Virus record (IMG/VR): IMGVR_UViG_3300000956_000002
Coordinates: 16,253 to 80,252 of that record
Origin: a virus
Strand: one strand, 5' to 3'
DNA length: 64,000 nt
Shown here: positions 1 to 64,000 of the stretch, piece after piece
How positions within the stretch are numbered: position 1 is the stretch's first letter
How the letters are laid out: each line of letters opens with the position of its first letter
Translations under genes and position numbers: made by a program
The notes under the pieces: model-generated
The model's database searches: none
What the model was told of the DNA's origin: nothing
The model's input: the letters and a program-made list of their open reading frames with translations, nothing else

Positions 1-2
1 TC

Positions 3-584
3 ACGTACGAAGGGATCGACGACGAAACGGGGCGGTTGACGGTCAAGGCCAGCTTGAAGGAATTGAAACGGATGGGCGGCGGGTCGAGCGAAAAGACGGC
101 GATTCCGTATGACAAATTTGTGGCCAACCGGGATTCGCGCGATCGCATCAACGAACGCGAGAACGCGCAACAGCAGGTGGCATTTATCGATCGGGTGCTG
201 GCCAACCCGATGCTGATGCAGGCGGTGGGGCCAGACCAGGGCATTGCGATGATGAATCGCGTGGCGCGCGGATTGGGATTTGATCGCGACTTCAAGCTGG
301 TGAACAAGATGAACGATGCACAGATGTTGCAGCAGCACACCGAGCAAATCATGCAGGGCGTGCAGCAACGGCTTGAGCAAAACAACCAGCAGATGGCCGA
401 GCAGATTAAGGGCATCGTGGATTTGGTCGGGAAGAAAAACGCCGAGCAGGATGCGCAGATCAAGGCGCTGGCTGGATCGCAGATGCGCGCCATTCGTGGA
501 TTGCCACCTGGAGCCGGCGGGATGAACGAAATGCCTGGGATGGAATCGCCGATGCAGTCGCCGATGGACCAGATGGTCGCCTAA
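3..584 (+). CDS. C-terminal part of a probable portal protein (5' truncated)
   Basis: Frame is open from position 3; Gln/Met-rich helical C-terminus; lies upstream of scaffold-like and capsid-like genes. Confidence 0.5.
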   Translation, partial: TYEGIDDETGRLTVKASLKELKRMGGGSSEKTAIPYDKFVANRDSRDRINERENAQQQVAFIDRVLANPMLMQAVGPDQGIAMMNRVARGLGFDRDFKLVNKMNDAQMLQQHTEQIMQGVQQRLEQNNQQMAEQIKGIVDLVGKKNAEQDAQIKALAGSQMRAIRGLPPGAGGMNEMPGMESPMQSPMDQMVA

Positions 585-608
585 CGATTTTTAAAACACA
601 AAAACCCC

Positions 609-1403
609 ATGAACTATCACGCACAAAACCTATCGGACGGAAAACACTCAATCTTTTGGTGGGGCCGCGCATGGCTCGAACTCCTTTCTAGAAGATTTAG
701 GACAGAATGGATTTTTGGGAGACGGGCTGGTGGGCCGTCTTTTAAAATCGAGTTCGGAGAAGGTGATTCCGATGCAGATTTAACGCTTCACTTTTCCGTC
801 CCGTGGATTTTCTCACTGTGGCTCACGATCGAGAATGTCTGGAGAACGAAGCCGTTTTGGATTGGATTCTACATCTACGAAAAGGTTGCCTACTGCATTT
901 CGATCGCTGCGTTCACGAACGAAAAACGGCACAATGATCCATGGTATCGAAAAACGATCTATCGCGATTTCCCCTGGGCGCTGACGTGGCACTCCACGGA
1001 AATTCTTTGTGAGTCCGCTGAGACAGGGTGGGCAGTCGTATATCGAGAGGATCGCAAAACACGAAAATGCCGAGACACATTTGAAGTCATGCGCGAGAAG
1101 GAGGCGGCTGAAATCAAAGTCAGCAGCAAGTGGCCTTATCGATACGTTTTGAAAAACGGGACAGTGCAAGATGTTGTCGCCACGATGCACGTCAACCGCA
1201 TGGAGTGGCGTGCCCGTTGGTGGCCCATAATACCCATTAAAAAATCCCGCACGAGCATCAGCGTGGATTTCTCTGATGAAGTCGGAGAAGGAACCGGTTC
1301 ATGGAAAGGCGGGACCATTGGATGTGGATACGACATGTTGCCCGGCGAAAAGGCTATCGAATGTCTCCGCCGAATGGAGCGCGAACGGAAATTTGATCGA
1401 TAA
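609..1403 (+). CDS. Hypothetical phage protein (Trp-rich)
   Basis: 264-aa ORF, AAAACCCC-ATG start context. Confidence 0.6.
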   Translation: MNYHAQNLSDGKHSIFWWGRAWLELLSRRFRTEWIFGRRAGGPSFKIEFGEGDSDADLTLHFSVPWIFSLWLTIENVWRTKPFWIGFYIYEKVAYCISIAAFTNEKRHNDPWYRKTIYRDFPWALTWHSTEILCESAETGWAVVYREDRKTRKCRDTFEVMREKEAAEIKVSSKWPYRYVLKNGTVQDVVATMHVNRMEWRARWWPIIPIKKSRTSISVDFSDEVGEGTGSWKGGTIGCGYDMLPGEKAIECLRRMERERKFDR

Positions 1404-1429
1404 TCTCACAACTTCAACAAAACCCCATT

Positions 1430-3052
1430 ATGCCTAAAACCAGCAAACCAGCCGGCGGAACTCCCGCTGAAACGCCAAGTTCAACCGCAACTCCACCTGC
1501 CGCGGAAACTCCGCCAGCGACCGAGACTCCGGCGGCCGAGCCAAAGCCGACGCCGACGCCGGAAGAACTCCAGAAGGCGGCGGATGAAATGGTCAATCTT
1601 CTGAGTCGCCCGGTGAATTCCTTCGTGAACGCGAGGATCAAGGAGGAACAGGCCAAGGCGGAGAAGATTTCAACCGCGGATGCGGATGAGAATCCGGAAA
1701 AGGATTTGAAGCAAGACGATGCTCCGGAAGGAGGTGAGAAACAGGAAGGAGCGGAAACACCGACGGAAGAAAAGCCTGCCGAACCGGCGCCTGAACCTGA
1801 ATCTCCGCCGAGCGGAGAGCGATTTGTGCCTGGCGCGATGACGCCGGAGGAGATCAAGGCCACCGCGCGCGAGGCCGTGCGTGAAGAGATTGAAGCGCGC
1901 GAGCCGGAGCCCGCGGAGCCGCCGGCAGTTCCACGTGGAACGCCTGAAGATGAAGGTTTATCGGAGGCTGCCCAGGATCAATTGGTGGTCCTGAGGGAAA
2001 TGGCCGCACTGAATCCGGCGCATAAGGATTTGCCGGAACGCCAGAAGAAATTTTGGAAGCAGGAGGAGAAGTATCGCGCGCAATGGGAACAGGCAAATCC
2101 CGGCGCGGCGTTCGATCCGAACTCTGGCGATCACGCGTCGTTCTACAAAAACGAACCGTTTGTCCCCATGCGCGATTTCAAGGCCGCAGAACGTTCGATC
2201 ATTGCGCGCGAGGCTGAGGAGCGGGCGGTAAATCGTCTCCGGAAGGAGCAGGAGCCACGTTTGCGCGAGATCGAATTGAAGGAGCGCGAGCGCGAGGCGG
2301 CGCCGGAGATTGCGAATTCGGTGGCGGATACGGCCGAGGAGGTTTTTGCGTCCGTCCCGCAGTTCAAGGACCTGTTCAAACCAAAGGCGTTATCCAAGGC
2401 GGATATGGAAAAAGCCGAGCAGATCAATCCGATCCTGGCCGACGACGCACAGGCCGAGATGGAACGGGCGGTTGTGCTGGTTGGGGAACTTGAAAAACTG
2501 ACGCGACTGCCTGGGCATTACCAAATCGATTACTCGAAGAAGCACAAGGCCAAGAACGGCCAGGTCATCGCGCCGCATGTCGAACTGGAACACGAAGCCG
2601 GCGAGGCTGAGGTGGAATTGCTCAAGAAAAGCGAGCGCAACGGCAAGAAGTTGATCTCCGTAGCCGAGCGCGATGCTCGAGTACAGCAGATCAACCGGAT
2701 GCCGGCGGCGAGGATGAAACAGGCGGCGGAAGAGTTGTTTGCGCGCTACGATTGGCTGCAACCAAGCGACACACGAGCGCACATTATCGCGAAATCCAAG
2801 GCCAGATTGAGTCAAAAGGCCGAGCGCTTCGCAAAAATCACGCCGACAGCGGCTCAAAACTCAGCGCCCGACAACAAACCAGCGCCATCAACGCCGAAAC
2901 CTGCGGCAACTCCAGCAAAACCAAGCGGAAAAGCCGGTTTGCCGAGGGGCACTTCAGGTGTTTCATCGTCCGACGTAGCGGACAATGCGCCGAAAACCAA
3001 GAGCGAAGTCGAAAAAACAGCAGATTTTCTGGTGAATCGCTACCGCCCGTAA
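1430..3052 (+). CDS. Probable capsid scaffolding protein
   Basis: 540 aa with Pro/Glu-rich disordered ends and charged coiled-coil core, directly before the capsid-like gene. Confidence 0.55.
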   Translation: MPKTSKPAGGTPAETPSSTATPPAAETPPATETPAAEPKPTPTPEELQKAADEMVNLLSRPVNSFVNARIKEEQAKAEKISTADADENPEKDLKQDDAPEGGEKQEGAETPTEEKPAEPAPEPESPPSGERFVPGAMTPEEIKATAREAVREEIEAREPEPAEPPAVPRGTPEDEGLSEAAQDQLVVLREMAALNPAHKDLPERQKKFWKQEEKYRAQWEQANPGAAFDPNSGDHASFYKNEPFVPMRDFKAAERSIIAREAEERAVNRLRKEQEPRLREIELKEREREAAPEIANSVADTAEEVFASVPQFKDLFKPKALSKADMEKAEQINPILADDAQAEMERAVVLVGELEKLTRLPGHYQIDYSKKHKAKNGQVIAPHVELEHEAGEAEVELLKKSERNGKKLISVAERDARVQQINRMPAARMKQAAEELFARYDWLQPSDTRAHIIAKSKARLSQKAERFAKITPTAAQNSAPDNKPAPSTPKPAATPAKPSGKAGLPRGTSGVSSSDVADNAPKTKSEVEKTADFLVNRYRP

Positions 3053-3119
3053 CAGGTTTAGGTCGAATAGTTTCCGTATTCCGTGAGTTACGGATGAAAC
3101 ATTTGACCTTAAACTTGTT

Positions 3120-4859
3120 ATGGATACACCGGTAATTTCCGATCGCTTCACCGAGCAATGCGCGGTGGTTTACGCGAACAACAACGACACCTGCGGCGGG
3201 GCAACGCGGGAAAACATTGCGTATTTCACGCCCGACCTGATGCAGACGATGTTTGCGCCGGGTGGTTTGTGGGCGGAGATGGATGCGTGGTTCGAGACGG
3301 CCTTCGAAATGAAGGCGTGCGGCACGCGCACCTACTCGATGTATGACTGGATCATGGCCAACACGCGCCAAGGCGGCGCGCAACTCCTGCAAAAGATCAA
3401 GCAGGGCCCAGGCAAATCACTTTTGCAGCCGTTCATCCTCGCGCGCCAAAGCTCGATCATCAATGACGACTACTGGAACGTCTCGAACGGCTGGCAGCAG
3501 AACGCGTATTCCGCAGGATCGACCGGGCCGTTGACCTCCGACGATTTGGCGGAAGGCGAATCGACTGATCGCGTCGTCCGCGTGACATCTTCGAACGGCA
3601 TTGAACTGGTGAGTAACTGGTTCAATCCCGGCATGCAGCAGTTCATCGTGACGAACGAAAGCGACACGGTGGGCATCGGCATGTGGCAGGTTTTGGCCAG
3701 CGCTGCGGCGACCAACGGCAGTTACGTCGATGTGTTGCTCCGCGACATGAACGGCGGCGCCACCCAATCCAACTACGATTCTTCGCCGACCTCCGGTTTG
3801 CTGGTGCGTTCGACGAATAACGTCAATGACTTCGAAAAATGGTGCCACAACGAGCCGAATTACGACGGCCGCAAGCTGGTGCCGATGTGGATCAAGACGT
3901 TCCGCCGTTCACGCTGCGTCGATTCCGAATACCTGAAGTTTTACGCGCGGCTCATGTCCGGCGCGAACAAGGCGTTCAAGGAATTCGGCGACCTTCCGCT
4001 GGCCGAGCGCAATGCCCAGGACGAACTGCATCACAAGAAAGCGTTCGTGAACAACTTCTTCTTCAGCGTGCCGTCGGATGCGAACCAGAACATCAACGAC
4101 TGGCAGGAATTGGAAGAAATCCGGACGCCCAGCGGTTACTCGGTTGACCCCGGCACGGGCGGCAAGTTGATTGCGTTGCGAGCCGAAAACATCGGTGTGC
4201 TCGAACAACTCCGGCGCTGCAATCGCGTGCGCGATTTGCAGAACCAACCGCTGAACTTCTACGAGTTCCTGAACGAGAACTATCGCATCATGCGCAGTCG
4301 CGGGAACAACCCTAAGAAGGGCGGGGCGATGGAAATCGACTGGTACACCGATAGCACGACCGCGGCGAACATTCATCGTGGCGTCATCGCGTATTGGAAG
4401 AAGGAGACGCAGGAAACCCTGGCGCTGAACCACGAGATGACCAAGACGAACACGTTCGGGATGAAATATCGCTCCTACAGCGACTTCGTTTTCCCGACGG
4501 GCTTGACCATCAACATCATCGTGAACGACGCGTTCGACGATTGGGTTAATGCCGGCGGTCCCCGCATTTTGACGGCGTTGGATCTCGGCGCCAACGGGAC
4601 GGTTTACTGGCTGCAAGTGGCGTCCAACCGCAAGCAGTACACGACCGGAGAAGTCGATAACCTGGCGAAGATCGATCGCGAATGGGCGTGTGTGATGGAA
4701 AGCGTCAGCGAAGAGCGGACGTTGCATTCCGACACTGGCGCTGTGGTTGTCGAATGCCCGCAGGATCAACTTTGGATTTGGGGCATCGCAAACGAAACGC
4801 CGGATGTGACCGGTGTGAACACCGAGAACGAAACGCCGTACTACCACGACTTGATCTAA
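3120..4859 (+). CDS. Probable major capsid protein
   Basis: 579 aa after the scaffold-like gene, strongly biased codon usage, followed by a hairpin; no family motif recognised. Confidence 0.6.
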   Translation: MDTPVISDRFTEQCAVVYANNNDTCGGATRENIAYFTPDLMQTMFAPGGLWAEMDAWFETAFEMKACGTRTYSMYDWIMANTRQGGAQLLQKIKQGPGKSLLQPFILARQSSIINDDYWNVSNGWQQNAYSAGSTGPLTSDDLAEGESTDRVVRVTSSNGIELVSNWFNPGMQQFIVTNESDTVGIGMWQVLASAAATNGSYVDVLLRDMNGGATQSNYDSSPTSGLLVRSTNNVNDFEKWCHNEPNYDGRKLVPMWIKTFRRSRCVDSEYLKFYARLMSGANKAFKEFGDLPLAERNAQDELHHKKAFVNNFFFSVPSDANQNINDWQELEEIRTPSGYSVDPGTGGKLIALRAENIGVLEQLRRCNRVRDLQNQPLNFYEFLNENYRIMRSRGNNPKKGGAMEIDWYTDSTTAANIHRGVIAYWKKETQETLALNHEMTKTNTFGMKYRSYSDFVFPTGLTINIIVNDAFDDWVNAGGPRILTALDLGANGTVYWLQVASNRKQYTTGEVDNLAKIDREWACVMESVSEERTLHSDTGAVVVECPQDQLWIWGIANETPDVTGVNTENETPYYHDLI

Positions 4860-4920
4860 GTCGGAACGAATCTTTACCGGGACTGCTTCTCACAGGCGGC
4901 AGTCCTCGGTTTAAGAAAAT

Positions 4921-4963
4921 GATCCGGCTTGGGTTCATTGGGGTTCCTGAGCCGGATTCTCTT
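4921..4963 (+). terminator. Possible terminator hairpin after the capsid gene
   Basis: CCGGCTTGGG...CCTGAGCCGG inverted repeat with a weak T-tract. Confidence 0.35.
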
Positions 4964-4985
4964 AAAAACCCCAGCGCATAACCCC

Positions 4986-5450
4986 ATGAGATATTTCAAA
5001 AAAATCCTTCCGAAAAACCCGGTGGAAGTGAACGGGAAGATGTTCACGTTTCCGGCGACGGCGGCAGGAGTCGGTTTGCTGGCGGTGAATCCCGCGACAC
5101 GTCCGGATTTGATTCGCGGCTTTGAGATGTTGATCGCCAAGCAGCGTGGCGGGATTTCCGAGATCACGCAGGCTGAATACGAAGGCGAAAAAAAAAAGAC
5201 ACCGAGCCCGAAACCAAAGTCGGGGCAGGACTCGCTCACAGCCAGCCAGTTCAACCAAATCCGCCTCGCCGCCGACCGCGTAAATGCGGCGCGTGCGGAC
5301 ACTGAGCGGGAGCGGGCAAAGCGGCAATTGACGCCGACGATCAACCGAAGCTTCAAGCGGCCGGGGATGAAATTCGCAGGGGCGACGGCCAATCCTGAAC
5401 CGGGCCAGACGCAGCCGGGGCAATGGCGACCGGGGATTTCCGATCGGTAA
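4986..5450 (+). CDS. Hypothetical virion-module protein
   Basis: Start re-assigned to MRYFKK (ACCCC-ATG), in frame with the 4929 ORF. Confidence 0.6.
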   Translation: MRYFKKILPKNPVEVNGKMFTFPATAAGVGLLAVNPATRPDLIRGFEMLIAKQRGGISEITQAEYEGEKKKTPSPKPKSGQDSLTASQFNQIRLAADRVNAARADTERERAKRQLTPTINRSFKRPGMKFAGATANPEPGQTQPGQWRPGISDR

Positions 5451-5456
5451 TCGCGA

Positions 5457-7019
5457 ATGCAAACCTACCAACAATTCACGACGAAGCTGCGGGGCAGAAT
5501 CTGGCCTGGGCGTGAGCCTGCGAATTTGGTGGCGCCGCATGACGCGATGTTTCAGACGGCGATGCTCGAACTCCAGAAGTGGGTGCCGTGCCTGAAGGAA
5601 TACAACATTTCAACTTACGAAAGCGCGGACCGTGAATGGGATGGGGCCAAGACGCGCGTGCAGATGCCGAATGGGCAGATTCGTCGGGTTTACACCGTGG
5701 CCGGCGGAACTGATCGCTGGCGGGATCGCGTTTTTTATCGGTCGTCGAATGTCCGGGAGATGGAGTGCTGGGCGCGCAATTTGATGGACGCCGAGACGCC
5801 GCCATTGCCGGATTTGGGTTACGGCGTGCGGGCGGAGAGCGAATCCAGCGATTGGGAACATGGCCGGGCGCGTCAGGGGATTTGGGCGCATTACCGCGGG
5901 AAGCTTTACATGGCGCCGTGGTTGCAGACCTACGAATTGCTGGTCGTTGAATGGGACGGCGAGAAGCAAGAATGGCAGGCCGGCGATGGGGTTGATCCGC
6001 GCATTTGGCGACACGATGCCGAGATGGCGGTGGAACTTTACGTCAAATGGCGGCACGAACAGAGTTACGGCGACATTGGTATTTCTCGGGAAATCAAAGC
6101 GACGTTCGACCGTGTGCTGGCAGATTTGATGCACTGGTGCCGGGAGAATACGCGCCAGCGGCAGGATGAAATTTGCGCGTCGGAAGGTGGGACGATCGAT
6201 CCGCGTCCGGCGGGCACAGATGATTTGTCGGAGGACGATGAGGATCCGACAGAGAATACGACGGATGAGGATGAAGTGCTGTTCAACGCGGTCGGCGATT
6301 TAGGCGACGACACAGAAGCGGCGGCGGCGGTGGCTGAAGCCGTCATTGCCGATAATCCCGAAGTTTTCATTGCGCTCGGGGACCTGACTTACAACGACGA
6401 TTTCGAGGCAGACTTCGGCGTCAAATACAGCGCGCTCATGACCGGTAATAAACTGATTCCAGTGCCGGGAAATCACGACGTTATCGATGGGAGCCTCAAT
6501 ACGTTCTCAGAATACTTTGCGGATTTCGTGGGGAACAATGGCCGGAATTACGAAGCGACGATCGGGCCTTGCCACATCCTTGTTTACAACACGGAGGACA
6601 CGGACGGCATCGATCCTGATTCAGCCCAGGCGGAATGGTTGCGGGCGAAACTGCTGCTTTCGACAGCGCGCTGGAAAATTGTGGTGATGCACAAGGCGCC
6701 GTATTCGTCGGACTCGACGCACGGTTCGAACGCTGATTTGCAATTCCCGTGGGAGGATTGGGGGGCAGTGCCAGATGTCATCATAGCGGCTCACGCGCAC
6801 GATTACGAACGGTTGGAGGTTGGTGGCGTTCCGTATTTCGTCGTCGGGACCGGCGGACATTCGCTTCGAGATTTCGGATCGGCGGTAGATGGCAGTCAGT
6901 TCCGGGACAACACGCACTACGGTCGGCTCATTGGGGAAGTGAATTGCGATCGCATGATTTTGAGTTTCAAGAGCGTGGACAATGAAGTCCTAGACTCACT
7001 GACGATCACGAAGGAATGA
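5457..7019 (+). CDS. Fusion of a possible head-tail adaptor-like domain and a purple-acid-phosphatase-type metallophosphoesterase
   Basis: C-terminal motifs GDLG, GDLTY, GNHD, VVMH, AHAH; acidic linker; adaptor call is positional. Confidence 0.75.
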   Translation: MQTYQQFTTKLRGRIWPGREPANLVAPHDAMFQTAMLELQKWVPCLKEYNISTYESADREWDGAKTRVQMPNGQIRRVYTVAGGTDRWRDRVFYRSSNVREMECWARNLMDAETPPLPDLGYGVRAESESSDWEHGRARQGIWAHYRGKLYMAPWLQTYELLVVEWDGEKQEWQAGDGVDPRIWRHDAEMAVELYVKWRHEQSYGDIGISREIKATFDRVLADLMHWCRENTRQRQDEICASEGGTIDPRPAGTDDLSEDDEDPTENTTDEDEVLFNAVGDLGDDTEAAAAVAEAVIADNPEVFIALGDLTYNDDFEADFGVKYSALMTGNKLIPVPGNHDVIDGSLNTFSEYFADFVGNNGRNYEATIGPCHILVYNTEDTDGIDPDSAQAEWLRAKLLLSTARWKIVVMHKAPYSSDSTHGSNADLQFPWEDWGAVPDVIIAAHAHDYERLEVGGVPYFVVGTGGHSLRDFGSAVDGSQFRDNTHYGRLIGEVNCDRMILSFKSVDNEVLDSLTITKE

Positions 7020-7510
7020 GATTTTTAACAATTTTAAGGAACCTATTTATGAAAACAGAAGTGAGAGGTCCAGGGCTTGATAAAAACGCAACGAACTCGC
7101 GAATTTATTTGAAGCGGGAGGCGCAAGAAATCGCGAGCGCCACACAAGTGGATGTCCTCGGCGCAGCGCTGGAGGCTGGTGGCGATTATCTCATTGAGGC
7201 GTTGATCACGTTCACAGTGGAAACCAACGGGGCCGCGTTTTCGCTGGATGTGTCGGCGGACGACATCTCGGTGGATATGTGGGCCGTGGACGCAAATGGG
7301 TTGACCAGTCGCCTGGTCGCAAATTCTTTAGCCGAGGAGATCGCGGTCGGAGGCGATTTGGCTGCGGAAGGGTGTTTGCATTTAAACGGGGTCGTTTTAG
7401 GCGCGGCGGGTGGGAATTTCAAAATCAAGTCAGGACAGCACACATCGGCTCCAGAGGCGCCGTTGGCGATCGGGGCTGGAAGTTACCTGCGCGTCACGAA
7501 ACTCAATTAA
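7016..7510 (+). CDS. Hypothetical beta-rich structural protein
   Basis: 164 aa, ATGA overlap with upstream stop. Confidence 0.55.
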   Translation: MRFLTILRNLFMKTEVRGPGLDKNATNSRIYLKREAQEIASATQVDVLGAALEAGGDYLIEALITFTVETNGAAFSLDVSADDISVDMWAVDANGLTSRLVANSLAEEIAVGGDLAAEGCLHLNGVVLGAAGGNFKIKSGQHTSAPEAPLAIGAGSYLRVTKLN

Positions 7511-7524
7511 GGAAAGGAAACACC

Positions 7525-7770
7525 ATGGCACTACTTGCTCCATACGTTCCGACTGAAATCGTGCATCCGGATGCTGATGGCGCTTTGCCGCCAAGTAGCA
7601 GCGACGGAGCCGCTGGACTTATCGGGAATGGTCCGCCGGATGGGAACACTGCCAGCGATGGAACGACTGCGGAAGATGCGGTCGAAGGGACGACGTGGCT
7701 GGATGATGACACGGACGTTCTTTACGTGAAAAAGGCGGACGGGACCTGGACGACGGGAACGAGCGTTTAA
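7525..7770 (+). CDS. Small acidic protein with tailspike docking-type motif
   Basis: GGAAAGGA RBS; GNGPPDG...GTTWLDDDTDVLYVK resembles the tailspike N-terminal motif. Confidence 0.6.
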   Translation: MALLAPYVPTEIVHPDADGALPPSSSDGAAGLIGNGPPDGNTASDGTTAEDAVEGTTWLDDDTDVLYVKKADGTWTTGTSV

Positions 7771-7774
7771 ATTT

Positions 7775-8764
7775 ATGAGACTGATTCAAAAACTTATTTT
7801 GTGCCTGGCTATTGCTGTTCCTGTGCTCGGGGACGGGCCAAAGATTGCAGGCCGAGAATTTACTGAGTGGTTGAACGACTTTTTGGACACAAGTTCGTTG
7901 CTCCCTAAAAACGAAGGAATCGCAACCAGCTTGACAGTGGTCGGGTCAATTACCAATTTCGCGAAAGCTGAGATTACAACCACTACTCTATCGGGTTCGT
8001 CGATCACGCTCGATTGGACTGCTGGCGGAGAATACCGGCACACAATGGCCGCGGACACAACGTTGTCGTTCGCAAACTCCACCGGAACAAACCGAACAAT
8101 CGTTTTAAACGCCTACCCTGACGGCACACATAGCTACACTTGGCCTTCAGGGGTGATTCCACTGACGCTTACAAATCAACCTTTGTCGCAAGGTTTAACC
8201 AAAATCTATTTCGACAGGATAGATGGGACAAATTATTTGAGCGTCTCCCCGGAGCCACGCAAGGACAGGATGCTATTCACTGGACTTCAATTCAGTGACG
8301 GGATCGGTGCGGTCCCAAACACAAACGATTACACAGCCGTCACATTCATGCACTACAAGTTCAGTGGCACTGCGGCGACGAATGCGAATTACGGCGTTTA
8401 TCCAATTGTTCCGGTCCCAGACAATTTGAACACCAACGTCGCTCTGCGCGCGCGCTTGACGGTTCGGTTGAGCGGAACTGACACTGACCCATCTACTTGG
8501 AACTTAGGCGTTCAAAACGTATCAAATTCAGCGAGCGGGTCATTTGGAGGCGCCGGAAATTGGGTGTCAATCACCATGTCTGGAGATGCTTCTGGAGCCG
8601 CGAACGATCTTGAACGAAGTAGCTGGGTGACCCTTACCGGATGGGCGGGCGCGTTGACTGCTGGGCAATCGATGTTCGTTGTCCTTAACCGGAATGGGGC
8701 AAGCGACACTTCGAATGTTGGCGTCTGGGATGTAAACCTCGAACTGGAGTACGGCATCCAATGA
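7775..8764 (+). CDS. Signal-peptide-bearing tail-fibre-like protein
   Basis: MRLIQKLILCLAIAVPVLG signal; fibre-type segment ITLDWTAGGEYRHTMAADTTLSFAN. Confidence 0.6.
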   Translation: MRLIQKLILCLAIAVPVLGDGPKIAGREFTEWLNDFLDTSSLLPKNEGIATSLTVVGSITNFAKAEITTTTLSGSSITLDWTAGGEYRHTMAADTTLSFANSTGTNRTIVLNAYPDGTHSYTWPSGVIPLTLTNQPLSQGLTKIYFDRIDGTNYLSVSPEPRKDRMLFTGLQFSDGIGAVPNTNDYTAVTFMHYKFSGTAATNANYGVYPIVPVPDNLNTNVALRARLTVRLSGTDTDPSTWNLGVQNVSNSASGSFGGAGNWVSITMSGDASGAANDLERSSWVTLTGWAGALTAGQSMFVVLNRNGASDTSNVGVWDVNLELEYGIQ

Positions 8765-9630
8765 AAAAGCTTTTCCTTATATTTTTGCTGGTTTTGATAC
8801 CGACAGTGATACACGGCTCCACCCGCGTGATTCCGTGGCCCAATCTGCCTATAGGGTCGCCTTTGTTGCTCGATAAGGTCGATTCCGCTAACCTCTACTC
8901 TGCTTACTCAGTTTCGAGAAAACTTCGGAACGGTTATTCTGGGGCAGCATTTCAGGTTCGACGTGCTAGCGACAACACGACGACTAACATTGGTTTCATT
9001 GGAACTGCTGTCGATACGGCAGGGCTTCTCGCATTCTGTTCCGGAACGGACGGGTTTTTGCCCATCGTTTACAATCAAGGACCAGCTTCAAGTCGTGACA
9101 TCGCATCCGCCTCCGGAAACCAACCAAAGATCGTAACCGCTGGCGTTCTTGAAACTGGCAACAACTCGCGGCCTTGCATGGTCTTTGATGGGTCGGATGA
9201 TTTTTTGAACCTCACAGCGACGATCGCTCTTCCAGTCAGCTTTTATATCGTGGTGGCAAACACATCGACTGTGAACATTGACACGATTATTTACGGAGGT
9301 TCAACGACACGCGCCAGCCTGAAACAGCGCACCGGGCCGCTGTTCGGATTGAATTCTGGAACAGATCAAACCTACTCATCGTACGTAAACGGGAATTGGT
9401 ATCTTGTCCGGGCGACATTCCAGTCCGGAAACGAAGCGTTTCGGCTTAACGCAAACTCCGAGGACGCAACCAAGGATGCAGGATCGAACTCCGTAACTTC
9501 GCTGGGATTTGGGGCAGCGACCGCCACTGGCCAGTTTAAGAGCAGCGAATTGATTTACTTTAACCAAGGAACCCACGCCGATGAAGCTACTATTTTGGCA
9601 GATATTAACGCTCACTACGCTCTCTATTAA
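8761..9630 (+). CDS. Signal-peptide-bearing LamG/concanavalin-like protein
   Basis: MKKLFLIFLLVLIPTVIHG signal; AYSVSRKLRNGYSGAAFQVRRASDN and MVFDGSDDFL segments typical of this fold in phage tail proteins. Confidence 0.6.
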   Translation: MKKLFLIFLLVLIPTVIHGSTRVIPWPNLPIGSPLLLDKVDSANLYSAYSVSRKLRNGYSGAAFQVRRASDNTTTNIGFIGTAVDTAGLLAFCSGTDGFLPIVYNQGPASSRDIASASGNQPKIVTAGVLETGNNSRPCMVFDGSDDFLNLTATIALPVSFYIVVANTSTVNIDTIIYGGSTTRASLKQRTGPLFGLNSGTDQTYSSYVNGNWYLVRATFQSGNEAFRLNANSEDATKDAGSNSVTSLGFGAATATGQFKSSELIYFNQGTHADEATILADINAHYALY

Positions 9631-11341
9631 AGTTGCGGCCGGGACGTATTACATAGATTGGGACGGCGGTTCGGATGCGAACAACGGAATAAGCACCGGT
9701 ACGGCTTGGAAGCGTTCCCCTGGAATGGTTGGGTTCGCTGGCTCGTATTCGCACGCGGCGGGGGACCACTTTATTTTTAAAGGCGGCGTCACTTGGCCAA
9801 GGACGGTGCTTCCACTGACAATCGCTAACTCTGGAAACTCTTCTACGCCGGATGTTTATCGTTCGACAAACACATGGTATAGCGGAGGAAGTTTCGCCAT
9901 CCCATGTTTTGACGGAGAGCACATTCAGCTTGTTGGGTCGATTTCGTCACCGATTTACGTCACGGGCGATTACATCACAATTTCAGGAATTGAGATCAAG
10001 CGACAACTGGTTCCGAACTCAGCCGGTTTCAACGCCTACGGGCATGGTGGAATTCGGGTTTCAGCGGCAGGGTCTTTTGTGACAGTAAGGGAATGCTGGA
10101 TTCATGATTGGCTCCCTGCTGTTAGCGCAGCTACGCCGAACAATACCGACTCTGATTTCGGTGGCGTCGTTGGGTTAAGCGGCTCATCAAATATTGTCGT
10201 AATCACAAATGTGATCGGGCCGGGTCTGCCTCCAGTCGGTTTGACTGGAAACAGTGGATGCGGAGTCGGCGGAACAGTTCTCGTCGTTTCGAGCAATCGT
10301 ATTTTTGGAGTGACGGAATGTATCAACGGGGGCGCGACAAACATTTCCTTCAACTACCTCAGCTATTGCACGAACTCGTACGATCCGCCCTACCATCCGA
10401 ATGTGATTTACCACGGGCTCGCGAGCAACGGTAAGGCGTGGATATACGGGAACACGATCCACGGAATTGATACTGAATTTCAAACGATGTTATTGCACGT
10501 TGGCTACCTCGGAGCCACCAACACGGCCTACTACATCTCAGGGAATTTGATTTACGATGTGTCGTCTCCAATCGACGTTGACGAATCGGGGATCGTAATA
10601 GCTAACAGCGGAACAAAGGCTTACATTTACAATAATACCATTTCCAGAAGCATCACGGTTGCAGCGTTAAAACGCAACCAGACCTATCACATCAGCCTTT
10701 TGGAGTGTAAAAATAACCTCTGGATTTCCGACACGCCAACCGGGAACCCAATCGGAACAGCGGCCACTACTTCCGCCTATGCGCCAGTGGAATCTTTGGT
10801 TGACGACAACAATGTGTGGCTGACTTCCGCGCAGGCCGTAACGGCAGGCTACACGACCGTAAATCTTTTCCAGGGCACGTCCGCTACGGCTGGGCTCGGC
10901 GACAATTATTATTCATTGGTGTTCCCAAGATACGATGTGCTGGGTCGCGAAAGGCAATCTGTGGGGGATTGGGATATTGGAGCCTACGCTCTGGTCGGGC
11001 CAACGATTTCAACGATCCCAGACCAATCGATTTATAAAGACGAAGCAACCGCGGCAATCCCGTTTACGTTAAGCGACATCGACGATGCGGAGGCGGATTT
11101 AACTCTGAGCGTCGAGTCCAGTAACACAGCTTTGATACAAACGGGTGACATTTCTTTTGGTGGAAGCGGAGCAAGTCGGACGATAACCGTGACACCCGAC
11201 GCAGGAGAAACAGGCTCATCGACGATAACCGTCACGGCTGAAGACCCTAACGGAAACACCGGATCTACTGAGTTTCTAATCGATGTCACCGAGCCGATCG
11301 TTATCCCTGCGCGCGTCGGAACTTTCGTCCGGCGCCGATAA
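9581..11341 (+). CDS. Secreted right-handed beta-helix protein with choice-of-anchor-Q-like and Ig/cadherin-like C-terminus
   Basis: Signal peptide; TYYIDWDGGSDANNG; Asn-ladder repeats; DVLGRER..WDIGAY; PTISTIPDQ..SRTITVTP. Confidence 0.7.
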   Translation: MKLLFWQILTLTTLSIKVAAGTYYIDWDGGSDANNGISTGTAWKRSPGMVGFAGSYSHAAGDHFIFKGGVTWPRTVLPLTIANSGNSSTPDVYRSTNTWYSGGSFAIPCFDGEHIQLVGSISSPIYVTGDYITISGIEIKRQLVPNSAGFNAYGHGGIRVSAAGSFVTVRECWIHDWLPAVSAATPNNTDSDFGGVVGLSGSSNIVVITNVIGPGLPPVGLTGNSGCGVGGTVLVVSSNRIFGVTECINGGATNISFNYLSYCTNSYDPPYHPNVIYHGLASNGKAWIYGNTIHGIDTEFQTMLLHVGYLGATNTAYYISGNLIYDVSSPIDVDESGIVIANSGTKAYIYNNTISRSITVAALKRNQTYHISLLECKNNLWISDTPTGNPIGTAATTSAYAPVESLVDDNNVWLTSAQAVTAGYTTVNLFQGTSATAGLGDNYYSLVFPRYDVLGRERQSVGDWDIGAYALVGPTISTIPDQSIYKDEATAAIPFTLSDIDDAEADLTLSVESSNTALIQTGDISFGGSGASRTITVTPDAGETGSSTITVTAEDPNGNTGSTEFLIDVTEPIVIPARVGTFVRRR

Positions 11342-11837
11342 GCACAACGCTAATCGCGAGCAAAGCAGCGCTGCTGTTCGTGTCTGGAACTTCGTTGGGC
11401 GTCGGCGTTGGGTCTGGTATCACTGGAAGGCCCGGAATCGTGGATGGAAGATTAACGTCAAATGTCGCGATGGTAAATGAGCCGAATATTTGAATCGAGT
11501 CGCCGGTCGTGGCTTGGTAGTAATCAAACTTCACGTCATGCGTTCCTGGCGTAAACGCTGATCCCAAGTCTGGAATTAGTCCGTAGATATCATACGGGGC
11601 CACCTCTGTGGCGTTTTGAGCCTCAAAAACAAGAGGTACAACAATCTTGTGGGCATAAACCAATCCATCGATGAATAGGAATGATCTGGTAATATCTGGT
11701 TCGAGATCAATAACCCCGACATGGAGATGGACCCCGGCGTTGTCCTGATCGACGGTGATATCCAAAGTTGCAATCGCCTTTGATGTTTGAGCCGAAAGCG
11801 CAAAAAGCGCGCAGAGTATTGTTAGGATTTTTTTCAT
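11301..11837 (-). CDS. VPDSG-CTERM (PEP-CTERM-like) surface protein
   Basis: Signal MKKILTILCALFALSAQ; Pro/Thr linker; VPDTNSSAALLAISVVLIGAGRKFRR (motif + TM helix + basic tail). Confidence 0.8.
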   Translation of the reverse strand: MKKILTILCALFALSAQTSKAIATLDITVDQDNAGVHLHVGVIDLEPDITRSFLFIDGLVYAHKIVVPLVFEAQNATEVAPYDIYGLIPDLGSAFTPGTHDVKFDYYQATTGDSIQIFGSFTIATFDVNLPSTIPGLPVIPDPTPTPNEVPDTNSSAALLAISVVLIGAGRKFRRAQG

Positions 11838-11987
11838 AGACTTTGATTTGTCATACACCGGGCGGAAACGGAAAGCAATATAAAAATATAACAATAGTAA
11901 GGACGGTTAATGGTCGGGTGTTCAGGATAGGCGAGCCGAGTTTTTCTCATTGTTTTTCCGTAAAATCCGGGTTACTGAAGAATTCGT

Positions 11988-14900
11988 ATGGCCCAATTTC
12001 CTTTGCCGCAGCCGATTAAGATCGTGGATTCTGGTCCGCCGCCGAATGCGAATTACGCGGCGTCGAACAAACAGTATAAGGGCCATGGCAGTCCGGAGGG
12101 TGTGGTGGCGGGGATTGTGGGGGATGAGTATCTGGATTTGGACACGGGCGCTAAATGGAGCAAGATGGGGCCTGATGAAGCTCCGCCGCGACAAACAAAA
12201 GACGGTTGGCAACCAGATGGGGTTGATTTGGCGGATATTCGAGATTTTGGGGTGGCTCCAGATTCGGAAGATGACCAAGGGGATTTGATCCAAACGGCTT
12301 TGGACGCCTCGGCGGAAGAGGGTTTCGTTCTGACTGTGCCGGATGGGATTTATCTGCACACGGCATTGACGGTTTCGGGGTTAATTCGAATCCGCGGCAC
12401 TGGCAAAGGGAAGGCGATTTTCAAGGCGCGCGAAGCGTACGACAGCACGAATGGACTTTGGACGGTGCAAGCTGGCGCCGACGTTGTTTTCGAGGACGTA
12501 GGTTTGCATGGGAACGATCAAGTGAATCGCATCCTGCGCATCAACGCTGGCGCTGACGTGGAAGTCTTGCGGTCGAAGATTTCGAATGCCTACGGTTCTG
12601 TTTCGGTATCGGCTACAGTTTGTGGAATTTTCTGCGGTGGCGGTGGAACCTTACGTGTACTGGATTCGGTCGTTCAGGATTTGATTGCCGAACCTGATGG
12701 CGATAACACCGGGAACGTGCCTGGCACTGTTCGCGGTATTTCGATTGCCAAACAAGGGAGCGAGGATCCACCGACAGAAGTTTTGATTTCGCGATGCACG
12801 TTCAAGAATATTTTATCCGGCGACGGCGCTTCGGAGCGCAACGAGGATTCAGATGCCATCGCGTATCAGTCGTTTGGTCAGGACACGAAAGGCAACGTAA
12901 AGGTCATCGGTAATCATTTCCATAATATCGGCAAGCGGTGGATGAAGATTTTGAGTCCTGGTGTGATTTTCGCTGATAACGATGGGACGAATGAATCGAC
13001 TTCAACGCGGCCGATGTATGCCATCGTGAGCGCAAATAGCTCCGATATTACTGTGGCGAGGAATCACGCTGTCGGCGGCGCTGTCGGGTTATTTTGCGAC
13101 GTCGGAAATCCTGGGGCGTGGGCGTGCAATAATGTTCACGTCGTCAATAATTACTGCAAACAGAGCGAGTCTGATCCATACACTTCCGCGGAGGGATGCA
13201 GAACATTCGGTGGAACATCGGAGCTTTGCTCGGGTGTTAAAATCAGCGACAACGATTTCATCGGGTTTCTGATTGGTGTGCATGTGAACGACGGGTCGGT
13301 TGGTGTCGTTGTCACGGACAACTACATTGAGGCCACCGAGGCGTGCGTGCATGTCTCGTGGCGGTACAATTCCGAGAATTTGTTGAACTATCCAGACCCG
13401 GATATGGTTCTGGTGCATGGGAACGTTGGGATGGCGACGACGTACGGGTTGAGGTGGAAGGGCGCAACGCAGGCGGTGTCAGGTGATAATCTTTTTGAGG
13501 CCGGCGATGCGCTCATCGTTGAAGGCGATTATGCGACGACGTTTGTTACAGTTGAGAGGTTTAACCAGCAAATTCGTGGCGGAACGATCAAAGGGATTAC
13601 GGCGCCTTTTTTGGTTGGATCGACCACAGCCACAACATACGGATCAGAGACACCTCAAGTTCAATCGATAGATACGGCCTCAAGCGGTGGGGTTGCCGGG
13701 CTCTCTGCTGAAACGCGCGATGGGACCAGAAATCGGCGAATCAGAATGACTGTCGTTGACGGCGCGAATCCATCAACTGACCAACGAGCAGGACTTGAGA
13801 CTACGCAGTCCTCGGGTGGGACAGTGCCGTTTTTTATTAAGCTTGGTGGAACTGTTCGAAAGTGGATCGACTCGATTGGGCGCCATTTCTTCTCTGATCC
13901 AACAACAGATAGCCTTGCGGTCAGTATCTCTGAGGGAACAAGCAGTCCAGAAGGGGTGAGGGTGGCGAATCCTGGTTCCATTTACATTCAGCGAGATGGA
14001 TCAACTGGACGAGTCTTTTGGAGGAAAGAATCCGGCACGAGCAATACTGGATGGAGCGTTTCGAGAAACAAGGAGGATTTTCTCGATTGGGGAGCAAGTG
14101 GCGCTGGAGTTGATGATGTTTCATCGGCGTTTACGTCAGCGGTGGCCGCACGATCTCACATTGTAATTGAAAGTGGAACGTATTCTTTTGCGGATGATTA
14201 CACGATTGCCGCTGGGGTTGTGTTGATAATGCGACCAGGGGCAAAATTAAAGCCAGCGAGCGGGAAGAAGATCACGATCAACGGCGAAGTGCAGGCCGGG
14301 CGGCATGAGATTTTTGATTACAGCGCCGGCGGCAAAGTGGCTTTTGGGTCATTCGCTCGAATGACTTTTATTCTGCCGGAATGGTGGGGAGCGGTTGGTG
14401 ATGCTTCGACTAATAACGACACAGCATTCGGAAGGATTTACGATGCAGCGTTGGGCGCCTCTGAAAACAAGCAGACGCTTTTATTGGCTTCGTCTTATTA
14501 CAATTTCGTGGCCGGGTTCACGGTCAAATCGAAAACGGCGATTAAAGGACAAGGGCATCGTCAAACTCGTTTGCAGTTTGCGCCGACTTCGAGCGGTAGA
14601 TTAATTACACTTCCGGAGGATGGGGACAACTTCACGATTGAAGGCGTCCAACTCAATTGCAATGCGTTCTCGGCTGGAGTCAGAACAACGGCCATCGGCG
14701 CCGCCGGAGACACTGACGAGATTAACACGCTTCTCGCTCGCGACGTGGTGATCTCAAATTTCAACCAATACGGTTTCAATTTCGGCTCCTGCATCTGGTC
14801 GCGATTTGAGGCTGTCGAATTTGATAGTGTTTCGAATCGTGTCGCTCTCGGGGGCACCGGAGATGGATCGGCTATCTGCATCAATTTCCGAAGCTTTTCA

Positions 14901-16055
14901 AACGCCATAGAGATTGGGAGCATGTGTCGCGCTGGGCAATGTGAACAATTTCTCAAGACGGTGGATGCAGCGTCTCTTTCGGTTGAAAATAATTCCTTCG
15001 AACAATCCGATGCGACAATCGATGCCGTCTTAAACAAGACGAGCTTCATTGACGTGGTTGGGAGCAACGTCCGCATCGAGAAGAATTACTTCGAGGGCAT
15101 CCGGTCGGACAATCCCGGCGCCGTGATTAATATCACGTCAGCGGATTCTCCTGTCGTCTCAGAAAACCGATTGAATGGGCATCGCCCCGGAGGGAGTACG
15201 TCGGTTTCGGAGATTTTCGTAAGAATAAATGCTTCCGTAAATGGCGGCTGGGTTGCGTGCAATACGTTTCTCGGGGTGCCGGACTATTACATCCAAGTCA
15301 ACGGATCGTCGCAGCCTGTATCGGCGCCGCAAAATACCTACCTCAACAACAGTGAGGTTCCCTACACGGCGTTCTCGCAAATCGAAGCAATGATGTCTCC
15401 ATCTGTGACCGACCTAACGATGTCCACGGAGATTCGTTTTTGCCGCCCCCAGGTGACGAGAATCACCAGCGCCAATACCAACGTCGCGACGGTTCAGGTA
15501 TGGGAAAAGTATCGGAGCGGTGGCTCCGGTTCCGCTAATGACGGCGTTCAGGTTGTTTCAAAACTGACGAACGATGCTGGAAACAATTCCCAAACTCAGG
15601 TTGGTACGATGGGCTGGATGTATGAGAATCCGGCTGACTCGACTGAGCAGGCGAAGTTTCGTGTTCAAGTTATGAACACTGGTCAACTCGCGACCGGTTT
15701 TGAGGCGTTGTCCAAAGGGGGATTCTATACGCAAGGCCCGCCAATCTCCGACATCGTGGTTTCCGCTGTCGATGTGGTCGGAACACAAAAGAATTGGAAG
15801 TGCATCCTTACAGCGACCGGGAAAAAATACTCCTGCCCCAATCCATCCGCTGGGACACCGGCGCTGCCGGAAGGTTGGAAATGTTTTGTGAAGTTGAACA
15901 TCGGCGGAGTTGGAACAGGAACAGTTGATTTCGTGAACGCCACGGATCGCATCCGGCCATCTGGAGCTTCCTCCTACAGCTTGTCGGCCGATGGGAAATA
16001 CGTCGAACTCGAGTACATCGGAAACAACGACTGGATCATCATTCGCGAAGGATAA
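11988..16055 (+). CDS. Tailspike/depolymerase with two pectate-lyase-like beta-helix modules
   Basis: 1355 aa; DIRDFGVAPD..DQGDLIQTAL and PEWWGAVGDASTNNDTAF beta-helix starts; SPEGV motifs. Confidence 0.8.
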   Translation: MAQFPLPQPIKIVDSGPPPNANYAASNKQYKGHGSPEGVVAGIVGDEYLDLDTGAKWSKMGPDEAPPRQTKDGWQPDGVDLADIRDFGVAPDSEDDQGDLIQTALDASAEEGFVLTVPDGIYLHTALTVSGLIRIRGTGKGKAIFKAREAYDSTNGLWTVQAGADVVFEDVGLHGNDQVNRILRINAGADVEVLRSKISNAYGSVSVSATVCGIFCGGGGTLRVLDSVVQDLIAEPDGDNTGNVPGTVRGISIAKQGSEDPPTEVLISRCTFKNILSGDGASERNEDSDAIAYQSFGQDTKGNVKVIGNHFHNIGKRWMKILSPGVIFADNDGTNESTSTRPMYAIVSANSSDITVARNHAVGGAVGLFCDVGNPGAWACNNVHVVNNYCKQSESDPYTSAEGCRTFGGTSELCSGVKISDNDFIGFLIGVHVNDGSVGVVVTDNYIEATEACVHVSWRYNSENLLNYPDPDMVLVHGNVGMATTYGLRWKGATQAVSGDNLFEAGDALIVEGDYATTFVTVERFNQQIRGGTIKGITAPFLVGSTTATTYGSETPQVQSIDTASSGGVAGLSAETRDGTRNRRIRMTVVDGANPSTDQRAGLETTQSSGGTVPFFIKLGGTVRKWIDSIGRHFFSDPTTDSLAVSISEGTSSPEGVRVANPGSIYIQRDGSTGRVFWRKESGTSNTGWSVSRNKEDFLDWGASGAGVDDVSSAFTSAVAARSHIVIESGTYSFADDYTIAAGVVLIMRPGAKLKPASGKKITINGEVQAGRHEIFDYSAGGKVAFGSFARMTFILPEWWGAVGDASTNNDTAFGRIYDAALGASENKQTLLLASSYYNFVAGFTVKSKTAIKGQGHRQTRLQFAPTSSGRLITLPEDGDNFTIEGVQLNCNAFSAGVRTTAIGAAGDTDEINTLLARDVVISNFNQYGFNFGSCIWSRFEAVEFDSVSNRVALGGTGDGSAICINFRSFSNAIEIGSMCRAGQCEQFLKTVDAASLSVENNSFEQSDATIDAVLNKTSFIDVVGSNVRIEKNYFEGIRSDNPGAVINITSADSPVVSENRLNGHRPGGSTSVSEIFVRINASVNGGWVACNTFLGVPDYYIQVNGSSQPVSAPQNTYLNNSEVPYTAFSQIEAMMSPSVTDLTMSTEIRFCRPQVTRITSANTNVATVQVWEKYRSGGSGSANDGVQVVSKLTNDAGNNSQTQVGTMGWMYENPADSTEQAKFRVQVMNTGQLATGFEALSKGGFYTQGPPISDIVVSAVDVVGTQKNWKCILTATGKKYSCPNPSAGTPALPEGWKCFVKLNIGGVGTGTVDFVNATDRIRPSGASSYSLSADGKYVELEYIGNNDWIIIREG

Positions 16056-16064
16056 TATTCGCCC

Positions 16065-16469
16065 ATGCGAAGGTCATATCGAATCCCGGAACCAGCCAAC
16101 CCGCTTGATCCAGAGATCGCGCAAGCGATGGTCACGAGCCGCCTTCAGGTCCCGCCTGATGACGTTTTCGAGGCACAATTTAGCGAGGAGGACCTTGTAA
16201 AGTTCAAAGAAGCAGACCAGAAGCTACTAGGTCTTATGAGCATACAACGTCAGTGGATTGATTGGCTGATATCTGCGGTGCAGAAACAGGATGATTCTAT
16301 TCGTCAGGTTGACGCCGAGGTGGCGCGTCGAAAAATTGACCTGGCAAAATTGAAAAGCGAAACAGAGGAACAAACAATCGTATGGCGCATTTTACGATGG
16401 ATGATCCCACTGCTCGTGGGTGGCGCGCTAACTGCAATTGGCTCGCTTCTGATCAAGGGGGGTCTGTGA
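16065..16469 (+). CDS. Coiled-coil protein with C-terminal TM helix
   Basis: WMIPLLVGGALTAIGSLLI. Confidence 0.6.
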   Translation: MRRSYRIPEPANPLDPEIAQAMVTSRLQVPPDDVFEAQFSEEDLVKFKEADQKLLGLMSIQRQWIDWLISAVQKQDDSIRQVDAEVARRKIDLAKLKSETEEQTIVWRILRWMIPLLVGGALTAIGSLLIKGGL

Positions 16470-16615
16470 AGAAATTGCAAAAGCAATTGCAGGACGTGGT
16501 GGATCAGATCCGCAGCGAAGATCGCGACTCCAGTAAAGACGCGAAATACAACGCCGCGCTGTGCTCTGCAATTGACTCCATTCAAAAGCGGCCGCGGAAA
16601 TCGCATGAAGTTTGA
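16466..16615 (+). CDS. Small hypothetical protein
   Basis: GTG start overlapping the upstream stop (GTGA). Confidence 0.4.
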   Translation: MKKLQKQLQDVVDQIRSEDRDSSKDAKYNAALCSAIDSIQKRPRKSHEV

Positions 16616-16997
16616 TTCGCTACTTGCTCGCATCGATCGCCTGCCGCCTTGTTTGTGCCGGCTGCTGGCGCGTCGAAACGTCACCGGCGGGGGTTGGGCG
16701 CCGAAAAGCACGCGGGACATCGCCGCGGATGCCGGGCTGTCGAAATCAGCGGTGGCGGAATTAAGCCGACGCCGAACGTGGCGTGGAACTCCGATTGGAA
16801 TGGCCGATGCGTTCGCGCGCGGGTGTGGCGTGAACCTGGCGGAGGTGGATGCAGTGATCAAGCGACTAAGGTATCATCGGACGCGCCTGCGGCATCTCAG
16901 TAAAGGCAATGGGCATCAGCGGCGGATGATTGCGGATTTGTTGAAGCAAGTGAAAAACCAAAACCCCATGGAAAGTTCGAGCACTCTCAATGGATGA
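16605..16997 (+). CDS. HTH-containing protein
   Basis: STRDIAADAGLSKSAVAELSRR. Confidence 0.55.
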   Translation: MKFDSLLARIDRLPPCLCRLLARRNVTGGGWAPKSTRDIAADAGLSKSAVAELSRRRTWRGTPIGMADAFARGCGVNLAEVDAVIKRLRYHRTRLRHLSKGNGHQRRMIADLLKQVKNQNPMESSSTLNG

Positions 16998-17352
16998 AAC
17001 AATTCACCTCTCCAAGAATGAATCGGAGACTCCGACGCCAACGCCGCCGGGAGTTCAGACAACAAAAACTGAGACGAAGATCGAGTCGGTGGAGACTGAG
17101 ATCACGCCGGCCAACGGACGACGACATCGCCATCCTGGTGAACTGATGGGGATGAGCGGGCGGTTTTGGATCGCCTTCATTGGAATGCTCGGTGTCGTTT
17201 ATATCGCTGGTGTGGTAGTTCACAAATCGAAGGACGAGATCGATCCTCAAGTGTCGGCGATGATTCTCGGCGGGTTCCTTACGCTGATCGGCAACGTCGC
17301 TTCCAACTATTTTGGACAAAACACCGGGCCGACGAAGCCTAAGACTTCATAG
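16990..17352 (+). CDS. Two-TM membrane protein, holin-like
   Basis: Two hydrophobic helices; position after the tail genes. Confidence 0.45.
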   Translation: MDETIHLSKNESETPTPTPPGVQTTKTETKIESVETEITPANGRRHRHPGELMGMSGRFWIAFIGMLGVVYIAGVVVHKSKDEIDPQVSAMILGGFLTLIGNVASNYFGQNTGPTKPKTS

Positions 17353-17414
17353 TCCAATCCACGATTGACGGTCCGATGGGTGAACGTTACCGTAATTACG
17401 GAATACGGATAAGT

Positions 17415-17861
17415 ATGAAAAAATTCACCCAAATCATCGCCCTTGTAGCGCTCACCATCGGCATGCTCAGTCCCATCGGACCGGTGGCGTGTTCGAAAAC
17501 AACACTGTCGGCTGACGGCGTTTACCAGGGAGACAAAACCCTTTACTCCGCCGAAAAAACGATTACCACGGCCTACAAATCCTTCGACGCGTTTTTGAAG
17601 TGGGAGGAAACCTATCGGGCGGCGCTGCCGGTGGATGTCAGCCGAGCGGCCGACACTGTTCGTTTGAACGCCAAGAAATGGATCGATAGCGCGAGCGCCA
17701 TGCGTGACGCCTATGCTTCCAGCCCGACAAAGGAAAATCGGGACAAGCTGCAACTCACACTGTCGTTGATCGACACGGCGCTGGCTGAATCGTTGAAATA
17801 CATGCAGGCCAACAAGTCGATTGCGCCGGCGCCGCCGAGCAATTTGCCAGTGAAGAAATAA
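17415..17861 (+). CDS. Probable lipoprotein
   Basis: Signal peptide ending in PVAC (lipobox-like). Confidence 0.6.
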   Translation: MKKFTQIIALVALTIGMLSPIGPVACSKTTLSADGVYQGDKTLYSAEKTITTAYKSFDAFLKWEETYRAALPVDVSRAADTVRLNAKKWIDSASAMRDAYASSPTKENRDKLQLTLSLIDTALAESLKYMQANKSIAPAPPSNLPVKK

Positions 17862-17884
17862 TCTCAAATCTCGAAAGGAACGAT

Positions 17885-18085
17885 ATGGATCCGATCACCG
17901 TTATAACCCTCGCCTCAGCAGCGATGGCGCTCGTAAAGCAGGCTATGCCGACAATTCGTGACGCCATCAACGGCGGGCAGTTATCGGCTGAAGATGAAGC
18001 CAAGGTGCGCGCCGAATACGAATCGCTCAGGAAACAACTCGGGGGCGAATTCACCGGCAGTCATTGGGAGTTAAGCGGGCGATAA
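17885..18085 (+). CDS. Small hypothetical protein
   Basis: GAAAGGA RBS, 66 aa. Confidence 0.6.
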   Translation: MDPITVITLASAAMALVKQAMPTIRDAINGGQLSAEDEAKVRAEYESLRKQLGGEFTGSHWELSGR

Positions 18086-18087
18086 TT

Positions 18088-18303
18088 ATGATCGCCGCAA
18101 TAACTGGAGCATCGTTACTAACGGTCATCATCTGGTTGGTGGTGGCCGGTTTGATTTACTGGATTCTCGAATGGGGGCTCTCCAAGGTTGGACTTCCTGA
18201 GCCCTTTGCGAAGATCGCCAAAGTGATTCTCGTGCTGCTGGTCGTCCTGGTGGCGGTTAATGCGTTACTGATGCTGGTTGGGCGTCCGATAATCGTTTGG
18301 TAG
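18088..18303 (+). CDS. Small two-TM membrane protein
   Basis: Hydrophobic-LPEPFAKI-hydrophobic pattern. Confidence 0.6.
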   Translation: MIAAITGASLLTVIIWLVVAGLIYWILEWGLSKVGLPEPFAKIAKVILVLLVVLVAVNALLMLVGRPIIVW

Positions 18304-18648
18304 TTCGAACGGAATACTGTTGGCTTCGCAGAGATTTTTGACGGCATCCTTTTCGGTGTGGCCCCACATGCAGCGTTCTGACTCTTCCATGATGCGGCAA
18401 TAGCCGGCGATGATTTCAAATGGGTCATCGCTTTTGCAGTAGGAACGGTGGTCGGAATAACGTTCTTTGCCGTCGCCATCAAACGGCAGTAACATCGCCA
18501 TCCATTTCGGAAACGCGCGCGTCGATTCTCCTGGGCAATTGTGCGTCCAGATGCCGTGCTTTTGCTTGAATACCTTGAGTTGAGATTTATCGCTTGGCCG
18601 CGGCGGATGATCTCGCGGCACTTCGAGGAGTAGGGGTTGGTTGCTCAT
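18265..18648 (-). CDS. Hypothetical phage protein
   Basis: 127 aa, coupled to the HNH stop. Confidence 0.5.
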   Translation of the reverse strand: MSNQPLLLEVPRDHPPRPSDKSQLKVFKQKHGIWTHNCPGESTRAFPKWMAMLLPFDGDGKERYSDHRSYCKSDDPFEIIAGYCRIMEESERCMWGHTEKDAVKNLCEANSIPFELPNDYRTPNQHQ

Positions 18649-19373
18649 TGTGATTTCCTTCGTTGAAATGGTCGCCGATTTTTTGGTTGATCACGCACCG
18701 GTATCCATTTGCAATTTGAAGGCTCGTAGTTGCCATTCACATCAACTCTTTCGATTGAATACCCAGGAGGACGCTCACCCATGTCCTGAAGGAAATTGTC
18801 GAAAGAATTTTTCCACCTATCACAGATAGCGATTCCGCGCCCGCCATAGTCTTTAAAAAATTCGTATTTGGGATTTAAGCACCGCGTTTTCATGTGACTC
18901 CAGCTAACATAGGCTGGAGATTGTTTGCTTCGACCGCGTTTGATTCTTGAGCAGCCGCACGATTTTCCGACCCCATTTTCAAGTTTTCTAAAAGACTTAC
19001 TCACTTCTGCGCCGCAATCACATTTACAAATGCACGAGGGATAGCGTTGATTTATGGGAGATCGAAAAGATAAAATCGTCAAACGACCGTATCTTTTCCC
19101 GATGTAATCAGTGAATACAAACTTCGTCGTTTCGACTGGAATGTTTTTTGTCTTTTTTCGTCTCAGACACCCACAGGATTTAAAATGTCCAAAATTCAGG
19201 CGGTATCCTTTAAGTAACTTTTCTGATCCGCAGTCGCATCGACACATCCATATAGCGTCCCGTTTTTGATCTAAACCATGAAAGGAAACGACCAGTAACC
19301 TTGAGAAGCGCTTGCCTGTTAAATCCACAAAACGCGAGTGGGTTGGCTTTCTGGAATCAACGATTGTGATCAT
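18645..19373 (-). CDS. HNH homing endonuclease with duplicated CxCDCG N-terminal domains
   Basis: DLTGKRFSRL..CRCDCG twice; YGGRGIAICDRW; SIERVDVNGNYEPSNCKW. Confidence 0.85.
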   Translation of the reverse strand: MITIVDSRKPTHSRFVDLTGKRFSRLLVVSFHGLDQKRDAIWMCRCDCGSEKLLKGYRLNFGHFKSCGCLRRKKTKNIPVETTKFVFTDYIGKRYGRLTILSFRSPINQRYPSCICKCDCGAEVSKSFRKLENGVGKSCGCSRIKRGRSKQSPAYVSWSHMKTRCLNPKYEFFKDYGGRGIAICDRWKNSFDNFLQDMGERPPGYSIERVDVNGNYEPSNCKWIPVRDQPKNRRPFQRRKSQ

Positions 19374-19474
19374 AAATTAATTCCCCCGCCGAGCCGACCA
19401 GGCTGGGACCGGGACGCATTTACAGTTGAGGTCTTGGAACCATGCGTTCCGCCAAACGTTTGGGAGGGAAAGTG

Positions 19475-19654
19475 TCATTGAAATCGTTTATCCAGCGCCG
19501 ACAAACCGCATGTGCATTCGCCACCTTTGCGCCGCGGACAAAAAAGCGCATGTCTCGCGTGACTTCGAACCCACGCTTCAAACCGCTCCAGGCGTCGAAC
19601 TTCGCGCTGGAGATTCGCTATGATCCGGTCAACGGTTTTGGGTTCGATGGACAT
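19475..19654 (-). CDS. Small Cys/His protein, 59 aa, not in the ORF track
   Basis: MSIEPKTVDRIIANLQ...HALFCPRRKGGECTCGL immediately after dnaB. Confidence 0.5.
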   Translation of the reverse strand: MSIEPKTVDRIIANLQREVRRLERFEAWVRSHARHALFCPRRKGGECTCGLSALDKRFQ

Positions 19655-19656
19655 GG

Positions 19657-21132
19657 TTAATCTCCGTACGGCGTGCGGGCGTTCGATTCGTATGGAACAT
19701 TCGAAACTTTGCTGGCGCTCTCGTAGCGTGTGAACGATTTCAGGAACGTGAGATTCACGTCGCCGGTTGGACCATTGCGCTGTTTGGCGATCAAGAGGTT
19801 GATCGGCACGGCTTCGATCTCCTGCGGCTCATCGGCGGCATCTTCGTCCTCTTCGCGCTGCGCTTTGTAGAGCAAGCCGACGAGATCCGCATCCTGCTCG
19901 ATGGCGCCGGACTCGCGAAGGTCTGAAAGGCGTGGCTTCCGGTTTTTGTCTTTTTCGAGTTCCCGGTTGAGTTGGGCGAGGACGATCACCGGCACGTCGA
20001 GTTCTTTAGCCAGCGCCTTAATGCCGTTGGATATGATCGAGATTTCCTGCTGGCGATTGTCGAACTTTTTTCCCGTTCCTCCGTTCAAGAGTTGCAGGTA
20101 ATCAATGACGAACAGTTTGATGCCATGCTGCTGATACATTCGCCGGGCCTTCGCGCGCAGTTGCATGATGGACAGGCCGGCGGTTTCATCGAGATAGATT
20201 GGGGCGTTTGCTATTTTTCCGGAGGCCCCGGTGAGTCTTGGAAAGTCGCGTTCAGCCAAAAATCCATCGCGGACGTTCCGAAGGTTGACTCTGGCGCGCG
20301 AACAGATCGTCCGAACGATCAGGGACTTGCTGGACATTTCGAGGCTGAAGATTCCAACAGGCTTTTTTTCTTCGATGGCCACGTGTTCGGCGATGTTCAT
20401 GGCCAGGGCGGTCTTGCCCATCGACGGCCTACCAGCGATGACGATCATCTCTCCGCCCTTCAAGCCGCCGGTCATTTTATCGAAGTCTGGAAATCCAGTT
20501 CCGACTCCCATCAGCGCGCCGGCATTTTGGTGATATTGCTCAATCTCGTTGATAGCCTCGTGCGTTATAGCCTTGATCGATTTATCCACTGAAACGATGC
20601 GGTCCTGGCTGATCTCCAGAATATTCCGCTCTACTTCGTCCAAGAGAGCTTCCACGTCGCCTTGGTGCTCGTAAACCTGCCCCACGGCTTGCGTGCAGGT
20701 CTGGATGACCTTCCGAAGCAGGAACTTCTCGCGCAGGATGTCGGCGTAGTACTCGAGGTTGGCAGCCGACGGGACGCAGTTCATCAGCCCGGCGATGTAA
20801 GGCATGCCGCCTAAGGCTTCCAGTTGGTTGCGATCCTTCAGGTATTGACCGACGCCGATGGGGTCGATCAACTCGCCTTTATCCTGCATCTCTGCCAGCA
20901 CGTCGAAAAGCGCCTGGTGGCGCATGTCGTAAAACATCTCGCTGCCGCGGCGCAGTTTGTCGATCGCCAGCGGCATGCAGGTCTTAGGTTCGAGCAGAAT
21001 GGACCCAAGGACGCCCTGCTCGGCTTCGATGCTGTGCGGTGGCAATCTGTCCGCAACCTGAGGCATTGGTAGCGGGGATGAATCGCGGCGGCGCCGGCGG
21101 GGTTGCTCAAGCATTTGGTCGGGGTCCATCAT
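19657..21132 (-). CDS. dnaB: Replicative DNA helicase
   Basis: PPHSIEAEQGVLG; GRPSMGKT Walker A; IDYLQL; LSDLRESGAIEQDAD; KQRNGP. Confidence 0.97.
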   Translation of the reverse strand: MMDPDQMLEQPRRRRRDSSPLPMPQVADRLPPHSIEAEQGVLGSILLEPKTCMPLAIDKLRRGSEMFYDMRHQALFDVLAEMQDKGELIDPIGVGQYLKDRNQLEALGGMPYIAGLMNCVPSAANLEYYADILREKFLLRKVIQTCTQAVGQVYEHQGDVEALLDEVERNILEISQDRIVSVDKSIKAITHEAINEIEQYHQNAGALMGVGTGFPDFDKMTGGLKGGEMIVIAGRPSMGKTALAMNIAEHVAIEEKKPVGIFSLEMSSKSLIVRTICSRARVNLRNVRDGFLAERDFPRLTGASGKIANAPIYLDETAGLSIMQLRAKARRMYQQHGIKLFVIDYLQLLNGGTGKKFDNRQQEISIISNGIKALAKELDVPVIVLAQLNRELEKDKNRKPRLSDLRESGAIEQDADLVGLLYKAQREEDEDAADEPQEIEAVPINLLIAKQRNGPTGDVNLTFLKSFTRYESASKVSNVPYESNARTPYGD

Positions 21133-22060
21133 TGGATTTCCATTTGTCAGAGAGTTGAGTGTTGAGGTTTTTGATGTCTCTTTTTAAAGCTGCCCACTCT
21201 TCGCGCTTTTCCCGGTTGTGCCAGTCCCGGCCGGTTGGAGACTCGGATGAATGGCGATTTTCGAGTTCTTTAACCCTTTTCTCCTTCGCCTCGATGATCT
21301 TTGAGATGTCGAAGGTTGACATGGGTTTCGATCCATTCGACTCAGGCCACGCCTTGCCGGGATTGCGGTCCTCCCACTGGCATTTCTTCGACCAGGCCCC
21401 ACTGGCGTAGTTGTGCCATTTACCGACAGGTTGGCCTTGCCGATCGCGATAATTCCGCCCGACGGTCTCGTTCCAAAGGCTGTCCAAAAACTCAACGGTT
21501 GCCACCCTTGCCGGCTTTCCGACCGTGCAGTAAACAATTGCAGTAAGCGGGTTTTTAGCTTGCTCCAACGTCGGAAACCCAGGCGGAGGCTCAACATCGA
21601 AATCCCTACCCCCTGCACCCCCACCCTTCAAAGAAACTCCATCTCCATTACCAGAAGGTGGAGAGAGCGTTACAGGGTGCGTTACAGCATTGTTTAAACG
21701 CGCTTTTTGAACACGTAAACGAGTCTGGTTACGCTTCTTCCACTCGTTACGCATCCGGCGATTTATTAGCGTTACAACACCATCACGCTCCGTTACATCC
21801 GCTGCTCCGGTCTGGTCGAGTTCAGTGATGGCAAGGCTCAGTTCTTCCAATGTGCAACGTCCGGTCCGAGCCAAAACGGGTCGGGAGCCGGAGATTAAAC
21901 CACATCGGTCGTCAAGGTGCATCGCGAACACAAACTCCAGCCAGATCGATCGAGTAGCGTGACAACAGCGCGAGAGCTTCTCATCGCCAAGATGATCTTT
22001 CGGGAAGAATTGGAGGTAGGGAAATTTCAAGCGTACTTGCGGTGCATCTTCCCGTGGCAT
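21107..22060 (-). CDS. Phage replication initiator-like protein
   Basis: PYLQFFPKD-type N-terminus, linker with direct repeats (GTTACA), directly upstream of dnaB. Confidence 0.65.
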   Translation of the reverse strand: MPREDAPQVRLKFPYLQFFPKDHLGDEKLSRCCHATRSIWLEFVFAMHLDDRCGLISGSRPVLARTGRCTLEELSLAITELDQTGAADVTERDGVVTLINRRMRNEWKKRNQTRLRVQKARLNNAVTHPVTLSPPSGNGDGVSLKGGGAGGRDFDVEPPPGFPTLEQAKNPLTAIVYCTVGKPARVATVEFLDSLWNETVGRNYRDRQGQPVGKWHNYASGAWSKKCQWEDRNPGKAWPESNGSKPMSTFDISKIIEAKEKRVKELENRHSSESPTGRDWHNREKREEWAALKRDIKNLNTQLSDKWKSNDGPRPNA

Positions 22061-22608
22061 TGACTGCAAAGCCAAATTACATAAAGTGGTTTTGTGTAAT
22101 CCGGGTGGTGCATTTGAAGAGGATTGGAAGAGGAGCATTTTTCGCAATTTGAAAGGATTGGAATAATCCCTGACTTCGCCGCTTTGCGGGCTAGGCTGCG
22201 AGCTTTGAATTTGTGCTTATTGTGTAAATAGTAATTTCTGGAGTATTCCTTCCTCTGTAAATGACCGACTTTTGATTTTAAATGATCTGGAACACGGTTA
22301 TCCATCCCCCTACATGAAAGCCCGCAATATTTTCTTCTGAGTAAAGCAGATGGGGACTCGATTGAACCATCTGAATTAGTTTTTCGAACAAGCAAAGAAC
22401 CACAAAAAAGACAATGTTTTACGGGAGTAGGTTTTAATCGACAACTAACTCGACCATCACGCGGTTCTGGCGCGTTCATTTTCCTCCAAAGTTTAGAATC
22501 TTTCTTACTGCATTCCTTGCACTTATTAAGGTGACCGTCTCTCATTAGAGGGTGAGGGTAAAATTCGTCGAGCGATTTTTCGGCACCACATTTGAAGCAT
22601 ATTTTCAT
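22027..22608 (-). CDS. Zn-finger/HNH endonuclease
   Basis: CFKC..CKEC; HHPDYTKPLYVIWLCSQCH. Confidence 0.8.
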   Translation of the reverse strand: MKICFKCGAEKSLDEFYPHPLMRDGHLNKCKECSKKDSKLWRKMNAPEPRDGRVSCRLKPTPVKHCLFCGSLLVRKTNSDGSIESPSALLRRKYCGLSCRGMDNRVPDHLKSKVGHLQRKEYSRNYYLHNKHKFKARSLARKAAKSGIIPILSNCEKCSSSNPLQMHHPDYTKPLYVIWLCSQCHGKMHRKYA

Positions 22609-22806
22609 TTCAATGAAACAAATCGCCCTTCAAAGCGCCGAACCTCACGCGGGCTGACAACCGGCCTGACGGCCTGAAATTTACCCAATTCGGCGCCTTG
22701 AAAGGCGGCTTTGCTATCCGGTGTCATTTATCATGGCAGCGTGAGATGCCGACCCCACGGTGAGAGTTTATTGTTTTTTACGCAAGGTTTTTCCGTCAAA
22801 TTCGGT

Positions 22807-23529
22807 TTACGGAAACTTCTGGTCATGGGTTTTGGGGTTGGGTGCCTGAAAGAATTCTGAATGCAGTTGCAGCCACGATTGGAACTTGTCCATTTCCTGA
22901 TGCCGTAAGGCGGTCCAGTCGATTGGCCACCCCATCAACCATTCGCTCAACTGTGGGTTCTGCTTTCGACCCACATACGTTCCACGGCGTAAGGCTTTCT
23001 TCCTGGCGTTGGAACCGCCGCAATTGTCCCGGTCGCTCGCCCGCGGGGTAGGCCAAGACGAACAATCGTCGTCGCACATGTGGAGCACCAACGGAACATG
23101 CTGAAAACACTCCCCATCGCGCATCCATCCCCATTCCGGCAATGTCAGCAAGGACTCGGTTGAGTCCTCGAATAGCAAGGTCTGACGAGTTTTCAATGAA
23201 CGCGAATCGTGGTCGAACTTCGCGAATGATCCGCGCGAACTCTCCCCACAATCCTGAACGTTCACCTTCGATTCCGACACGGCATCCAGCCGGGCTGATA
23301 TCCTGGCATGGAAATCCGCCGCAAACGATATCAACGCCGCGCCATGGCTTTCCGTCAAAGGTTCGAACGTCGTCCCAAATCGGGAACCATGGCAGGATTC
23401 CGTCTCGCTGGCGTTGGAGGAGGATTTGGCGGCAGTAAGGTTCAATTTCGACCGCACAAACAGTTCGATGCCCGAGAAGCATTCCGCCGAGGATTCCACC
23501 GCCGCATCCTGCAAATAGGTGTAACTCAT
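22807..23529 (-). CDS. Overlapping alternative-frame ORF, probable MTase beta subunit
   Basis: ATG overlaps the upstream TGA (ATGA); C-terminal WPTPRASD..NPQLSEWLMGWPIDWT is motif-IX-like. Confidence 0.65.
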   Translation of the reverse strand: MSYTYLQDAAVESSAECFSGIELFVRSKLNLTAAKSSSNASETESCHGSRFGTTFEPLTESHGAALISFAADFHARISARLDAVSESKVNVQDCGESSRGSFAKFDHDSRSLKTRQTLLFEDSTESLLTLPEWGWMRDGECFQHVPLVLHMCDDDCSSWPTPRASDRDNCGGSNARKKALRRGTYVGRKQNPQLSEWLMGWPIDWTALRHQEMDKFQSWLQLHSEFFQAPNPKTHDQKFP

Positions 23530-23533
23530 TCAC
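22823..23533 (-). CDS. DNA cytosine-5 methyltransferase, alpha-type subunit
   Basis: LFAGCGG (I), GFPCQD (IV), ENS (VI), RRRLF (VIII), GNGQV (X); very short variable region; GTG start. Confidence 0.9.
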   Translation of the reverse strand: MNELHLFAGCGGGILGGMLLGHRTVCAVEIEPYCRQILLQRQRDGILPWFPIWDDVRTFDGKPWRGVDIVCGGFPCQDISPAGCRVGIEGERSGLWGEFARIIREVRPRFAFIENSSDLAIRGLNRVLADIAGMGMDARWGVFSACSVGAPHVRRRLFVLAYPAGERPGQLRRFQRQEESLTPWNVCGSKAEPTVERMVDGVANRLDRLTASGNGQVPIVAATAFRILSGTQPQNP

Positions 23534-23999
23534 CCCGCTCCTCCCTGACGCACTGTTCGTAGGCGGCGCCGAAGATTTGGGCGGATTCAACGCCGTTGGT
23601 TTCATTGTCGAGATTGGTGATCGTTATCACGGCGCCTTCCTGGCCTTCTGGCACGTCGATGATTTCAAAACTCCCCCTTTTGATGTGCTTCGAGGAATCG
23701 TTTGCGGGCAGCAATGAGGCAATCCAAGATTGTGGTGTATCCGTTATCCCCATCGCTACGGCCGTCCGATACGCGGAGTGCAACTGCGACTCCAAAGATC
23801 GAATTGCCGCGTTTAGCCACGCCTTTGTGTCGTCGTTTTGGAGGATGTATCGCTGGCCGTTTTTCCTCATGCCGATCTTCTTGTCGTTTTTCTTCGACGG
23901 GACTCGGCCCAGGTTGCGGATGTGAAGAACCAGCGGCTCCGAGGTTTCGCTGGATAAACGACTCACTGGCGTTTGGGAATTTGGCGAGGATGGATTCAC
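23526..23999 (-). CDS. RusA-like resolvase, frame A
   Basis: RVPSKKN N-terminal motif and NDSSKHI..GAVITI C-terminal motif. Confidence 0.5.
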   Translation of the reverse strand: MNPSSPNSQTPVSRLSSETSEPLVLHIRNLGRVPSKKNDKKIGMRKNGQRYILQNDDTKAWLNAAIRSLESQLHSAYRTAVAMGITDTPQSWIASLLPANDSSKHIKRGSFEIIDVPEGQEGAVITITNLDNETNGVESAQIFGAAYEQCVREERGE

Positions 24000-24006
24000 G
24001 AGTCAT
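23665..24006 (-). CDS. Overlapping ORF carrying a RusA-like catalytic motif, frame B
   Basis: ATGA-coupled start (MTRESIL); RSDGDNGYTTILDCL resembles DxDNxxKxxxDxL. Confidence 0.45.
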   Translation of the reverse strand: MTRESILAKFPNASESFIQRNLGAAGSSHPQPGPSPVEEKRQEDRHEEKRPAIHPPKRRHKGVAKRGNSIFGVAVALRVSDGRSDGDNGYTTILDCLIAARKRFLEAHQKGEF

Positions 24007-24107
24007 CGGTGTAAAAATTTCAATAGGACGAACCAAGCGAAAGCCACGACCGGTAGTGCAAGGATCACCAGGCAGAGAATCGCGAGAATGTTTTTGATGG
24101 TGTTCAT
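24003..24107 (-). CDS. 34-aa single-TM peptide
   Basis: MNTIKNILAILCLVILALPVVAFAWFVLLKFLHR fills the gap after ssb. Confidence 0.45.
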   Translation of the reverse strand: MNTIKNILAILCLVILALPVVAFAWFVLLKFLHR

Positions 24108-24110
24108 GGC

Positions 24111-24575
24111 TTAAAATGGAACGTCATCTTCGGCGTCAGGTGGTGTGTCATCCGACGGCGGTGGTGGAGTTGGTCGCGCGGGAGTTGATCTACCTGTCGG
24201 CACGCCGGCAGTCGGTGGTCGCGGCGAACTTGGCCGTTCCGAAGAGGCGGATTGTCGATCGAGAAACTGAATCGAGTCGCCAACGCATTTCAGTTTCGTG
24301 TAGGTCTTTCCGTTGGACTCCCACGAATCGAGTTTCAGTCGAGCATCCACGTCAACGAGCGAACCGGCTCGGCAGTATTGCGAAATGGCTTCCGCGGTTT
24401 TTCCGAAGAAATCGACTTCGACAATGGCGATCTCTTCTTTGTCCTGGCCTTTGTAATTGTAGGAGCGCTGAGTCTCGATCGAGATCGTCGTCAGCGTCGT
24501 CTGGCCGACAGGTTTACTAACTGGCGCTTGCGTGAGGACACCAAGCAGGGAGACGCGATTTCGGGAGGGTTTCAT
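24111..24575 (-). CDS. ssb: Single-stranded DNA-binding protein
   Basis: NRVSLLG OB-fold start; acidic EDDVPF C-terminus. Confidence 0.9.
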   Translation of the reverse strand: MKPSRNRVSLLGVLTQAPVSKPVGQTTLTTISIETQRSYNYKGQDKEEIAIVEVDFFGKTAEAISQYCRAGSLVDVDARLKLDSWESNGKTYTKLKCVGDSIQFLDRQSASSERPSSPRPPTAGVPTGRSTPARPTPPPPSDDTPPDAEDDVPF

Positions 24576-25682
24576 TTATTCTTTTCGTTTCAACTGTGGT
24601 TCCGGTTTCTCGCCGACCTCGACGCACCCGTCTAAAATCTGATCCATCATTTCGTCCAGCGCCTTGCCGTAAAGCCCCGTCGCTTTCCAGATCAGCCCTT
24701 TGAGCCCACGCGCTTCCTCGCCGTGCTTCTTCGTTTCCTTCTTCGCCTCGCCCTTCGTGATGCCGCATTCCTGCTGGAAATCTTTGAGCGTCACGCCCAG
24801 AGCTTTCACGCGTTCAAATACCTCCGGCAATTCGACGATGGTTTCACGTGGTGTGCCGTCCTTCAGAAAATAACCAGGCACGTCCTCGTTGGCTTTTAGA
24901 CGCCTTTTGGCTTCAGCGCGCAAATCGTTCACGATCGCTTCGATGCGTGGAATGAGCCCAAGATGGACTGAAAGTTCAGCGCCGGTTAGTGCTGGAATTG
25001 TTGACGTATCTGTTCTCGATACAGCCAAATTTAGATTCAAGCGTTCAGGACAACGGAGGCGCGCGCGGCAATACTTGCATTGGCGTTCACCGGGAACCCG
25101 CGGCGCATCCGGTATCTCGGCCGCAGCGATGATCTCCTGAATCTTCAGCAGCGCAGCGCCAGCGGTTTCCAGCGTGTAGGTCGCCGTCTCTTTGATGGCC
25201 CCGAAGCGCGGGATAATCGCGACCGTTACCTCAGCAACCCCGTATTTGTGAATCACGAGGATTGCCAACGTCGCCAACTGCGGATTCTCTGGCGCTGTCG
25301 TGACCGGCAGAAACCCGGATTTGAAATCGATGCACAGCGCTTTTCCGTCCTTCAAATAAACGCGGTCAGGCTGGCCGGAGAAGTCGTCGTTAAACCAGAT
25401 TCGCTCTTCGGCGATGAAGTTGTTCGTATCAAACCCATGCCGCTCCACGAGTTGATGCGCCTTGCGGCTCATGTGCTCGTAGGTGGATTGTTCTTCGCTA
25501 GACAGTTCGAGTAGCGCCTCAGTGTCACCCGCCAAGGCCGCGTGGATTCGTATCCCAGATTCCTTCACGTCCTCGGCGGCGTCGAGTTCTGGAAGTCCCT
25601 CCTGAGCATTGCGCGATCCAGGGCAGAGATATGCCTGCTCCACGGCACTCGCGCTCATTTTTCCTTGACGTGGGTCGCTCAT
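24576..25682 (-). CDS. PD-(D/E)XK Cas4-like/DUF2800-type exonuclease
   Basis: CPGS, GIRIH, GQPD..IDFKSG, QL, CKYC..C. Confidence 0.75.
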   Translation of the reverse strand: MSDPRQGKMSASAVEQAYLCPGSRNAQEGLPELDAAEDVKESGIRIHAALAGDTEALLELSSEEQSTYEHMSRKAHQLVERHGFDTNNFIAEERIWFNDDFSGQPDRVYLKDGKALCIDFKSGFLPVTTAPENPQLATLAILVIHKYGVAEVTVAIIPRFGAIKETATYTLETAGAALLKIQEIIAAAEIPDAPRVPGERQCKYCRARLRCPERLNLNLAVSRTDTSTIPALTGAELSVHLGLIPRIEAIVNDLRAEAKRRLKANEDVPGYFLKDGTPRETIVELPEVFERVKALGVTLKDFQQECGITKGEAKKETKKHGEEARGLKGLIWKATGLYGKALDEMMDQILDGCVEVGEKPEPQLKRKE

Positions 25683-25683
25683 G

Positions 25684-26985
25684 TTATTTCGCCACCATCC
25701 CATCTTCAATGACTACGGAAACCTCTCCGCCGGTTGAAACGCGCTCCATCCATACCTGCGCGTCGTTCTTGGCTGCGATGTCGGCAACCATGGCCAAGCT
25801 TTCCTCGTCGAGAAGCGAGCCGTCCCGAATAAGGAGCACGCGCAATTTCGGATTCAATGCGAGCCCAATGGCGATCGATACTTTTGTCTGGTCAGCGGAA
25901 CTTGCCTGAGAAAATGGAATGCCATTGAAAACAACGTTTCCGCTCGCGTCGAAACTGAGTCCGGGAATCGGATACTTCGCGTCGGATATCGCCTTCGTTT
26001 TTTCAGCTTCAATGGCTTCGAGGCGTGCGGTCAGATCGTCCGCCTTCTTTTGTTTTTCAGCGTGCTTCTGAGCGGTTGTGGCTCTCTCTTTATTCTTGCG
26101 GACCTTCTGGTTTGTTTCGGCAGCCGTGTTGGCTTTGGTTACGAACGGCGCGAGGTCGATATCCACCAAAGCAGCAACCTCTGCTTCCGTTACAGCGATT
26201 AATTTCTTTTGCTCGTCAATATCCTCGACTGCGACGGCCCGCTGGGTTTCCAGTTCTTTGATGGCCTGGACGAGTTCTTCGATTTGTGCGCGTTTGTCCG
26301 AAATTTGTGAGTCAAATGTTGCGAGTCCGCGTTCACTATTCGCAGCGTCGATTTTTGATTGTTCAAGGCGGGCTCGCCGTCGGGCGTTCAGCGCATTCTT
26401 CTCCGATGCTGCTTGCTGCTCCTTAAGGATATCAGCCGTAGAAACTTCCTCGTCAGGAACGCCGTCGAATTTCGGGTTCGCATCGAGGGCGATCTTGAGA
26501 GCTTTCGCTTCCCGATTTACTGCTGTTCGTTCGTCGTAAAGCGACTTGTATTCGGTATCCTGTTTCGAAAAGTCGAGGCCGACCAATCTGCGAAGCGTTT
26601 CCGCCTGGGTGTCAGCGCGGCGGGCGAATTCCAAAGGGTCGAAGCTGAGTGTTCCGACAAGCTTATCAAGAATAGACTGCGGGCTCGGAAACTTAGCTCC
26701 TTCCTTATTTGTGACGACGAGGTTGGTTCCGCCAGCAGCGGTGAACGTTCTCTTCACGATCAACTCGCCAAGGTCGATCACAACCTCCGCGTTCGGCTGA
26801 CCGTCGCGCACGGGCTTCTGTGGAAGAGTTGAACCTCCGCCAAGCCCATACATTATCGAGTCGAGGACCGACGACTTCCCTTGGCCATTCCTTCCGCCAA
26901 TGACGACGACGTTTCCATCCGGTGTGATTTCAACCGCAGAAAGACGTTTAACGTTCTGCGAGTGAAGCCTAATTATTTTGCTCAT
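25684..26985 (-). CDS. SMC/Rad50-like coiled-coil ABC ATPase
   Basis: GRNGQGKSS Walker A; long coiled coil; SQASSAD signature; LLIRDGSLLD. Confidence 0.85.
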   Translation of the reverse strand: MSKIIRLHSQNVKRLSAVEITPDGNVVVIGGRNGQGKSSVLDSIMYGLGGGSTLPQKPVRDGQPNAEVVIDLGELIVKRTFTAAGGTNLVVTNKEGAKFPSPQSILDKLVGTLSFDPLEFARRADTQAETLRRLVGLDFSKQDTEYKSLYDERTAVNREAKALKIALDANPKFDGVPDEEVSTADILKEQQAASEKNALNARRRARLEQSKIDAANSERGLATFDSQISDKRAQIEELVQAIKELETQRAVAVEDIDEQKKLIAVTEAEVAALVDIDLAPFVTKANTAAETNQKVRKNKERATTAQKHAEKQKKADDLTARLEAIEAEKTKAISDAKYPIPGLSFDASGNVVFNGIPFSQASSADQTKVSIAIGLALNPKLRVLLIRDGSLLDEESLAMVADIAAKNDAQVWMERVSTGGEVSVVIEDGMVAK

Positions 26986-27009
26986 GATCTATGGGGTTGA
27001 TTTTTGATT

Positions 27010-28128
27010 TTACGGTTGAACCGCTTTCAGAATTTCCTCCTTGGCACCGAGAATCACCTTGGCCTGCTGCATCGTCAGGTCGGTAACATCGGCGGCGCTT
27101 TCAGCCCACGTACCAAATTCGCGCGCAACGGCGGCTTGAATCTGCCCCCATCCGAGATTGTTTTGAACCAACCACTCCGAGAGGCGGGTTTTATCGTTCG
27201 CCAGCGCATTGGCCGGTGGGGTCGCGGGCTCGGCCTTCTTTTCCGTTTTGGCTGCGGGTTCTTTCGGTGGTTCCGCCGCAGGTTTCGTTTCAGCCGGCGG
27301 TGGAGTTTCGGTCTTGGACTTGTCGGCGCCGAAGATTCCGGCCTTCGCTTCCTTTTGAGGCAACGGGAAGGCGGATTCGATAGTAGTTTGCCCATCCTTA
27401 ATCGCAGACCGAAGTCCGGTGAGAGTTTCCAAATCTTCGAGGTCGATTTCCTCAATGCCCTTCCGATCAAGCGCGAACAAGATCCGATCCAACGTCACGC
27501 CCATTTTAGTGAAAACTTCGATGGCTTTGTCGCGGCGCTCGTTCAAGGTTTTGGCGTCACCGATAGCGACACGCTTCGCTGCCTCGTAAACCGGCTTCAC
27601 AAGGACACCAGGCACTACTTTAAATATGGCATCGCGCAGGGCGATGGCAGAGCAGGCATTGGTCGCGAGATTGATGTCATCGGAATCGGGGCGTTCTTTG
27701 AACTTCTTTTTTGTGACAGTCCGGCGCTTCTCAATGCTGATCGCGGAATTCTTCTCAAGATCGTGGCATACCGCCTGGATGATTACGTGTGGGTCATCCG
27801 TGATGTTGGTTCCGACGATACGGCTGGCCGCGCGTAAATTGCCGTAGCACGACAAGGCTATTTCAGCGAGTCGGATAGAAGGACCTTTGATGAATTTCTT
27901 GGAGCCATCGTCGTTTTTCCCGCGAGGTAAACTGTAAAAGCACGCCTCCGCTGTTTCCACATCAAGGGTTGCCATTGTAAGCATCTCCTTTTTGACCTGG
28001 GCGATACTGCGAGGGTATTTGCGCGCAGTCGCAATCTGCACATCTATCTGTGCGCGCTCCATAGCCTCCACTGCTGATGGGGAAGCGGGCATAAGTTCGG
28101 CGTCAATTGTCTCGGGTTGATCATTCAT
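27010..28128 (-). CDS. Probable phage recombination/annealing protein
   Basis: QIATARKYPR..GPSIRLAE core; adjacent to exonuclease, ATPase and SSB. Confidence 0.5.
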   Translation of the reverse strand: MNDQPETIDAELMPASPSAVEAMERAQIDVQIATARKYPRSIAQVKKEMLTMATLDVETAEACFYSLPRGKNDDGSKKFIKGPSIRLAEIALSCYGNLRAASRIVGTNITDDPHVIIQAVCHDLEKNSAISIEKRRTVTKKKFKERPDSDDINLATNACSAIALRDAIFKVVPGVLVKPVYEAAKRVAIGDAKTLNERRDKAIEVFTKMGVTLDRILFALDRKGIEEIDLEDLETLTGLRSAIKDGQTTIESAFPLPQKEAKAGIFGADKSKTETPPPAETKPAAEPPKEPAAKTEKKAEPATPPANALANDKTRLSEWLVQNNLGWGQIQAAVAREFGTWAESAADVTDLTMQQAKVILGAKEEILKAVQP

Positions 28129-28233
28129 ATAGTTTCGATTTTGAAATTGATGCTGGTTCTACTCGTGTTTCAACCTCTCGGCTGTCCAAGCCCGACAGAA
28201 CGTTGCGGTAATCGCTAACTTGGAAAATTGTCA

Positions 28234-28551
28234 TCATTTCTTTGGATGCGCGCGGAAGTAACGTTCGTGGCCGGCTTCAATCAGTGTTCTTGGGTGAAAA
28301 CGAAATTCATTTCCGAATTCGATGGCCGGAATTTTGTTCTTTCTCGCGAGGGTATTCAGCGTCTTAACACTGCACTGAAGCCATTCGGCAGCCTGTTTCG
28401 ATGTCAGCGTGGCATCCAATTGCGCTTCCACTAGGCCGGCGCCTTTGAAAAGCGAGGCGAGTCGGGTCAGTAACTTCAACGCTTCGGCGGTCGAAATGGG
28501 ATCGGCCGTCAAAGTCGTTTTCAGTTCTTCCGCGTGCATCGCCTCGCTCAT
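28234..28551 (-). CDS. Excisionase-like HTH protein
   Basis: LTSKQAAEWLQCSVKTL..IPAIEFGNEFRF. Confidence 0.75.
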   Translation of the reverse strand: MSEAMHAEELKTTLTADPISTAEALKLLTRLASLFKGAGLVEAQLDATLTSKQAAEWLQCSVKTLNTLARKNKIPAIEFGNEFRFHPRTLIEAGHERYFRAHPKK

Positions 28552-28571
28552 AGGTCCCCACCTGTTTCGCT

Positions 28572-29360
28572 TTATCCTGCGACCAAAAACGGAGTGAGTT
28601 TAACTTCGTTGGCGATCGTGGCCCAAATGGAGCGACGAACATCTTCGAGCAGCGCCGTGCGGCGAATGATCTCGAAATTGAACGTCAACTTTCCTTCGAC
28701 CAGATCGTAACGGAGCCGAATATCCACCAGGCGCGCAGGTTCGCCTTCGAGGATCGGAACTTGAATCTGGAACACTGACGGGATTTCAAGGTCGCCACGT
28801 TGACCGGCCTTGCCGACGGTCGTTTTCTCGTAGGCCAGTGAAACGTCGCCATTCTCCAGTCGAATGCCGCTCTTGAAGTTTGAGCTTTGTTCGGCGTGAA
28901 GCGTCCGCGCGATGTCCAGCATTTCGCCGCCGGATGGGGCCACGAAATCAGCCGTATTGTCCTCGACGAACTCCGCGAACTGCCGCTGATTCATGTTCTG
29001 CTTGTTTCGATCATCCCAGGTTTTCCAGCGGTCGGAATAGGTGACGATGAACTCGGCGCTGTGTTCAGCCCAACGCGGTTCGTCCGGCGTTGGGGCGTCA
29101 ATCAACGCCAATGCGCTGCCGCCGCGGCGAACATGGATCTCCGTGCCAGCGCGCTTGAAGTGGTTCACGTATTCGATGAACGACGCCAAGGCGAGCAGCT
29201 TCATGGCGCGCTTGGTGCGCAGCGGATTCGGCAGGAACTTTTCCAGGTCCTCCACGCGGTTGTCGTGCTTAACGATGACGTACGGGTGGCGTTGAATTTC
29301 ATCACTCGACTTCGCGCGCAGAACCAAATCTTCGAACTTCTCAACAAATGTTTCGTCCAT
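28572..29360 (-). CDS. DUF2303 (YfdQ-like) phage protein
   Basis: SFIEYVNHF..QRQFAEFVEDN..FKSGIRLENG pattern. Confidence 0.75.
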   Translation of the reverse strand: MDETFVEKFEDLVLRAKSSDEIQRHPYVIVKHDNRVEDLEKFLPNPLRTKRAMKLLALASFIEYVNHFKRAGTEIHVRRGGSALALIDAPTPDEPRWAEHSAEFIVTYSDRWKTWDDRNKQNMNQRQFAEFVEDNTADFVAPSGGEMLDIARTLHAEQSSNFKSGIRLENGDVSLAYEKTTVGKAGQRGDLEIPSVFQIQVPILEGEPARLVDIRLRYDLVEGKLTFNFEIIRRTALLEDVRRSIWATIANEVKLTPFLVAG

Positions 29361-29367
29361 AGTTCCT

Positions 29368-29745
29368 TTATTGGTTCACCGCGCGTTGCATCGGTTGTTC
29401 GTTCTGCGCTTCAGCGCCATCAACGACGGCGAACATTTCCGTCTGCTTTGGATCATCGCGCTGGAGCCCGCCATCCTCGGTGTCGAACATTGTCGTCGCC
29501 TTCGGATCGAGTTTGGGAACCTTCGGCTCACAAACAGCCGTGATTTCGATGGCGTCAGCGCTAGGCCGAAGCGTCATCTCAATTTTGAGTTTCCCTTTCT
29601 TGCCGGTTTTCCGAACTTGCTTCACAAGGTCGGCCAATGTCTGGCTCGCTTCCGCGACCAGCGCGCCACGCCGAAGTTCGCAAAGGGTTTTCGCGAACGA
29701 ATTCGACGGAGCAATTTCCGCAGGTGGAGTTTTACTGTTTTTCAT
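29368..29745 (-). CDS. Conserved phage protein usually preceding DUF2303
   Basis: VRKTGKKGKLKI..GGLQRDDPKQ. Confidence 0.65.
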   Translation of the reverse strand: MKNSKTPPAEIAPSNSFAKTLCELRRGALVAEASQTLADLVKQVRKTGKKGKLKIEMTLRPSADAIEITAVCEPKVPKLDPKATTMFDTEDGGLQRDDPKQTEMFAVVDGAEAQNEQPMQRAVNQ

Positions 29746-29819
29746 GTTTTCGAAAGTGACTACGGCTTACGGACCAAAAAGAAATGACTTGCGTAATATA
29801 CGAAACGATGTATCGTAAA

Positions 29820-30023
29820 TTACTTGGATGACGGTTTGCTCATCTCTTTGAGCATGTCCTTCTCATCCTTTGCGACTTGCGTGAGCACAGCACGATCACA
29901 ATACGGCCCGATAGATTCGCCTTTGTGTGCGGCGACAACGGACGCGCGTCGGTGCGTTTCCAGCGCAAGGTTGACTGTGATGTTTGGGTTCTTTCGTTCC
30001 TCAGCAGGGGTGAGCTTTCGCAT
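29820..30023 (-). CDS. Ribbon-helix-helix/Cro-like regulator
   Basis: ITVNLALETHRRA; divergent from the XRE gene. Confidence 0.55.
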   Translation of the reverse strand: MRKLTPAEERKNPNITVNLALETHRRASVVAAHKGESIGPYCDRAVLTQVAKDEKDMLKEMSKPSSK

Positions 30024-30039
30024 ATCGTTAAACGGACTT

Positions 30040-30054
30040 TCCGTAATTTACGGA
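30040..30054. promoter_or_regulatory. Palindromic operator TCCGTAATTTACGGA in the switch region
   Basis: 7-1-7 palindrome between divergent regulators; copies elsewhere in the window. Confidence 0.7.
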
Positions 30055-30093
30055 TTTACGTCAACACCTTTTTGAAGAAAATTTTTTAAGCCT

Positions 30094-30483
30094 ATGCCTG
30101 AAATCAATATAATCCTCAAACATGCCAGAAAATCGCGGGAATTAACGCTCGCACAGGTGTCGAAAGACACCGGAATACCACTCACGACACTGAACAGTTG
30201 GGAGCGCGGGGCGAATTTTCCGCGCGGGAAAAATCGGGAAATCATCGCGGAATACTATAAGATGCCGAAGGAATCGCTCGATTATTCGCTGGTGAACTCA
30301 TCTGGTGGCCGAGAGTTCGATATTGGGCAAATCTCGCAGGCCATGGCTCAATCTGAATACGAGACAAGGCCAGTGATGCTTCATAAGTCTTACTGGAAAA
30401 TGGCGGAAGATGTTCGAAAGAGCGCTGGCGACGTGGATTTCAATGAGATGTTCGCGCGGCTTCTGAAGGCTGAGAGCAAGTAA
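30094..30483 (+). CDS. XRE-family HTH repressor
   Basis: LKHARKSRELTLAQVS..TLNSWERG. Confidence 0.85.
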   Translation: MPEINIILKHARKSRELTLAQVSKDTGIPLTTLNSWERGANFPRGKNREIIAEYYKMPKESLDYSLVNSSGGREFDIGQISQAMAQSEYETRPVMLHKSYWKMAEDVRKSAGDVDFNEMFARLLKAESK

Positions 30484-30582
30484 GTAGGCATTCGGCCACG
30501 CGTTGGATTTTCCAGCAGAAGAAAGTTTCGATTTTCTCTTGCTTCGGAGTTTCCGTAGTATACGATTTACGGAAATTTACGC

Positions 30583-31056
30583 ATGGAGCCAATCAAGCCA
30601 ATAGCACCGCCAGAAAGTAAAGACGGAAAGTTTCTGTGGAGATTTTGGTCGAAAGTCGAAAGGAAAGGTGAATGTTGGACCTGGATAAAGCCGGCGATTA
30701 ACGGCTACGGATATTTTTGGTTTAAAGGGAAATGGATGCTGGCTCACAGGGTTTCGTATTTTCTAAAAACAGGAATTTTCTTAGACGGGCTCGTTCTTGA
30801 TCACTTGTGCAGAAACAGAGCTTGCGTAAATCCAGACCATCTTGAGCCGGTAACTCAGAGGGAAAATGTACTTCGCGGAATTGGGCCGGTCGCTAAGAAC
30901 AACGCTAAAACACACTGCAAGCGAGGACATCTACTCGAAGGGGAAAATCTCATCAGATGCTCTGCGTTGAAGGGGTGGAGGATTTGCAAGAAGTGCGTGG
31001 CGGAGAAGCAGTCAAAAAGATACTTCGAAAAAAAGAAACAAAAGAAACATGCCTGA
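30583..31056 (+). CDS. HNH endonuclease
   Basis: LAHRVSY..LDHLCRNRACVNPDHL; THCKRGH. Confidence 0.9.
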   Translation: MEPIKPIAPPESKDGKFLWRFWSKVERKGECWTWIKPAINGYGYFWFKGKWMLAHRVSYFLKTGIFLDGLVLDHLCRNRACVNPDHLEPVTQRENVLRGIGPVAKNNAKTHCKRGHLLEGENLIRCSALKGWRICKKCVAEKQSKRYFEKKKQKKHA

Positions 31057-32443
31057 AATACTTCAAGACGATCTCGAAACCGATTATCAAAAGTCGCTGG
31101 CCGTCATAGCGGCGGATAAGAAGGCGAGCGTCAAACATCTTCAGCAGCGGCTCAAGTTAAGTTACGGGCGAGCGGCGCAAATCATGGCCAAGCTGGAGCG
31201 GGATGGAATCCTGGCGCCACCGCAAAAAGGCCAGGCCCGTGAGATTTTGTTCGATAAAATCGATGCTTTACTGCTTTCGTCCGCGTCCCCATCCGAGGCT
31301 CCACGTGTTCTAGCCGACGATGGAAAAGTCAGCAATTCGACTCCACCTCAGGTTGATTCCCCTGAGGCACTGACAGGCGCGGACGCTTCTTTAGTGGGCG
31401 GGTGGCGGAATGGAGACGCAGCCCTAGAAAAGCGGGAGGGCACCCCTTCCGCAATCGCCGGAAACGAAACGGGTCGCTCCCAATGCGATACGGCGGTTGA
31501 AAAGGGGTCGCAATCAATTGCAGGTTCGAGTCCTGCCCTGTCCACCAATCCTATCAAGTTGTGCGTCATCGCATACCTGCCGAAGCCCAGCGAAAAATTC
31601 CATACGCTGGCGTTCCTCGAAAACCTGAAGCGCAATCCGCCGGCCCATGACCTCATCACGTTCAGCGATTGCCCGGATTTTGGTGAGTATGGGAAGCCGA
31701 CGGTGCGACTGGATTTGGAAGGCAAAAAATCGATCGAGGAATACTTCCCTGACTTGAAGGAGAAGGTTCACGGATTCGCCAACATTGCTTTCTATCTGGC
31801 CTTTTGCATCGCATGGAAAAACGGCTTCTCCCATTTCTTGTATGCCGAGATGGATTGCAGGTTTAGGAACAGAGGCCCGGATGGTTCGGTCAAGTGGGAC
31901 GAATTTCTCGTCGCTGAATTCCTCGACGCCCAGGACGAAAGGCCGGTCGAACTCGTCGTTGGCGGAACGATGATGGTGGATAATCCGTATCGATCTGACG
32001 CGGAGACAGCGCAACGAACGAAGGAGTTGCTGGCTAAGTGGAATCCGAATCTTACCAGCCGTGCTCCGAAGGAACGCAATAAGCCGATTGCCTGTCGAGC
32101 GCAACGAGGCGTCAAAGACAACACTTCGATGGTTGGCTGCAATGGCGCGGGAGCCGTTTACTCGGTTGCTGGACTTCGGGCGCTCTTTCCGGAAATCAAA
32201 AACTTTTCTGGCGCGACAGGGACCATAGCGACGTTCGCGAAAAACGGTTTGCCGTTCGATTGGGAAATCGCAAAACGACTTTGGTCAAGATACAAGTCCG
32301 CGGCCTTCGATTATGTCGCTCACCTGCCTTCAGAGTTCAGTTCGTTTGGTGACTCTGTTTCAACTGAGGACGAGCGGATGGACATGCTTAGAACGGCAAA
32401 GTGCGTTCTAGTTCATCCCGTTAAATCCCGCATTATTGAATAA
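31049..32443 (+). CDS. FtsK gamma-domain / glycosyltransferase-like fusion
   Basis: N-terminal ASVKHLQQRLKLSYGRAAQIMAKLERDGIL; C-terminal FLYAEMD (DxD-like) and LVHPVK. Confidence 0.6.
   Translation: MPEILQDDLETDYQKSLAVIAADKKASVKHLQQRLKLSYGRAAQIMAKLERDGILAPPQKGQAREILFDKIDALLLSSASPSEAPRVLADDGKVSNSTPPQVDSPEALTGADASLVGGWRNGDAALEKREGTPSAIAGNETGRSQCDTAVEKGSQSIAGSSPALSTNPIKLCVIAYLPKPSEKFHTLAFLENLKRNPPAHDLITFSDCPDFGEYGKPTVRLDLEGKKSIEEYFPDLKEKVHGFANIAFYLAFCIAWKNGFSHFLYAEMDCRFRNRGPDGSVKWDEFLVAEFLDAQDERPVELVVGGTMMVDNPYRSDAETAQRTKELLAKWNPNLTSRAPKERNKPIACRAQRGVKDNTSMVGCNGAGAVYSVAGLRALFPEIKNFSGATGTIATFAKNGLPFDWEIAKRLWSRYKSAAFDYVAHLPSEFSSFGDSVSTEDERMDMLRTAKCVLVHPVKSRIIE
31396..31547 (+). ncRNA. tRNA-like RNA with an enlarged variable arm
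   Basis: Acceptor GGGCGGG/CCTGTCC + A + CCA; Leu-type D arm; T arm GCAGG-TTCGAGT-CCTGC; no canonical anticodon loop. Confidence 0.7.
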
Positions 32444-33234
32444 TGAGCAAAGGATACGTCAGCTACAGACCGGAAGGACGACTTGGCAACGCGCTCTACC
32501 AGGCAAGCGCTGCAATGGCGTATGCGTGGGACCACGGCATGGAGTTTTCGATGCCTACGACCAGCCGTGATCCTAAATGGTGTCCTACTTATCTGCCGCA
32601 TTTGGCAAAGCCAGATTACGATCCGTCGCTGCCGGTGATCATGGTGGAGGAGCGCGGGTATCGGTTCCAAAAACTGCCGTGGGATGACCGCTGGAAAGAT
32701 GGGCACAACATTGTGCTGAACGGATTTTTTCAAAGCCCGAAATACTGGCAGCATCATCGCGATCGGATTTTGGAGTCGTTTGGCTTCCAGTGGCGCAAAA
32801 TGGAAATGTTTTGGTGTGCGGTGCATGTCCGTCGCGGCGATGCGCTTCGTTATCCAGAAAAACATTTGCTCCAAACGAAGGAATGGATCGAAGCGCAGAT
32901 GCGAAAGTTTCCGCATTACAGCTTTCGATTTTTCTCAGACGACTACCCATGGTGCCGCGAGCAATTCGGGCATCGCATCGACTGCTACTTCGATGATTTT
33001 CCGAGGTGCATGGAAGTCGCCGACGACCGTCCCGAAGTTCAAGACCTCGTTGACGCAGCGTGTTGTTCGCATTTGATCGGCAGTTCCTCGACGTTCGCGG
33101 CCTGGATTTATTTCTTAAATCGCAATCCCAACAAGCGCGCAATTTTCCCGAAGGAGTGGCTGAAAACCGGGTGGGAAGGAACGACACAGGAAACGTGGCG
33201 GGACGTGCTTCCAATGGAGGTCGAACGCGCATGA
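32443..33234 (+). CDS. GT11 alpha-1,2-fucosyltransferase-like protein
   Basis: GRLGN; GFFQS; AVHVRRGD; FSDD; SSTF. Confidence 0.85.
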   Translation: MSKGYVSYRPEGRLGNALYQASAAMAYAWDHGMEFSMPTTSRDPKWCPTYLPHLAKPDYDPSLPVIMVEERGYRFQKLPWDDRWKDGHNIVLNGFFQSPKYWQHHRDRILESFGFQWRKMEMFWCAVHVRRGDALRYPEKHLLQTKEWIEAQMRKFPHYSFRFFSDDYPWCREQFGHRIDCYFDDFPRCMEVADDRPEVQDLVDAACCSHLIGSSSTFAAWIYFLNRNPNKRAIFPKEWLKTGWEGTTQETWRDVLPMEVERA

Positions 33235-33350
33235 AATCCAAACCGCAAAAACGCTGCCACGGCTCGCGCCAAAAACATTCGTTCATCGATGGCATTTGCG
33301 AATGGTGTGGCACGACGCGCAAAGAGGCGCGGAAGAGTAGTCGTAAATGA
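33231..33350 (+). CDS. Small Cys/His peptide
   Basis: Coupled at both ends; C..H..CEWC. Confidence 0.4.
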   Translation: MKSKPQKRCHGSRQKHSFIDGICEWCGTTRKEARKSSRK

Positions 33351-34018
33351 AAATTGATCCTGAACAGTTAGTTGAAGCAGGCCAAATGCTCATTGGTTTG
33401 GGCAGGCATATTCAGAGGACGTTTCCCGTCCCGAATGCGGTCGGATCTCAGTATGGCGAATTTGAAGTCCTGCGGAAATTGCTGCCCCACGACAACGGAA
33501 TTTACGTCGATGTGGGCGCTAGCTGGCCTAAAGATTGTTCGAACACCTGGCAGTTTTATGAAATCGGCTGGCGAGGATTATTGGTTGAACCTTTGCCGGA
33601 TTGTTGGCCGGCGATTCTGCATCAACGTCCGGAGGATTACCTCTGCACGACCGCGGCCTCGGACAAAGATGGGTTTGCAACTTTGCATCGTTGCCGGTCG
33701 GTAAGTTCACTCGATTCAACTTGGCGCAACGATAACGACGGGTCGATGCCGGTGATGACGGAACGGCTGGAGACGATTCTGAAGCGCTATAAGGAGGTCG
33801 ATTGGACCAAGACCGATTTGCTGTCGATCGATGTCGAAGGCCACGAATGGGAGGTTCTGAACGGGATTGATTGGGGCACCTTCACGCCAAAGGTGATTAT
33901 CGTGGAATATGCCGATCAAAACGGAAAAGACATTTCCGCAGAGTGGCATCCCATTTTGATGAACCGCTACACCGTTCACGCGGAGAATCGGCTGAATAGG
34001 ATTTACGTGAGAAAATGA
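33347..34018 (+). CDS. FkbM-family methyltransferase
   Basis: YVDVGA; GLLVEP; LLSIDVEGHE. Confidence 0.85.
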   Translation: MKIDPEQLVEAGQMLIGLGRHIQRTFPVPNAVGSQYGEFEVLRKLLPHDNGIYVDVGASWPKDCSNTWQFYEIGWRGLLVEPLPDCWPAILHQRPEDYLCTTAASDKDGFATLHRCRSVSSLDSTWRNDNDGSMPVMTERLETILKRYKEVDWTKTDLLSIDVEGHEWEVLNGIDWGTFTPKVIIVEYADQNGKDISAEWHPILMNRYTVHAENRLNRIYVRK

Positions 34019-34803
34019 GCGACCTCATCGTAGCTTTTTGTCCGACGTTCAGCCGCGCGCACTTACTCGCGCGCGCGATCGCTGCATGGGAGGCGCAAAC
34101 TTATTCCGACCGCCTGTTGATTTGTGTGGATGACTCCGGCCAGTTGGACTCGCAAAAGAGCGATCAAGGAAAATGGGAAATCGTGTCGTTGCCGCGGCGC
34201 TGTCGAAGTCTGTCGGAGAAAAACAATCTCTGCATTTCGCTCGCGCCGGCAGGAGCCAAAAAGTTCATGAAGTTTGACGACGACGACCTGGCTTATCCGT
34301 GGGCGTGTGAAGCGGCCGCTGAAGCGCTCGATCGCGGGATGATTTGCCAGCCAAGGTTCGCGATCGATTACGTCGAGAACGAATGGGTGATCACGCCGAC
34401 TCATTCCCATTCACCAAAGAAGTGCAGCCTCGAAGCGTCGTTCGCGTACCACGGAACTTGGTCATTTACCGAAGAGTTCTACTTGAAGATGCGCGGATAC
34501 GCTCCGATGCTCTATGCTGGCGACGATGGCGAACTCGATAAGCGCCGGCGCGAGATGAAGATTCGCTCTGTCGGTTTGGATAAGCGATACCCGCCTTACT
34601 ACAAATATTTCGCCATGTATCACCGGGCGCATCCTGAAGCGTTGCTTGGTTCACCTGGGCCAATAAGTCAGCGCGGGCCTTCGATGGAAGCCTACATCAA
34701 CACTCCACGCGCGCCTTACATCGGTCGTTTGCCAGAATATAAAGGGCCGCCCATTTGGCTCGATCCGCTGCCGACTAAAACTTTGGAACGGAGGAGATGG
34801 TGA
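34015..34803 (+). CDS. GT2-like (GT-A) glycosyltransferase
   Basis: CPTFSR..QTY..VDDS; FDDDD; GDD. Confidence 0.75.
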   Translation: MSDLIVAFCPTFSRAHLLARAIAAWEAQTYSDRLLICVDDSGQLDSQKSDQGKWEIVSLPRRCRSLSEKNNLCISLAPAGAKKFMKFDDDDLAYPWACEAAAEALDRGMICQPRFAIDYVENEWVITPTHSHSPKKCSLEASFAYHGTWSFTEEFYLKMRGYAPMLYAGDDGELDKRRREMKIRSVGLDKRYPPYYKYFAMYHRAHPEALLGSPGPISQRGPSMEAYINTPRAPYIGRLPEYKGPPIWLDPLPTKTLERRRW

Positions 34804-34807
34804 ATTT

Positions 34808-35377
34808 ATGAAACAAATCTCAAATCGCAACCAACTGGCCGAACTCTTGATCGAACTTGGGCTCACCGGAGAAGCGGCATTTATCGGCTGTGCGGAGTGC
34901 TATTACGAAAGTTATTTCGCCGAACGCTGGCCGGGTCACGCAAATTGGATCGATCCCTGGCGTGTGCTGAATACTCCCGGATTTTCAGGACATGGCGAGG
35001 ACACAGATAAAGGACAAGAGGAACGCTATCACCGTATTCTCGCCAAGGCGCAGAAGTTCAACGGGCGCGTTAAAGTCATTCGGGCGACCAGTGAAGAAGC
35101 GGCGCCGAGGTTTGGGAATGGCACGCTCGATTTCGTCTATATCGACGCCGATCACTCGCTGGATGCGGCTCGGCAGGATATTGCGTTGTGGGCGCCGAAG
35201 GTGAAACGCGGTGGTATCCTGGCGGGTCATGATTACCTCGAAGGGATGCACAACGGCCAACTCTACGGCGTGAAGCAAGCCGTCGCGGAGTTCGCCGCGA
35301 AAAGCAATCTCTCGGTCAACGTGACTCAGGAATCCGATTGGCCAAGCTGGTGGCTGCGGAGGGAGCCAGCACGATGA
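34808..35377 (+). CDS. Class I SAM methyltransferase (Methyltransf_24-like)
   Basis: DFVYIDADH..KVKRGGILAGHDY. Confidence 0.85.
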   Translation: MKQISNRNQLAELLIELGLTGEAAFIGCAECYYESYFAERWPGHANWIDPWRVLNTPGFSGHGEDTDKGQEERYHRILAKAQKFNGRVKVIRATSEEAAPRFGNGTLDFVYIDADHSLDAARQDIALWAPKVKRGGILAGHDYLEGMHNGQLYGVKQAVAEFAAKSNLSVNVTQESDWPSWWLRREPAR

Positions 35378-36063
35378 ACGCACTTATCACGCTCGCGACC
35401 TCGGAGGTATCAGCCATCGCAAAACCATTCATCGAGAACCAACGCGCGTACGCCGACCGATGGGGATATGAATTCATTTGCTACCCGCAGAGGTATATCG
35501 ATTGGGAACATCTCCACCCGTCGTTTTCCAAGGTGCCGCTTATCGACAGGGCGCTGAAGGCGGATTTTGAATATATCGTGTTCGCCGACGCTGATGTGGC
35601 GTTCACGAATTTCCAAAAGGATATTTCGGATATTTTGCGCACGAGGTTGGCAGAACGTCCCGAGCTTTGGTTGGCTGGAAAAGAGCAGCGTAACTGGATT
35701 ACCTGGAAATATATTTGCAATGGTCTGCTGGTTATTCGCAACACGCCAGACGCGCGCGCGTTCATGGATAAGTGGATCGATTATTGCCTCAACGGAACGC
35801 CGAACATTGAACCCGGCAAGCGCGTGATGATGCGCGATCATCCCTGGGAGCAATTCCCATTTGATCAGTTGATTCGCGAGACGCAGTACCACGGGGCATA
35901 CGCTGCGCTGTCGGCGGAGATCGGCGGGTTCTGTCCTGAAATCTGGACAGACGGCGATGAGTGGAAGCCGGGGCATTTGACGATGCACTTCGCTGGGCCT
36001 GCAACCTTCGAACGTCGCGCCCAGGTTTTCAAAGAGAAATATCAACCACTGATCGTTTATTGA
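35374..36063 (+). CDS. GT34-like (GMA12/MNN10) glycosyltransferase
   Basis: YADRWGY; FSKV; FADAD; NGLLVIRN; WEQ; MHFAG. Confidence 0.75.
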   Translation: MNALITLATSEVSAIAKPFIENQRAYADRWGYEFICYPQRYIDWEHLHPSFSKVPLIDRALKADFEYIVFADADVAFTNFQKDISDILRTRLAERPELWLAGKEQRNWITWKYICNGLLVIRNTPDARAFMDKWIDYCLNGTPNIEPGKRVMMRDHPWEQFPFDQLIRETQYHGAYAALSAEIGGFCPEIWTDGDEWKPGHLTMHFAGPATFERRAQVFKEKYQPLIVY

Positions 36064-36064
36064 T

Positions 36065-36718
36065 ATGCTAACTTCCTTCGACGATCTCTTCACGCGATAT
36101 TCCGTCCGCCCGAACGGAATCCTTCACCTTGGCGCTTCGGACGATGGGCGCGAATTGCCGCATTATGCGAAGGCGTGTCCCGGCGGCCCCATTCTACTCG
36201 TCGAGGCCCTGCCTAAAGTCTGCGCGCGACTGGAGAAGAAGCTGACGCATCCTAACATGCGAGCAATTTGCGCGTGCGTCAGTGATAAGGATGGCGAGGA
36301 GCGTGATTTTCACGTGGCCAACAACGCGGGCCAGAGCAGTTCTTTACTGTCGTTTGGAACCCACACTGTTGAGCATCCCAGCGTCCAATTCATCGGCGAC
36401 ACAAAGCTTGTTACGACTCGCGTCGATACGTTGCTAGCGAAAGAACTCGCGGTGATGGCGCAACGTCCGTGGTTCGGAAACATCGATCTTCAGGGGGCCG
36501 AGTTGATGGCGCTTCGGGGGTTCGGACCATTTCTCGAAGCATTCTCATGGCTCTATATCGAAGTGAACAAACGCCCACTCTACCAGGGAGCGCCGATGAT
36601 TGGCGAACTGGATGCGTTTTTAGCACCGCACGGATTTAATCGCCGAGAGACTTGGTGGTTTCAGCATTCGAACGGGCAGGAAGCCGGATGGGGGGATGCT
36701 ATCTGGACACGGAGGTGA
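36065..36718 (+). CDS. FkbM-family methyltransferase
   Basis: ILHLGA; NIDLQGAEL; YIEVN; WGDA. Confidence 0.85.
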   Translation: MLTSFDDLFTRYSVRPNGILHLGASDDGRELPHYAKACPGGPILLVEALPKVCARLEKKLTHPNMRAICACVSDKDGEERDFHVANNAGQSSSLLSFGTHTVEHPSVQFIGDTKLVTTRVDTLLAKELAVMAQRPWFGNIDLQGAELMALRGFGPFLEAFSWLYIEVNKRPLYQGAPMIGELDAFLAPHGFNRRETWWFQHSNGQEAGWGDAIWTRR

Positions 36719-36719
36719 G

Positions 36720-37058
36720 ATGAGAAAACGTCAGGACATCAGGAAAGTGAAGTGGATAATCGTTCCATGGAATAATTCTGTGCGCGAGCTTCTTTACTAC
36801 TGGCAAGTCGATCCTGATGGTCGAGGCTATTGGTATCATCTTTGGTGGGATCGCCGAACATTTTATTGGCTGGCCAAAAAGCACAAGGCTCATGCGGAAG
36901 TGGTGTGTGATTTGTGGTTCTCATTCTCCGGCGCAATCGTTCGAAAACCACGCCTGCACCGTGCGATTCTCTCGAAATACTGGCGGCGCTGCATTCTGGC
37001 GAAGATTCCGAGGGTTGGTTTGTTCCACAAATGTCCCCATTGCAAAGGAGAGTTTTGA
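36720..37058 (+). CDS. Hypothetical protein
   Basis: GGAGG RBS; C-terminal CPHC. Confidence 0.5.
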   Translation: MRKRQDIRKVKWIIVPWNNSVRELLYYWQVDPDGRGYWYHLWWDRRTFYWLAKKHKAHAEVVCDLWFSFSGAIVRKPRLHRAILSKYWRRCILAKIPRVGLFHKCPHCKGEF

Positions 37059-37061
37059 TTT

Positions 37062-37472
37062 ATGGCCAATCGCAAACGCACACGCAAACTTAAGAACACC
37101 GAAATCAAAAACAATCTGCGTGCTTTTTCCGACGCGCATAAGAAGCACAAGCGGGAACGCGAAGAGGCGGAGATGAAGGAGCAGCTTGGCCGCGCGCGAT
37201 TGCTGTACGACGAATTCAAGCGGGCAATGACGGAATCTGGTCCGGCGAAAACGTGGGATGAGATTTTAGTGGCGCTGGAGGCGTTGAAGGACGCGATCAA
37301 AAAGGTGTGCAAGAACAAGTTCGTCCGGAACGCAATGATGCGCGAGGTCAACCTTGCGGAGCATAGATTTCTCACGGTGTATGGACCGAAGTCCAAAACC
37401 GAATTGAAAACGCGAATGAAAATGCCGCATCGCGATGACGTGGATGGCGGTGGTGATCCGAGGAACAATTGA
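37062..37472 (+). CDS. Hypothetical basic protein
   Basis: 136-aa ORF within the operon. Confidence 0.5.
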   Translation: MANRKRTRKLKNTEIKNNLRAFSDAHKKHKREREEAEMKEQLGRARLLYDEFKRAMTESGPAKTWDEILVALEALKDAIKKVCKNKFVRNAMMREVNLAEHRFLTVYGPKSKTELKTRMKMPHRDDVDGGGDPRNN

Positions 37473-37990
37473 TGGACGAATTGGTTCTAACTCCAGATCC
37501 GCCGCCAGTTCATCGACAGGCATTTGCTGGATTGACCGAAGGAAAAGATGAATGGCTTACCCCCCCCCATATCATCAAATCGCTGGGCGAGTTTGACCTC
37601 GATCCATGTTCGCCGATCGAACGCCCATGGCCGACGGCGAAACAGCATTATCATCGGCTCGACAACGGACTAATGAAAGAATGGGCCGGTCGGGTTTGGA
37701 TGAATCCTCCGTACGGTCCGGAGACTTCAAAATGGATGTCGCGACTCGCGGCTCATGGAAATGGGATTGCGTTTATCTTCGCTCGAACTGAGACCGAGAC
37801 TTTCTTTAAACACGTGTGGCCAGTCGCAAATGCCATCCTGTTCCTAAAAGGGCGTGTCCGTTTCCATCACGTTAGTGGTCGTGCCGCCGATGCCGCTGGT
37901 GCGCCGTCGTGCCTCATCGCTTACGGGAATGAGAACGTCGAGGCGTTGGGAAAATCCGGAATTCCCGGAAAACTTCTCAGGATTCAATAA
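37472..37990 (+). CDS. Phage DNA N6-adenine methyltransferase
   Basis: DEWLTP; FDLDPC; WMNPPY; ARTET; FLKGRVRF. Confidence 0.9.
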   Translation: MDELVLTPDPPPVHRQAFAGLTEGKDEWLTPPHIIKSLGEFDLDPCSPIERPWPTAKQHYHRLDNGLMKEWAGRVWMNPPYGPETSKWMSRLAAHGNGIAFIFARTETETFFKHVWPVANAILFLKGRVRFHHVSGRAADAAGAPSCLIAYGNENVEALGKSGIPGKLLRIQ

Positions 37991-40900
37991 CGCGCCATCC
38001 CCCGCCCGACGCGCGAAAGACTCGGCGCTCTGAGACTGACGCGATTGGTATTCTGATCGCGCTGCCGAACTCCAATCATGGCGCCAGCTTGCGCCCAATT
38101 CTGCTGGGCCTGCTGGATTTCAGTAGCGAGATTGGCTCCGGGTTGAGCGGCGGCGCGGCGCATCATTTCAGCGCGCTCGATGGGGGTCATTCGGCGGGTC
38201 AGTGCGCGCGTTTCCGGATTGCGCGAGCGCCAGTAATTTTGCACGGCTCTCACCGGATCCTTATTGCCCATGCGCAAGTTGGCCTGGACGGCTTCGCGTG
38301 CGGCGCGTTGGAATCCGGCGCGATCGCCCCGGAAAGCTGCGTTATCCATCTTCTGCTTCCACGGGGTAGATTCGTCAATGCCGCGGGCGACAGCGCCTTT
38401 ATAGGCTGGACGAATGAGATCAGGCGTCGCGAATCGTTTGATGTCGGCGACGGCGTTGGCGCCGGCGCGTCGGCCTTCCTGAGAGTCGAGGCGATTGATG
38501 ACGATCTTGGAATCCGGGATGAATTTGGCAGCCATGTCAGGCAGACCGAACATGGGATCACCGCTGGCGACCATTCCGTGAATCCAAGATGCGATGGACT
38601 TGCCCGCTTCCCAAACGGCGAGGGTGGGTTCAAAGCTGGCGCGCGCCGGGGTGTTGGCCGGGATGAGGAGGTTGCCGAGGATTCCCAACAGCGGCACGCT
38701 TTCGAGCCCCAGGCGGGCAACACCGGCGGCGCCGCGGCCAAGCGACTGTTCCTCCCATGGCAGGCGGTTTTGCGATTCCTGATTGTAGAGCGCCCGGCGG
38801 AGCATGCGGGCCACGAGTTCGTCCTGAAGTTGGCCGCCGGCGCCGGTCATGGCCAGAGCCAACCCAGCGAGGGCCATGGAGCGCGCCCACAGTTTCATCT
38901 TGCCGGTTTCGGTGTTGGTCGGGACCGCCATGGATTCCTCCCAATCAGCGAAGGAGCGAAGTGACCAGCCGTAGAGCGGCCGGACCATGTTGGACAGGAA
39001 CGAGCCGTCCTTGAACTTCAACGGCGAGTTCGAGAACGATGCGCGGTTCATCTTGTTGATGAGGGTTTCGGTCAAAGCCTGGCGATTCTCGGTCGTCAGG
39101 AATTGGGCCGACTGCGGGTTGGACTGGAGTTCAGCCATGAAGGCGGCGGCGCGCTCGTCGAAGCTCATGCCCGCCATTTGATACGTGCGGCGGACTTGAG
39201 ACAAAGTTTGTTCACTCAAGCCGAGTTCCTTCGGGCTCAGGCGATTGACTGGATCGGCTGGGTCCTGAAGGTTGAACGTCCGAGGTAATCCGCCACGCAT
39301 CCAGTTGGTATAGAGTTTCTTCAGAGAATCCTGCATGCCCTGGACTGGACCCCACTGCGAATTGACGGCATTCCACATGGCGCCGTTGATGGCCGCGTCA
39401 CCCATGGTCGGGAACCCGGCGTTGGCCAGGGCGAGAAGAGTGGCCTCGAACAGCCCGGCGGCGTATCCCCCAACCTTGGCGGCGCCTTCGAACTCATTGG
39501 CTGGGATGCCGCCGCGGTAGAGGATGGAGCCGAGGATTTGATTGTCGAACTGCGCAACTTTATCCGGAAGTTGATACATGCCAGCGGCTTCGAGTTCGCG
39601 AACCGATTGCAGCCGGCGGGGGACGTTGACGGACAGTTCGCGGATGACATCGCGCAAGGCGGACAGGTAAGCCTCGCGGGCGTTACCTTTGAGGAGTTGT
39701 GGGACACCGCGGGCCATGCCGCGCAGTAGGTAGCCGAACGACTTCGGGACCCCGACGAAGGCGAAACTGGCGAGGATTTTAGCCGCTTCCGCCTTGGTGA
39801 ACAGCATCGAGCGCAGGGTGGTGTTGAACTCGTCCATGCCGGCGGCGCGCAACTGGCGTCCGAGGAAGATCGACGACACGTTTTTCATCGTCGTCACGAT
39901 GTTTCCGATGAGCGAACCGACGAGCGCGCCAGCCCCGCGGTTGAACAGGGTGTTGAAATCCGAGTTCGACACCGACGGATTCTGTAAATCGTTCAGAACA
40001 CCTTGGATGCGTGCGCGACGGTCCTTTAAGTTCTGCCAGTTATCGAAGGTTTGGCCGCGGCGCCGTTCCACTTCTTTGAGGGCAATGGCCGACTGTTTGG
40101 CGTTGGGTTTGCCAAGGCGTTCGAGTTCCTTAGCCTTAGCGCTGAGATCGGATTCCTGGCGTTCGAGGTCTTTATCGATGGCCTGAAGGGTGGCGACGAC
40201 GCGATCGACGGCCACGCTCTGCATGCCGGCGGCGTGGTTGGACACGTCATCGGTGGTGGTGAAGCCGGTGCGATAGAACGTCCATGGCGCGAGGGCATCG
40301 CCGCGGGCCTGGGTGAAGCTGTTCTTGGCGTCACCGGATTTGCCACCCTGCTCGGCGGCCGCGACCTTTTCCTGCACGGCGTTGGACCAGTTGGATACGA
40401 TGCGACCGAACTCCTCGAGTACGATTTCTTTGGCTTGGTCTGGCGGGATGGTACTCGAGCTTGCGAGTTCGTTGGCCAAGGCATCGATCGTCGGGATGAC
40501 GTTCGGGTTGGCCTTCATCATGTTGGCTGCGACCTCGAAAGCGCCGCCCTTGCCGTCAAAAATGGTGCGCTTCGCGAATTCCGGGTTGCGATCAATCAAA
40601 AGGCTGGCGCCGACCTGTGGCCAGAGTTGGTTCAAGGCAGCTTCAATGGCGGCCGGGTCGCCGGCTTTGACCGCATCGGAGACGGCTTTGGCTTGGGCAG
40701 CCAGCGAATAATCAAACATCCGCGGCACCAGATACGGGCTCGTCCGGAGGGCTGACCGGTAGTTCGAGGTCTTTTTGAGCCCGCGGGCGTCCTTGGTGAT
40801 CTGTTCGTCGAACTTGGCGGCGAGATTGAGGGCGTCGAACCCGGCCTTGGATTGGGCCTCCAGATGCGCCATATCCTCGCGGGTGACGACTTCACCGGAA

Positions 40901-43900
40901 GAGAGGGTGTCGCCGACGTTGTAGCCGCCCTGTTGACGTTGCCATGAGGCGGCGAGTTCCTGGCCAACCCGTTGCTGATAGATGCGGTTGGCTTCAACGA
41001 TGGAGCGGCCGCGGAGATTGTTCCACGTCAGTCCATGGCTTTTCATGGCCGCCCGCTGAGTCATCGGCAGCGTGTGGACGGCGCGTTCGAACCAATCCCG
41101 CGACCATTTGTGCATCTGATCGGCGCGATTCAAGACCGACCGAGCCTGGCCGACGAGGCGCGAACCGGACTTCGAGATGGCGGATCCGATAATGGAATAC
41201 GCCTGTCCCCACAACGGCGACTGGTTTTCGGGCATGATGTGCTGGAGCCCGCCGTAGTAGTTTTTGAGCAGTTCGAGGTTGTGCGCGTGATAACGGCGGG
41301 TGGGATCGTCTGCGTTCTGCGGGTTGGCCAGCCAGTTTTCGAGGAAGCCGATGGCCTTGCGTTGTTCATCCCAGCGTTGGCGGAGATGGACGACGTTGCC
41401 GTCGAGGACTTCGTGGCCGATGCCGATGGTGGCGCCGGACATGGGCAGCGGCGGGGCGCCGTTCACGCCGGGGACGACCGGGAGGGTGATGGTAGAACCC
41501 GCGTCGTCGGCGCTGCGGAGGGCTTTGCCGGGCTCAGGACTGCCGCCCCATGAGGTTTGATCGTTGAGGATTTCCTTCCGGAGCGCCTGGAATTGAGGAT
41601 CGGCTTTGATCCTGGCGGCGATTCCGCCGGCATCGACGGCTGCCAACAGGGGTTCGAGTTCGGACAACATCTCTTCTTCGAGTTCTTTGAAGGCGAACTC
41701 GGCGGACATGGCGTTGCGGACCTTACGTTCGCGATCGCGCATCGCCCGGCGGACAGTGGCCACCGGGTCTTTCGAGAAGTCGTCGGCCAACTTTTTGGCC
41801 ATGCCGTTGAGTTGCGCGCGCAAGCCGGTTTGCTTGGCGAGATTGGCAGCTTGGATTCTGGCCGCGAGCTTCGGTGACTTGGCGAGGATGTAACTGGCCC
41901 ACTTGAGGAGATTCTGATTGTTGAGCGGTTGGCCGGTGGAACGTTTGATGTCCTTGTAAATTTCGAGGATGGATCGTCCGCCGCCTTGGCCGGTGAATAG
42001 CGCGTTCTGCCCCTCGGGTGTTGACGACAGGGCCGTCACCATGTCGTTGAGCGTTTGTTCCATGGCGACGGTGGATTCGCTGGCCTCGCGGATGCCGCGG
42101 AGTTCGCCCTGCAACACCGCCATGTCGCGATCGGTCTTGGCTTCCTGCTTTAGCGCCGCGGTCGCTTCTTTGATGGCAGAGTCGAACACCGCTTTGGAAT
42201 TCGTGAGGATGGCCTGCGCGGCTTGATTCTGCGCCGCCTTGGCTTGCACGCGGGCGATGAAATCCTGGAAATGGCGCGAGGTCAGTTTCTTGAACGCCTT
42301 CGAACTGTCGTCGAGAACCTGCTGGAGAATTTCTTCGAACCGCAGGATGGATTGGCCACCTTCGCCGGCAAGGCGCGCGCGACGATATGGGTCGTTGGCC
42401 AGCCGGGCTTTCATCTGTTGGTAGGTTTCGCGACCTTGAGGATTCAGTTGCTCGCCGATGTCGCGAATGCCTTTCCAGTTGCGGTAATCGAAAGCGTTTT
42501 GGACCTTCGGATCGGCGGTGTTGACGCCGAATTGATCGAGGATGTTCGTCACGTCGGCAGCCTGGGCGAGTTGCGATTCGCCTTCGATCTGCTGCTCCAT
42601 GGCGGACGACGCGAGGTTGGCGGCGTTGATCGCCTCGTTGGCATCGGTGACGAATGTGCCGCGTTCAATCGCGCGCTCAAACGCCGGTTGCGCATCATAC
42701 TTCTGGCGTCCTTCGAGGATGTCGCGGTAAACGCGTTCGCTGGCCGTCGGGTCTTTGAGTAAACCTTTGAGCCCTTTCCATAATTGCGCGAACCATTGTT
42801 TGATGCGGTTGATGATGCCGGGTGAGCGTTGTTCGAGAGTTTCCTGAGCCAGTCGATCGCCGAAAATCTTGGCAGCGTACTCGTCGAGGTTGATGAACGG
42901 GTAGAGGTCCATCGACCAGCCGGGCTCTCTGACGCGGAATTGGAATTCAACGCTGCTGAGTTTTCCGTCGCGGATTTCTTGAGGCGCGTTCGCCGGCATT
43001 TTGGCCAGGCGTTCAGCTTCGAGCGCGGCGCGGTCAGCTTCTGGCAATGATTGAATGAGGATGTGAAAGATTTCGTGCGCCGCAGCATCGGGCTTTGCTC
43101 CTTCAGCCAATCGCACGAGGCTTCCCAGCATACCGCCTTTGAGCATCACTTGCCCTTGGAACCCACCGCCAATGTAACGACGGAGTTCGAGAGTAAGCGG
43201 ACCGGAGTTCAATCCGCTGGCCTGAAAGATTTCGTGCGCTCGGAGAAGGACTTTCTTCGTCTGCGGACTCAAGGCGGAGGCATTGACGAGAGTCGGGATG
43301 TTGGCATCGGTTGCTCTGCCGATTGCCACCGATGGGCCTTGCGGCGGTGGAGTATTGACAGGTTCTGTGACGAGAGTACCTTGGCTTCCTTCCGCCTTCA
43401 GGGGAGCCGTTTGGGGCGTCGATCCTCGGGGTGACGGAGCAGCAGCACCAAACTGTTGGCTGTTGCCGTTTGCTCTCCGCATTGTTCCCTTGTCGATATT
43501 CAACACCTGTTCGGAAGTGAGCGTCTGCGTTCCAAACTTCGGGCCGTCATCGATCGTCACCGACTGCAACATTGTCTCATCATCGGGACGCGTCTTGACG
43601 TTCGTGACTGTGAAGCGCTCGCCTTGAATCTTGAACTTATCGCCGACGGAGAGTTCATCGCTGACAATCGGCTTGGTGTTCTTGCGCTCCTTCGCGGCGA
43701 CGGTTTGGAATTTGGCATCCTGAGTGGCCTGCTTTACTTCGGAATAGAAAGCCTCGCGGTCGGACTTCCGTTTCTTCGGCGCCTCGATGATTTGATTGAG
43801 CAGCGTTTCAGGATCGATCGGGCGACCAGTGTTTTGCTCAACGCCTTGCGCGGCCACGTCTGGAGCCGATGCGGTTGGACTATCGACGAACAATTTGGGC

Positions 43901-45960
43901 ATCGCCTTTTGGGCAGCACGCCAGAGGTCCGCGTGTTCGGATTTTTCGCCGGGTTTGATACGGCGCAGCTTTCCGACGTAGCCTTCAATGTCGTCCACGA
44001 TGTCGGGAGCGCGTTCGTATTTTGGAGCGGACGGCTTCGGTTGAACTTGTAAGTCCGGCTTACCAGTTGGTGCAACCATTTCGGTGGGTTCAACGAATTG
44101 GTTTTGAACTGCCGACGCCGATGGTTGAACCGTTGCAGTTTCTGAAACAGTTGGCGAGACGCGGACATTAACCGTCCCATCCTCATTCGGTGACGCGTTA
44201 ATTACACCCGCTTCAGCCAATTCCTGCCACGACGGCGCCTCTGGACCAAGAACCGATTTTATGTGGGCGTCGGGAATTCCAAAGTCAGCCATCGAAATAT
44301 CCATGCTTCGACCTTGCATGTTGGCTTCGAGGTTTCGCCGAATCTCAGGTGATGAGAATTGATTGGGGTCGCGCGGGAAACGAATATCGAACGACTCATC
44401 TTCCGTGGCGGATGGCTGATTGATCGGCGTGCTGGCGATTGGAACGGGCTGTTGAATGACTGGAATACTTGCGCGTGCGGCTTCCTGTAATTTGGAGAGC
44501 GCTGCACGGTTTTCTTCGGCGTAGGTCCGGCGCGCCTGTGTTCTGGTCTTTTGATTGTCGCCCACATTCGGAAGGCGAAAACCAAATCGGTCGAGTTCTC
44601 CCAAGGCAGCATCGATGATGTCGAAATCTGGAAGCGTCAGATTGCCGCGTTGAATTGTCGCGATGGCGTTACCAACTTGGCTGGCCATTTCTGGCGCCAA
44701 CCCTGCGGCGTTCAACTCAGCCGCTAATGTTTGTGCCGCCTGCTGACGAATCTGCTCGACGCGAGAGACGGCAATAGGTTGTTGAATTGTCTCACCGGGC
44801 TGTTCGCCTTCCACTGTTTGGAATTCGAGTTCGTCGGTCGGCAGCATGCTGGTTAAACCAAGTCCTCGAAGATTCATCCCGGATGTGTCTTGGTAGGGAT
44901 AGAACGGATTCTCCGGCGCAACGCGCTCTTGGATCGGCAACGGCGGAGGTTCGCTGACGACTTCGAATTCACCGTCCATCGTCGGAGATGCCGGCGGAGG
45001 CGTTTGTAGATCGGCGCCGGTCTGAAATTGATTTTCGCCGCGATCAACAGCCGCACGAGCCCCGGCAGTCAGAGCGCCGATTCCCGCCGCCATGCCGCCG
45101 CCCCACCCAGCGGCTTCCCACGTCTCGGCGATGATTTCGTTCAGCGGTTTGTCGGGATCGTAAGAAGCTTTGGCGACTGCGATTTGACCAAGTTGATCGA
45201 GCGCTTCTTCCCCAGCTTCTTTGAAGATTTCGCCGGAGACATTGCGCACGATGCTGTAGATCGAACCCGGAGGCATGTTGCGCGTCACGCCTTCGCCGAG
45301 ATGGCCAGGCATGAACCGCGTCAGCAATCCAGTGATGGCGCCGCTGGCCAAGGCTGGCAGTCGCGCTTTGGCCGTAGCCATATCTGGCGAGAACCCTTGC
45401 GCTTCGTACGCCTGTTCTGCGGCATCCTGAGTTGAGCCTGCACTTTGAAGGCCGCCGACGATTGCGGCGCCAACCGGTCCAGCGTATCGACCGGCCACGA
45501 TGCTCGGCGCTTGCTGGGCTGCCATGCCGCCAAAGTATTCCGCGAACTCGCGTCCGATGTCTGGATTCTGGCCGCCCAACGTTTGAGAAACGTCAGCCAA
45601 CTCTGCGGAACCTGCGCGTGCATTGGATTGGAGCGCACGTCCGACTGGAGTCAGGCTGATTAAATTGAATAACCCGCCAAGACCTGATTCCAAACTTCGC
45701 AAGCCTTGAGCGCCGCCCAATGCGAGGCGTTCGAGGATGGTCGATTCGTCGGGCTGCATCTCGGCTTCACGTTGCGCTTGCTGGCGGAGACGTAGCGCGG
45801 CGCCAGATTCGCGGTAGGTGTTGATTGGTCCGCTGTATTGTGGAGTTGGTTCTGGATAAGGTTCGTAATCGTAAACAACTTCCCACTCACGGGGATCGTA
45901 TCCCGAAGGGAGATCAGGACCACTCACGACTTCCCATTCGTTCGGATCGTAGGCTGGCAT
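37984..45960 (-). CDS. Giant internal virion/DNA-ejection (polyvalent-type) protein, about 2658 aa
   Basis: Start re-assigned to MPAYDPNEWEVV; repeated YDPxEWEVV; Ala/Gln-rich helical; internal HEIFH. Confidence 0.7.
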   Translation of the reverse strand: MPAYDPNEWEVVSGPDLPSGYDPREWEVVYDYEPYPEPTPQYSGPINTYRESGAALRLRQQAQREAEMQPDESTILERLALGGAQGLRSLESGLGGLFNLISLTPVGRALQSNARAGSAELADVSQTLGGQNPDIGREFAEYFGGMAAQQAPSIVAGRYAGPVGAAIVGGLQSAGSTQDAAEQAYEAQGFSPDMATAKARLPALASGAITGLLTRFMPGHLGEGVTRNMPPGSIYSIVRNVSGEIFKEAGEEALDQLGQIAVAKASYDPDKPLNEIIAETWEAAGWGGGMAAGIGALTAGARAAVDRGENQFQTGADLQTPPPASPTMDGEFEVVSEPPPLPIQERVAPENPFYPYQDTSGMNLRGLGLTSMLPTDELEFQTVEGEQPGETIQQPIAVSRVEQIRQQAAQTLAAELNAAGLAPEMASQVGNAIATIQRGNLTLPDFDIIDAALGELDRFGFRLPNVGDNQKTRTQARRTYAEENRAALSKLQEAARASIPVIQQPVPIASTPINQPSATEDESFDIRFPRDPNQFSSPEIRRNLEANMQGRSMDISMADFGIPDAHIKSVLGPEAPSWQELAEAGVINASPNEDGTVNVRVSPTVSETATVQPSASAVQNQFVEPTEMVAPTGKPDLQVQPKPSAPKYERAPDIVDDIEGYVGKLRRIKPGEKSEHADLWRAAQKAMPKLFVDSPTASAPDVAAQGVEQNTGRPIDPETLLNQIIEAPKKRKSDREAFYSEVKQATQDAKFQTVAAKERKNTKPIVSDELSVGDKFKIQGERFTVTNVKTRPDDETMLQSVTIDDGPKFGTQTLTSEQVLNIDKGTMRRANGNSQQFGAAAPSPRGSTPQTAPLKAEGSQGTLVTEPVNTPPPQGPSVAIGRATDANIPTLVNASALSPQTKKVLLRAHEIFQASGLNSGPLTLELRRYIGGGFQGQVMLKGGMLGSLVRLAEGAKPDAAAHEIFHILIQSLPEADRAALEAERLAKMPANAPQEIRDGKLSSVEFQFRVREPGWSMDLYPFINLDEYAAKIFGDRLAQETLEQRSPGIINRIKQWFAQLWKGLKGLLKDPTASERVYRDILEGRQKYDAQPAFERAIERGTFVTDANEAINAANLASSAMEQQIEGESQLAQAADVTNILDQFGVNTADPKVQNAFDYRNWKGIRDIGEQLNPQGRETYQQMKARLANDPYRRARLAGEGGQSILRFEEILQQVLDDSSKAFKKLTSRHFQDFIARVQAKAAQNQAAQAILTNSKAVFDSAIKEATAALKQEAKTDRDMAVLQGELRGIREASESTVAMEQTLNDMVTALSSTPEGQNALFTGQGGGRSILEIYKDIKRSTGQPLNNQNLLKWASYILAKSPKLAARIQAANLAKQTGLRAQLNGMAKKLADDFSKDPVATVRRAMRDRERKVRNAMSAEFAFKELEEEMLSELEPLLAAVDAGGIAARIKADPQFQALRKEILNDQTSWGGSPEPGKALRSADDAGSTITLPVVPGVNGAPPLPMSGATIGIGHEVLDGNVVHLRQRWDEQRKAIGFLENWLANPQNADDPTRRYHAHNLELLKNYYGGLQHIMPENQSPLWGQAYSIIGSAISKSGSRLVGQARSVLNRADQMHKWSRDWFERAVHTLPMTQRAAMKSHGLTWNNLRGRSIVEANRIYQQRVGQELAASWQRQQGGYNVGDTLSSGEVVTREDMAHLEAQSKAGFDALNLAAKFDEQITKDARGLKKTSNYRSALRTSPYLVPRMFDYSLAAQAKAVSDAVKAGDPAAIEAALNQLWPQVGASLLIDRNPEFAKRTIFDGKGGAFEVAANMMKANPNVIPTIDALANELASSSTIPPDQAKEIVLEEFGRIVSNWSNAVQEKVAAAEQGGKSGDAKNSFTQARGDALAPWTFYRTGFTTTDDVSNHAAGMQSVAVDRVVATLQAIDKDLERQESDLSAKAKELERLGKPNAKQSAIALKEVERRRGQTFDNWQNLKDRRARIQGVLNDLQNPSVSNSDFNTLFNRGAGALVGSLIGNIVTTMKNVSSIFLGRQLRAAGMDEFNTTLRSMLFTKAEAAKILASFAFVGVPKSFGYLLRGMARGVPQLLKGNAREAYLSALRDVIRELSVNVPRRLQSVRELEAAGMYQLPDKVAQFDNQILGSILYRGGIPANEFEGAAKVGGYAAGLFEATLLALANAGFPTMGDAAINGAMWNAVNSQWGPVQGMQDSLKKLYTNWMRGGLPRTFNLQDPADPVNRLSPKELGLSEQTLSQVRRTYQMAGMSFDERAAAFMAELQSNPQSAQFLTTENRQALTETLINKMNRASFSNSPLKFKDGSFLSNMVRPLYGWSLRSFADWEESMAVPTNTETGKMKLWARSMALAGLALAMTGAGGQLQDELVARMLRRALYNQESQNRLPWEEQSLGRGAAGVARLGLESVPLLGILGNLLIPANTPARASFEPTLAVWEAGKSIASWIHGMVASGDPMFGLPDMAAKFIPDSKIVINRLDSQEGRRAGANAVADIKRFATPDLIRPAYKGAVARGIDESTPWKQKMDNAAFRGDRAGFQRAAREAVQANLRMGNKDPVRAVQNYWRSRNPETRALTRRMTPIERAEMMRRAAAQPGANLATEIQQAQQNWAQAGAMIGVRQRDQNTNRVSLRAPSLSRVGRGMARY

Positions 45961-45998
45961 ACTGAGGGTCCTATACTCTGAATTGGCACTTGACGCCA

Positions 45999-46013
45999 TC
46001 CGTAAATTACGGA
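45999..46013. promoter_or_regulatory. Operator copy TCCGTAAATTACGGA next to a TTGACG -35 box
   Basis: Matches the 30040 palindrome. Confidence 0.65.
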
Positions 46014-46031
46014 ATAGGTTACGCGTCCGAA

Positions 46032-46151
46032 CAATCGGTGTGGAAGCCGAGGGTAAGCGACCGGAACGGTTCAGATGAAATTTTGGGTAACTCCAAACCC
46101 GCTCGAAAAACGTCTTACCACGTCTTCCACCGAGCGGGTTCTCTTTTTTTT
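46032..46151 (+). ncRNA. Leader/attenuator-like RNA ending in a terminator
   Basis: AACCCGCTCG/CGAGCGGGTT stem plus T-tract; competing upstream pairing; homologue at 49001. Confidence 0.5.
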
Positions 46152-46506
46152 CCGCGTTTGGACCGTGAGCCGTGCCGCGATATAGGTTGCACGAACTCCG
46201 GCGGCCCAACTTCGGTTGGTGCTGGTGAAGGCGTCGGCGAGGACGAGAACTCCCCGGCGTGGACGACAAGGAAAACTTCAGTCCTGTGCGGCTGGCGGGA
46301 TGAGTACAGCTAAGAGTGCAGAGTAACGCCTGCATCTCCTGCCGGATTATCGGCGTACGACGCCACAGGATTGAATTTTTCTTTGCCTTCCGACGTTGGC
46401 TTTTAAGCCTGCACTCCATTTAGGAGGGGTAGGGGTGGTTGTCTTATCGGGTTCGTTTTCTTTTGGCTTTCCCTCTCCCGCCTCTTCTGTCAGTAGCTTT
46501 AGGTGT

Positions 46507-46617
46507 ATGCCAAAAAACGACCCACCCAAAAGCGACAACACCATTTGGTTTTTTATTGGAGCCGCCTTTGCAATCGGATTCGTCCTCTACGTGATGCTCG
46601 GAGGCGGGGCAGAGTGA
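46507..46617 (+). CDS. 36-aa single-TM peptide
   Basis: IWFFIGAAFAIGFVLYVML. Confidence 0.45.
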   Translation: MPKNDPPKSDNTIWFFIGAAFAIGFVLYVMLGGGAE

Positions 46618-46621
46618 CCGA

Positions 46622-48019
46622 TTACCAAGTCGGATCACCGTAGTAGCGCTTCATCAGTGGAACTTGGCCGATGGCATTGCCGGTCAATTCGATCAATGCG
46701 CGAGGATCGAGATAGGTGAACGGCTTAAACACAGGCTCGAAATCCTGCATGAACCGGTTGGTGTCGAAATTCGGCTGGAGCCTCGAACCGGGGACGACTG
46801 ACGCCTGAAGTGGAGGTGCGGCAGGCCCGAGGTATTCCAGTGGCGCTTCAGCCGGAGTGGGCGGCAAAGGAATTGGAGCCCGATTGTAATCCGTGCGTGT
46901 GTCAGCGAATGACGCATCCCGTGCGCTGATCATCGGCACCGGTATCTCTTGCCCTTGCGGCCCGACCTTAACCATCTGGCCAGTTTGGCGACTGCGAAGG
47001 ACTCTCCATCCGTTTCCCCCTTGTTGCGGGCCACGCGGAGCGCCACTCATCTGCGGAGGAGGCGGCGCAAAATCGCTGCCGTTACCCATGTCGATACCAC
47101 CGTCGTCGTAGGATTCGTCGTAACCGCCGGTATCGTATCCAAAATTATCAACCGGAGCCGCAGGCGGCGTGGAACTTAATCCGATCATCCGTCCTATCTT
47201 AGTGAAGAATCCTGGGTCATCTTGCGGAGAGAGCGCCGACGGATTGTCCTGCGCGTAACGATTAGCGAAACCACGGATCATAGTCATCGTCGCGGGATCA
47301 AATCTACGCGAGAACATCTGCGTCACCTGTTGAGGAGTCAAAGCCCCAGCGGCCGCAGCAGCAGCCACATCTTGATAGTATTTGCGGTCGGACTCCGATT
47401 TGAAGTTTGCCATCGAATCCTGATGGAAGCGTTCGCGTTGATCGTATCCACTTTTATTGAATCGCTCGCGTTGCTGACGATTGGCTTCCGCATTGAGCGC
47501 CTGAATCTGGCGCCATTTTTCCTGAGCAGTCAGCGTCTTGTCGGCGTGGATGCGTTGCTGTTGCTGATTGATCCAATCACGCTCGTTTCTTACCTGCGTC
47601 TCTCCAAACCGGGCTTCATCCAATTCGAACTTTAGAGGATTCAGATAATTCGCAAGCCGTTGGCTTCGCAAATCCTCCAATCCGGACTGATACTTGAGAC
47701 GTTGCCATTCGGTCGGCAACATTCGAGCCCCACGTTCTTTGGCGTCCATGTCAGTCTGGACGATCCGCTGCAAACGGAATTCCTCGGGCGACTGTGGAAC
47801 GCGATAGATGCTGGCGGGATCAGCATTGCGCAACAACGCCAGTTCGTCCTCGGCGCGTTGAGCCTGGGCGCGCATCAGCAAATCGTGGGCGGCTTTGGAG
47901 CGCTGCATGTTTAATCCGAGGACACGTTGATCGGCGGTTGGCGTGCGCGTTCTCCAATCGTTGCGGTTGAGGAATTCACTACCGCCGAGGCTCGGCATTG
48001 GTTGGAAATATGAGGCCAT
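46622..48019 (-). CDS. Probable ejection/internal virion protein
   Basis: Gln/Arg-rich coiled coil upstream of the giant gene. Confidence 0.55.
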   Translation of the reverse strand: MASYFQPMPSLGGSEFLNRNDWRTRTPTADQRVLGLNMQRSKAAHDLLMRAQAQRAEDELALLRNADPASIYRVPQSPEEFRLQRIVQTDMDAKERGARMLPTEWQRLKYQSGLEDLRSQRLANYLNPLKFELDEARFGETQVRNERDWINQQQQRIHADKTLTAQEKWRQIQALNAEANRQQRERFNKSGYDQRERFHQDSMANFKSESDRKYYQDVAAAAAAGALTPQQVTQMFSRRFDPATMTMIRGFANRYAQDNPSALSPQDDPGFFTKIGRMIGLSSTPPAAPVDNFGYDTGGYDESYDDGGIDMGNGSDFAPPPPQMSGAPRGPQQGGNGWRVLRSRQTGQMVKVGPQGQEIPVPMISARDASFADTRTDYNRAPIPLPPTPAEAPLEYLGPAAPPLQASVVPGSRLQPNFDTNRFMQDFEPVFKPFTYLDPRALIELTGNAIGQVPLMKRYYGDPTW

Positions 48020-48022
48020 GGG

Positions 48023-48928
48023 TTAGTAGGTTTGATCCATGTAGGGCGCGAGGTAATCGAGGAAGTCGATTCGCCGCCGCCAAGCTGCTTCCGGCGTTTC
48101 GTAGAGGTTGTTGCCGTAATCGAGATCGGCCAAGCGACCGAGATTGTTGAGAGCGCCGGTCTCGAATTGCTGATTGGCTTGAATCGGAAGCAGAGAGCGT
48201 TGCGCCAAAGTGTTCAGGATATTCGCGCGCTGGCCGACAGCAGCATTGCGCTGGCCGGTGAGCCACGTGAGATCGTTTCGACCTTGTTGCGCCGCGCGTC
48301 CGGCATTCCCGGCGCCAATGGCGTAAAGCTGTTGGGCGAGGACACGATCGAGATAGGACGAATTACCGCCGCCCGCGCGCGCCGCGTTGTAACTGCGTCG
48401 AGCCTGACCGGCCGCACGTTGGGCTGCGATGTTCGCCGCCGCTTGTTCCTGGCGATTCAATTCCACCAAGCGCGCTTCGATGGAGTCGCCCCCCGTGCCG
48501 TAGATTCGATCAACGCTGGCGACTTCCTGATCGGCTGCGGCCTGCGCCTTTGGTTGGCCACTGAGAACCTGGGCTGCGTAATCCTTGAGACTTTGATTCG
48601 CCGCTGTGGTGTTCGCGGTGTTCGTTTTGAAAGCGGTGGTCAACGCAGATCCGACAGCCGGGGATTTGGGAGTGCTAACCATTGAAGGCTGAACAGAAGC
48701 ACTGCCATTGGCTCGCGCTGACACACCGCCGTTGAAGAGGCTTCCGAGATTGAATCGAGGTGGAGCGGTTGGAGAGAATGTCGGCATCGGCACGGAAGGA
48801 GCGCCGCCAACGCTCAAGCCTGGAATGTAGCGCGAGTTCAATGCGCCAGACGGAGTGAATTGACGCAGGAAATCTACTGCTGGCGATTGGGATTGGTCCA
48901 AATCTGATAAGGCCACGTTCCATCCCAT
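48023..48928 (-). CDS. Probable pilot/ejection protein
   Basis: Start MGWNVA with AGGAG RBS; Ala/Gln/Asn-rich. Confidence 0.55.
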   Translation of the reverse strand: MGWNVALSDLDQSQSPAVDFLRQFTPSGALNSRYIPGLSVGGAPSVPMPTFSPTAPPRFNLGSLFNGGVSARANGSASVQPSMVSTPKSPAVGSALTTAFKTNTANTTAANQSLKDYAAQVLSGQPKAQAAADQEVASVDRIYGTGGDSIEARLVELNRQEQAAANIAAQRAAGQARRSYNAARAGGGNSSYLDRVLAQQLYAIGAGNAGRAAQQGRNDLTWLTGQRNAAVGQRANILNTLAQRSLLPIQANQQFETGALNNLGRLADLDYGNNLYETPEAAWRRRIDFLDYLAPYMDQTY

Positions 48929-49000
48929 ACTCCTACGTGGCTTTTCCGTCAATTCCGGATTTGCTTGACAGGTGTTCCGTATATCGTAAAGTCGAGCCAT

Positions 49001-49102
49001 CAATCGGTCTGGAAGCCGAGAGAGATTCTGAAATTTTTGTTCGCCCGGTGCCGCTCGACGGTGGGCATGCGATCCTCTCGCAGCTTTCCAGCCGGGCGAA
49101 CA
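49001..49102 (+). promoter_or_regulatory. Second copy of the leader RNA, downstream of TTGACA (48965)
   Basis: 19/20 identity to 46032-46051; hairpin TGTTCGCCCGG/CCGGGCGAACA ends 3 nt before the ATG at 49106. Confidence 0.5.
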
Positions 49103-49105
49103 TTT

Positions 49106-49921
49106 ATGAACCCGGAAATCACGCAAGACCTGCTCGACAAACTGATCGAGATGAGACTGCAAAGTGGATTCGACTGGACCAATGTTATCTCCGCAGTCGA
49201 GGGCGGGATTAATTCATTCAAAGAAAAGCAGAGAATGGCAGAAAGAGAATTGGAGCGTCAAAAGTATTTGGTCTCCCTCTTTACGAGAGAAAGAGTCGAG
49301 ACCGACAGCGTGATCAAGCTTGCGACACGTGAGTTTTCGCAACGTTGGATTTACGAGATTCCGATTTTCTATTCCTGGAAGGAGGAGATTTTTTTCATTT
49401 GCTACAATTTAAAGGAGCAATTTTCTCATAAAGAATGCCACTTCGAAGGGATCAGTGGATTGGAGTGTCCTATTCCGGATCGCGATAAAATATACATCGA
49501 CGACATTACTTACTGCGGACAGTGCGACTGTTTTAGTGATAGCAAAGGCGATCCGGTGTTTGACGCGCTTCGAGACTTACCGAGGGACTATGTTGGAGAA
49601 TATACATTTTTCCTCAAAGGAAAGCAGGTTTTTGAAAAGGCAAAAGCAAACGCGTTTCAGTCATTTCGCCCAGAGCATTGCGGGTGCGACTACAACATTG
49701 TTGAACGAAAGTACGAGGGCTTTCTGGAATCCCAATACGAACAAGAGCAGCGCGAAGCCCGCTTTAAGGCGGAGGAGGAATTCGAAAAGATGCGGGCAGA
49801 GCTTGGCGTTCGCGCGGCGAAACGCGCCATGCATGATCGACTTAGGAAATCAGCACCAACGCGTGGCGCAAAGCGGTTCTTTAAAACACGTGCCGCCGTA
49901 TCAGAACTTTCAAAATTATGA
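49106..49921 (+). CDS. Hypothetical protein
   Basis: Start MNPEIT after the leader; Cys clusters. Confidence 0.55.
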   Translation: MNPEITQDLLDKLIEMRLQSGFDWTNVISAVEGGINSFKEKQRMAERELERQKYLVSLFTRERVETDSVIKLATREFSQRWIYEIPIFYSWKEEIFFICYNLKEQFSHKECHFEGISGLECPIPDRDKIYIDDITYCGQCDCFSDSKGDPVFDALRDLPRDYVGEYTFFLKGKQVFEKAKANAFQSFRPEHCGCDYNIVERKYEGFLESQYEQEQREARFKAEEEFEKMRAELGVRAAKRAMHDRLRKSAPTRGAKRFFKTRAAVSELSKL

Positions 49922-50499
49922 CAAACACCACAGTGGAAACAACGGAAGCCGAGATTCGGCTATTCATAGAGTTAGTAAATCGCGGCGTCGATGCGCTCGT
50001 GGAGGCCGGGAAGCTGGTCGCCAAGATGATCGAGAAAGATGAAGGCGTGATCGACCGCATCTGCAAACAGTGTCCATCGATGACACCTGAGATAGTCATC
50101 CGATTCGAACAAGTTGGACTCCGGAAGCTGCACCCGAACCTACTGGTATTCGACGGACACGGCCCGGAGGCTCTGGCGCGGCTGCCGTATGAACTTCAGG
50201 ATAAATATTCAAAGGAGCCAGTGCCGCTTTTGATTCAAACTGCAAACGGTCATTGGGATATCCTCAAGACGGATGTTCGGAACCTCACGCGAACACAGGC
50301 AATGCAGGTGTTCTATCGCGATGGGGTTCGAAGTGAAGCTGCCCAGCGATCCTGGATTGAAAGCCGGGCGCTGAAGCAAATCGCGCCATCCACGAAAAGC
50401 AACCTGCCTTATAAAACGAGCGGCAAGAGCCTTATTGTACTGGAGCCTTGTACGCTGACCGCTAAAGAGATCGCTGGGATTCTGGCGCAGATGTCTTGA
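49918..50499 (+). CDS. Hypothetical phage protein
   Basis: ATGA-coupled, 193 aa. Confidence 0.6.
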   Translation: MTNTTVETTEAEIRLFIELVNRGVDALVEAGKLVAKMIEKDEGVIDRICKQCPSMTPEIVIRFEQVGLRKLHPNLLVFDGHGPEALARLPYELQDKYSKEPVPLLIQTANGHWDILKTDVRNLTRTQAMQVFYRDGVRSEAAQRSWIESRALKQIAPSTKSNLPYKTSGKSLIVLEPCTLTAKEIAGILAQMS

Positions 50500-50521
50500 C
50501 CCAAGCGCTACCATCGCAAAA

Positions 50522-50743
50522 ATGAAAACCCCAGACGACAATCCGGCGGATAAAAAGTTTGAAGTGCTCTGGAATGCGCTTTCTCCATCGAACAAAGCCG
50601 TAGTTTGTTCTATTATGGAGCAAATGAATCAAGCGAGACAGCCAGCGGAAAAGCATCCTCCAATTTCGAAAGAGGAGCGGGATAAAAAACGAAAGATCAT
50701 CGCTGAATATTTCGGCCTTGATCCATCTGATTTGGCTATATGA
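50522..50743 (+). CDS. Small hypothetical protein
   Basis: Member of a coupled operon. Confidence 0.45.
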   Translation: MKTPDDNPADKKFEVLWNALSPSNKAVVCSIMEQMNQARQPAEKHPPISKEERDKKRKIIAEYFGLDPSDLAI

Positions 50744-51072
50744 CCCGTCGAAACTTCGTCCTGAAACTGCTGTGCCTGCCGGTTGCGGCGAAGGTGGCTC
50801 CTGCGCTTGTTCCGAAGGCGAGACCGTCCTACGATTGGCAGAAGCACGCTTACAAGTGCATGCTGGAATTTCAAATGACGATGCTGAAGGCGGAGCGAAG
50901 TAAGTGGATTCTCGAAATGGACACTTGTTCAGTGATGGGCGACATGCCTGGATTTCGCAGGGCCGCACGCAATTTGACCAAGATTGAATCGCATCTGAAA
51001 AAATGCGTGGTTCAGCAATTCAAAGCCGACGAGATGCACCAAAGGTTGGTCGCCAAATTGAACGCTTTATGA
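50740..51072 (+). CDS. Hypothetical protein with Tat-like N-terminus
   Basis: MTRRNFVLKLLCLPVAA. Confidence 0.45.
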   Translation: MTRRNFVLKLLCLPVAAKVAPALVPKARPSYDWQKHAYKCMLEFQMTMLKAERSKWILEMDTCSVMGDMPGFRRAARNLTKIESHLKKCVVQQFKADEMHQRLVAKLNAL

Positions 51073-51239
51073 CCGAAAACGAAATGTGGCGCGATACGAT
51101 TGAAAAACAGAAAGAATCGATTCGTTTAATGGAAGCAAGCAATCGCAGGCTTCAGCAGGCTAATATGATTAGCGCCATCGCACTCTCCATATCAATGGCG
51201 GCCATTGCAATTAACATTTACGTGAGGTTTTTCCTATGA
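51069..51239 (+). CDS. Small C-terminal TM protein
   Basis: ATGA-coupled; hydrophobic C-terminus. Confidence 0.45.
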   Translation: MTENEMWRDTIEKQKESIRLMEASNRRLQQANMISAIALSISMAAIAINIYVRFFL

Positions 51240-51445
51240 CCGATGCAGAACGAAACGAATTGGTGGAGAAGTTATCGGACCTTTGTGCTAAGAATTTTCC
51301 TGATGAAGGCAAACCGATAGATTTCAAGGAGGTGTCATCCGATTGGGTCCAGTCCATCGAATCCCTCGGCTATGAGATCGTGAAGAAAATAAAACCCGGC
51401 GATACGGTGACGCTATCGACTGGCGACGATTTGATTGTTCGTTAA
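51236..51445 (+). CDS. Small hypothetical protein
   Basis: ATGA-coupled. Confidence 0.45.
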   Translation: MTDAERNELVEKLSDLCAKNFPDEGKPIDFKEVSSDWVQSIESLGYEIVKKIKPGDTVTLSTGDDLIVR

Positions 51446-51630
51446 CTCGCCCGGCTCGAAGTCTTTTTGAAGAACTCGTCGCACTCGCGCTGGTATTGAT
51501 CCAGCGCTTCCTTGTCCTCTGGATGGCGATCGTAAAGACACTTCGGCAGTTTCGGCCACGGCGGAATGGGTCGCTGGCCTGTGCCGCCGGATGGAATTCT
51601 CGCGAGCTTTTCTGCTTTTGTGAGCGCCAT
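51442..51630 (-). CDS. Small hypothetical protein
   Basis: 62-aa ORF ending the minus-strand operon. Confidence 0.45.
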   Translation of the reverse strand: MALTKAEKLARIPSGGTGQRPIPPWPKLPKCLYDRHPEDKEALDQYQRECDEFFKKTSSRAS

Positions 51631-51951
51631 TATTTATAAGCCTTGTCGGACGTTGAGATCCGTTTCACACCGATCATCTTGAAGATGTCGGCGCCGATGA
51701 TCCAGATGAGGTTGTAGAGCGCCGTCTTGGTGCCGTGCTCTTTTTGTTCTTTCTCGAACCATTTTACTGTTTGATTTGTCAGTTTCATAAATCTCTAATT
51801 CGGCGTGATCGTTCGCGCCCTTCGTCGGTATGCTTCCACGCCACTTCAAGTTCACGGCGAAGATCCTCAACCATTTTGCGCTCCTGCTGTAACTGGCGAT
51901 CAAGATGCGGACGGTCAGATGATTCTTCGTCGAATGTTAGTGGCTCGGGTT

Positions 51952-52389
51952 TCATCGTCTCTGCCTCATCTCGGCGTAGCTCAGGTTGGTTCCACCTGGT
52001 AGCGGCATTCCAGCCATACCTGGAGGCGCTGGCGGTAACGTCGGAAAACGTTCGGCCTTCAAAACGACTGGCGTGGGAATTGGCCGGCGAATCACAAACT
52101 TGACCTGCGCCACTTCACTCGTTGACCCTGCGCACAGCGTTCGAATCCTGAAGATATTCGTGCCGGTCGGAATCATCGAAAGGTCGTTGAGATAGAGCGC
52201 GGCGTTCGTCGTGCTGAAAAATCCACTCTGACGTTCTTTGTCTGAATTCTTGGTTCGGACTTCGATCAACGCGGTGTCGTGTTCGTGGCACTTGTGAATC
52301 TCGATGCCTTCGCGGTCGGTCACGATTCCGATGTCCTCGATTTCGGCGGCGATCAAAGCCAACGGGAATAGAATGAGAAAGCGCTTCAT
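51952..52389 (-). CDS. Signal-peptide-bearing hypothetical protein
   Basis: MKRFLILFPLALIAA. Confidence 0.55.
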   Translation of the reverse strand: MKRFLILFPLALIAAEIEDIGIVTDREGIEIHKCHEHDTALIEVRTKNSDKERQSGFFSTTNAALYLNDLSMIPTGTNIFRIRTLCAGSTSEVAQVKFVIRRPIPTPVVLKAERFPTLPPAPPGMAGMPLPGGTNLSYAEMRQRR

Positions 52390-52568
52390 GTTTCAGGTGG
52401 ATCGTTCGGGCAATCCTGATGGAGTTTAATGACCGCTCCTTTACAGACTTCCAGCGCACCGACGAGTTCGTAAACAGTCAATTCGCTCTCCTGAGAGTAG
52501 CGATAGATCACGGCCATCAATTCGTTTTTGAACTTCGTTGCAGTGCTGTCGTTGGGATTGAGATTCAT
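52386..52568 (-). CDS. Small hypothetical protein
   Basis: Coupled to the next gene. Confidence 0.45.
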   Translation of the reverse strand: MNLNPNDSTATKFKNELMAVIYRYSQESELTVYELVGALEVCKGAVIKLHQDCPNDPPET

Positions 52569-52627
52569 GGATTCGCTTTGCGCCTCATCCGGTTCCTTTT
52601 GGGTCCCAGCCTTGCGCGCGTTGCTGA

Positions 52628-52900
52628 TTATGTTTGCGTCGGTTTTTGGATTGGCGTCAGTTCTTCGTCAGTGAACTTCCAGTAGTTACCGTGCGCTTGT
52701 GGCAACTGCGCCTTGTGCGAGCAAGACGTGTGGCGTTTGATTTGGCGACCGTAGCAATCGGTCTCCTTTTCATCGTCACTAACAATGACCACGTTGATGC
52801 AGGTTGGCCCCCACACCGCCGTAACCAATGCGTTCGACGGAACGCCAACCGGATTCACGTAGTGAACCAACTCTCCGACTTTCACTGTTTTCTGATCCAT
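52628..52900 (-). CDS. Conserved small phage protein
   Basis: VGELVHYV..ALVTAVW..INVVIV. Confidence 0.55.
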   Translation of the reverse strand: MDQKTVKVGELVHYVNPVGVPSNALVTAVWGPTCINVVIVSDDEKETDCYGRQIKRHTSCSHKAQLPQAHGNYWKFTDEELTPIQKPTQT

Positions 52901-52949
52901 GTTTCTCTTTCTTTCCCGGTCGGTTCATCCGACTGGAAAGCCGTTAAAA

Positions 52950-54920
52950 TCAATAGCGTCTCGTTACCGCCGTCATATCCATCACAAACTTCGAGAAGCA
53001 TGCCGCGGCGCCAACATTTTCCGGCGTGCTTTCGTCATTCCCGATGGTCAATTCGTAAAACAGGTTCCGACCTTGCGCGAAGATCGGCCATTCGAACGGT
53101 TCATCAGGCCGCGTGTTGGCCGCCGCATGCGCCGCTTGGCTGGCGCTCGGGCATTCGAGTGGAATCTTCCCTTGGTCAAACCACACGATGCCGCAATCCT
53201 GATTTGGATCGACCGGCTGTTCGGCGACTCCGATGCGCAACTGCATGTAGCCCGGCGTGACACTCTCGACCGGCGTGGCATCGACCTGAAATCGTTCGAG
53301 ACGTTTCTCGTCATCAACATCGCGGAAGGCCATGGGGCCACTGCGTAGGACCGTGAGGTAGCCTTCCGTCGCGTATGTTCCGCAGACGCCGAACGTCAGT
53401 GCCTTCTCGCGGTAATAGACATCAGCCGATTGTTTGAGCGCGTAGTCCTCAGCCGACGCCATGACGAACAGCCGATTGGAATTGCACTGATCACGCTGGC
53501 TTTCTTCAACACAAAGATCGGCCAGGCTGATTCCTGCCAGTCGAGAACAGAGAGAATTTTCACTTGGCTCCTCGGCATTGAAGTCCTCCATCACGATGTC
53601 ATCTTCGAGTTCGATGGTTTCCGTCGTGTAGAAGGCGTCAGGTTGAGTTTCGCAATCGACATCCAAATCCGGTTCCTCGCAGTAACCGCCTTCGTGCGCG
53701 AACTGGTCAGGAAAGAATTCGTCCAGTTGTTCGGGCGTGCATACGCAAACCTGCTGGAGCCAATCGCGCAGCACTGTGACGTTCGTTCGCGGCTGGAATT
53801 GAGCAAAGGCCGTGAACCCGTGATCGACGATGGACGCGAAGGAAAACTTGGTTGAGAACCGGATCGACCGTTCGTAGGCGCCGGCGGCATTCTTGTTCGG
53901 CCACGAGATCCAGCCGAACTCTTCCCCGGAATCAAACCCAGCGACCGGTCCAGCGCAATTCTCGGGGTCCAACTCGTCGAACATCGTGATGCTCGCCTTG
54001 TCGATCCAATCGACAATCTTCGGCTCGGGCGTAAACAGTGAGTATTCGAGAACCGCCGTTTGCGAGCAGAAGAAATGGCTCTCGCCGATCGATACCAGCG
54101 TTCGAGGGTAGGCCATGACTCGATTCTGTGTCGGCGCAGCGTATCGTTTACTGATCGAGAACGGGTCCTCTTCGTCGCCGGTGTAGCGGATTTGCCAAAT
54201 GCTGCGCGTGGTGTAAACGATTAGCACGTCGGCCAATTCTTCAGCGGCCAGAATAGATTCGCCGGCGCCCAGGTTCTTTCGATTAGCCAGCGATTCTTCG
54301 CTCGGGTTCACCGATAACGCGTTCTCGAAATCACTCCACATGATGCCGTCGCTAACACTGAATCCGTTCTCAACGAAGTTCATGTAGAACACGAAGCCGC
54401 GGAAATGTTTGACGACTCCAACCTTTGAAATCCCCAGCGTCACAAGGTCTGGAACGGATTGCAACTCGGGTTCGCTGTCGAAAATCCAATATTGCACTTC
54501 GTCGTGGTCGTTAGTGAAAACCACCGTGTCGCGCGTTTGTGCCGCTTGTTTGAATCCACCGTAGCCACTGTCTCCAACGCTCGACAGCACACGCCAATTG
54601 CCAGTGCCGACGTTCAGTTGATACAGGGCGTCCTCGGTGCCGGCGAACAGCATCGACGTGCGCAGTGTGGATTCGCCTTCGAATAAAAACGTGATCGGCT
54701 TGCGGGCGGCGTTTTCGGTCAGCGAAAGGAGATGGTCGTGAAGATCGTGGTTGTTTGTCGTTTCGAGGAGACGCGTCCAGCCGCCCATTCTGCAAGGCTT
54801 GCCCTTGTTTTTGATCGTCCAGTTCAGCCTGTAACGTGCCCCGCCTTGCGGCACGTCCTCTGGCTCAGAACGCAAGTCAAGCGCTTGATCGATCGGCTTG
54901 ATGACGTATGACTTTGCCAT
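52950..54920 (-). CDS. Probable tail nozzle/DNA-stabilisation protein (P22 gp10-like beta-propeller)
   Basis: Start MAKSYV; LFAGT, VVFTN, IMWSD, LIVYT propeller-like strands; Cys-rich insert. Confidence 0.6.
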   Translation of the reverse strand: MAKSYVIKPIDQALDLRSEPEDVPQGGARYRLNWTIKNKGKPCRMGGWTRLLETTNNHDLHDHLLSLTENAARKPITFLFEGESTLRTSMLFAGTEDALYQLNVGTGNWRVLSSVGDSGYGGFKQAAQTRDTVVFTNDHDEVQYWIFDSEPELQSVPDLVTLGISKVGVVKHFRGFVFYMNFVENGFSVSDGIMWSDFENALSVNPSEESLANRKNLGAGESILAAEELADVLIVYTTRSIWQIRYTGDEEDPFSISKRYAAPTQNRVMAYPRTLVSIGESHFFCSQTAVLEYSLFTPEPKIVDWIDKASITMFDELDPENCAGPVAGFDSGEEFGWISWPNKNAAGAYERSIRFSTKFSFASIVDHGFTAFAQFQPRTNVTVLRDWLQQVCVCTPEQLDEFFPDQFAHEGGYCEEPDLDVDCETQPDAFYTTETIELEDDIVMEDFNAEEPSENSLCSRLAGISLADLCVEESQRDQCNSNRLFVMASAEDYALKQSADVYYREKALTFGVCGTYATEGYLTVLRSGPMAFRDVDDEKRLERFQVDATPVESVTPGYMQLRIGVAEQPVDPNQDCGIVWFDQGKIPLECPSASQAAHAAANTRPDEPFEWPIFAQGRNLFYELTIGNDESTPENVGAAACFSKFVMDMTAVTRRY

Positions 54921-54921
54921 G

Positions 54922-56454
54922 TTACGTTCCAAACGTGAGATACGCGGCGCCCGCCAAACCCTTGCCGCCAATCGCGATCGTCGGGTTATAGGAAATCGCC
55001 TTCGCGCCAGAGCCAACAAATCCATCGCCGTTGTAACTGCCTTCCGGGTCAGCCTGGGGAAGTCGTCGGCCGCCAAACGCGTATCCAGATTGACCGCCGT
55101 TCGCGCCAGATGCCGCCTGCCCATCAGTGCCGTCGTAAACAACTGGCGATCCGAAATAACCGACGGCGTTTCCACCGCTGCCACCAGCGCCGCCGCCGCT
55201 CGGGCTGTATGATCCGCCGCCGCCAGAATCTGCCGTGGCCTGTAGAACGGCGTTCACATAGAGATTGATTGGCTCGCAATCGCTGCCAGGGGATTCTTGC
55301 GCAGCATTTCCGGAGTCGGCTTGAGAAAGCGTATCGATTGTGATCGCGTCGCCTTCAGCAACGGTGAGCGCGATTCTAACGGTTCCACCGCCACCGCCGC
55401 CACCGCCACCATAGACAGAACCGCCACCAGCCCCGCCGCCGCCGCCGCCACGAATCACCGCCCACATCTTTGTTATGCCGGCAGGCACGACGTAAGAGTC
55501 GGCAGAGAAGTCGAGAATTTCGGTGGTTTGGTTGTAAATCGATGGCGGCAATACCCGGCCCAACGACGAATTACTCTCGTCACTTTCTGCCGGCGGAGAA
55601 TCACCTTTCGCTACGACCCAATAATAATAATCCTGAGCATTGCTTGGCGGCGTGTCGTAAAGCGTGATCCTTTCGCCGTTGTCCCAACACTCTGGATTGC
55701 CGGTGTCGTGACTAAGGCTGATTTCTTCTGGCACAACGTTTGAATAAATCTTGGTCGCGCTGGCGAACACGTTTGTCGTGCCGCGGTAGATGTCAAATTT
55801 CGTGGCCCCTGACGGCGGAGTCCAATCCAAGGCGATCGCCGAAGTGATTCCACCGAAGCCGTATGTCGTTCGCAAATCCGAGATAGCGCCCAGTTCGCCG
55901 ATTGGGACAGTTGAATTTCCAGAATCGAATTGGCTAAACGCGCTGAAATTCACATTGTCGTCGCTATAAGCGCGAATCCAATAATTGTAAAAAACGCCAC
56001 CAGTCACATCGTAGTCGTCGTACGAAGTCGTCGGCGCTGTGACCGTTGCAATAAGCTCCGCGAGATTCGGGTTCGTGTTGGTGTTGAGAGAGCGGTAGAT
56101 TCGGTATGAGCCGAGCGTGACTTCTCCTGATGCAACCGACGCTGGCCACTGAATGTTCACGTGATCACTGTAAGCGCCGTCGGTCGCAACCGGTTTGCCA
56201 GGTGTTGAAAGATTCGGATTTGTTGTTCCGCCTCCATTACCGCCACCGCCGCCGACGCAGCCAATCGCAGCCAACGCTTCGCAAATATCATCTGCCAATT
56301 CATCCGACGGAAGCCCCGCCTCATTATATTTGTAAGAATGCTCCTGCGATTTGAGGCTGACTGACTGGAACAAATTGGACATGCGCTCGCACATCCCGCC
56401 AGTCAATGAGTTGATCATGGCTTTCCAAATGCTGGGCGGAACTGGAGATGGCAT
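54922..56454 (-). CDS. Tail fibre-like protein (fibronectin-III-like repeats plus Gly-rich domain)
   Basis: YRIYRS..YNYWIRAY and FDIYRG..YYYWVVAK; GGGGGG-rich C-terminus. Confidence 0.7.
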   Translation of the reverse strand: MPSPVPPSIWKAMINSLTGGMCERMSNLFQSVSLKSQEHSYKYNEAGLPSDELADDICEALAAIGCVGGGGGNGGGTTNPNLSTPGKPVATDGAYSDHVNIQWPASVASGEVTLGSYRIYRSLNTNTNPNLAELIATVTAPTTSYDDYDVTGGVFYNYWIRAYSDDNVNFSAFSQFDSGNSTVPIGELGAISDLRTTYGFGGITSAIALDWTPPSGATKFDIYRGTTNVFASATKIYSNVVPEEISLSHDTGNPECWDNGERITLYDTPPSNAQDYYYWVVAKGDSPPAESDESNSSLGRVLPPSIYNQTTEILDFSADSYVVPAGITKMWAVIRGGGGGGAGGGSVYGGGGGGGGGTVRIALTVAEGDAITIDTLSQADSGNAAQESPGSDCEPINLYVNAVLQATADSGGGGSYSPSGGGAGGSGGNAVGYFGSPVVYDGTDGQAASGANGGQSGYAFGGRRLPQADPEGSYNGDGFVGSGAKAISYNPTIAIGGKGLAGAAYLTFGT

Positions 56455-56463
56455 CGTTTGTCC

Positions 56464-56670
56464 TTATTCTGTTGGAATGTCCGGGCAGTTGAGCTTGGCG
56501 CACAAATCGATGGCGAACTGATCGCCGAGTGTCCCGTCCTCGTTCGTTTCGTAGCGCAAAATGAGGTAGTCGTAATAGAGTGATTTCAAATACTTTCGGA
56601 AGGCCACGCAAAACGTGTCGCTTGGGCTGATTACCAGCGCTGCATATTGCGACGGCGTGATCGGACACAT
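56464..56670 (-). CDS. Small paralogue of the fibre N-terminal domain
   Basis: Shared PxxPS..C..Y..NExG..AxD[LI]CxxL..C pattern. Confidence 0.6.
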   Translation of the reverse strand: MCPITPSQYAALVISPSDTFCVAFRKYLKSLYYDYLILRYETNEDGTLGDQFAIDLCAKLNCPDIPTE

Positions 56671-56724
56671 AACTGCCTTATCCGTCAGATTTCCGTAAAA
56701 GACAAGTCGAAACGGATTACGGAA

Positions 56725-57399
56725 TCAACCGAGAACCCTCACCGTCCGCGTCGGGCTGGACTTCCGATTTTCGTAAACACGCTTATTGCGCAGGAACTCG
56801 GCATCGAACTCGGCATCAGGCCGATTACGCTTCGGATGGTGCCAGAGATGGATCGCCGCGGCGCTGCTGTTCACAATTTTGTAGCCGTGCGGTTCGAGCA
56901 CATTGAAAACGAAGTCGTAATCTTCCCATCCATAACCGACGAATCCCTCGCAGGATTGACACCAGTCCTGCATGAATACCTTTCGGCTGAACACCCAAAA
57001 CGATCCCCATGATACGCGCTCAGGATCGTTCAGCGCTTCGTCGGTGATAACCTCGCCCTGCTTCTGGAAAAAAATTCGCAGGCGTTCGAAATCCTCTATA
57101 GGTGCGCCCGGCTTGAATCCCAGGAACACCGTGTCCGAATCGAGCATCACCAGGTAATCACAGTCAGACTTTCGGGCGGCTGCAATGCAATGGTTGCGCG
57201 CACGCGAATACGCGTAACCGCCGGCGCCAGTCAATGCCGGGTCCACGATAGTCGGAATCCCAAGCCCCATAATTTCGCGGTCGGTGACGATCAGGCGTTC
57301 ATGGATTGGATCAATGGGAAATCGCTTCTGCATTTCGAGCGATGCGTTGAGGCAAGGCCGGCAGGATTCGGATGTAATAAATGCGAGGAGAGCTTTCAT
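56725..57399 (-). CDS. GT-A (GT2/GT7-like) glycosyltransferase
   Basis: SRARN; MLDSD; GYGWEDYDF; HLWH. Confidence 0.8.
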   Translation of the reverse strand: MKALLAFITSESCRPCLNASLEMQKRFPIDPIHERLIVTDREIMGLGIPTIVDPALTGAGGYAYSRARNHCIAAARKSDCDYLVMLDSDTVFLGFKPGAPIEDFERLRIFFQKQGEVITDEALNDPERVSWGSFWVFSRKVFMQDWCQSCEGFVGYGWEDYDFVFNVLEPHGYKIVNSSAAAIHLWHHPKRNRPDAEFDAEFLRNKRVYENRKSSPTRTVRVLG

Positions 57400-58445
57400 G
57401 TTTTCCAAACTCCAAGTTGTTCGAGCAGGGCGTGAAATTTATCCACAGTGGCGTCCCAGGTGAGATGCTTAACTGACGCCGGGCCAGCGTTTGATTTCAC
57501 GACAGCCAACGTGCGATCATTGTGAATGGCGCGCATTATCTCGACGGCATGCTCTTCATCTGGCTCGCACCACGTCCCGGCGTATGGCGTGTTTCCAGCG
57601 CCGATGTCGTCCGCTGGAACCTCTTTGAAATTCACCTGGAACGAATTCTTCTCCGTTATGTAATCGGCTTGTCCGGAATATTTGCAGCCGATCATCGGGC
57701 GACCGCAGGCAATTGCGTTCAGGCCCCAAAGTCCGAAGCCTTCACCGCGGGCGAGCGTGACGTAAGCCGTCAATCCTCGCAGCCATTCACCTAATTGATA
57801 TGGCTCCATGATGTCGCGAAAAACCTTCACGCGATCATCTGTCACTGGATCAATCTTGTCGTTCGGATGGATTTTGACATGCAGGCGAACGTCAGGTTCA
57901 GACGGAAACGTTCTCAGGAATAAATTGATCGCAGATTGAATGCCTTTCCGTTTTGCACAGTGTGCCGGCCGTCCCGCGACGCCGAAGATCGTGGGTCCAC
58001 CGGTCGATAACGGCGACTGGTAGTAAACGGTTGGATCATAGCCAAGTGAAATTACACTCACCGGCGCATTGACTCCGGATTCCTTGAAGGATTCAGCGCA
58101 CCAAGAGCATGGCACAACGACATGCTCACAACGACTCAACAGCGACACGATTTGAGGCTGGAGTCGTGACGACTCCCACATTGTGAACCAGAGAGTTTTT
58201 TTGCGCGGCGTTGGAGCTTCTGGCGGTGGACAGAATAAAACCTCCCACTCCTCAGGCTGAGGAACGATGACGACCTGCCCCTTCATTTTGACCGGGGCCT
58301 GCACGACTGGTCCAATCTGTCGGAGCGAGATAAAAACCCCGCGCTCTTGAAGTCCTTCGAAGATTTTCTGAAATGCCAAGCCGTATCCGTCTTGGACGTA
58401 CAAACGCGCTCGCATTGTTAGGCGCCGAATGGGGTTTTGTGTCAT
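57396..58445 (-). CDS. GT4 (GT-B) glycosyltransferase
   Basis: DGYG; TMWES; RKG; RGEGFGL..AIACGRP. Confidence 0.85.
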   Translation of the reverse strand: MTQNPIRRLTMRARLYVQDGYGLAFQKIFEGLQERGVFISLRQIGPVVQAPVKMKGQVVIVPQPEEWEVLFCPPPEAPTPRKKTLWFTMWESSRLQPQIVSLLSRCEHVVVPCSWCAESFKESGVNAPVSVISLGYDPTVYYQSPLSTGGPTIFGVAGRPAHCAKRKGIQSAINLFLRTFPSEPDVRLHVKIHPNDKIDPVTDDRVKVFRDIMEPYQLGEWLRGLTAYVTLARGEGFGLWGLNAIACGRPMIGCKYSGQADYITEKNSFQVNFKEVPADDIGAGNTPYAGTWCEPDEEHAVEIMRAIHNDRTLAVVKSNAGPASVKHLTWDATVDKFHALLEQLGVWKT

Positions 58446-58452
58446 GGGGATT

Positions 58453-60120
58453 TTACTCTTCTAAGAAAGGTGGCGGCGATGGATCAGCAGACTGCGGCCC
58501 AATCGGAACATCCAAGCATCCATACGCGTACCCGCCAGTGCTCGGGTCGATCGTGGTCAAATTTTCAGAATCGAAGTCTTCTTCAAAAATCACTTCGTCG
58601 TCGGTTTCGTTTCGGCAAACGATGTCGTCAATCAGCGTCCCGATGTTGAACTGCGTCCGAATCGCAATCTGCTCGATGATGATCGGACCTTCGAAGTCGC
58701 CATCCTGAGTCCATTCGAACGAGGTTTCTTCAAAGTCCTGACTGCCGAATATCGGGTCCGGCTCGAACACGTTATCGCCGCAGGTGATGCGTATTTGATA
58801 GCTGGGCGTTGTCGGAGGGTTGATCGGATTTAAATTCGTGCTGCCGGCTTGCAGGAGCGTGATGCTGTAATCCTTTCCGTTTTCCCACTGGAAATCTTCT
58901 TTGGTCGTGAGTCGTCCAAAGCCGAGATCGAGGCCAGTTTGTCCATGACCGCTTGGGCCGGTACCCTGAAGATCGACGTAGCCGCCATGTTCTGGACGAA
59001 CGTCGAAAAGCCCAAATCCGACGTAATCCGGGAATGACGCTGGCCGTCCGCTGTCGTCCAACGGATTCCGCGGATCATCGGGAAAGATTTCCTCAATCTC
59101 CTCGCCTTCGGAATCGCGAATGACTCTCGACGCGTTGAATTGATTCCAACCCGTGTAATTCAGTTGAGCCATTGGCGCCGTGCCTGGCTCCGGTGAACAG
59201 CCGCCAGAGCATAGGAAAGATTTCAATCCGCTCAACCAGCCGAGGATGTCGCCTTGAACGTCCTCATAGGCGCTGAGAAGAAAACCGCTCGACGCGATGG
59301 CGAACAAATCGCTGAACCAATTTGATTCCGGCGACGTGCGATTCCATGCGCGTGTGGCGACAACGCAGATGAATCCACCACTTTCCCGAAACGCCTGGGC
59401 GATTGGCTTCGGATCATCGCCAATCCATTGACCGTCGGTGAACAGAACAATGACGCGAACGCCGTCCTGGCCTTCGAATCCTTCGATCGCCTCACTTAGC
59501 GCATCGGCGAGATTCGTTCCACCCGTGCTGATAGAGATCGTGCTAATGGCCGATTGGAGTTCTTCGGCATCCTGAGACCATGTTTGGACCTGTTCGTAAT
59601 CATCGTTGAAAACGGAGACCGCAGCTTGGTCCTTCGAAAAATTAACAGTATCGCAAAAGTCGCGAGCGATGGATTTACTGAATTGCAGTTTGGTTCCGTA
59701 GGCGCCGGAAAACGATTGGCCCATCGACTTCGAGTTATCGATCAGGATTCGGAAAAACTGGTTGGTTTCCTCGCAGTTGGCGACGACATCCAATTGCGCT
59801 TGAGCGGTGAGATTCTGCCAAGCGACGGCGATATTGGTTTGGCCGGCAGAAGCGCCAGTGGCCAGACCGTCGTCGTTTACCTGGGCGACACCGCTGTTCG
59901 AACTTTCCCACGATAAGCCTTGTTCGAGCACGGTTTCAACACCATTGGCGCGCAGGACAACGGTGTATTGGAGGGTGCCGCCGACTTGAATAAGCCCTTG
60001 TTCTGGAGTCAGGATGAGAAGCGTGTAATTCCGGCATTCGTCTGGGTGCGCCGCGCGATACGCTGGGTCTGCGCAATTGGAATCAATTGGGGGCGTGTCA
60101 TCAGAACAACCGGCGCTCAT
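58453..60120 (-). CDS. Ig-like (Big_2) plus vWA domain protein
   Basis: WESSNSGVAQVNDDGLAT; MIDAS residues DNSKS, GGTN, LFTDG. Confidence 0.85.
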   Translation of the reverse strand: MSAGCSDDTPPIDSNCADPAYRAAHPDECRNYTLLILTPEQGLIQVGGTLQYTVVLRANGVETVLEQGLSWESSNSGVAQVNDDGLATGASAGQTNIAVAWQNLTAQAQLDVVANCEETNQFFRILIDNSKSMGQSFSGAYGTKLQFSKSIARDFCDTVNFSKDQAAVSVFNDDYEQVQTWSQDAEELQSAISTISISTGGTNLADALSEAIEGFEGQDGVRVIVLFTDGQWIGDDPKPIAQAFRESGGFICVVATRAWNRTSPESNWFSDLFAIASSGFLLSAYEDVQGDILGWLSGLKSFLCSGGCSPEPGTAPMAQLNYTGWNQFNASRVIRDSEGEEIEEIFPDDPRNPLDDSGRPASFPDYVGFGLFDVRPEHGGYVDLQGTGPSGHGQTGLDLGFGRLTTKEDFQWENGKDYSITLLQAGSTNLNPINPPTTPSYQIRITCGDNVFEPDPIFGSQDFEETSFEWTQDGDFEGPIIIEQIAIRTQFNIGTLIDDIVCRNETDDEVIFEEDFDSENLTTIDPSTGGYAYGCLDVPIGPQSADPSPPPFLEE

Positions 60121-60133
60121 GGCAGGTTGGTAG

Positions 60134-60148
60134 TCCGTAATTTACGGA
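60134..60148. promoter_or_regulatory. Operator copy TCCGTAATTTACGGA
   Basis: Identical to 30040-30054; upstream of the vWA-GT-fibre operon. Confidence 0.7.
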
Positions 60149-60182
60149 AAAGCAATTCGAAAGTGAACCTCGCCTTTAATTT

Positions 60183-60575
60183 TTACTCGCCGCAGAAATA
60201 ATATGGCATTTCAATCAACCCTCCGGCGAACCAGCAATTGGACACTTTCACATCTTTTACCTTTGAGGGTATTAGGATTCCGCCGCTGTCTCCGACCGCA
60301 AACGCACATCCAGTGACTTCGCAGTGGCTATTTACAATTACGCTACTGGTCCGATTAAAAGTGCAGTCCTCCAGTTTACTACCTTCCTCCATGATGACGA
60401 GGCATGGCATTCGGAAGCGATGATTTCGAAGGGTTGTTCCTCCTTTAATGCGAATGGTGTACTTCGGTTGGAGGATTTCAATGATCTGCTCTGCTCGATT
60501 TTCAGCAGCAACATCGTCCCACCATGCCGCACGGATTGGAACTGCAATTAAAACAAACAATAGGATTGTTTTCAT
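60183..60575 (-). CDS. Small secreted beta-helix-like protein
   Basis: Signal MKTILLFVLIAVPIRA; EDCTF/TGCAF/SNCWF repeats. Confidence 0.55.
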   Translation of the reverse strand: MKTILLFVLIAVPIRAAWWDDVAAENRAEQIIEILQPKYTIRIKGGTTLRNHRFRMPCLVIMEEGSKLEDCTFNRTSSVIVNSHCEVTGCAFAVGDSGGILIPSKVKDVKVSNCWFAGGLIEMPYYFCGE

Positions 60576-60964
60576 TTGTTCGGCGTAACATCAATCGGAG
60601 CCGTGGGTGCCGCGGTCGCAAAAGCCTTTCGCGCGCGCTTCGTTCCATCGCCGGAATTGCTGGCTGGAATAGTGCCCAAAACTTTGAACAGCGACGCCTC
60701 GGATTTGATGATATTCGCGTAGGCATTGGCCACCGCTGGCAATCGTTCTGGATCGGTGCCGTCATCTTTCACGATCGCCTCGTGCAATTTGCGCTTCACC
60801 GCCGGCAAACTTTCCATCGTGAACGCCACTGACCCGCTGGCGATGCGCGACAGGCCAATCTTCTCCGCCTCGACGCCCACTTGTTCGAGGACCTTCAGGC
60901 TTTCACGGCTGACGGCGATCAGGCCCAGGCTTGCTTCGGATTCTGTGGATGCTGGTTTGCTCAT
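60572..60964 (-). CDS. Hypothetical protein
   Basis: Start MSKPAS. Confidence 0.5.
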   Translation of the reverse strand: MSKPASTESEASLGLIAVSRESLKVLEQVGVEAEKIGLSRIASGSVAFTMESLPAVKRKLHEAIVKDDGTDPERLPAVANAYANIIKSEASLFKVLGTIPASNSGDGTKRARKAFATAAPTAPIDVTPNK

Positions 60965-61048
60965 TCCAAAACAATACTTAGGGTCCAAACTAAGGTCGTT
61001 AAGAATGCCCCGACAATAAATCCAAGTCGGAACCCAATCCATAAAATA

Positions 61049-61495
61049 TCATCGCTTGTTTGTTGCATAATTCCTCTTCGGTCGCTTCGGTCTAATCCGG
61101 TCGCTGTTCAAATTGAGCGGCCACCCGCTTTGTGTGCCCGACGTAACTGAGTAAAGCCAACAGTTCTCATCCATGTTCGCTTTGACCGGCATATAGCAGC
61201 CGCAGCCACTTCTCTCCATCTTAGTCTTTCCTGGCGCCATCCACATCGTCCCGTTGCCGCACGTCTTGCGCTTCGGGTCGTATATTCGACAGCGCATGCA
61301 GGCCCGCATCCTCTTGGACCAACGCGGATCCCTCGTATCCCTTGAGTGCTGCGCCAGTGACAAAAGGAGTTTGATACCACGACGTGCCAAATCGAGTGGG
61401 TTGGAAGCCCTTTGGAGGGTAGCGACAACTACTGCCATCAGGAAAGATTGCATACGGGTAATTCGTTTCCTTGCAATAGGCGACAAGATTTTCAT
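61049..61495 (-). CDS. Cys-rich (Zn-binding-like) protein
   Basis: CMRC..TCG..GCGC..NCW. Confidence 0.55.
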   Translation of the reverse strand: MKILSPIARKRITRMQSFLMAVVVATLQRASNPLDLARRGIKLLLSLAQHSRDTRDPRWSKRMRACMRCRIYDPKRKTCGNGTMWMAPGKTKMERSGCGCYMPVKANMDENCWLYSVTSGTQSGWPLNLNSDRIRPKRPKRNYATNKR

Positions 61496-62258
61496 GGAGA
61501 CGGTCGATGATGGTTTCTTTGATGACCTGGCAGATTTGTCCGAGGTAATTATTTTTCCAACGATGGTTTGTTTTTCGCGCGCGCTCGATCTTCTCGGCCG
61601 CAGCGTGGAAGGATTTGTTCGGCGTGAACTCCACTGACCATCGCATGGTGTCCGAATCCTTATCGTAGGCCGTGATCATCTCCGGATTTTGCGTGATGGT
61701 CCGACGGAGAAAATCGTAATGCTCTTTGCTGTAATGGTCTTGCCACTCTGCATTTTTGAAAATACGCCCGATCATGGCGTTCTTCCAATTCGCGCGCACC
61801 GGGAAAGCATCGAGCCGCCCGAACGAGAACTTGAGCGAGCGTCCTTGCAGCAGCCATTGCAGGATGAACTTCTCGAACGATGCCCAGACTGGAATGGCCG
61901 CCGCGGGATTGCGCAAGATCGTTGGCACGTACTCCTGCTTGCAATAGGCGTGAACGAAATCAGCATCGGCTGACATGCCGGGTTCTGGCGTTGACCAGCG
62001 CACTAAACGTTCCGGGTCTGTGCCATCCGCAGCTTTTGTCGCGATGGCTTCCAAGCTGAGTTTTGGAATCCACCATCGCCCTTCGCCTGTATGCGTGCAT
62101 GCGCCGAGAAGTTTCTTAGCGACGGCTCCGCGCTGAATCTTCAGCATCGGAATCTCGGCAAACGTCACCTCCGCATTGGCCACGTTCAACCACGTCACGC
62201 GGATTGGCATGCGCCAGCCCGCGGCGAGGTCGATTAGTTCGTAGAGGTCGCCACTCAT
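61221..62258 (-). CDS. Hypothetical protein with a weak HU-like segment
   Basis: LLQGRSLKFSFGRL; ATGA-coupled start. Confidence 0.5.
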   Translation of the reverse strand: MSGDLYELIDLAAGWRMPIRVTWLNVANAEVTFAEIPMLKIQRGAVAKKLLGACTHTGEGRWWIPKLSLEAIATKAADGTDPERLVRWSTPEPGMSADADFVHAYCKQEYVPTILRNPAAAIPVWASFEKFILQWLLQGRSLKFSFGRLDAFPVRANWKNAMIGRIFKNAEWQDHYSKEHYDFLRRTITQNPEMITAYDKDSDTMRWSVEFTPNKSFHAAAEKIERARKTNHRWKNNYLGQICQVIKETIIDRLHENLVAYCKETNYPYAIFPDGSSCRYPPKGFQPTRFGTSWYQTPFVTGAALKGYEGSALVQEDAGLHALSNIRPEAQDVRQRDDVDGARKD

Positions 62259-62452
62259 TTGTCGTCCACTATCTCTGTTCCGATGTTTTGGCCACGCTTA
62301 TTCAAGATTGTTCTAAGCCCGAACTCCACCCATATTCTCCCGTAAACTTTGCGGTTCTGCGCTGGGTAAGTGTCGTATTCAGTCGTTCCAAAATTAATAG
62401 CACTGATTACACAACTCCTCCCGTTTTCATCTGTGACTTTAAAGCCGATCAT
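62255..62452 (-). CDS. Small hypothetical protein
   Basis: Coupled to the integrase stop. Confidence 0.45.
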   Translation of the reverse strand: MIGFKVTDENGRSCVISAINFGTTEYDTYPAQNRKVYGRIWVEFGLRTILNKRGQNIGTEIVDDK

Positions 62453-63759
62453 GGTATCAAAACACCCGCCTTCTTCCCTTGTCCGCCCTTGGGTAATTCG
62501 ATTGGTGTGTTGCGGACTTTATCCGGCGTGAGCATTTCAAATTGTTCGCCCGTCTTGCGCCGCATGATGCCGCGATAGTGATCGTGCAGAATCTTCGGCG
62601 AGTTCCCGAGCATGCCAGCGACTTTCGTTTCGTTGTCGTCATATTTCCACATCAGGAACGACGCGCAGGTTTTACGAAGGATGTCTTGCTCCCATTTGAT
62701 GCCCGCGCGTTTGCAAAGCTTCTTGCGATGGCGCCGAATGCACTGGCGGACGGTGCGCATGGTTTTCTCGACTGCTTCGCCACGGCCCAGGCGGTCGCCT
62801 TTGGCTTCGCATTCGAAGATGTATTCGTATGGATATTTCGCAGTGGTATCGGCAGCCCCTTCAACTATTGGCTTCAACCACGCCATCAGTAACGGCTCGA
62901 TCTCAAAGCACCGACGCTGCCGCGTTTTACTCACGCCGTCCTCGATCACGATTTCACCGTCGTCCAAGTGAATGTCGCGCCACCGCAGCTTCTCCAACTC
63001 CTCCGGACGAATGCCGCCGAACAGCCCCAGCACAACGTAGGGCAGGAATTGTCGATCCGTCACACGACAAACCCAAAGCAGTTTCTCCGCTTGGTCCGGC
63101 GCGAGAATCACCGGCGTCTTGGCATCGACATACGGCATCTCGACGTGGTTCATCGGATTGGCCCCGGCTTCCAAATACGTGTTGTTCTTGCACGCCAGCG
63201 TGAACATAGCCTGCAATCGCGCGATCACCCCAAGCAGCGTTGAGCCCTGGGCTTGACCTTTGCCGCCCGGCCCTTTCTGGTTGGCGAGGAAATCCGTGAT
63301 CATGGCCGGCGTGACCTGATGGAGTGGCATCGAATCACGGCCGCGCGCAAATCGATCGAGAACAGATTTAAGGCTCGCGAGGTATCTCGGCCGCCGATTG
63401 CTCGTGGTCTTGGTCTGCATCGTGATCGTGATCATCTCGCGCAACGTGATCGTCCGATGTTTGGCTGCCCCACTGTTCGCCTTGTAGAACTCGGTGGCGC
63501 CACGGATCGTCGTGCCCAGATTGCGAAGCTCGGCTGCGCACACCATGATATCCACCTGCTCATAAGGTTTCAGCCGTGACCAAATGACACCGTGCTCTCT
63601 GTATTGGAATTTCGTCGATTCTTCAACAGACTCGGCCTCAGCCCTTGTCTTAAACCAAAGGCGCTCCCGCTTGCGCACGCCTCCCTTCGGCGGATGGTTG
63701 ATCACCAGTTCGAATCCAGGCTTCCCGCGGCGCTTTGTTTCGATGATATGGGATTTCAT
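62449..63759 (-). CDS. int: Tyrosine recombinase/integrase
   Basis: FGGIRPEEL (R), SKT (K), DILRKT, MLGNS, DHYRG (Y); start MKSHII. Confidence 0.9.
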   Translation of the reverse strand: MKSHIIETKRRGKPGFELVINHPPKGGVRKRERLWFKTRAEAESVEESTKFQYREHGVIWSRLKPYEQVDIMVCAAELRNLGTTIRGATEFYKANSGAAKHRTITLREMITITMQTKTTSNRRPRYLASLKSVLDRFARGRDSMPLHQVTPAMITDFLANQKGPGGKGQAQGSTLLGVIARLQAMFTLACKNNTYLEAGANPMNHVEMPYVDAKTPVILAPDQAEKLLWVCRVTDRQFLPYVVLGLFGGIRPEELEKLRWRDIHLDDGEIVIEDGVSKTRQRRCFEIEPLLMAWLKPIVEGAADTTAKYPYEYIFECEAKGDRLGRGEAVEKTMRTVRQCIRRHRKKLCKRAGIKWEQDILRKTCASFLMWKYDDNETKVAGMLGNSPKILHDHYRGIMRRKTGEQFEMLTPDKVRNTPIELPKGGQGKKAGVLIP

Positions 63760-63954
63760 GGGGTATTTGTCCGTTGTGCTACCGTTTGCTACCACTTTTT
63801 TCAAGCAAAAAATTACTGAATACGGAAATAAACGGAAACATTTGAAGTCGATAGCACAGCTTTGGGATGTGCGGCTCAGAGCGGAAACATTTGGCCCCGG
63901 CTACTTTTGAGTGGATTCGCCAATGAAATCGGGGTTTCCGTAATTTCTGAAGGA

Positions 63955-64000
63955 TGGTGGAGCCGAGGGGATTCGAACCCCTGACCCCCACAATGCCATT
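63955..64000 (-). tRNA. 3' half of tRNA-Ala(GGC), truncated by the window edge; probable att site
   Basis: Reverse complement AATGGCATTGTGGGGGTCAGGGGTTCGAATCCCCTCGGCTCCACCA: GGC anticodon, T-loop, CCA end. Confidence 0.9.

Follow-up and report, generated by a model that had tools for sequence, protein, structure and literature searches.

Can a RusA-type Holliday-junction resolvase be encoded by two overlapping reading frames of the same DNA, and if so, is it made as two polypeptides or as one polypeptide joined by ribosomal frameshifting? The question is raised by a 480-bp locus on the minus strand of a 64,000-nucleotide stretch of viral DNA (the window), in which RusA-like motifs occur in both of two overlapping ORFs.

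ORF A (23999-23526, minus strand) runs from a GTG at 23999 to a TGA at 23526-23528 and encodes a predicted chain of 157 aa (chain A) with the motifs VPSKKN and NDSSKHI...VITI. ORF B (24006-23665, minus strand), in the −1 frame relative to A, runs from an ATG to a stop at 23665 and encodes a predicted chain of 113 aa (chain B) with the motif DGDNGYTTILDCL. The two ORFs overlap by 335 nt; their coordinates, motifs, starts and stops are as the original prediction described them. Upstream lies a hydrophobic 34-aa ORF (24107-24003, minus strand), the TGA of which (24005-24003) overlaps the ATG of ORF B and stands 4 nt ahead of the GTG of ORF A, and this stop is likely the coupling point that feeds both starts. 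In most related loci, the start of ORF A or ORF B overlaps, or is near, the stop of the upstream gene. At the other end of the locus, the stop of ORF A overlaps the ATG (23529) of the beta frame of an adjacent methyltransferase. The window contains no tRNA genes, and thus gives no hint of special decoding.

As long alternative open frames are common in the genome (the 335-nt overlap ranks only about 31st on its own strand, and there are dozens of same-strand alternative open frames of at least 240 nt), two open frames by themselves were not taken as evidence. Codon-usage frame scoring of the window alone gave a hint of a B-A-B-A succession that was too noisy to rely on, and a wobble-phase test across homologues was therefore used instead.

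Division of the RusA homology between the frames

The homology of the locus to RusA is complementary. The comparison family, in which the gene is unsplit, is identified as RusA by phrog_34 (E 3e-19), by PF05866 in many of its members and by PDB 1q8r (E 6e-4), and an unsplit relative (L031:3998-4378) links the split and unsplit families. In hhalign comparisons the frame-A family matches this unsplit family with a probability of 98.2, aligning only at template positions 4-56 and 88-132, which cover only beta1-PSKKN-alpha1 and DD-beta3-beta4. The frame-B family matches it with a probability of 94.7 (E 6e-8), aligning only at positions 56-90, which cover only beta2-DxDN-alpha2. Judged from these profiles, the RusA motifs are divided between the frames, and homology to the whole fold is obtained only from both frames together. 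PF05866 gave no hit for either window ORF at E ≤ 1, the Pfam RusA model gave none for the A or B ORFs of the homologues at E ≤ 10, and the B ORFs of relatives match phrog_34 weakly (E 0.015-0.03, profile positions 128-160). The complementary matches, together with the lack of a Pfam hit, bear out the earlier statement that neither frame holds the full RusA motif set.

Neither Foldseek nor VIA-align found a convincing match for the frame-A model (lowest E 0.28, highest Z 3.6), nor did these searches retrieve RusA, which is expected because the fold is incomplete: the succession beta1-alpha1-beta2-alpha2-beta3-beta4 is not found on one polypeptide here, and the frame-A model is without beta2-alpha2. 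The absence of a match for this model is no evidence of a new fold. With no Pfam hit and no fold matched by the frame-A model, one frame alone does not amount to a complete RusA.

Equivalents of the catalytic aspartates are present, in that D85 and D87 of chain B (in SDGDN) and D101 of chain A correspond to D70, D72 and D91 of RusA, as read from the alignment only. D85 of chain B and D101 of chain A are invariant, and the second Asp of chain B is kept in most relatives. Chain B has no conserved equivalent of RusA Lys76, as the position is occupied by G, A, S or T; unsplit relatives have a Lys elsewhere in the D-x-D-N motif (N-K). The landmarks W38 and D93 are separated by 55 residues in the unsplit L031, compared with about 40 codons here, and the structural elements of A and B overlap in nucleotides at both junctions.

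Frame-specific selection along the locus

About 190 full-length homologues of ORF A are called as genes; one of the closest hits (P0002) is 59% identical at full length. B-type ORFs number 64 in public protein sets, where all are unnamed or 'hypothetical'. A tblastn search of a phage GenBank collection with both ORFs gave no match, and searches for the locus with single proteins in viral and metagenome contigs found nothing, whereas alignment-based searches did find homologous loci. These homologues lie on about 28 viral and metagenomic contigs, independently assembled, with protein identities of 29-62% and the same frame relations, although the 28 loci are not fully independent phylogenetically. 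In a member of the window's own sublineage (L112), A is 62% identical and the stop of B is in the same position.

Purifying selection switches frame along the gene. Across 28 homologues aligned by codon, the greatest nucleotide variability moves from the third position of frame A to that of frame B and back to that of frame A; at column 111, for example, the three codon positions of A give 0.22, 1.95 and 0.22 bits, the second being the most variable.

The succession of selected segments can be followed on the minus strand from the start of ORF B. The N-terminal module of chain B (23935-24006, MTRESILAKFPNASESFIQRNLG) is a conserved two-helix element with wobble at B codon position 3 and an AlphaFold2 pLDDT of 94 over residues 1-24; relatives carry either the MTRESILAKFPNASESFIQRNLG form or an MPxWTxxELxxY form, and L003 and L015 have a module of the PNASE form. 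The first segment selected in frame A (23778-23933; beta1, VPSKKN, hairpin and alpha1, A residues ~23-74) shows wobble at A position 3 over alignment columns 50-108, and its pLDDT is 86-96 in chain A as opposed to 53-56 in chain B, where it is a low-confidence linker. The segment selected in frame B (23704-23805; beta2, SDGRSDGDNG and alpha2, B residues ~68-101) has its wobble at B position 3 (A position 2) over columns 109-127. It contains residues of chain B that are invariant among the relatives (S80, D81, D85 and D95), and by its sequence it corresponds to the catalytic D-x-D part of RusA; in chain A the same DNA gives a low-confidence linker (residues 81-100, pLDDT 51-53). From column 133 wobble is back at A position 3, over the range 133-167, in the second segment selected in frame A (23607-23711; LPANDSS, the DD motif of RusA, then beta3 and beta4, VPEGQEGAVITI), in which D101, G119, E121 and G122 of chain A are invariant and pLDDT is 88-90.

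Chain A is thus ordered as beta1, PSKKN loop, alpha1, unconstrained linker, PANDSS acidic motif, beta3-beta4 and C-terminal helix, and chain B as N-terminal two-helix module, unconstrained linker, beta2, SDG-RSDGDNG, alpha2 and short tail. AlphaFold2 is confident at residues 21-76 and 111-130 of chain A and poor at 81-100; for chain B, confidence is high over residues 1-24 and 90-109 but low over 25-70, and the beta strand is not formed when this chain is modelled alone. In both chains, therefore, AlphaFold2 confidence follows the segments under selection.

The depletion of stop codons extends these observations to the continuity of the ORFs. Over the whole gene, 39 B-frame stops are observed where 86 are expected (the ratio of observed to expected is 0.97 in the flanking genes). 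Within the A-selected segment only 2 are found, against an expectation of 19 from synonymous shuffling or 61 from the codon usage of the locus, and within the B-selected segment no A-frame stop is found where 22 are expected. Frame B is open in 26 of the 27 members of a non-redundant family set (the window and 26 loci), and it has a conserved ATG of its own. As fourfold-degenerate sites are near saturation (median identity 0.36), shared descent does not explain that the frames are kept open. On these comparisons, the continuity of both ORFs is maintained by selection, and homologues keep both frames open rather than only one.

Two chains or one: weighing the readings

The reading that we favour, to which we assign a probability of about two in three, is that a Holliday-junction resolvase of the RusA type is produced from the locus in the form of two polypeptides, each translated from one of two overlapping frames of a shared mRNA. 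Ribosomes that come from the upstream gene would initiate at either the ATG at 24006 (chain B) or the GTG at 23999 (chain A). Chain A would contribute beta1, the PSKKN loop and alpha1 and, past a stretch of filler, beta3-beta4 together with the acidic residue of DD type. Chain B would contribute a small N-terminal helical module and, past a filler linker of its own, beta2, the D-x-D-N catalytic motif and alpha2. The filler in each chain would be the out-of-frame reading of the functional segment of the other. We infer that both chains are translated and associate, with the strand and helix of B filling the gap in the sheet of A, to give a composite RusA fold with nuclease activity and an active site that would combine D85 and D87 of B with D101 of A. 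The complex presumably dimerises and would resolve branched DNA in phage replication and packaging. The two-chain reading does not account for the descent of such an interleaved layout from a gene in a single frame, and this counts against it. Also against it stand the variable Lys76 position, the lack of a Pfam RusA match for either chain by itself, the incomplete phylogenetic independence of the 28 loci and two B-frame stops in one homologue, L006.

A single-chain RusA could instead arise by double programmed ribosomal frameshifting, in which A is read first, a −1 shift leads into B before beta2 and a +1 shift leads back to A after alpha2; an additional initial shift from B to A after the N-terminal motif of B is a possible variant. 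Read along the DNA through A, B and A in turn, the elements follow the order of native RusA, which speaks for this mechanism, and L006 has two B-frame stops in the linker upstream of an intact beta2-alpha2 and yet keeps the catalytic segment in frame B, so that its B chain would have to begin at an internal ATG or be read by another route. Against this, neither junction has an X XXY YYZ heptamer or a conserved +1 site among the 27 non-redundant members, and the RNA fold downstream of the two junctions, evaluated on the window sequence only, is not unusual (z −0.03 and +1.40). Under frameshifting, moreover, neither frame would need to stay open beyond its own segment, yet both do, and owing to the nucleotide overlap of the elements about 15 residues between alpha1 and the DD motif, and any connecting loops, would be missing from a product read in a single pass. 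To our knowledge, two or three efficient shifts within 130 codons have no precedent. Because selection keeps the two ORFs continuous, B possesses a conserved start and motif of its own, slippery heptamer and RNA structure are lacking, and the elements overlap, the two-chain option is favoured and frameshifting is considered quite improbable; the original prediction had proposed either a two-chain resolvase or a frameshift near 23700-23730, and the former is supported over the latter.

Selection on both ORFs would equally be expected if the two proteins were translated but acted separately and formed no composite RusA fold, for example if A bound DNA or had a structural role and B were a small regulator, with RusA ancestry being only historical. 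The family-specific additions (the N-terminal module of B, the C-terminal helix of A and a helix-turn-helix (HTH) fusion in the family member P0007) fit such a scenario. The invariant residues are, however, the catalytic and structural residues of RusA, split between S80, D81, D85 and D95 of B and K37, N38 and D101 of A, and neither chain has a complete sheet alone, with the frame-A model matching no fold and the strand of B not forming alone; we regard separate action as unlikely. A further reading takes the product of frame A to be complete and functional by itself, and the resemblance of a frame-B motif to RusA to be a coincidence of the overlapping code. This would agree with the many full-length homologues of A called as genes, but the wobble-phase test contradicts it: in the middle segment the residues of B are conserved and those of A are not (the second codon position of A being the most variable). 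The B profile, moreover, matches RusA beta2-alpha2 at E 6e-8, and we consider this reading very improbable. An artefact or decay, in the form of a pair of assembly indels or a pseudogenised RusA with frames open by chance, could draw on the abundance of long alternative open frames in this genome, but its probability is close to nil: the independently assembled contigs share the layout and the frame relations, which rules out an assembly error or a pseudogene, including the indel that the original prediction had allowed for, and frame-specific purifying selection and stop depletion argue against chance.

Comparison with known systems and the adjacent methyltransferase

RusA itself (E. coli DLP12 and phage 82; PF05866; PHROG 34; PDB 1q8r, 2h8c and 2h8e) shares with the locus the element order beta1, P-S-x-x-N loop, alpha1, beta2, D-x-D-N, alpha2, DD and beta3-beta4, along with the acidic residues compared above, and the locus lies in a phage replication and recombination module by SSB and a PD-(D/E)XK nuclease. 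RusA, which acts on Holliday junctions as a Mg-dependent dimer, is, however, a single polypeptide of ~120 aa, whereas here the elements are split A-B-A across two overlapping ORFs, neither of which is recognised by the Pfam model. Further differences are the unconserved residue at the Lys76 position, an additional N-terminal helical module on chain B and, in this sublineage, an additional C-terminal helix on chain A.

In overprinted phage and virus genes the second protein is typically de novo and unrelated to the first (review PMC8227390). The locus resembles them in yielding two predicted proteins from one stretch of DNA in different frames, under mutual codon constraint, but here both frames appear to encode pieces of one ancestral fold, the rest of each being filler. 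Programmed ribosomal frameshifting in phage genes, as in the tail assembly chaperone G/GT (review PMC5009743), likewise places conserved information in two frames of one gene; the locus differs in having no slippery site or stimulatory structure, in both frames being open end to end with their own starts, and in the two or three shifts that would be needed. The 'RusA/RuvC' frameshifts mentioned once in PRFect (PMC10885494) go back to a ruvC paper of 1991 and not to this layout, and an Alteromonas podovirus paper on 'two polypeptides' concerns the virion RNA polymerase, not RusA. Our literature search on RusA found no publication that describes a two-frame layout.

The claim that the arrangement has no described precedent thus holds for RusA as far as searched, but not for the principle, which is known from M.EcoHK31I (PMC2836561). 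This C5 methyltransferase, the design of which has been proven by experiment, consists of two polypeptides, both needed for activity (Lee, Kam and Shaw 1995, as described in PMC2836561 and PMC3404938); its beta chain is read in another frame from within the alpha gene, alpha carries motifs I-VIII together with X and beta carries motif IX, and the N-terminus of beta is dispensable (PMC2836561; PMC3404938). In the RusA locus, too, the second ORF lies within, or is co-extensive with, the first on the same strand, in a different frame and with its own start, an arrangement kept in relatives, and the conserved motifs alternate between the chains along the ancestral fold, those of one chain being absent from the other. 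The differences are that M.EcoHK31I belongs to another enzyme family and is a much larger protein, that in the RusA locus the nested chain provides one small domain with its catalytic D-x-D core, and that the ORFs here are almost co-extensive.

If the two-chain reading is true, the locus would join the M.EcoHK31I-type methyltransferases as a second enzyme family in which a chain from another frame of the same DNA provides a catalytic segment from the interior of one fold. Questions would follow as to the path from a gene in one frame to such a layout, the balance between two starts only a few bases apart, and a possible co-translational assembly of the chains on one mRNA. As gene callers report only one of the two ORFs, labelled hypothetical, annotation would miss the resolvase family, and may miss other enzymes likewise; the locus provides a clean natural test case for dual-coding detection methods.

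The adjacent C5 DNA methyltransferase (22807-23533, minus strand), directly downstream of the RusA locus, has alpha and beta frames of the same design, and its layout matches that of M.EcoHK31I. The alpha frame (GTG 23533 to 22823) carries motifs I-VIII together with X, and the beta frame (ATG 23529 to 22807) carries WPTP...EWLMGWPIDWT, the motif IX region; the GTG of alpha is 4 nt upstream of the ATG of beta. We consider it somewhat more probable than not that the RusA fold has been re-encoded as two interleaved chains, with an active site across the chains, that selection keeps this in well over a hundred phage lineages, in the present phage directly beside a methyltransferase of like build, and that fold-splitting by frame overlap would then be recurrent in phage DNA-metabolism genes and not an M.EcoHK31I one-off. 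In the beta frame of the methyltransferase, 3 stops are observed across 51 loci where 191 are expected.

The resolvase locus and its overlapping frames

The 80-kb viral contig (GC 0.54) bearing the window carries a minus-strand recombination and replication module that contains the resolvase locus. The module opens with an ATPase-like gene (26985-25684), followed by a DUF2800/PD-(D/E)XK nuclease gene (25709-24576), SSB (24575-24111), an ORF for a strongly hydrophobic 34-aa peptide (MNTIKNILAILCLVILALPVVAFAWFVLLKFLHR; 24107-24003), the resolvase frames, a C5 methyltransferase gene (23533-22807) and, last, a zinc-ribbon protein gene (22608-22027). ORF A (157 aa) begins at GTG 23999 and ends with TGA 23528-23526; ORF B (113 aa), in the -1 frame relative to A, begins at ATG 24006 and has its stop at 23665. 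The B ATG overlaps the TGA of the 34-aa ORF (ATGA), with the A GTG 7 nt further on; the stop codon of this small ORF (24003-24107) is the likely coupling point for both resolvase starts. The motifs quoted in the original prediction were all found, in the frames to which it assigned them.

The presence of two open frames is uninformative per se, given that alternative open frames of at least 240 nt on the same strand number in the dozens in this genome, the longest reaching 939 nt; the 335-nt A/B overlap is only about the 31st longest on its strand. As long alternative frames are this common, the case for dual coding rests on comparative evidence. Alternative frames of 939, 594, 594 and 570 nt, and more, lie inside a 2811-aa gene (window 41726-42664 and other minus-strand places), another of 627 nt lies inside a 767-aa gene, and -1-frame stops genome-wide stand at 0.74 of the synonymous-shuffle expectation.

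Selection on the two frames and their homology to RusA

Frame A encodes a genuine and widespread protein family: an exhaustive HMMER search yielded 194 cluster representatives (E ≤ 1e-3), most of them 100-170 aa long and aligning in a single stretch over A residues ~20-130; the best match, P0002, is 59% identical over the full length. The only Pfam domain in chain-A homologues is an occasional HTH fused at the C-terminus, such as the Cro/C1-type domain of the 225-aa homologue P0007 (PF01381, E 8e-9). Several very long proteins (P0005, P0008, P0009 and others, up to 2782 aa) match A residues ~57-104 several times over, in 5-12 stretches; their likeness to the α1 region is probably one of repeats or low complexity. 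In the window's sublineage chain A has an extra C-terminal helix (residues 133-154, AlphaFold2 pLDDT 80-86; window 23538-23603, minus strand), which P0002, P0006 and P0039 share and most relatives lack. Judged from these protein homologues, frame A alone looked sufficient and the split seemed refuted, a view overturned by the homologues' DNA.

For comparison at the DNA level, 31 viral loci were fetched. The -1 frame stays open through most of the gene in almost every one (0-3 stops, against 4-14 in the +1 frame). Relative to synonymous-codon shuffles, stops are depleted in the -1 frame (39 observed, 86 expected) and not in the +1 frame (210 observed, 204 expected), confirming the conservation of both open frames to which the original prediction had looked; in the 173 genes that flank it in these loci, stops are not depleted (observed/expected 0.97). 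The few remaining -1-frame stops concentrate at the 3' end of the gene. The -1 ORF usually starts with ATG within ~40 nt of the A start, and its translation is a strongly conserved protein, with an N-terminal motif, M-P-x-W-T-x-x-E-L-x-x-Y or, in the window's form, M...PNASE.FI.RN, and a block, F-x-V-S-V-x-I-L-V-S-D-R-R-R-R-D-L-D-G-A-L-x-T-I-x-D-C-L-V-x-A-R-R, that is recognizable as the RusA β2, D-x-D, α2 signature. Elsewhere, B-type ORFs have been called as proteins: 64 clusters in public data contain them, every one unnamed or "hypothetical".

The phase of codon wobble was followed along 28 codon-aligned sequences. Variation peaks at the A third position in columns 50-108 and 133-167, and at the A second position, which is the B third, in columns 109-127 (column 111: 0.22, 1.95 and 0.22 bits at A codon positions 1-3; column 117: 0.44, 1.79 and 0.00 bits); the B N-terminal motif likewise wobbles at the B third position. 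These phases indicate purifying selection on B at the extreme 5' end, on A over β1-α1, on B over β2-α2 and on A over the rest. The window's own sublineage retains B: in a soil metagenome locus (L112) whose A is 62% identical, the B ORF is 114 aa long and has the S-D-G-R-S-D-G-D-N-G core and the stop position of the window, and the two differ in the core segment of B mostly by changes synonymous in B.

One homologous locus (L031:3998-4378, plus strand, in IMGVR_UViG_3300008255_000036) encodes an unsplit, single-frame RusA-like protein of 126 aa that matches PHROG 34, "RusA-like Holliday junction resolvase" (E 3e-19), is 38% identical to chain A in its N-terminal third and likely pictures the ancestral layout. 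PF05866 is found in many of its 61 homologues, and the profile of this family matches E. coli RusA (1q8r, E 6e-4). Compared with this profile by hhalign, the frame-A family aligned confidently (probability 98.2%, E 3.5e-14) at template positions 4-56 and 88-132, with nothing aligned between them, and the frame-B family (94.7%, E 6e-8) at 56-90 only. The homology of A and B to RusA is thus complementary, and Pfam RusA was not reached singly by either window ORF or by the A or B ORF of any homologue; it follows that the original prediction was right in finding the full motif set in neither frame, and this is valid family-wide. The layout interleaves the frames as A-B-A and is no plain cut into a front and a back half. 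An equivalent of RusA Lys76 is absent.

The adjoining methyltransferase and its precedent

The C5 methyltransferase gene (22807-23533, minus strand) is dual-coded with the same architecture as the resolvase, on a larger scale. Its alpha frame (GTG 23533) carries motifs I-VIII plus motif X and matches PHROG 363; its beta frame (+1, ATG 23529) carries WPTP...EWLMGWPIDWT and matches PHROG 1008. In 51 homologous viral loci, 191 internal stops are expected in the beta frame and 3 occur; in the +2 frame 512 are expected and 566 occur. The wobble phase passes from alpha (motifs I-VIII) to beta (WPTP..., EWLMGWPxxWT) and back to alpha (motif X). In locus L002 a methyltransferase (2900-3650, plus strand) lies directly upstream of a split RusA gene and has PCQ and GNAIVP in one frame and WPTP in another, the same alpha/beta/alpha pattern.

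This layout is the published alpha/beta design of M.EcoHK31I, which has been proven experimentally: both chains are required, and the first 42 beta residues are dispensable (PMC2836561; PMC3404938). The scheme proposed here for the resolvase is exactly that of this proven enzyme, which raises confidence in the two-chain reading. Literature searches returned no description of a RusA-type resolvase split over overlapping frames. The statement that no precedent was described therefore holds for RusA, as far as these searches reach, and fails for the principle, known from M.EcoHK31I; the use of that principle in a RusA-type resolvase would be new without being categorically so.

Two chains or a frameshift

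Taken together, we consider it probable (about 0.66) that the locus encodes a two-chain RusA-type resolvase with separately translated chains, and infer that these are produced, associate and are active. Within the A-selected segment only 2 B-frame stops occur, both in locus L006, compared with 19 expected from within-segment synonymous shuffles or 61 from locus codon usage; within the B-selected segment there are no A-frame stops, compared with 22 expected (joint probability ~1e-12, assuming independent loci). With fourfold-degenerate sites near saturation for most pairs (median identity 0.36), common descent does not account for the lack of stops. Both ORFs are thus kept continuous even where they are not the selected frame, which favors two chains, as do the retention of B in L112 and the calling of B-type ORFs as proteins. 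B is also equipped with a conserved ATG and an N-terminal module of its own. One start sits on or near the upstream gene's stop in most loci, with the second no more than a few dozen bases away, usually ~20 nt, an arrangement that suggests coupled re-initiation from the upstream gene into both frames.

A double frameshift yielding a single-chain resolvase would not need either frame to be stop-free outside its own segment, yet that continuity is seen. Neither frame junction has a slippery heptamer or conserved +1 site, and the window's RNA past the junctions is no more stably folded than shuffled sequence; the window contains no tRNA genes. Moreover, the end of A α1 (E-S-Q-L) shares its codons with the start of B β2 (F-x-V-S-V), as does the end of B α2 (D-C-L-V-A-A-R-R) with A L-L-P-x-D-D, and changes at these shared codons are silent in A but conservative in B. 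The α1 Trp and the DD motif are ~40 codons apart, compared with 55 residues in the unsplit relative, so a product of a single pass would lack ~15 residues and the connecting loops. We therefore regard a double frameshift as improbable, and of the two forms originally proposed, a two-chain resolvase or a programmed frameshift, the former is supported by the continuity of both ORFs and the separate start of B, and no signal was found for the latter. The original observation itself is confirmed. That A and B are two proteins with separate roles is also unlikely, if a shade less so; artefact and coincidence are effectively excluded, and what probability remains falls to explanations that we have not named.

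The predicted confidence of the AlphaFold2 models mirrors the selection map, which also favors two chains: in chain A it is high over residues 21-76 and 111-130 and low over 81-100, and in chain B high over 1-24 and 90-109 and low over 25-70; the chain A model alone matched no solved fold. The sole homologue with B-frame stops upstream of an intact β2-α2 (L006:3925-4318, plus strand, in IMGVR_UViG_3300030060_004561) has two of them, in the B linker, and retains the catalytic block. The B N-terminal motif is missing from it, and an in-frame ATG, provided by the conserved K-W-M of A, stands 10 codons ahead of β2. This fits a dispensable B N-terminus like that of M.EcoHK31I beta, yet it also allows for some other way into frame B.

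Follow-up and report, generated by a model that had tools for sequence, protein, structure and literature searches.

The stretch analyzed here, the window, covers 64,000 nt (bases 16253-80252) of a virus record that is complete at 80,252 bp and has direct terminal repeats. Its plus strand carries at 31049-32443 an open reading frame of 464 aa with three parts: an FtsK-gamma domain at aa 13-68 (Pfam FtsK_gamma, 2e-13), a linker at aa 79-166 that is predicted to be unstructured (pLDDT about 25), and a C-terminal domain at aa ~170-464 that was modeled from a deep alignment as a GT-A glycosyltransferase (GT) fold (pLDDT 93), with glycogenin, xyloside xylosyltransferase and blood-group transferases as its top structure matches. 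An HNH homing-type endonuclease gene (30583-31056, plus strand; Pfam HNH_3 1e-9, phrog_826 5e-48), mentioned as context only, overlaps the start of this frame by 8 nt, and GT11-like, FkbM and GT2-like genes lie downstream. Within the linker region is a tRNA-shaped element of 152 nt (31396-31547, plus strand), which encodes aa 116-167 of the host protein. An earlier note on this DNA had placed the element in frame, with no stop, in the linker between the FtsK-gamma and GT-like domains, and we found it to be so: the frame is open across the whole element, on the same strand, and the remaining two frames are closed.

A tRNA shape without an anticodon arm

The arms of the element, as read from the sequence, are those that the earlier note had described. 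The acceptor stem (5' strand GGGCGGG at 31396-31402, 3' strand CCTGTCC at 31537-31543) forms all seven of its pairs, including the wobble pairs G3.U70 and G5.U68, and is followed by the discriminator A73 (31544) and an encoded CCA (31545-31547). U8 and G9 (31403-31404) stand directly 5' of a Leu-type D arm (31405-31419) with a 3-bp stem, G13.A22 and the short loop AAUGGAG, in which A14 and G18G19 are present; the T arm (31520-31536), GCAGG-TTCGAGT-CCTGC, has 5 bp and a canonical TTCRA loop. All 15 stem pairs are intact, while the canonical anticodon arm (5-bp stem, 7-nt loop, U33, anticodon) is absent. When these three arms were fixed in folding, a 99-nt insert took its place, running from a 5-bp hairpin GCCCU/AGGGC (31421-31441), whose purine-rich loop of 11 nt lacks U33, through a long nested hairpin (31442-31508; 7 bp, 9 bp and a tip helix) that makes up the bulk of the insert, its 'cargo', to a single-stranded joiner of 11 nt (31509-31519) whose last base is U48. 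This fold reproduces exactly the replaced anticodon arm that had been drawn for the element, and an RNA read in this way from its sequence cannot decode. The giant variable arm that had also been proposed, with its nested hairpin, appears in the same fold, but that fold is one of two of equal energy; in the second, GCCCU pairs with GGGGU (31504-31508) and encloses two hairpins. Folded alone, the insert is modestly more stable than its shuffles (z -2.2, 22/1000).

Rfam and ARAGORN, which had been suggested as checks, agree with this anatomy. The Rfam tRNA model RF00005 matches 31396-31544 at 31.5 bits, weakly above its gathering threshold of 29, and its alignment has 92 nt standing in place of the 17 anticodon-arm positions. 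No other Rfam family matched the element up to E = 10, and neither bacterial Y RNA (YrlA) nor any other Rfam tRNA mimic matched either the window copy or the 12 related loci described below, at which RF00005 alone was found, in weak matches only. ARAGORN at default settings found no tRNA and no tmRNA; with introns allowed, the element was its sole prediction in the whole 80,252-bp genome, which has no other tRNA gene. What ARAGORN then reports is a 'tRNA' with a 57-nt intron, and GCCCU/GGGGU could serve as an anticodon stem closing the insert, as would be expected of a true decoding Leu-type tRNA whose anticodon loop is restored by intron removal. We consider such a tRNA extremely improbable: the predicted anticodon and intron positions shift with the ARAGORN settings, giving Arg(gcg) or Phe(aaa); no excision yields a loop of 7 nt that contains U33; in length the insert falls far short of group I introns, and it has no Rfam intron or ribozyme match; and in two relatives of the element (L027 and L054, below) the corresponding stem is capped by a GNRA tetraloop, hence leaving no anticodon.

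The insert itself is not repeated within the genome and matches it in antisense no better than expected by chance; it is neither a repeat nor a mobile element there. Insert words were not found in IMG/VR. The segment 31473-31504 may resemble type I-C CRISPR repeats; the idea of a CRISPR-repeat mimic was dropped since the segment is buried in a 9-bp helix. At the genome end is a tyrosine-integrase-like gene (62449-63804, minus strand; phrog_1, 5.5e-24), given which the phage may be temperate; an attP reading of the element was rejected, the integrase gene being ~31 kb away and the whole tRNA shape being present rather than a 3' fragment.

A recurrent family of tRNA-Leu-shaped RNAs

The 18-nt D-arm word of the window copy, TGGCGGAATGGAGACGCA, proved identical (18/18) in about 12 other tRNA-shaped elements. 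It occurs exactly in four other IMG/VR contigs, each time within an element that has a paired acceptor, a T arm and, instead of an anticodon arm, a long middle part. A metagenome scan with the word returned 28 loci, about half of them tRNA-shaped shell elements, and GTDB genomes gave three elements only; a scan with a 16-mer of the D arm added one degenerate member (L006) amid random coding matches. This makes about 13 distinct elements in all, from contigs of viruses, metagenomes and, in a few cases, bacteria; their inserts span 22-150 nt. None of the 13 is a normal tRNA-Leu and none has an anticodon loop. Exact acceptor and T-arm words of the window copy had no match in IMG/VR. Members were found by the exact D-arm word, so part of the D-arm constancy follows from the search itself; this does not apply to the paired stems, to U48 or to the missing anticodon loops.

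An alignment of 12 members from which the window copy was excluded shows acceptor and T helices that are 99.4% paired, with compensatory changes on both sides at 11 of 15 pairs; none of 500 shuffles reached these values, and slid controls were 33-45% paired. Both the acceptor and the T helix of the window copy thus have counterparts that covary across the family. The base preceding the T stem, U48, is T in 12 of 12 aligned members as it is in the window copy, and A73 is found in 9 of 13. From the same 12 members, again with the window copy left out, we built a covariance model, R1, which gives the window copy 60.0 bits (E 5.5e-17), against 31.5 bits from the Rfam tRNA model, and matches nothing else in the window. 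Because the model had not been built on this copy, its score excludes a chance origin of the tRNA shape, and the window element is one of a recurrent family of phage RNAs. Searching with R1 also turned up further long tRNA-shaped genes beside seed elements.

The other members are intergenic or lie in arrays, often among ordinary tRNA genes, whereas the window copy sits deep inside a 464-aa ORF. No neighboring protein is shared across the 13 loci, and blastn against cultured phages matched only the T arms of ordinary tRNAs. Inserts are unrelated between members (that of the window copy has no detectable similarity to those of nine others), with one exception: L004:8125-8175 and L005:602-656 on the minus strand (L005b) share a 24-nt insert block (21/24; 0/200 shuffles), and despite this block their acceptor and T stems differ, L004 being GC-rich and L005b AT-rich. 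Such sharing suggests that inserts move between frames. Intact arms combined with free middles across the family argue against uniform decay.

Several members have features of their own. In L027:2297-2368, L041 and L054:4771-4844 the frame takes a 71-nt form, its anticodon stem lengthened and capped by a GNRA tetraloop (GGAA or GGCA); these members have no anticodon at all, and stem changes between the copies are compensatory. L054 is in an alphaproteobacterial MAG, and one tetraloop-capped copy is on a 279-kb bacterial contig. The inserts of L038:462-607 (minus strand) and L039:4851-4977 (plus strand) open with a mini hairpin of 4 bp and a 3-nt loop, AGGU-NNN-ACCU, and contain a second T-arm-like hairpin; the outer T stem of both, GCAGG/CCTGC, is that of the window copy. 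At L004:8106-8342 a frame that starts from an ATG in the D arm crosses the element, in phase with the SD-ATG of the downstream gene at 8217.

Aminoacylation identity and known tRNA-like RNAs

Leucine identity in Escherichia coli is read by LeuRS from A73, A14, A15-U48, G18G19-U55C56 and U54-A58, the anticodon not being included (PMC6614811). What the family conserves, namely A14, A15 with U48, G18G19, the T loop and mostly A73, corresponds to this set (PMC6614811). Class II bacterial tRNA-Leu shares the D arm and all of these with the window element, which differs in its 99-nt insert, in having no anticodon loop, and in a D loop two bases shorter than that of the canonical Leu D arm at L002b, a shortening that could affect recognition by LeuRS.

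Alanine identity, which the earlier note had proposed, fares less well. G3.U70 and A73, the AlaRS determinants, are both present in the window copy, but they are not what organizes the family, in which just one member of 13, the window copy, has G3.U70. Because it is unique to this copy, alanine identity would be at most a local addition and not the logic of the family. Acceptor helices carrying G3.U70 are charged by AlaRS, and with A73 and the encoded CCA in the sequence an alanine-specific tRNA mimic can be envisaged, acting as an aminoacyl donor or tmRNA-like molecule. We judge this very unlikely: besides the rarity of G3.U70, the second wobble in the same stem, G5.U68, fits two C-to-U changes that merely kept pairing, and no aminoacyl-tRNA-dependent transferase was found among the neighbor genes checked. 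Features of tmRNA were likewise sought in vain with ARAGORN and in Rfam to E = 10. The window element does share with tmRNA the G3.U70 pair, the T arm and the replacement of the anticodon arm by a large domain, whereas it has a full D stem and neither a tag reading frame nor a pseudoknot series. Taken by its sequence features, the element may be chargeable, keeping those read by bacterial LeuRS and adding G3.U70 for AlaRS.

Among described phage RNAs the closest in form is RNA1 of phage T5, annotated together with RNA2 as 'tRNA-like stable RNA with unknown functions' (AY543070 misc_RNA 30501-30644 and 32959-33083). T5 RNA1 resembles the window element in its acceptor-like stem, its Leu-type D arm (GCCGGAATTGGTAGACGG), its T arm (GAAGG-TTCAACT-CCTTC) and its non-anticodon middle, of ~85 nt. 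It differs in standing free in a tRNA region and in a Leu D loop of the canonical 9 nt; the short D loop, G3.U70, the encoded CCA and the place within an ORF set the window copy apart. R1 matches T5 RNA1 at 33.5 bits, and because canonical class II tRNAs reach a similar score we place it, by sequence, as a looser relative of the family. Species 1 RNA of phage T4 (rnaC, 139 nt) is likewise a small stable RNA encoded in a tRNA cluster; its T arm is canonical and its acceptor partly paired, but it has no Leu-type D arm, and the R1 match, of 21 bits, is confined to its 3' part. A homing-type endonuclease gene adjoins the tRNA-shaped RNA at our locus, as also in the tRNA and stable-RNA regions of T4 (segB, L046) and T5 (hegC, L064).

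Nesting in the protein linker

Relatives of the host gene were compared as proteins only, no relatives of the locus being found in viral, metagenome or genome contig collections. Five of them (P0002-P0005 and P0007) have the same architecture, and the FtsK-gamma/GT fusion is real. The GT domain is in most of its relatives a separate protein of 250-290 aa, and the linker is therefore plausibly, and we think probably, a former intergenic spacer. An in-frame TTG at 31559-31561, 12 nt past the element, comes just before CVIAYLP, where the stand-alone GT homologs start; no Shine-Dalgarno sequence is evident there, and an internal translation start at this TTG is only a speculation.

The linker is poorly conserved among the homologs, with one correspondence. 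The peptides VAGSNPALGPT of P0004 and IAGSSPALSTN of the window protein are both in-frame readings of a T arm plus 3' acceptor strand, and on back-translation both are T-arm-feasible at the same alignment column and codon phase, against a background of 8e-4 feasible sites per nt. (Threading a whole cloverleaf through back-translated linkers was too permissive, with 30 of 133 T-arm-feasible sites passing, and only the T-arm test was kept.) P0002 has a shifted and doubtful T-arm site, and P0003 and P0005 have none. Such a pattern suggests, without proving it, that the nested element is old and was lost in some lineages. Since three of the five close fused homologs (P0002, P0003 and P0005) lack a clear tRNA imprint, the element may be dispensable for the host protein and may be decaying in the fused-homolog lineage. 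Two further GT relatives of two-domain architecture, P0089 (aa 316-322) and P0107 (aa 322-328), have the T-arm-feasible peptides DEGSNPS and DEGSSPS in a conserved linker, which may reflect another nested tRNA-like element.

Such missing imprints bear on a serious if unlikely rival, that the window element is a recently inactivated relic: an intergenic RNA gene of the family (or a tRNA) swallowed by gene fusion, now serving only as linker coding sequence, its good arms reflecting how recently function was lost. Linkers without a clear tRNA imprint (P0002, P0003, P0005 and P0009), or with only degenerate T-arm-like peptides (P0002 and P0007), fit such a history, as do the failure by hand to thread a D stem through P0004, the insert without relatives, and the standing of the element as the only tRNA-like gene in its genome. 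A relic would nonetheless have had to keep 15 of 15 stem pairs, U48, A73 and CCA, together with an 18-nt D-arm word identical to that of members in unrelated phages, in a weakly constrained disordered linker that would not be expected to keep such arms; and the frames of the other members are equally intact while their middles differ. Because the intact arms, the identical D arm, U48, A73 and CCA sit in a linker of this kind, they argue for selection on the RNA. We therefore hold it to be fairly probable that the element is an anticodon-less, leucine-tRNA-shaped RNA gene of the recurrent phage family, in frame within the unstructured FtsK-gamma/GT linker. Most likely, judging from these features, it is a working family member that now shares its DNA with the protein linker.

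Family members combine a constant frame of acceptor, short Leu-type D arm, U48 and T arm with a variable structured insert in the place of the anticodon arm. For a working member we infer the following course. No sigma-70-type promoter or intrinsic terminator consensus was found within 29500-33000, for which reason the element would most likely be transcribed within the operon mRNA. The folded element would then be cut out by RNase P and 3'-end enzymes as a stable RNA of about 150 nt that ends in CCA. Because these cuts would also separate the coding sequences of the two protein domains, the RNA and the full-length protein would be alternative products. It is conceivable, and in our estimate quite unlikely, that the nested shell works as a switch in which this processing frees a chargeable (Leu and/or Ala), non-decoding RNA and severs the FtsK-gamma/GT message, letting the phage alternate between making the fusion protein and making an RNA effector, such as a decoy for those host enzymes or defense nucleases that recognize the tRNA elbow and acceptor end.

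Alternative tRNA and protein products have been proposed for selC (tRNA-Sec) nested in the selB ORF, which is translated in frame and has left remnants in some relatives (Mukai 2021, PMC8124441). There, as in the window, the coding strand contains an entire tRNA-shaped gene in frame, with no stop; selC is a canonical decoding tRNA in the C-terminal extension of a bacterial gene (PMC8124441), and the window element an anticodon-less RNA between two domains, in the linker of a phage gene. What is new in the window copy is its in-frame position within a protein gene, its G3.U70 and its encoded CCA.

Tied together in one molecule, G3.U70 and the Leu-type elbow lead to two concrete charging assays. 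Present as a single copy in a complete 80-kb genome that has no other tRNA gene, the element is also a clean test bed, and because of this its RNA role and its protein role can be separated by synonymous or structure-breaking changes. Stable tRNA-shaped RNAs of phages have been familiar since the T4/T5 era and, to our knowledge, no function has been assigned to them; nor do we know of published in-frame sharing between a tRNA gene and an ORF other than that of selC in selB. The window copy indicates that the gene of such a tRNA-shaped RNA and the coding sequence of a protein linker can occupy the same DNA in frame.
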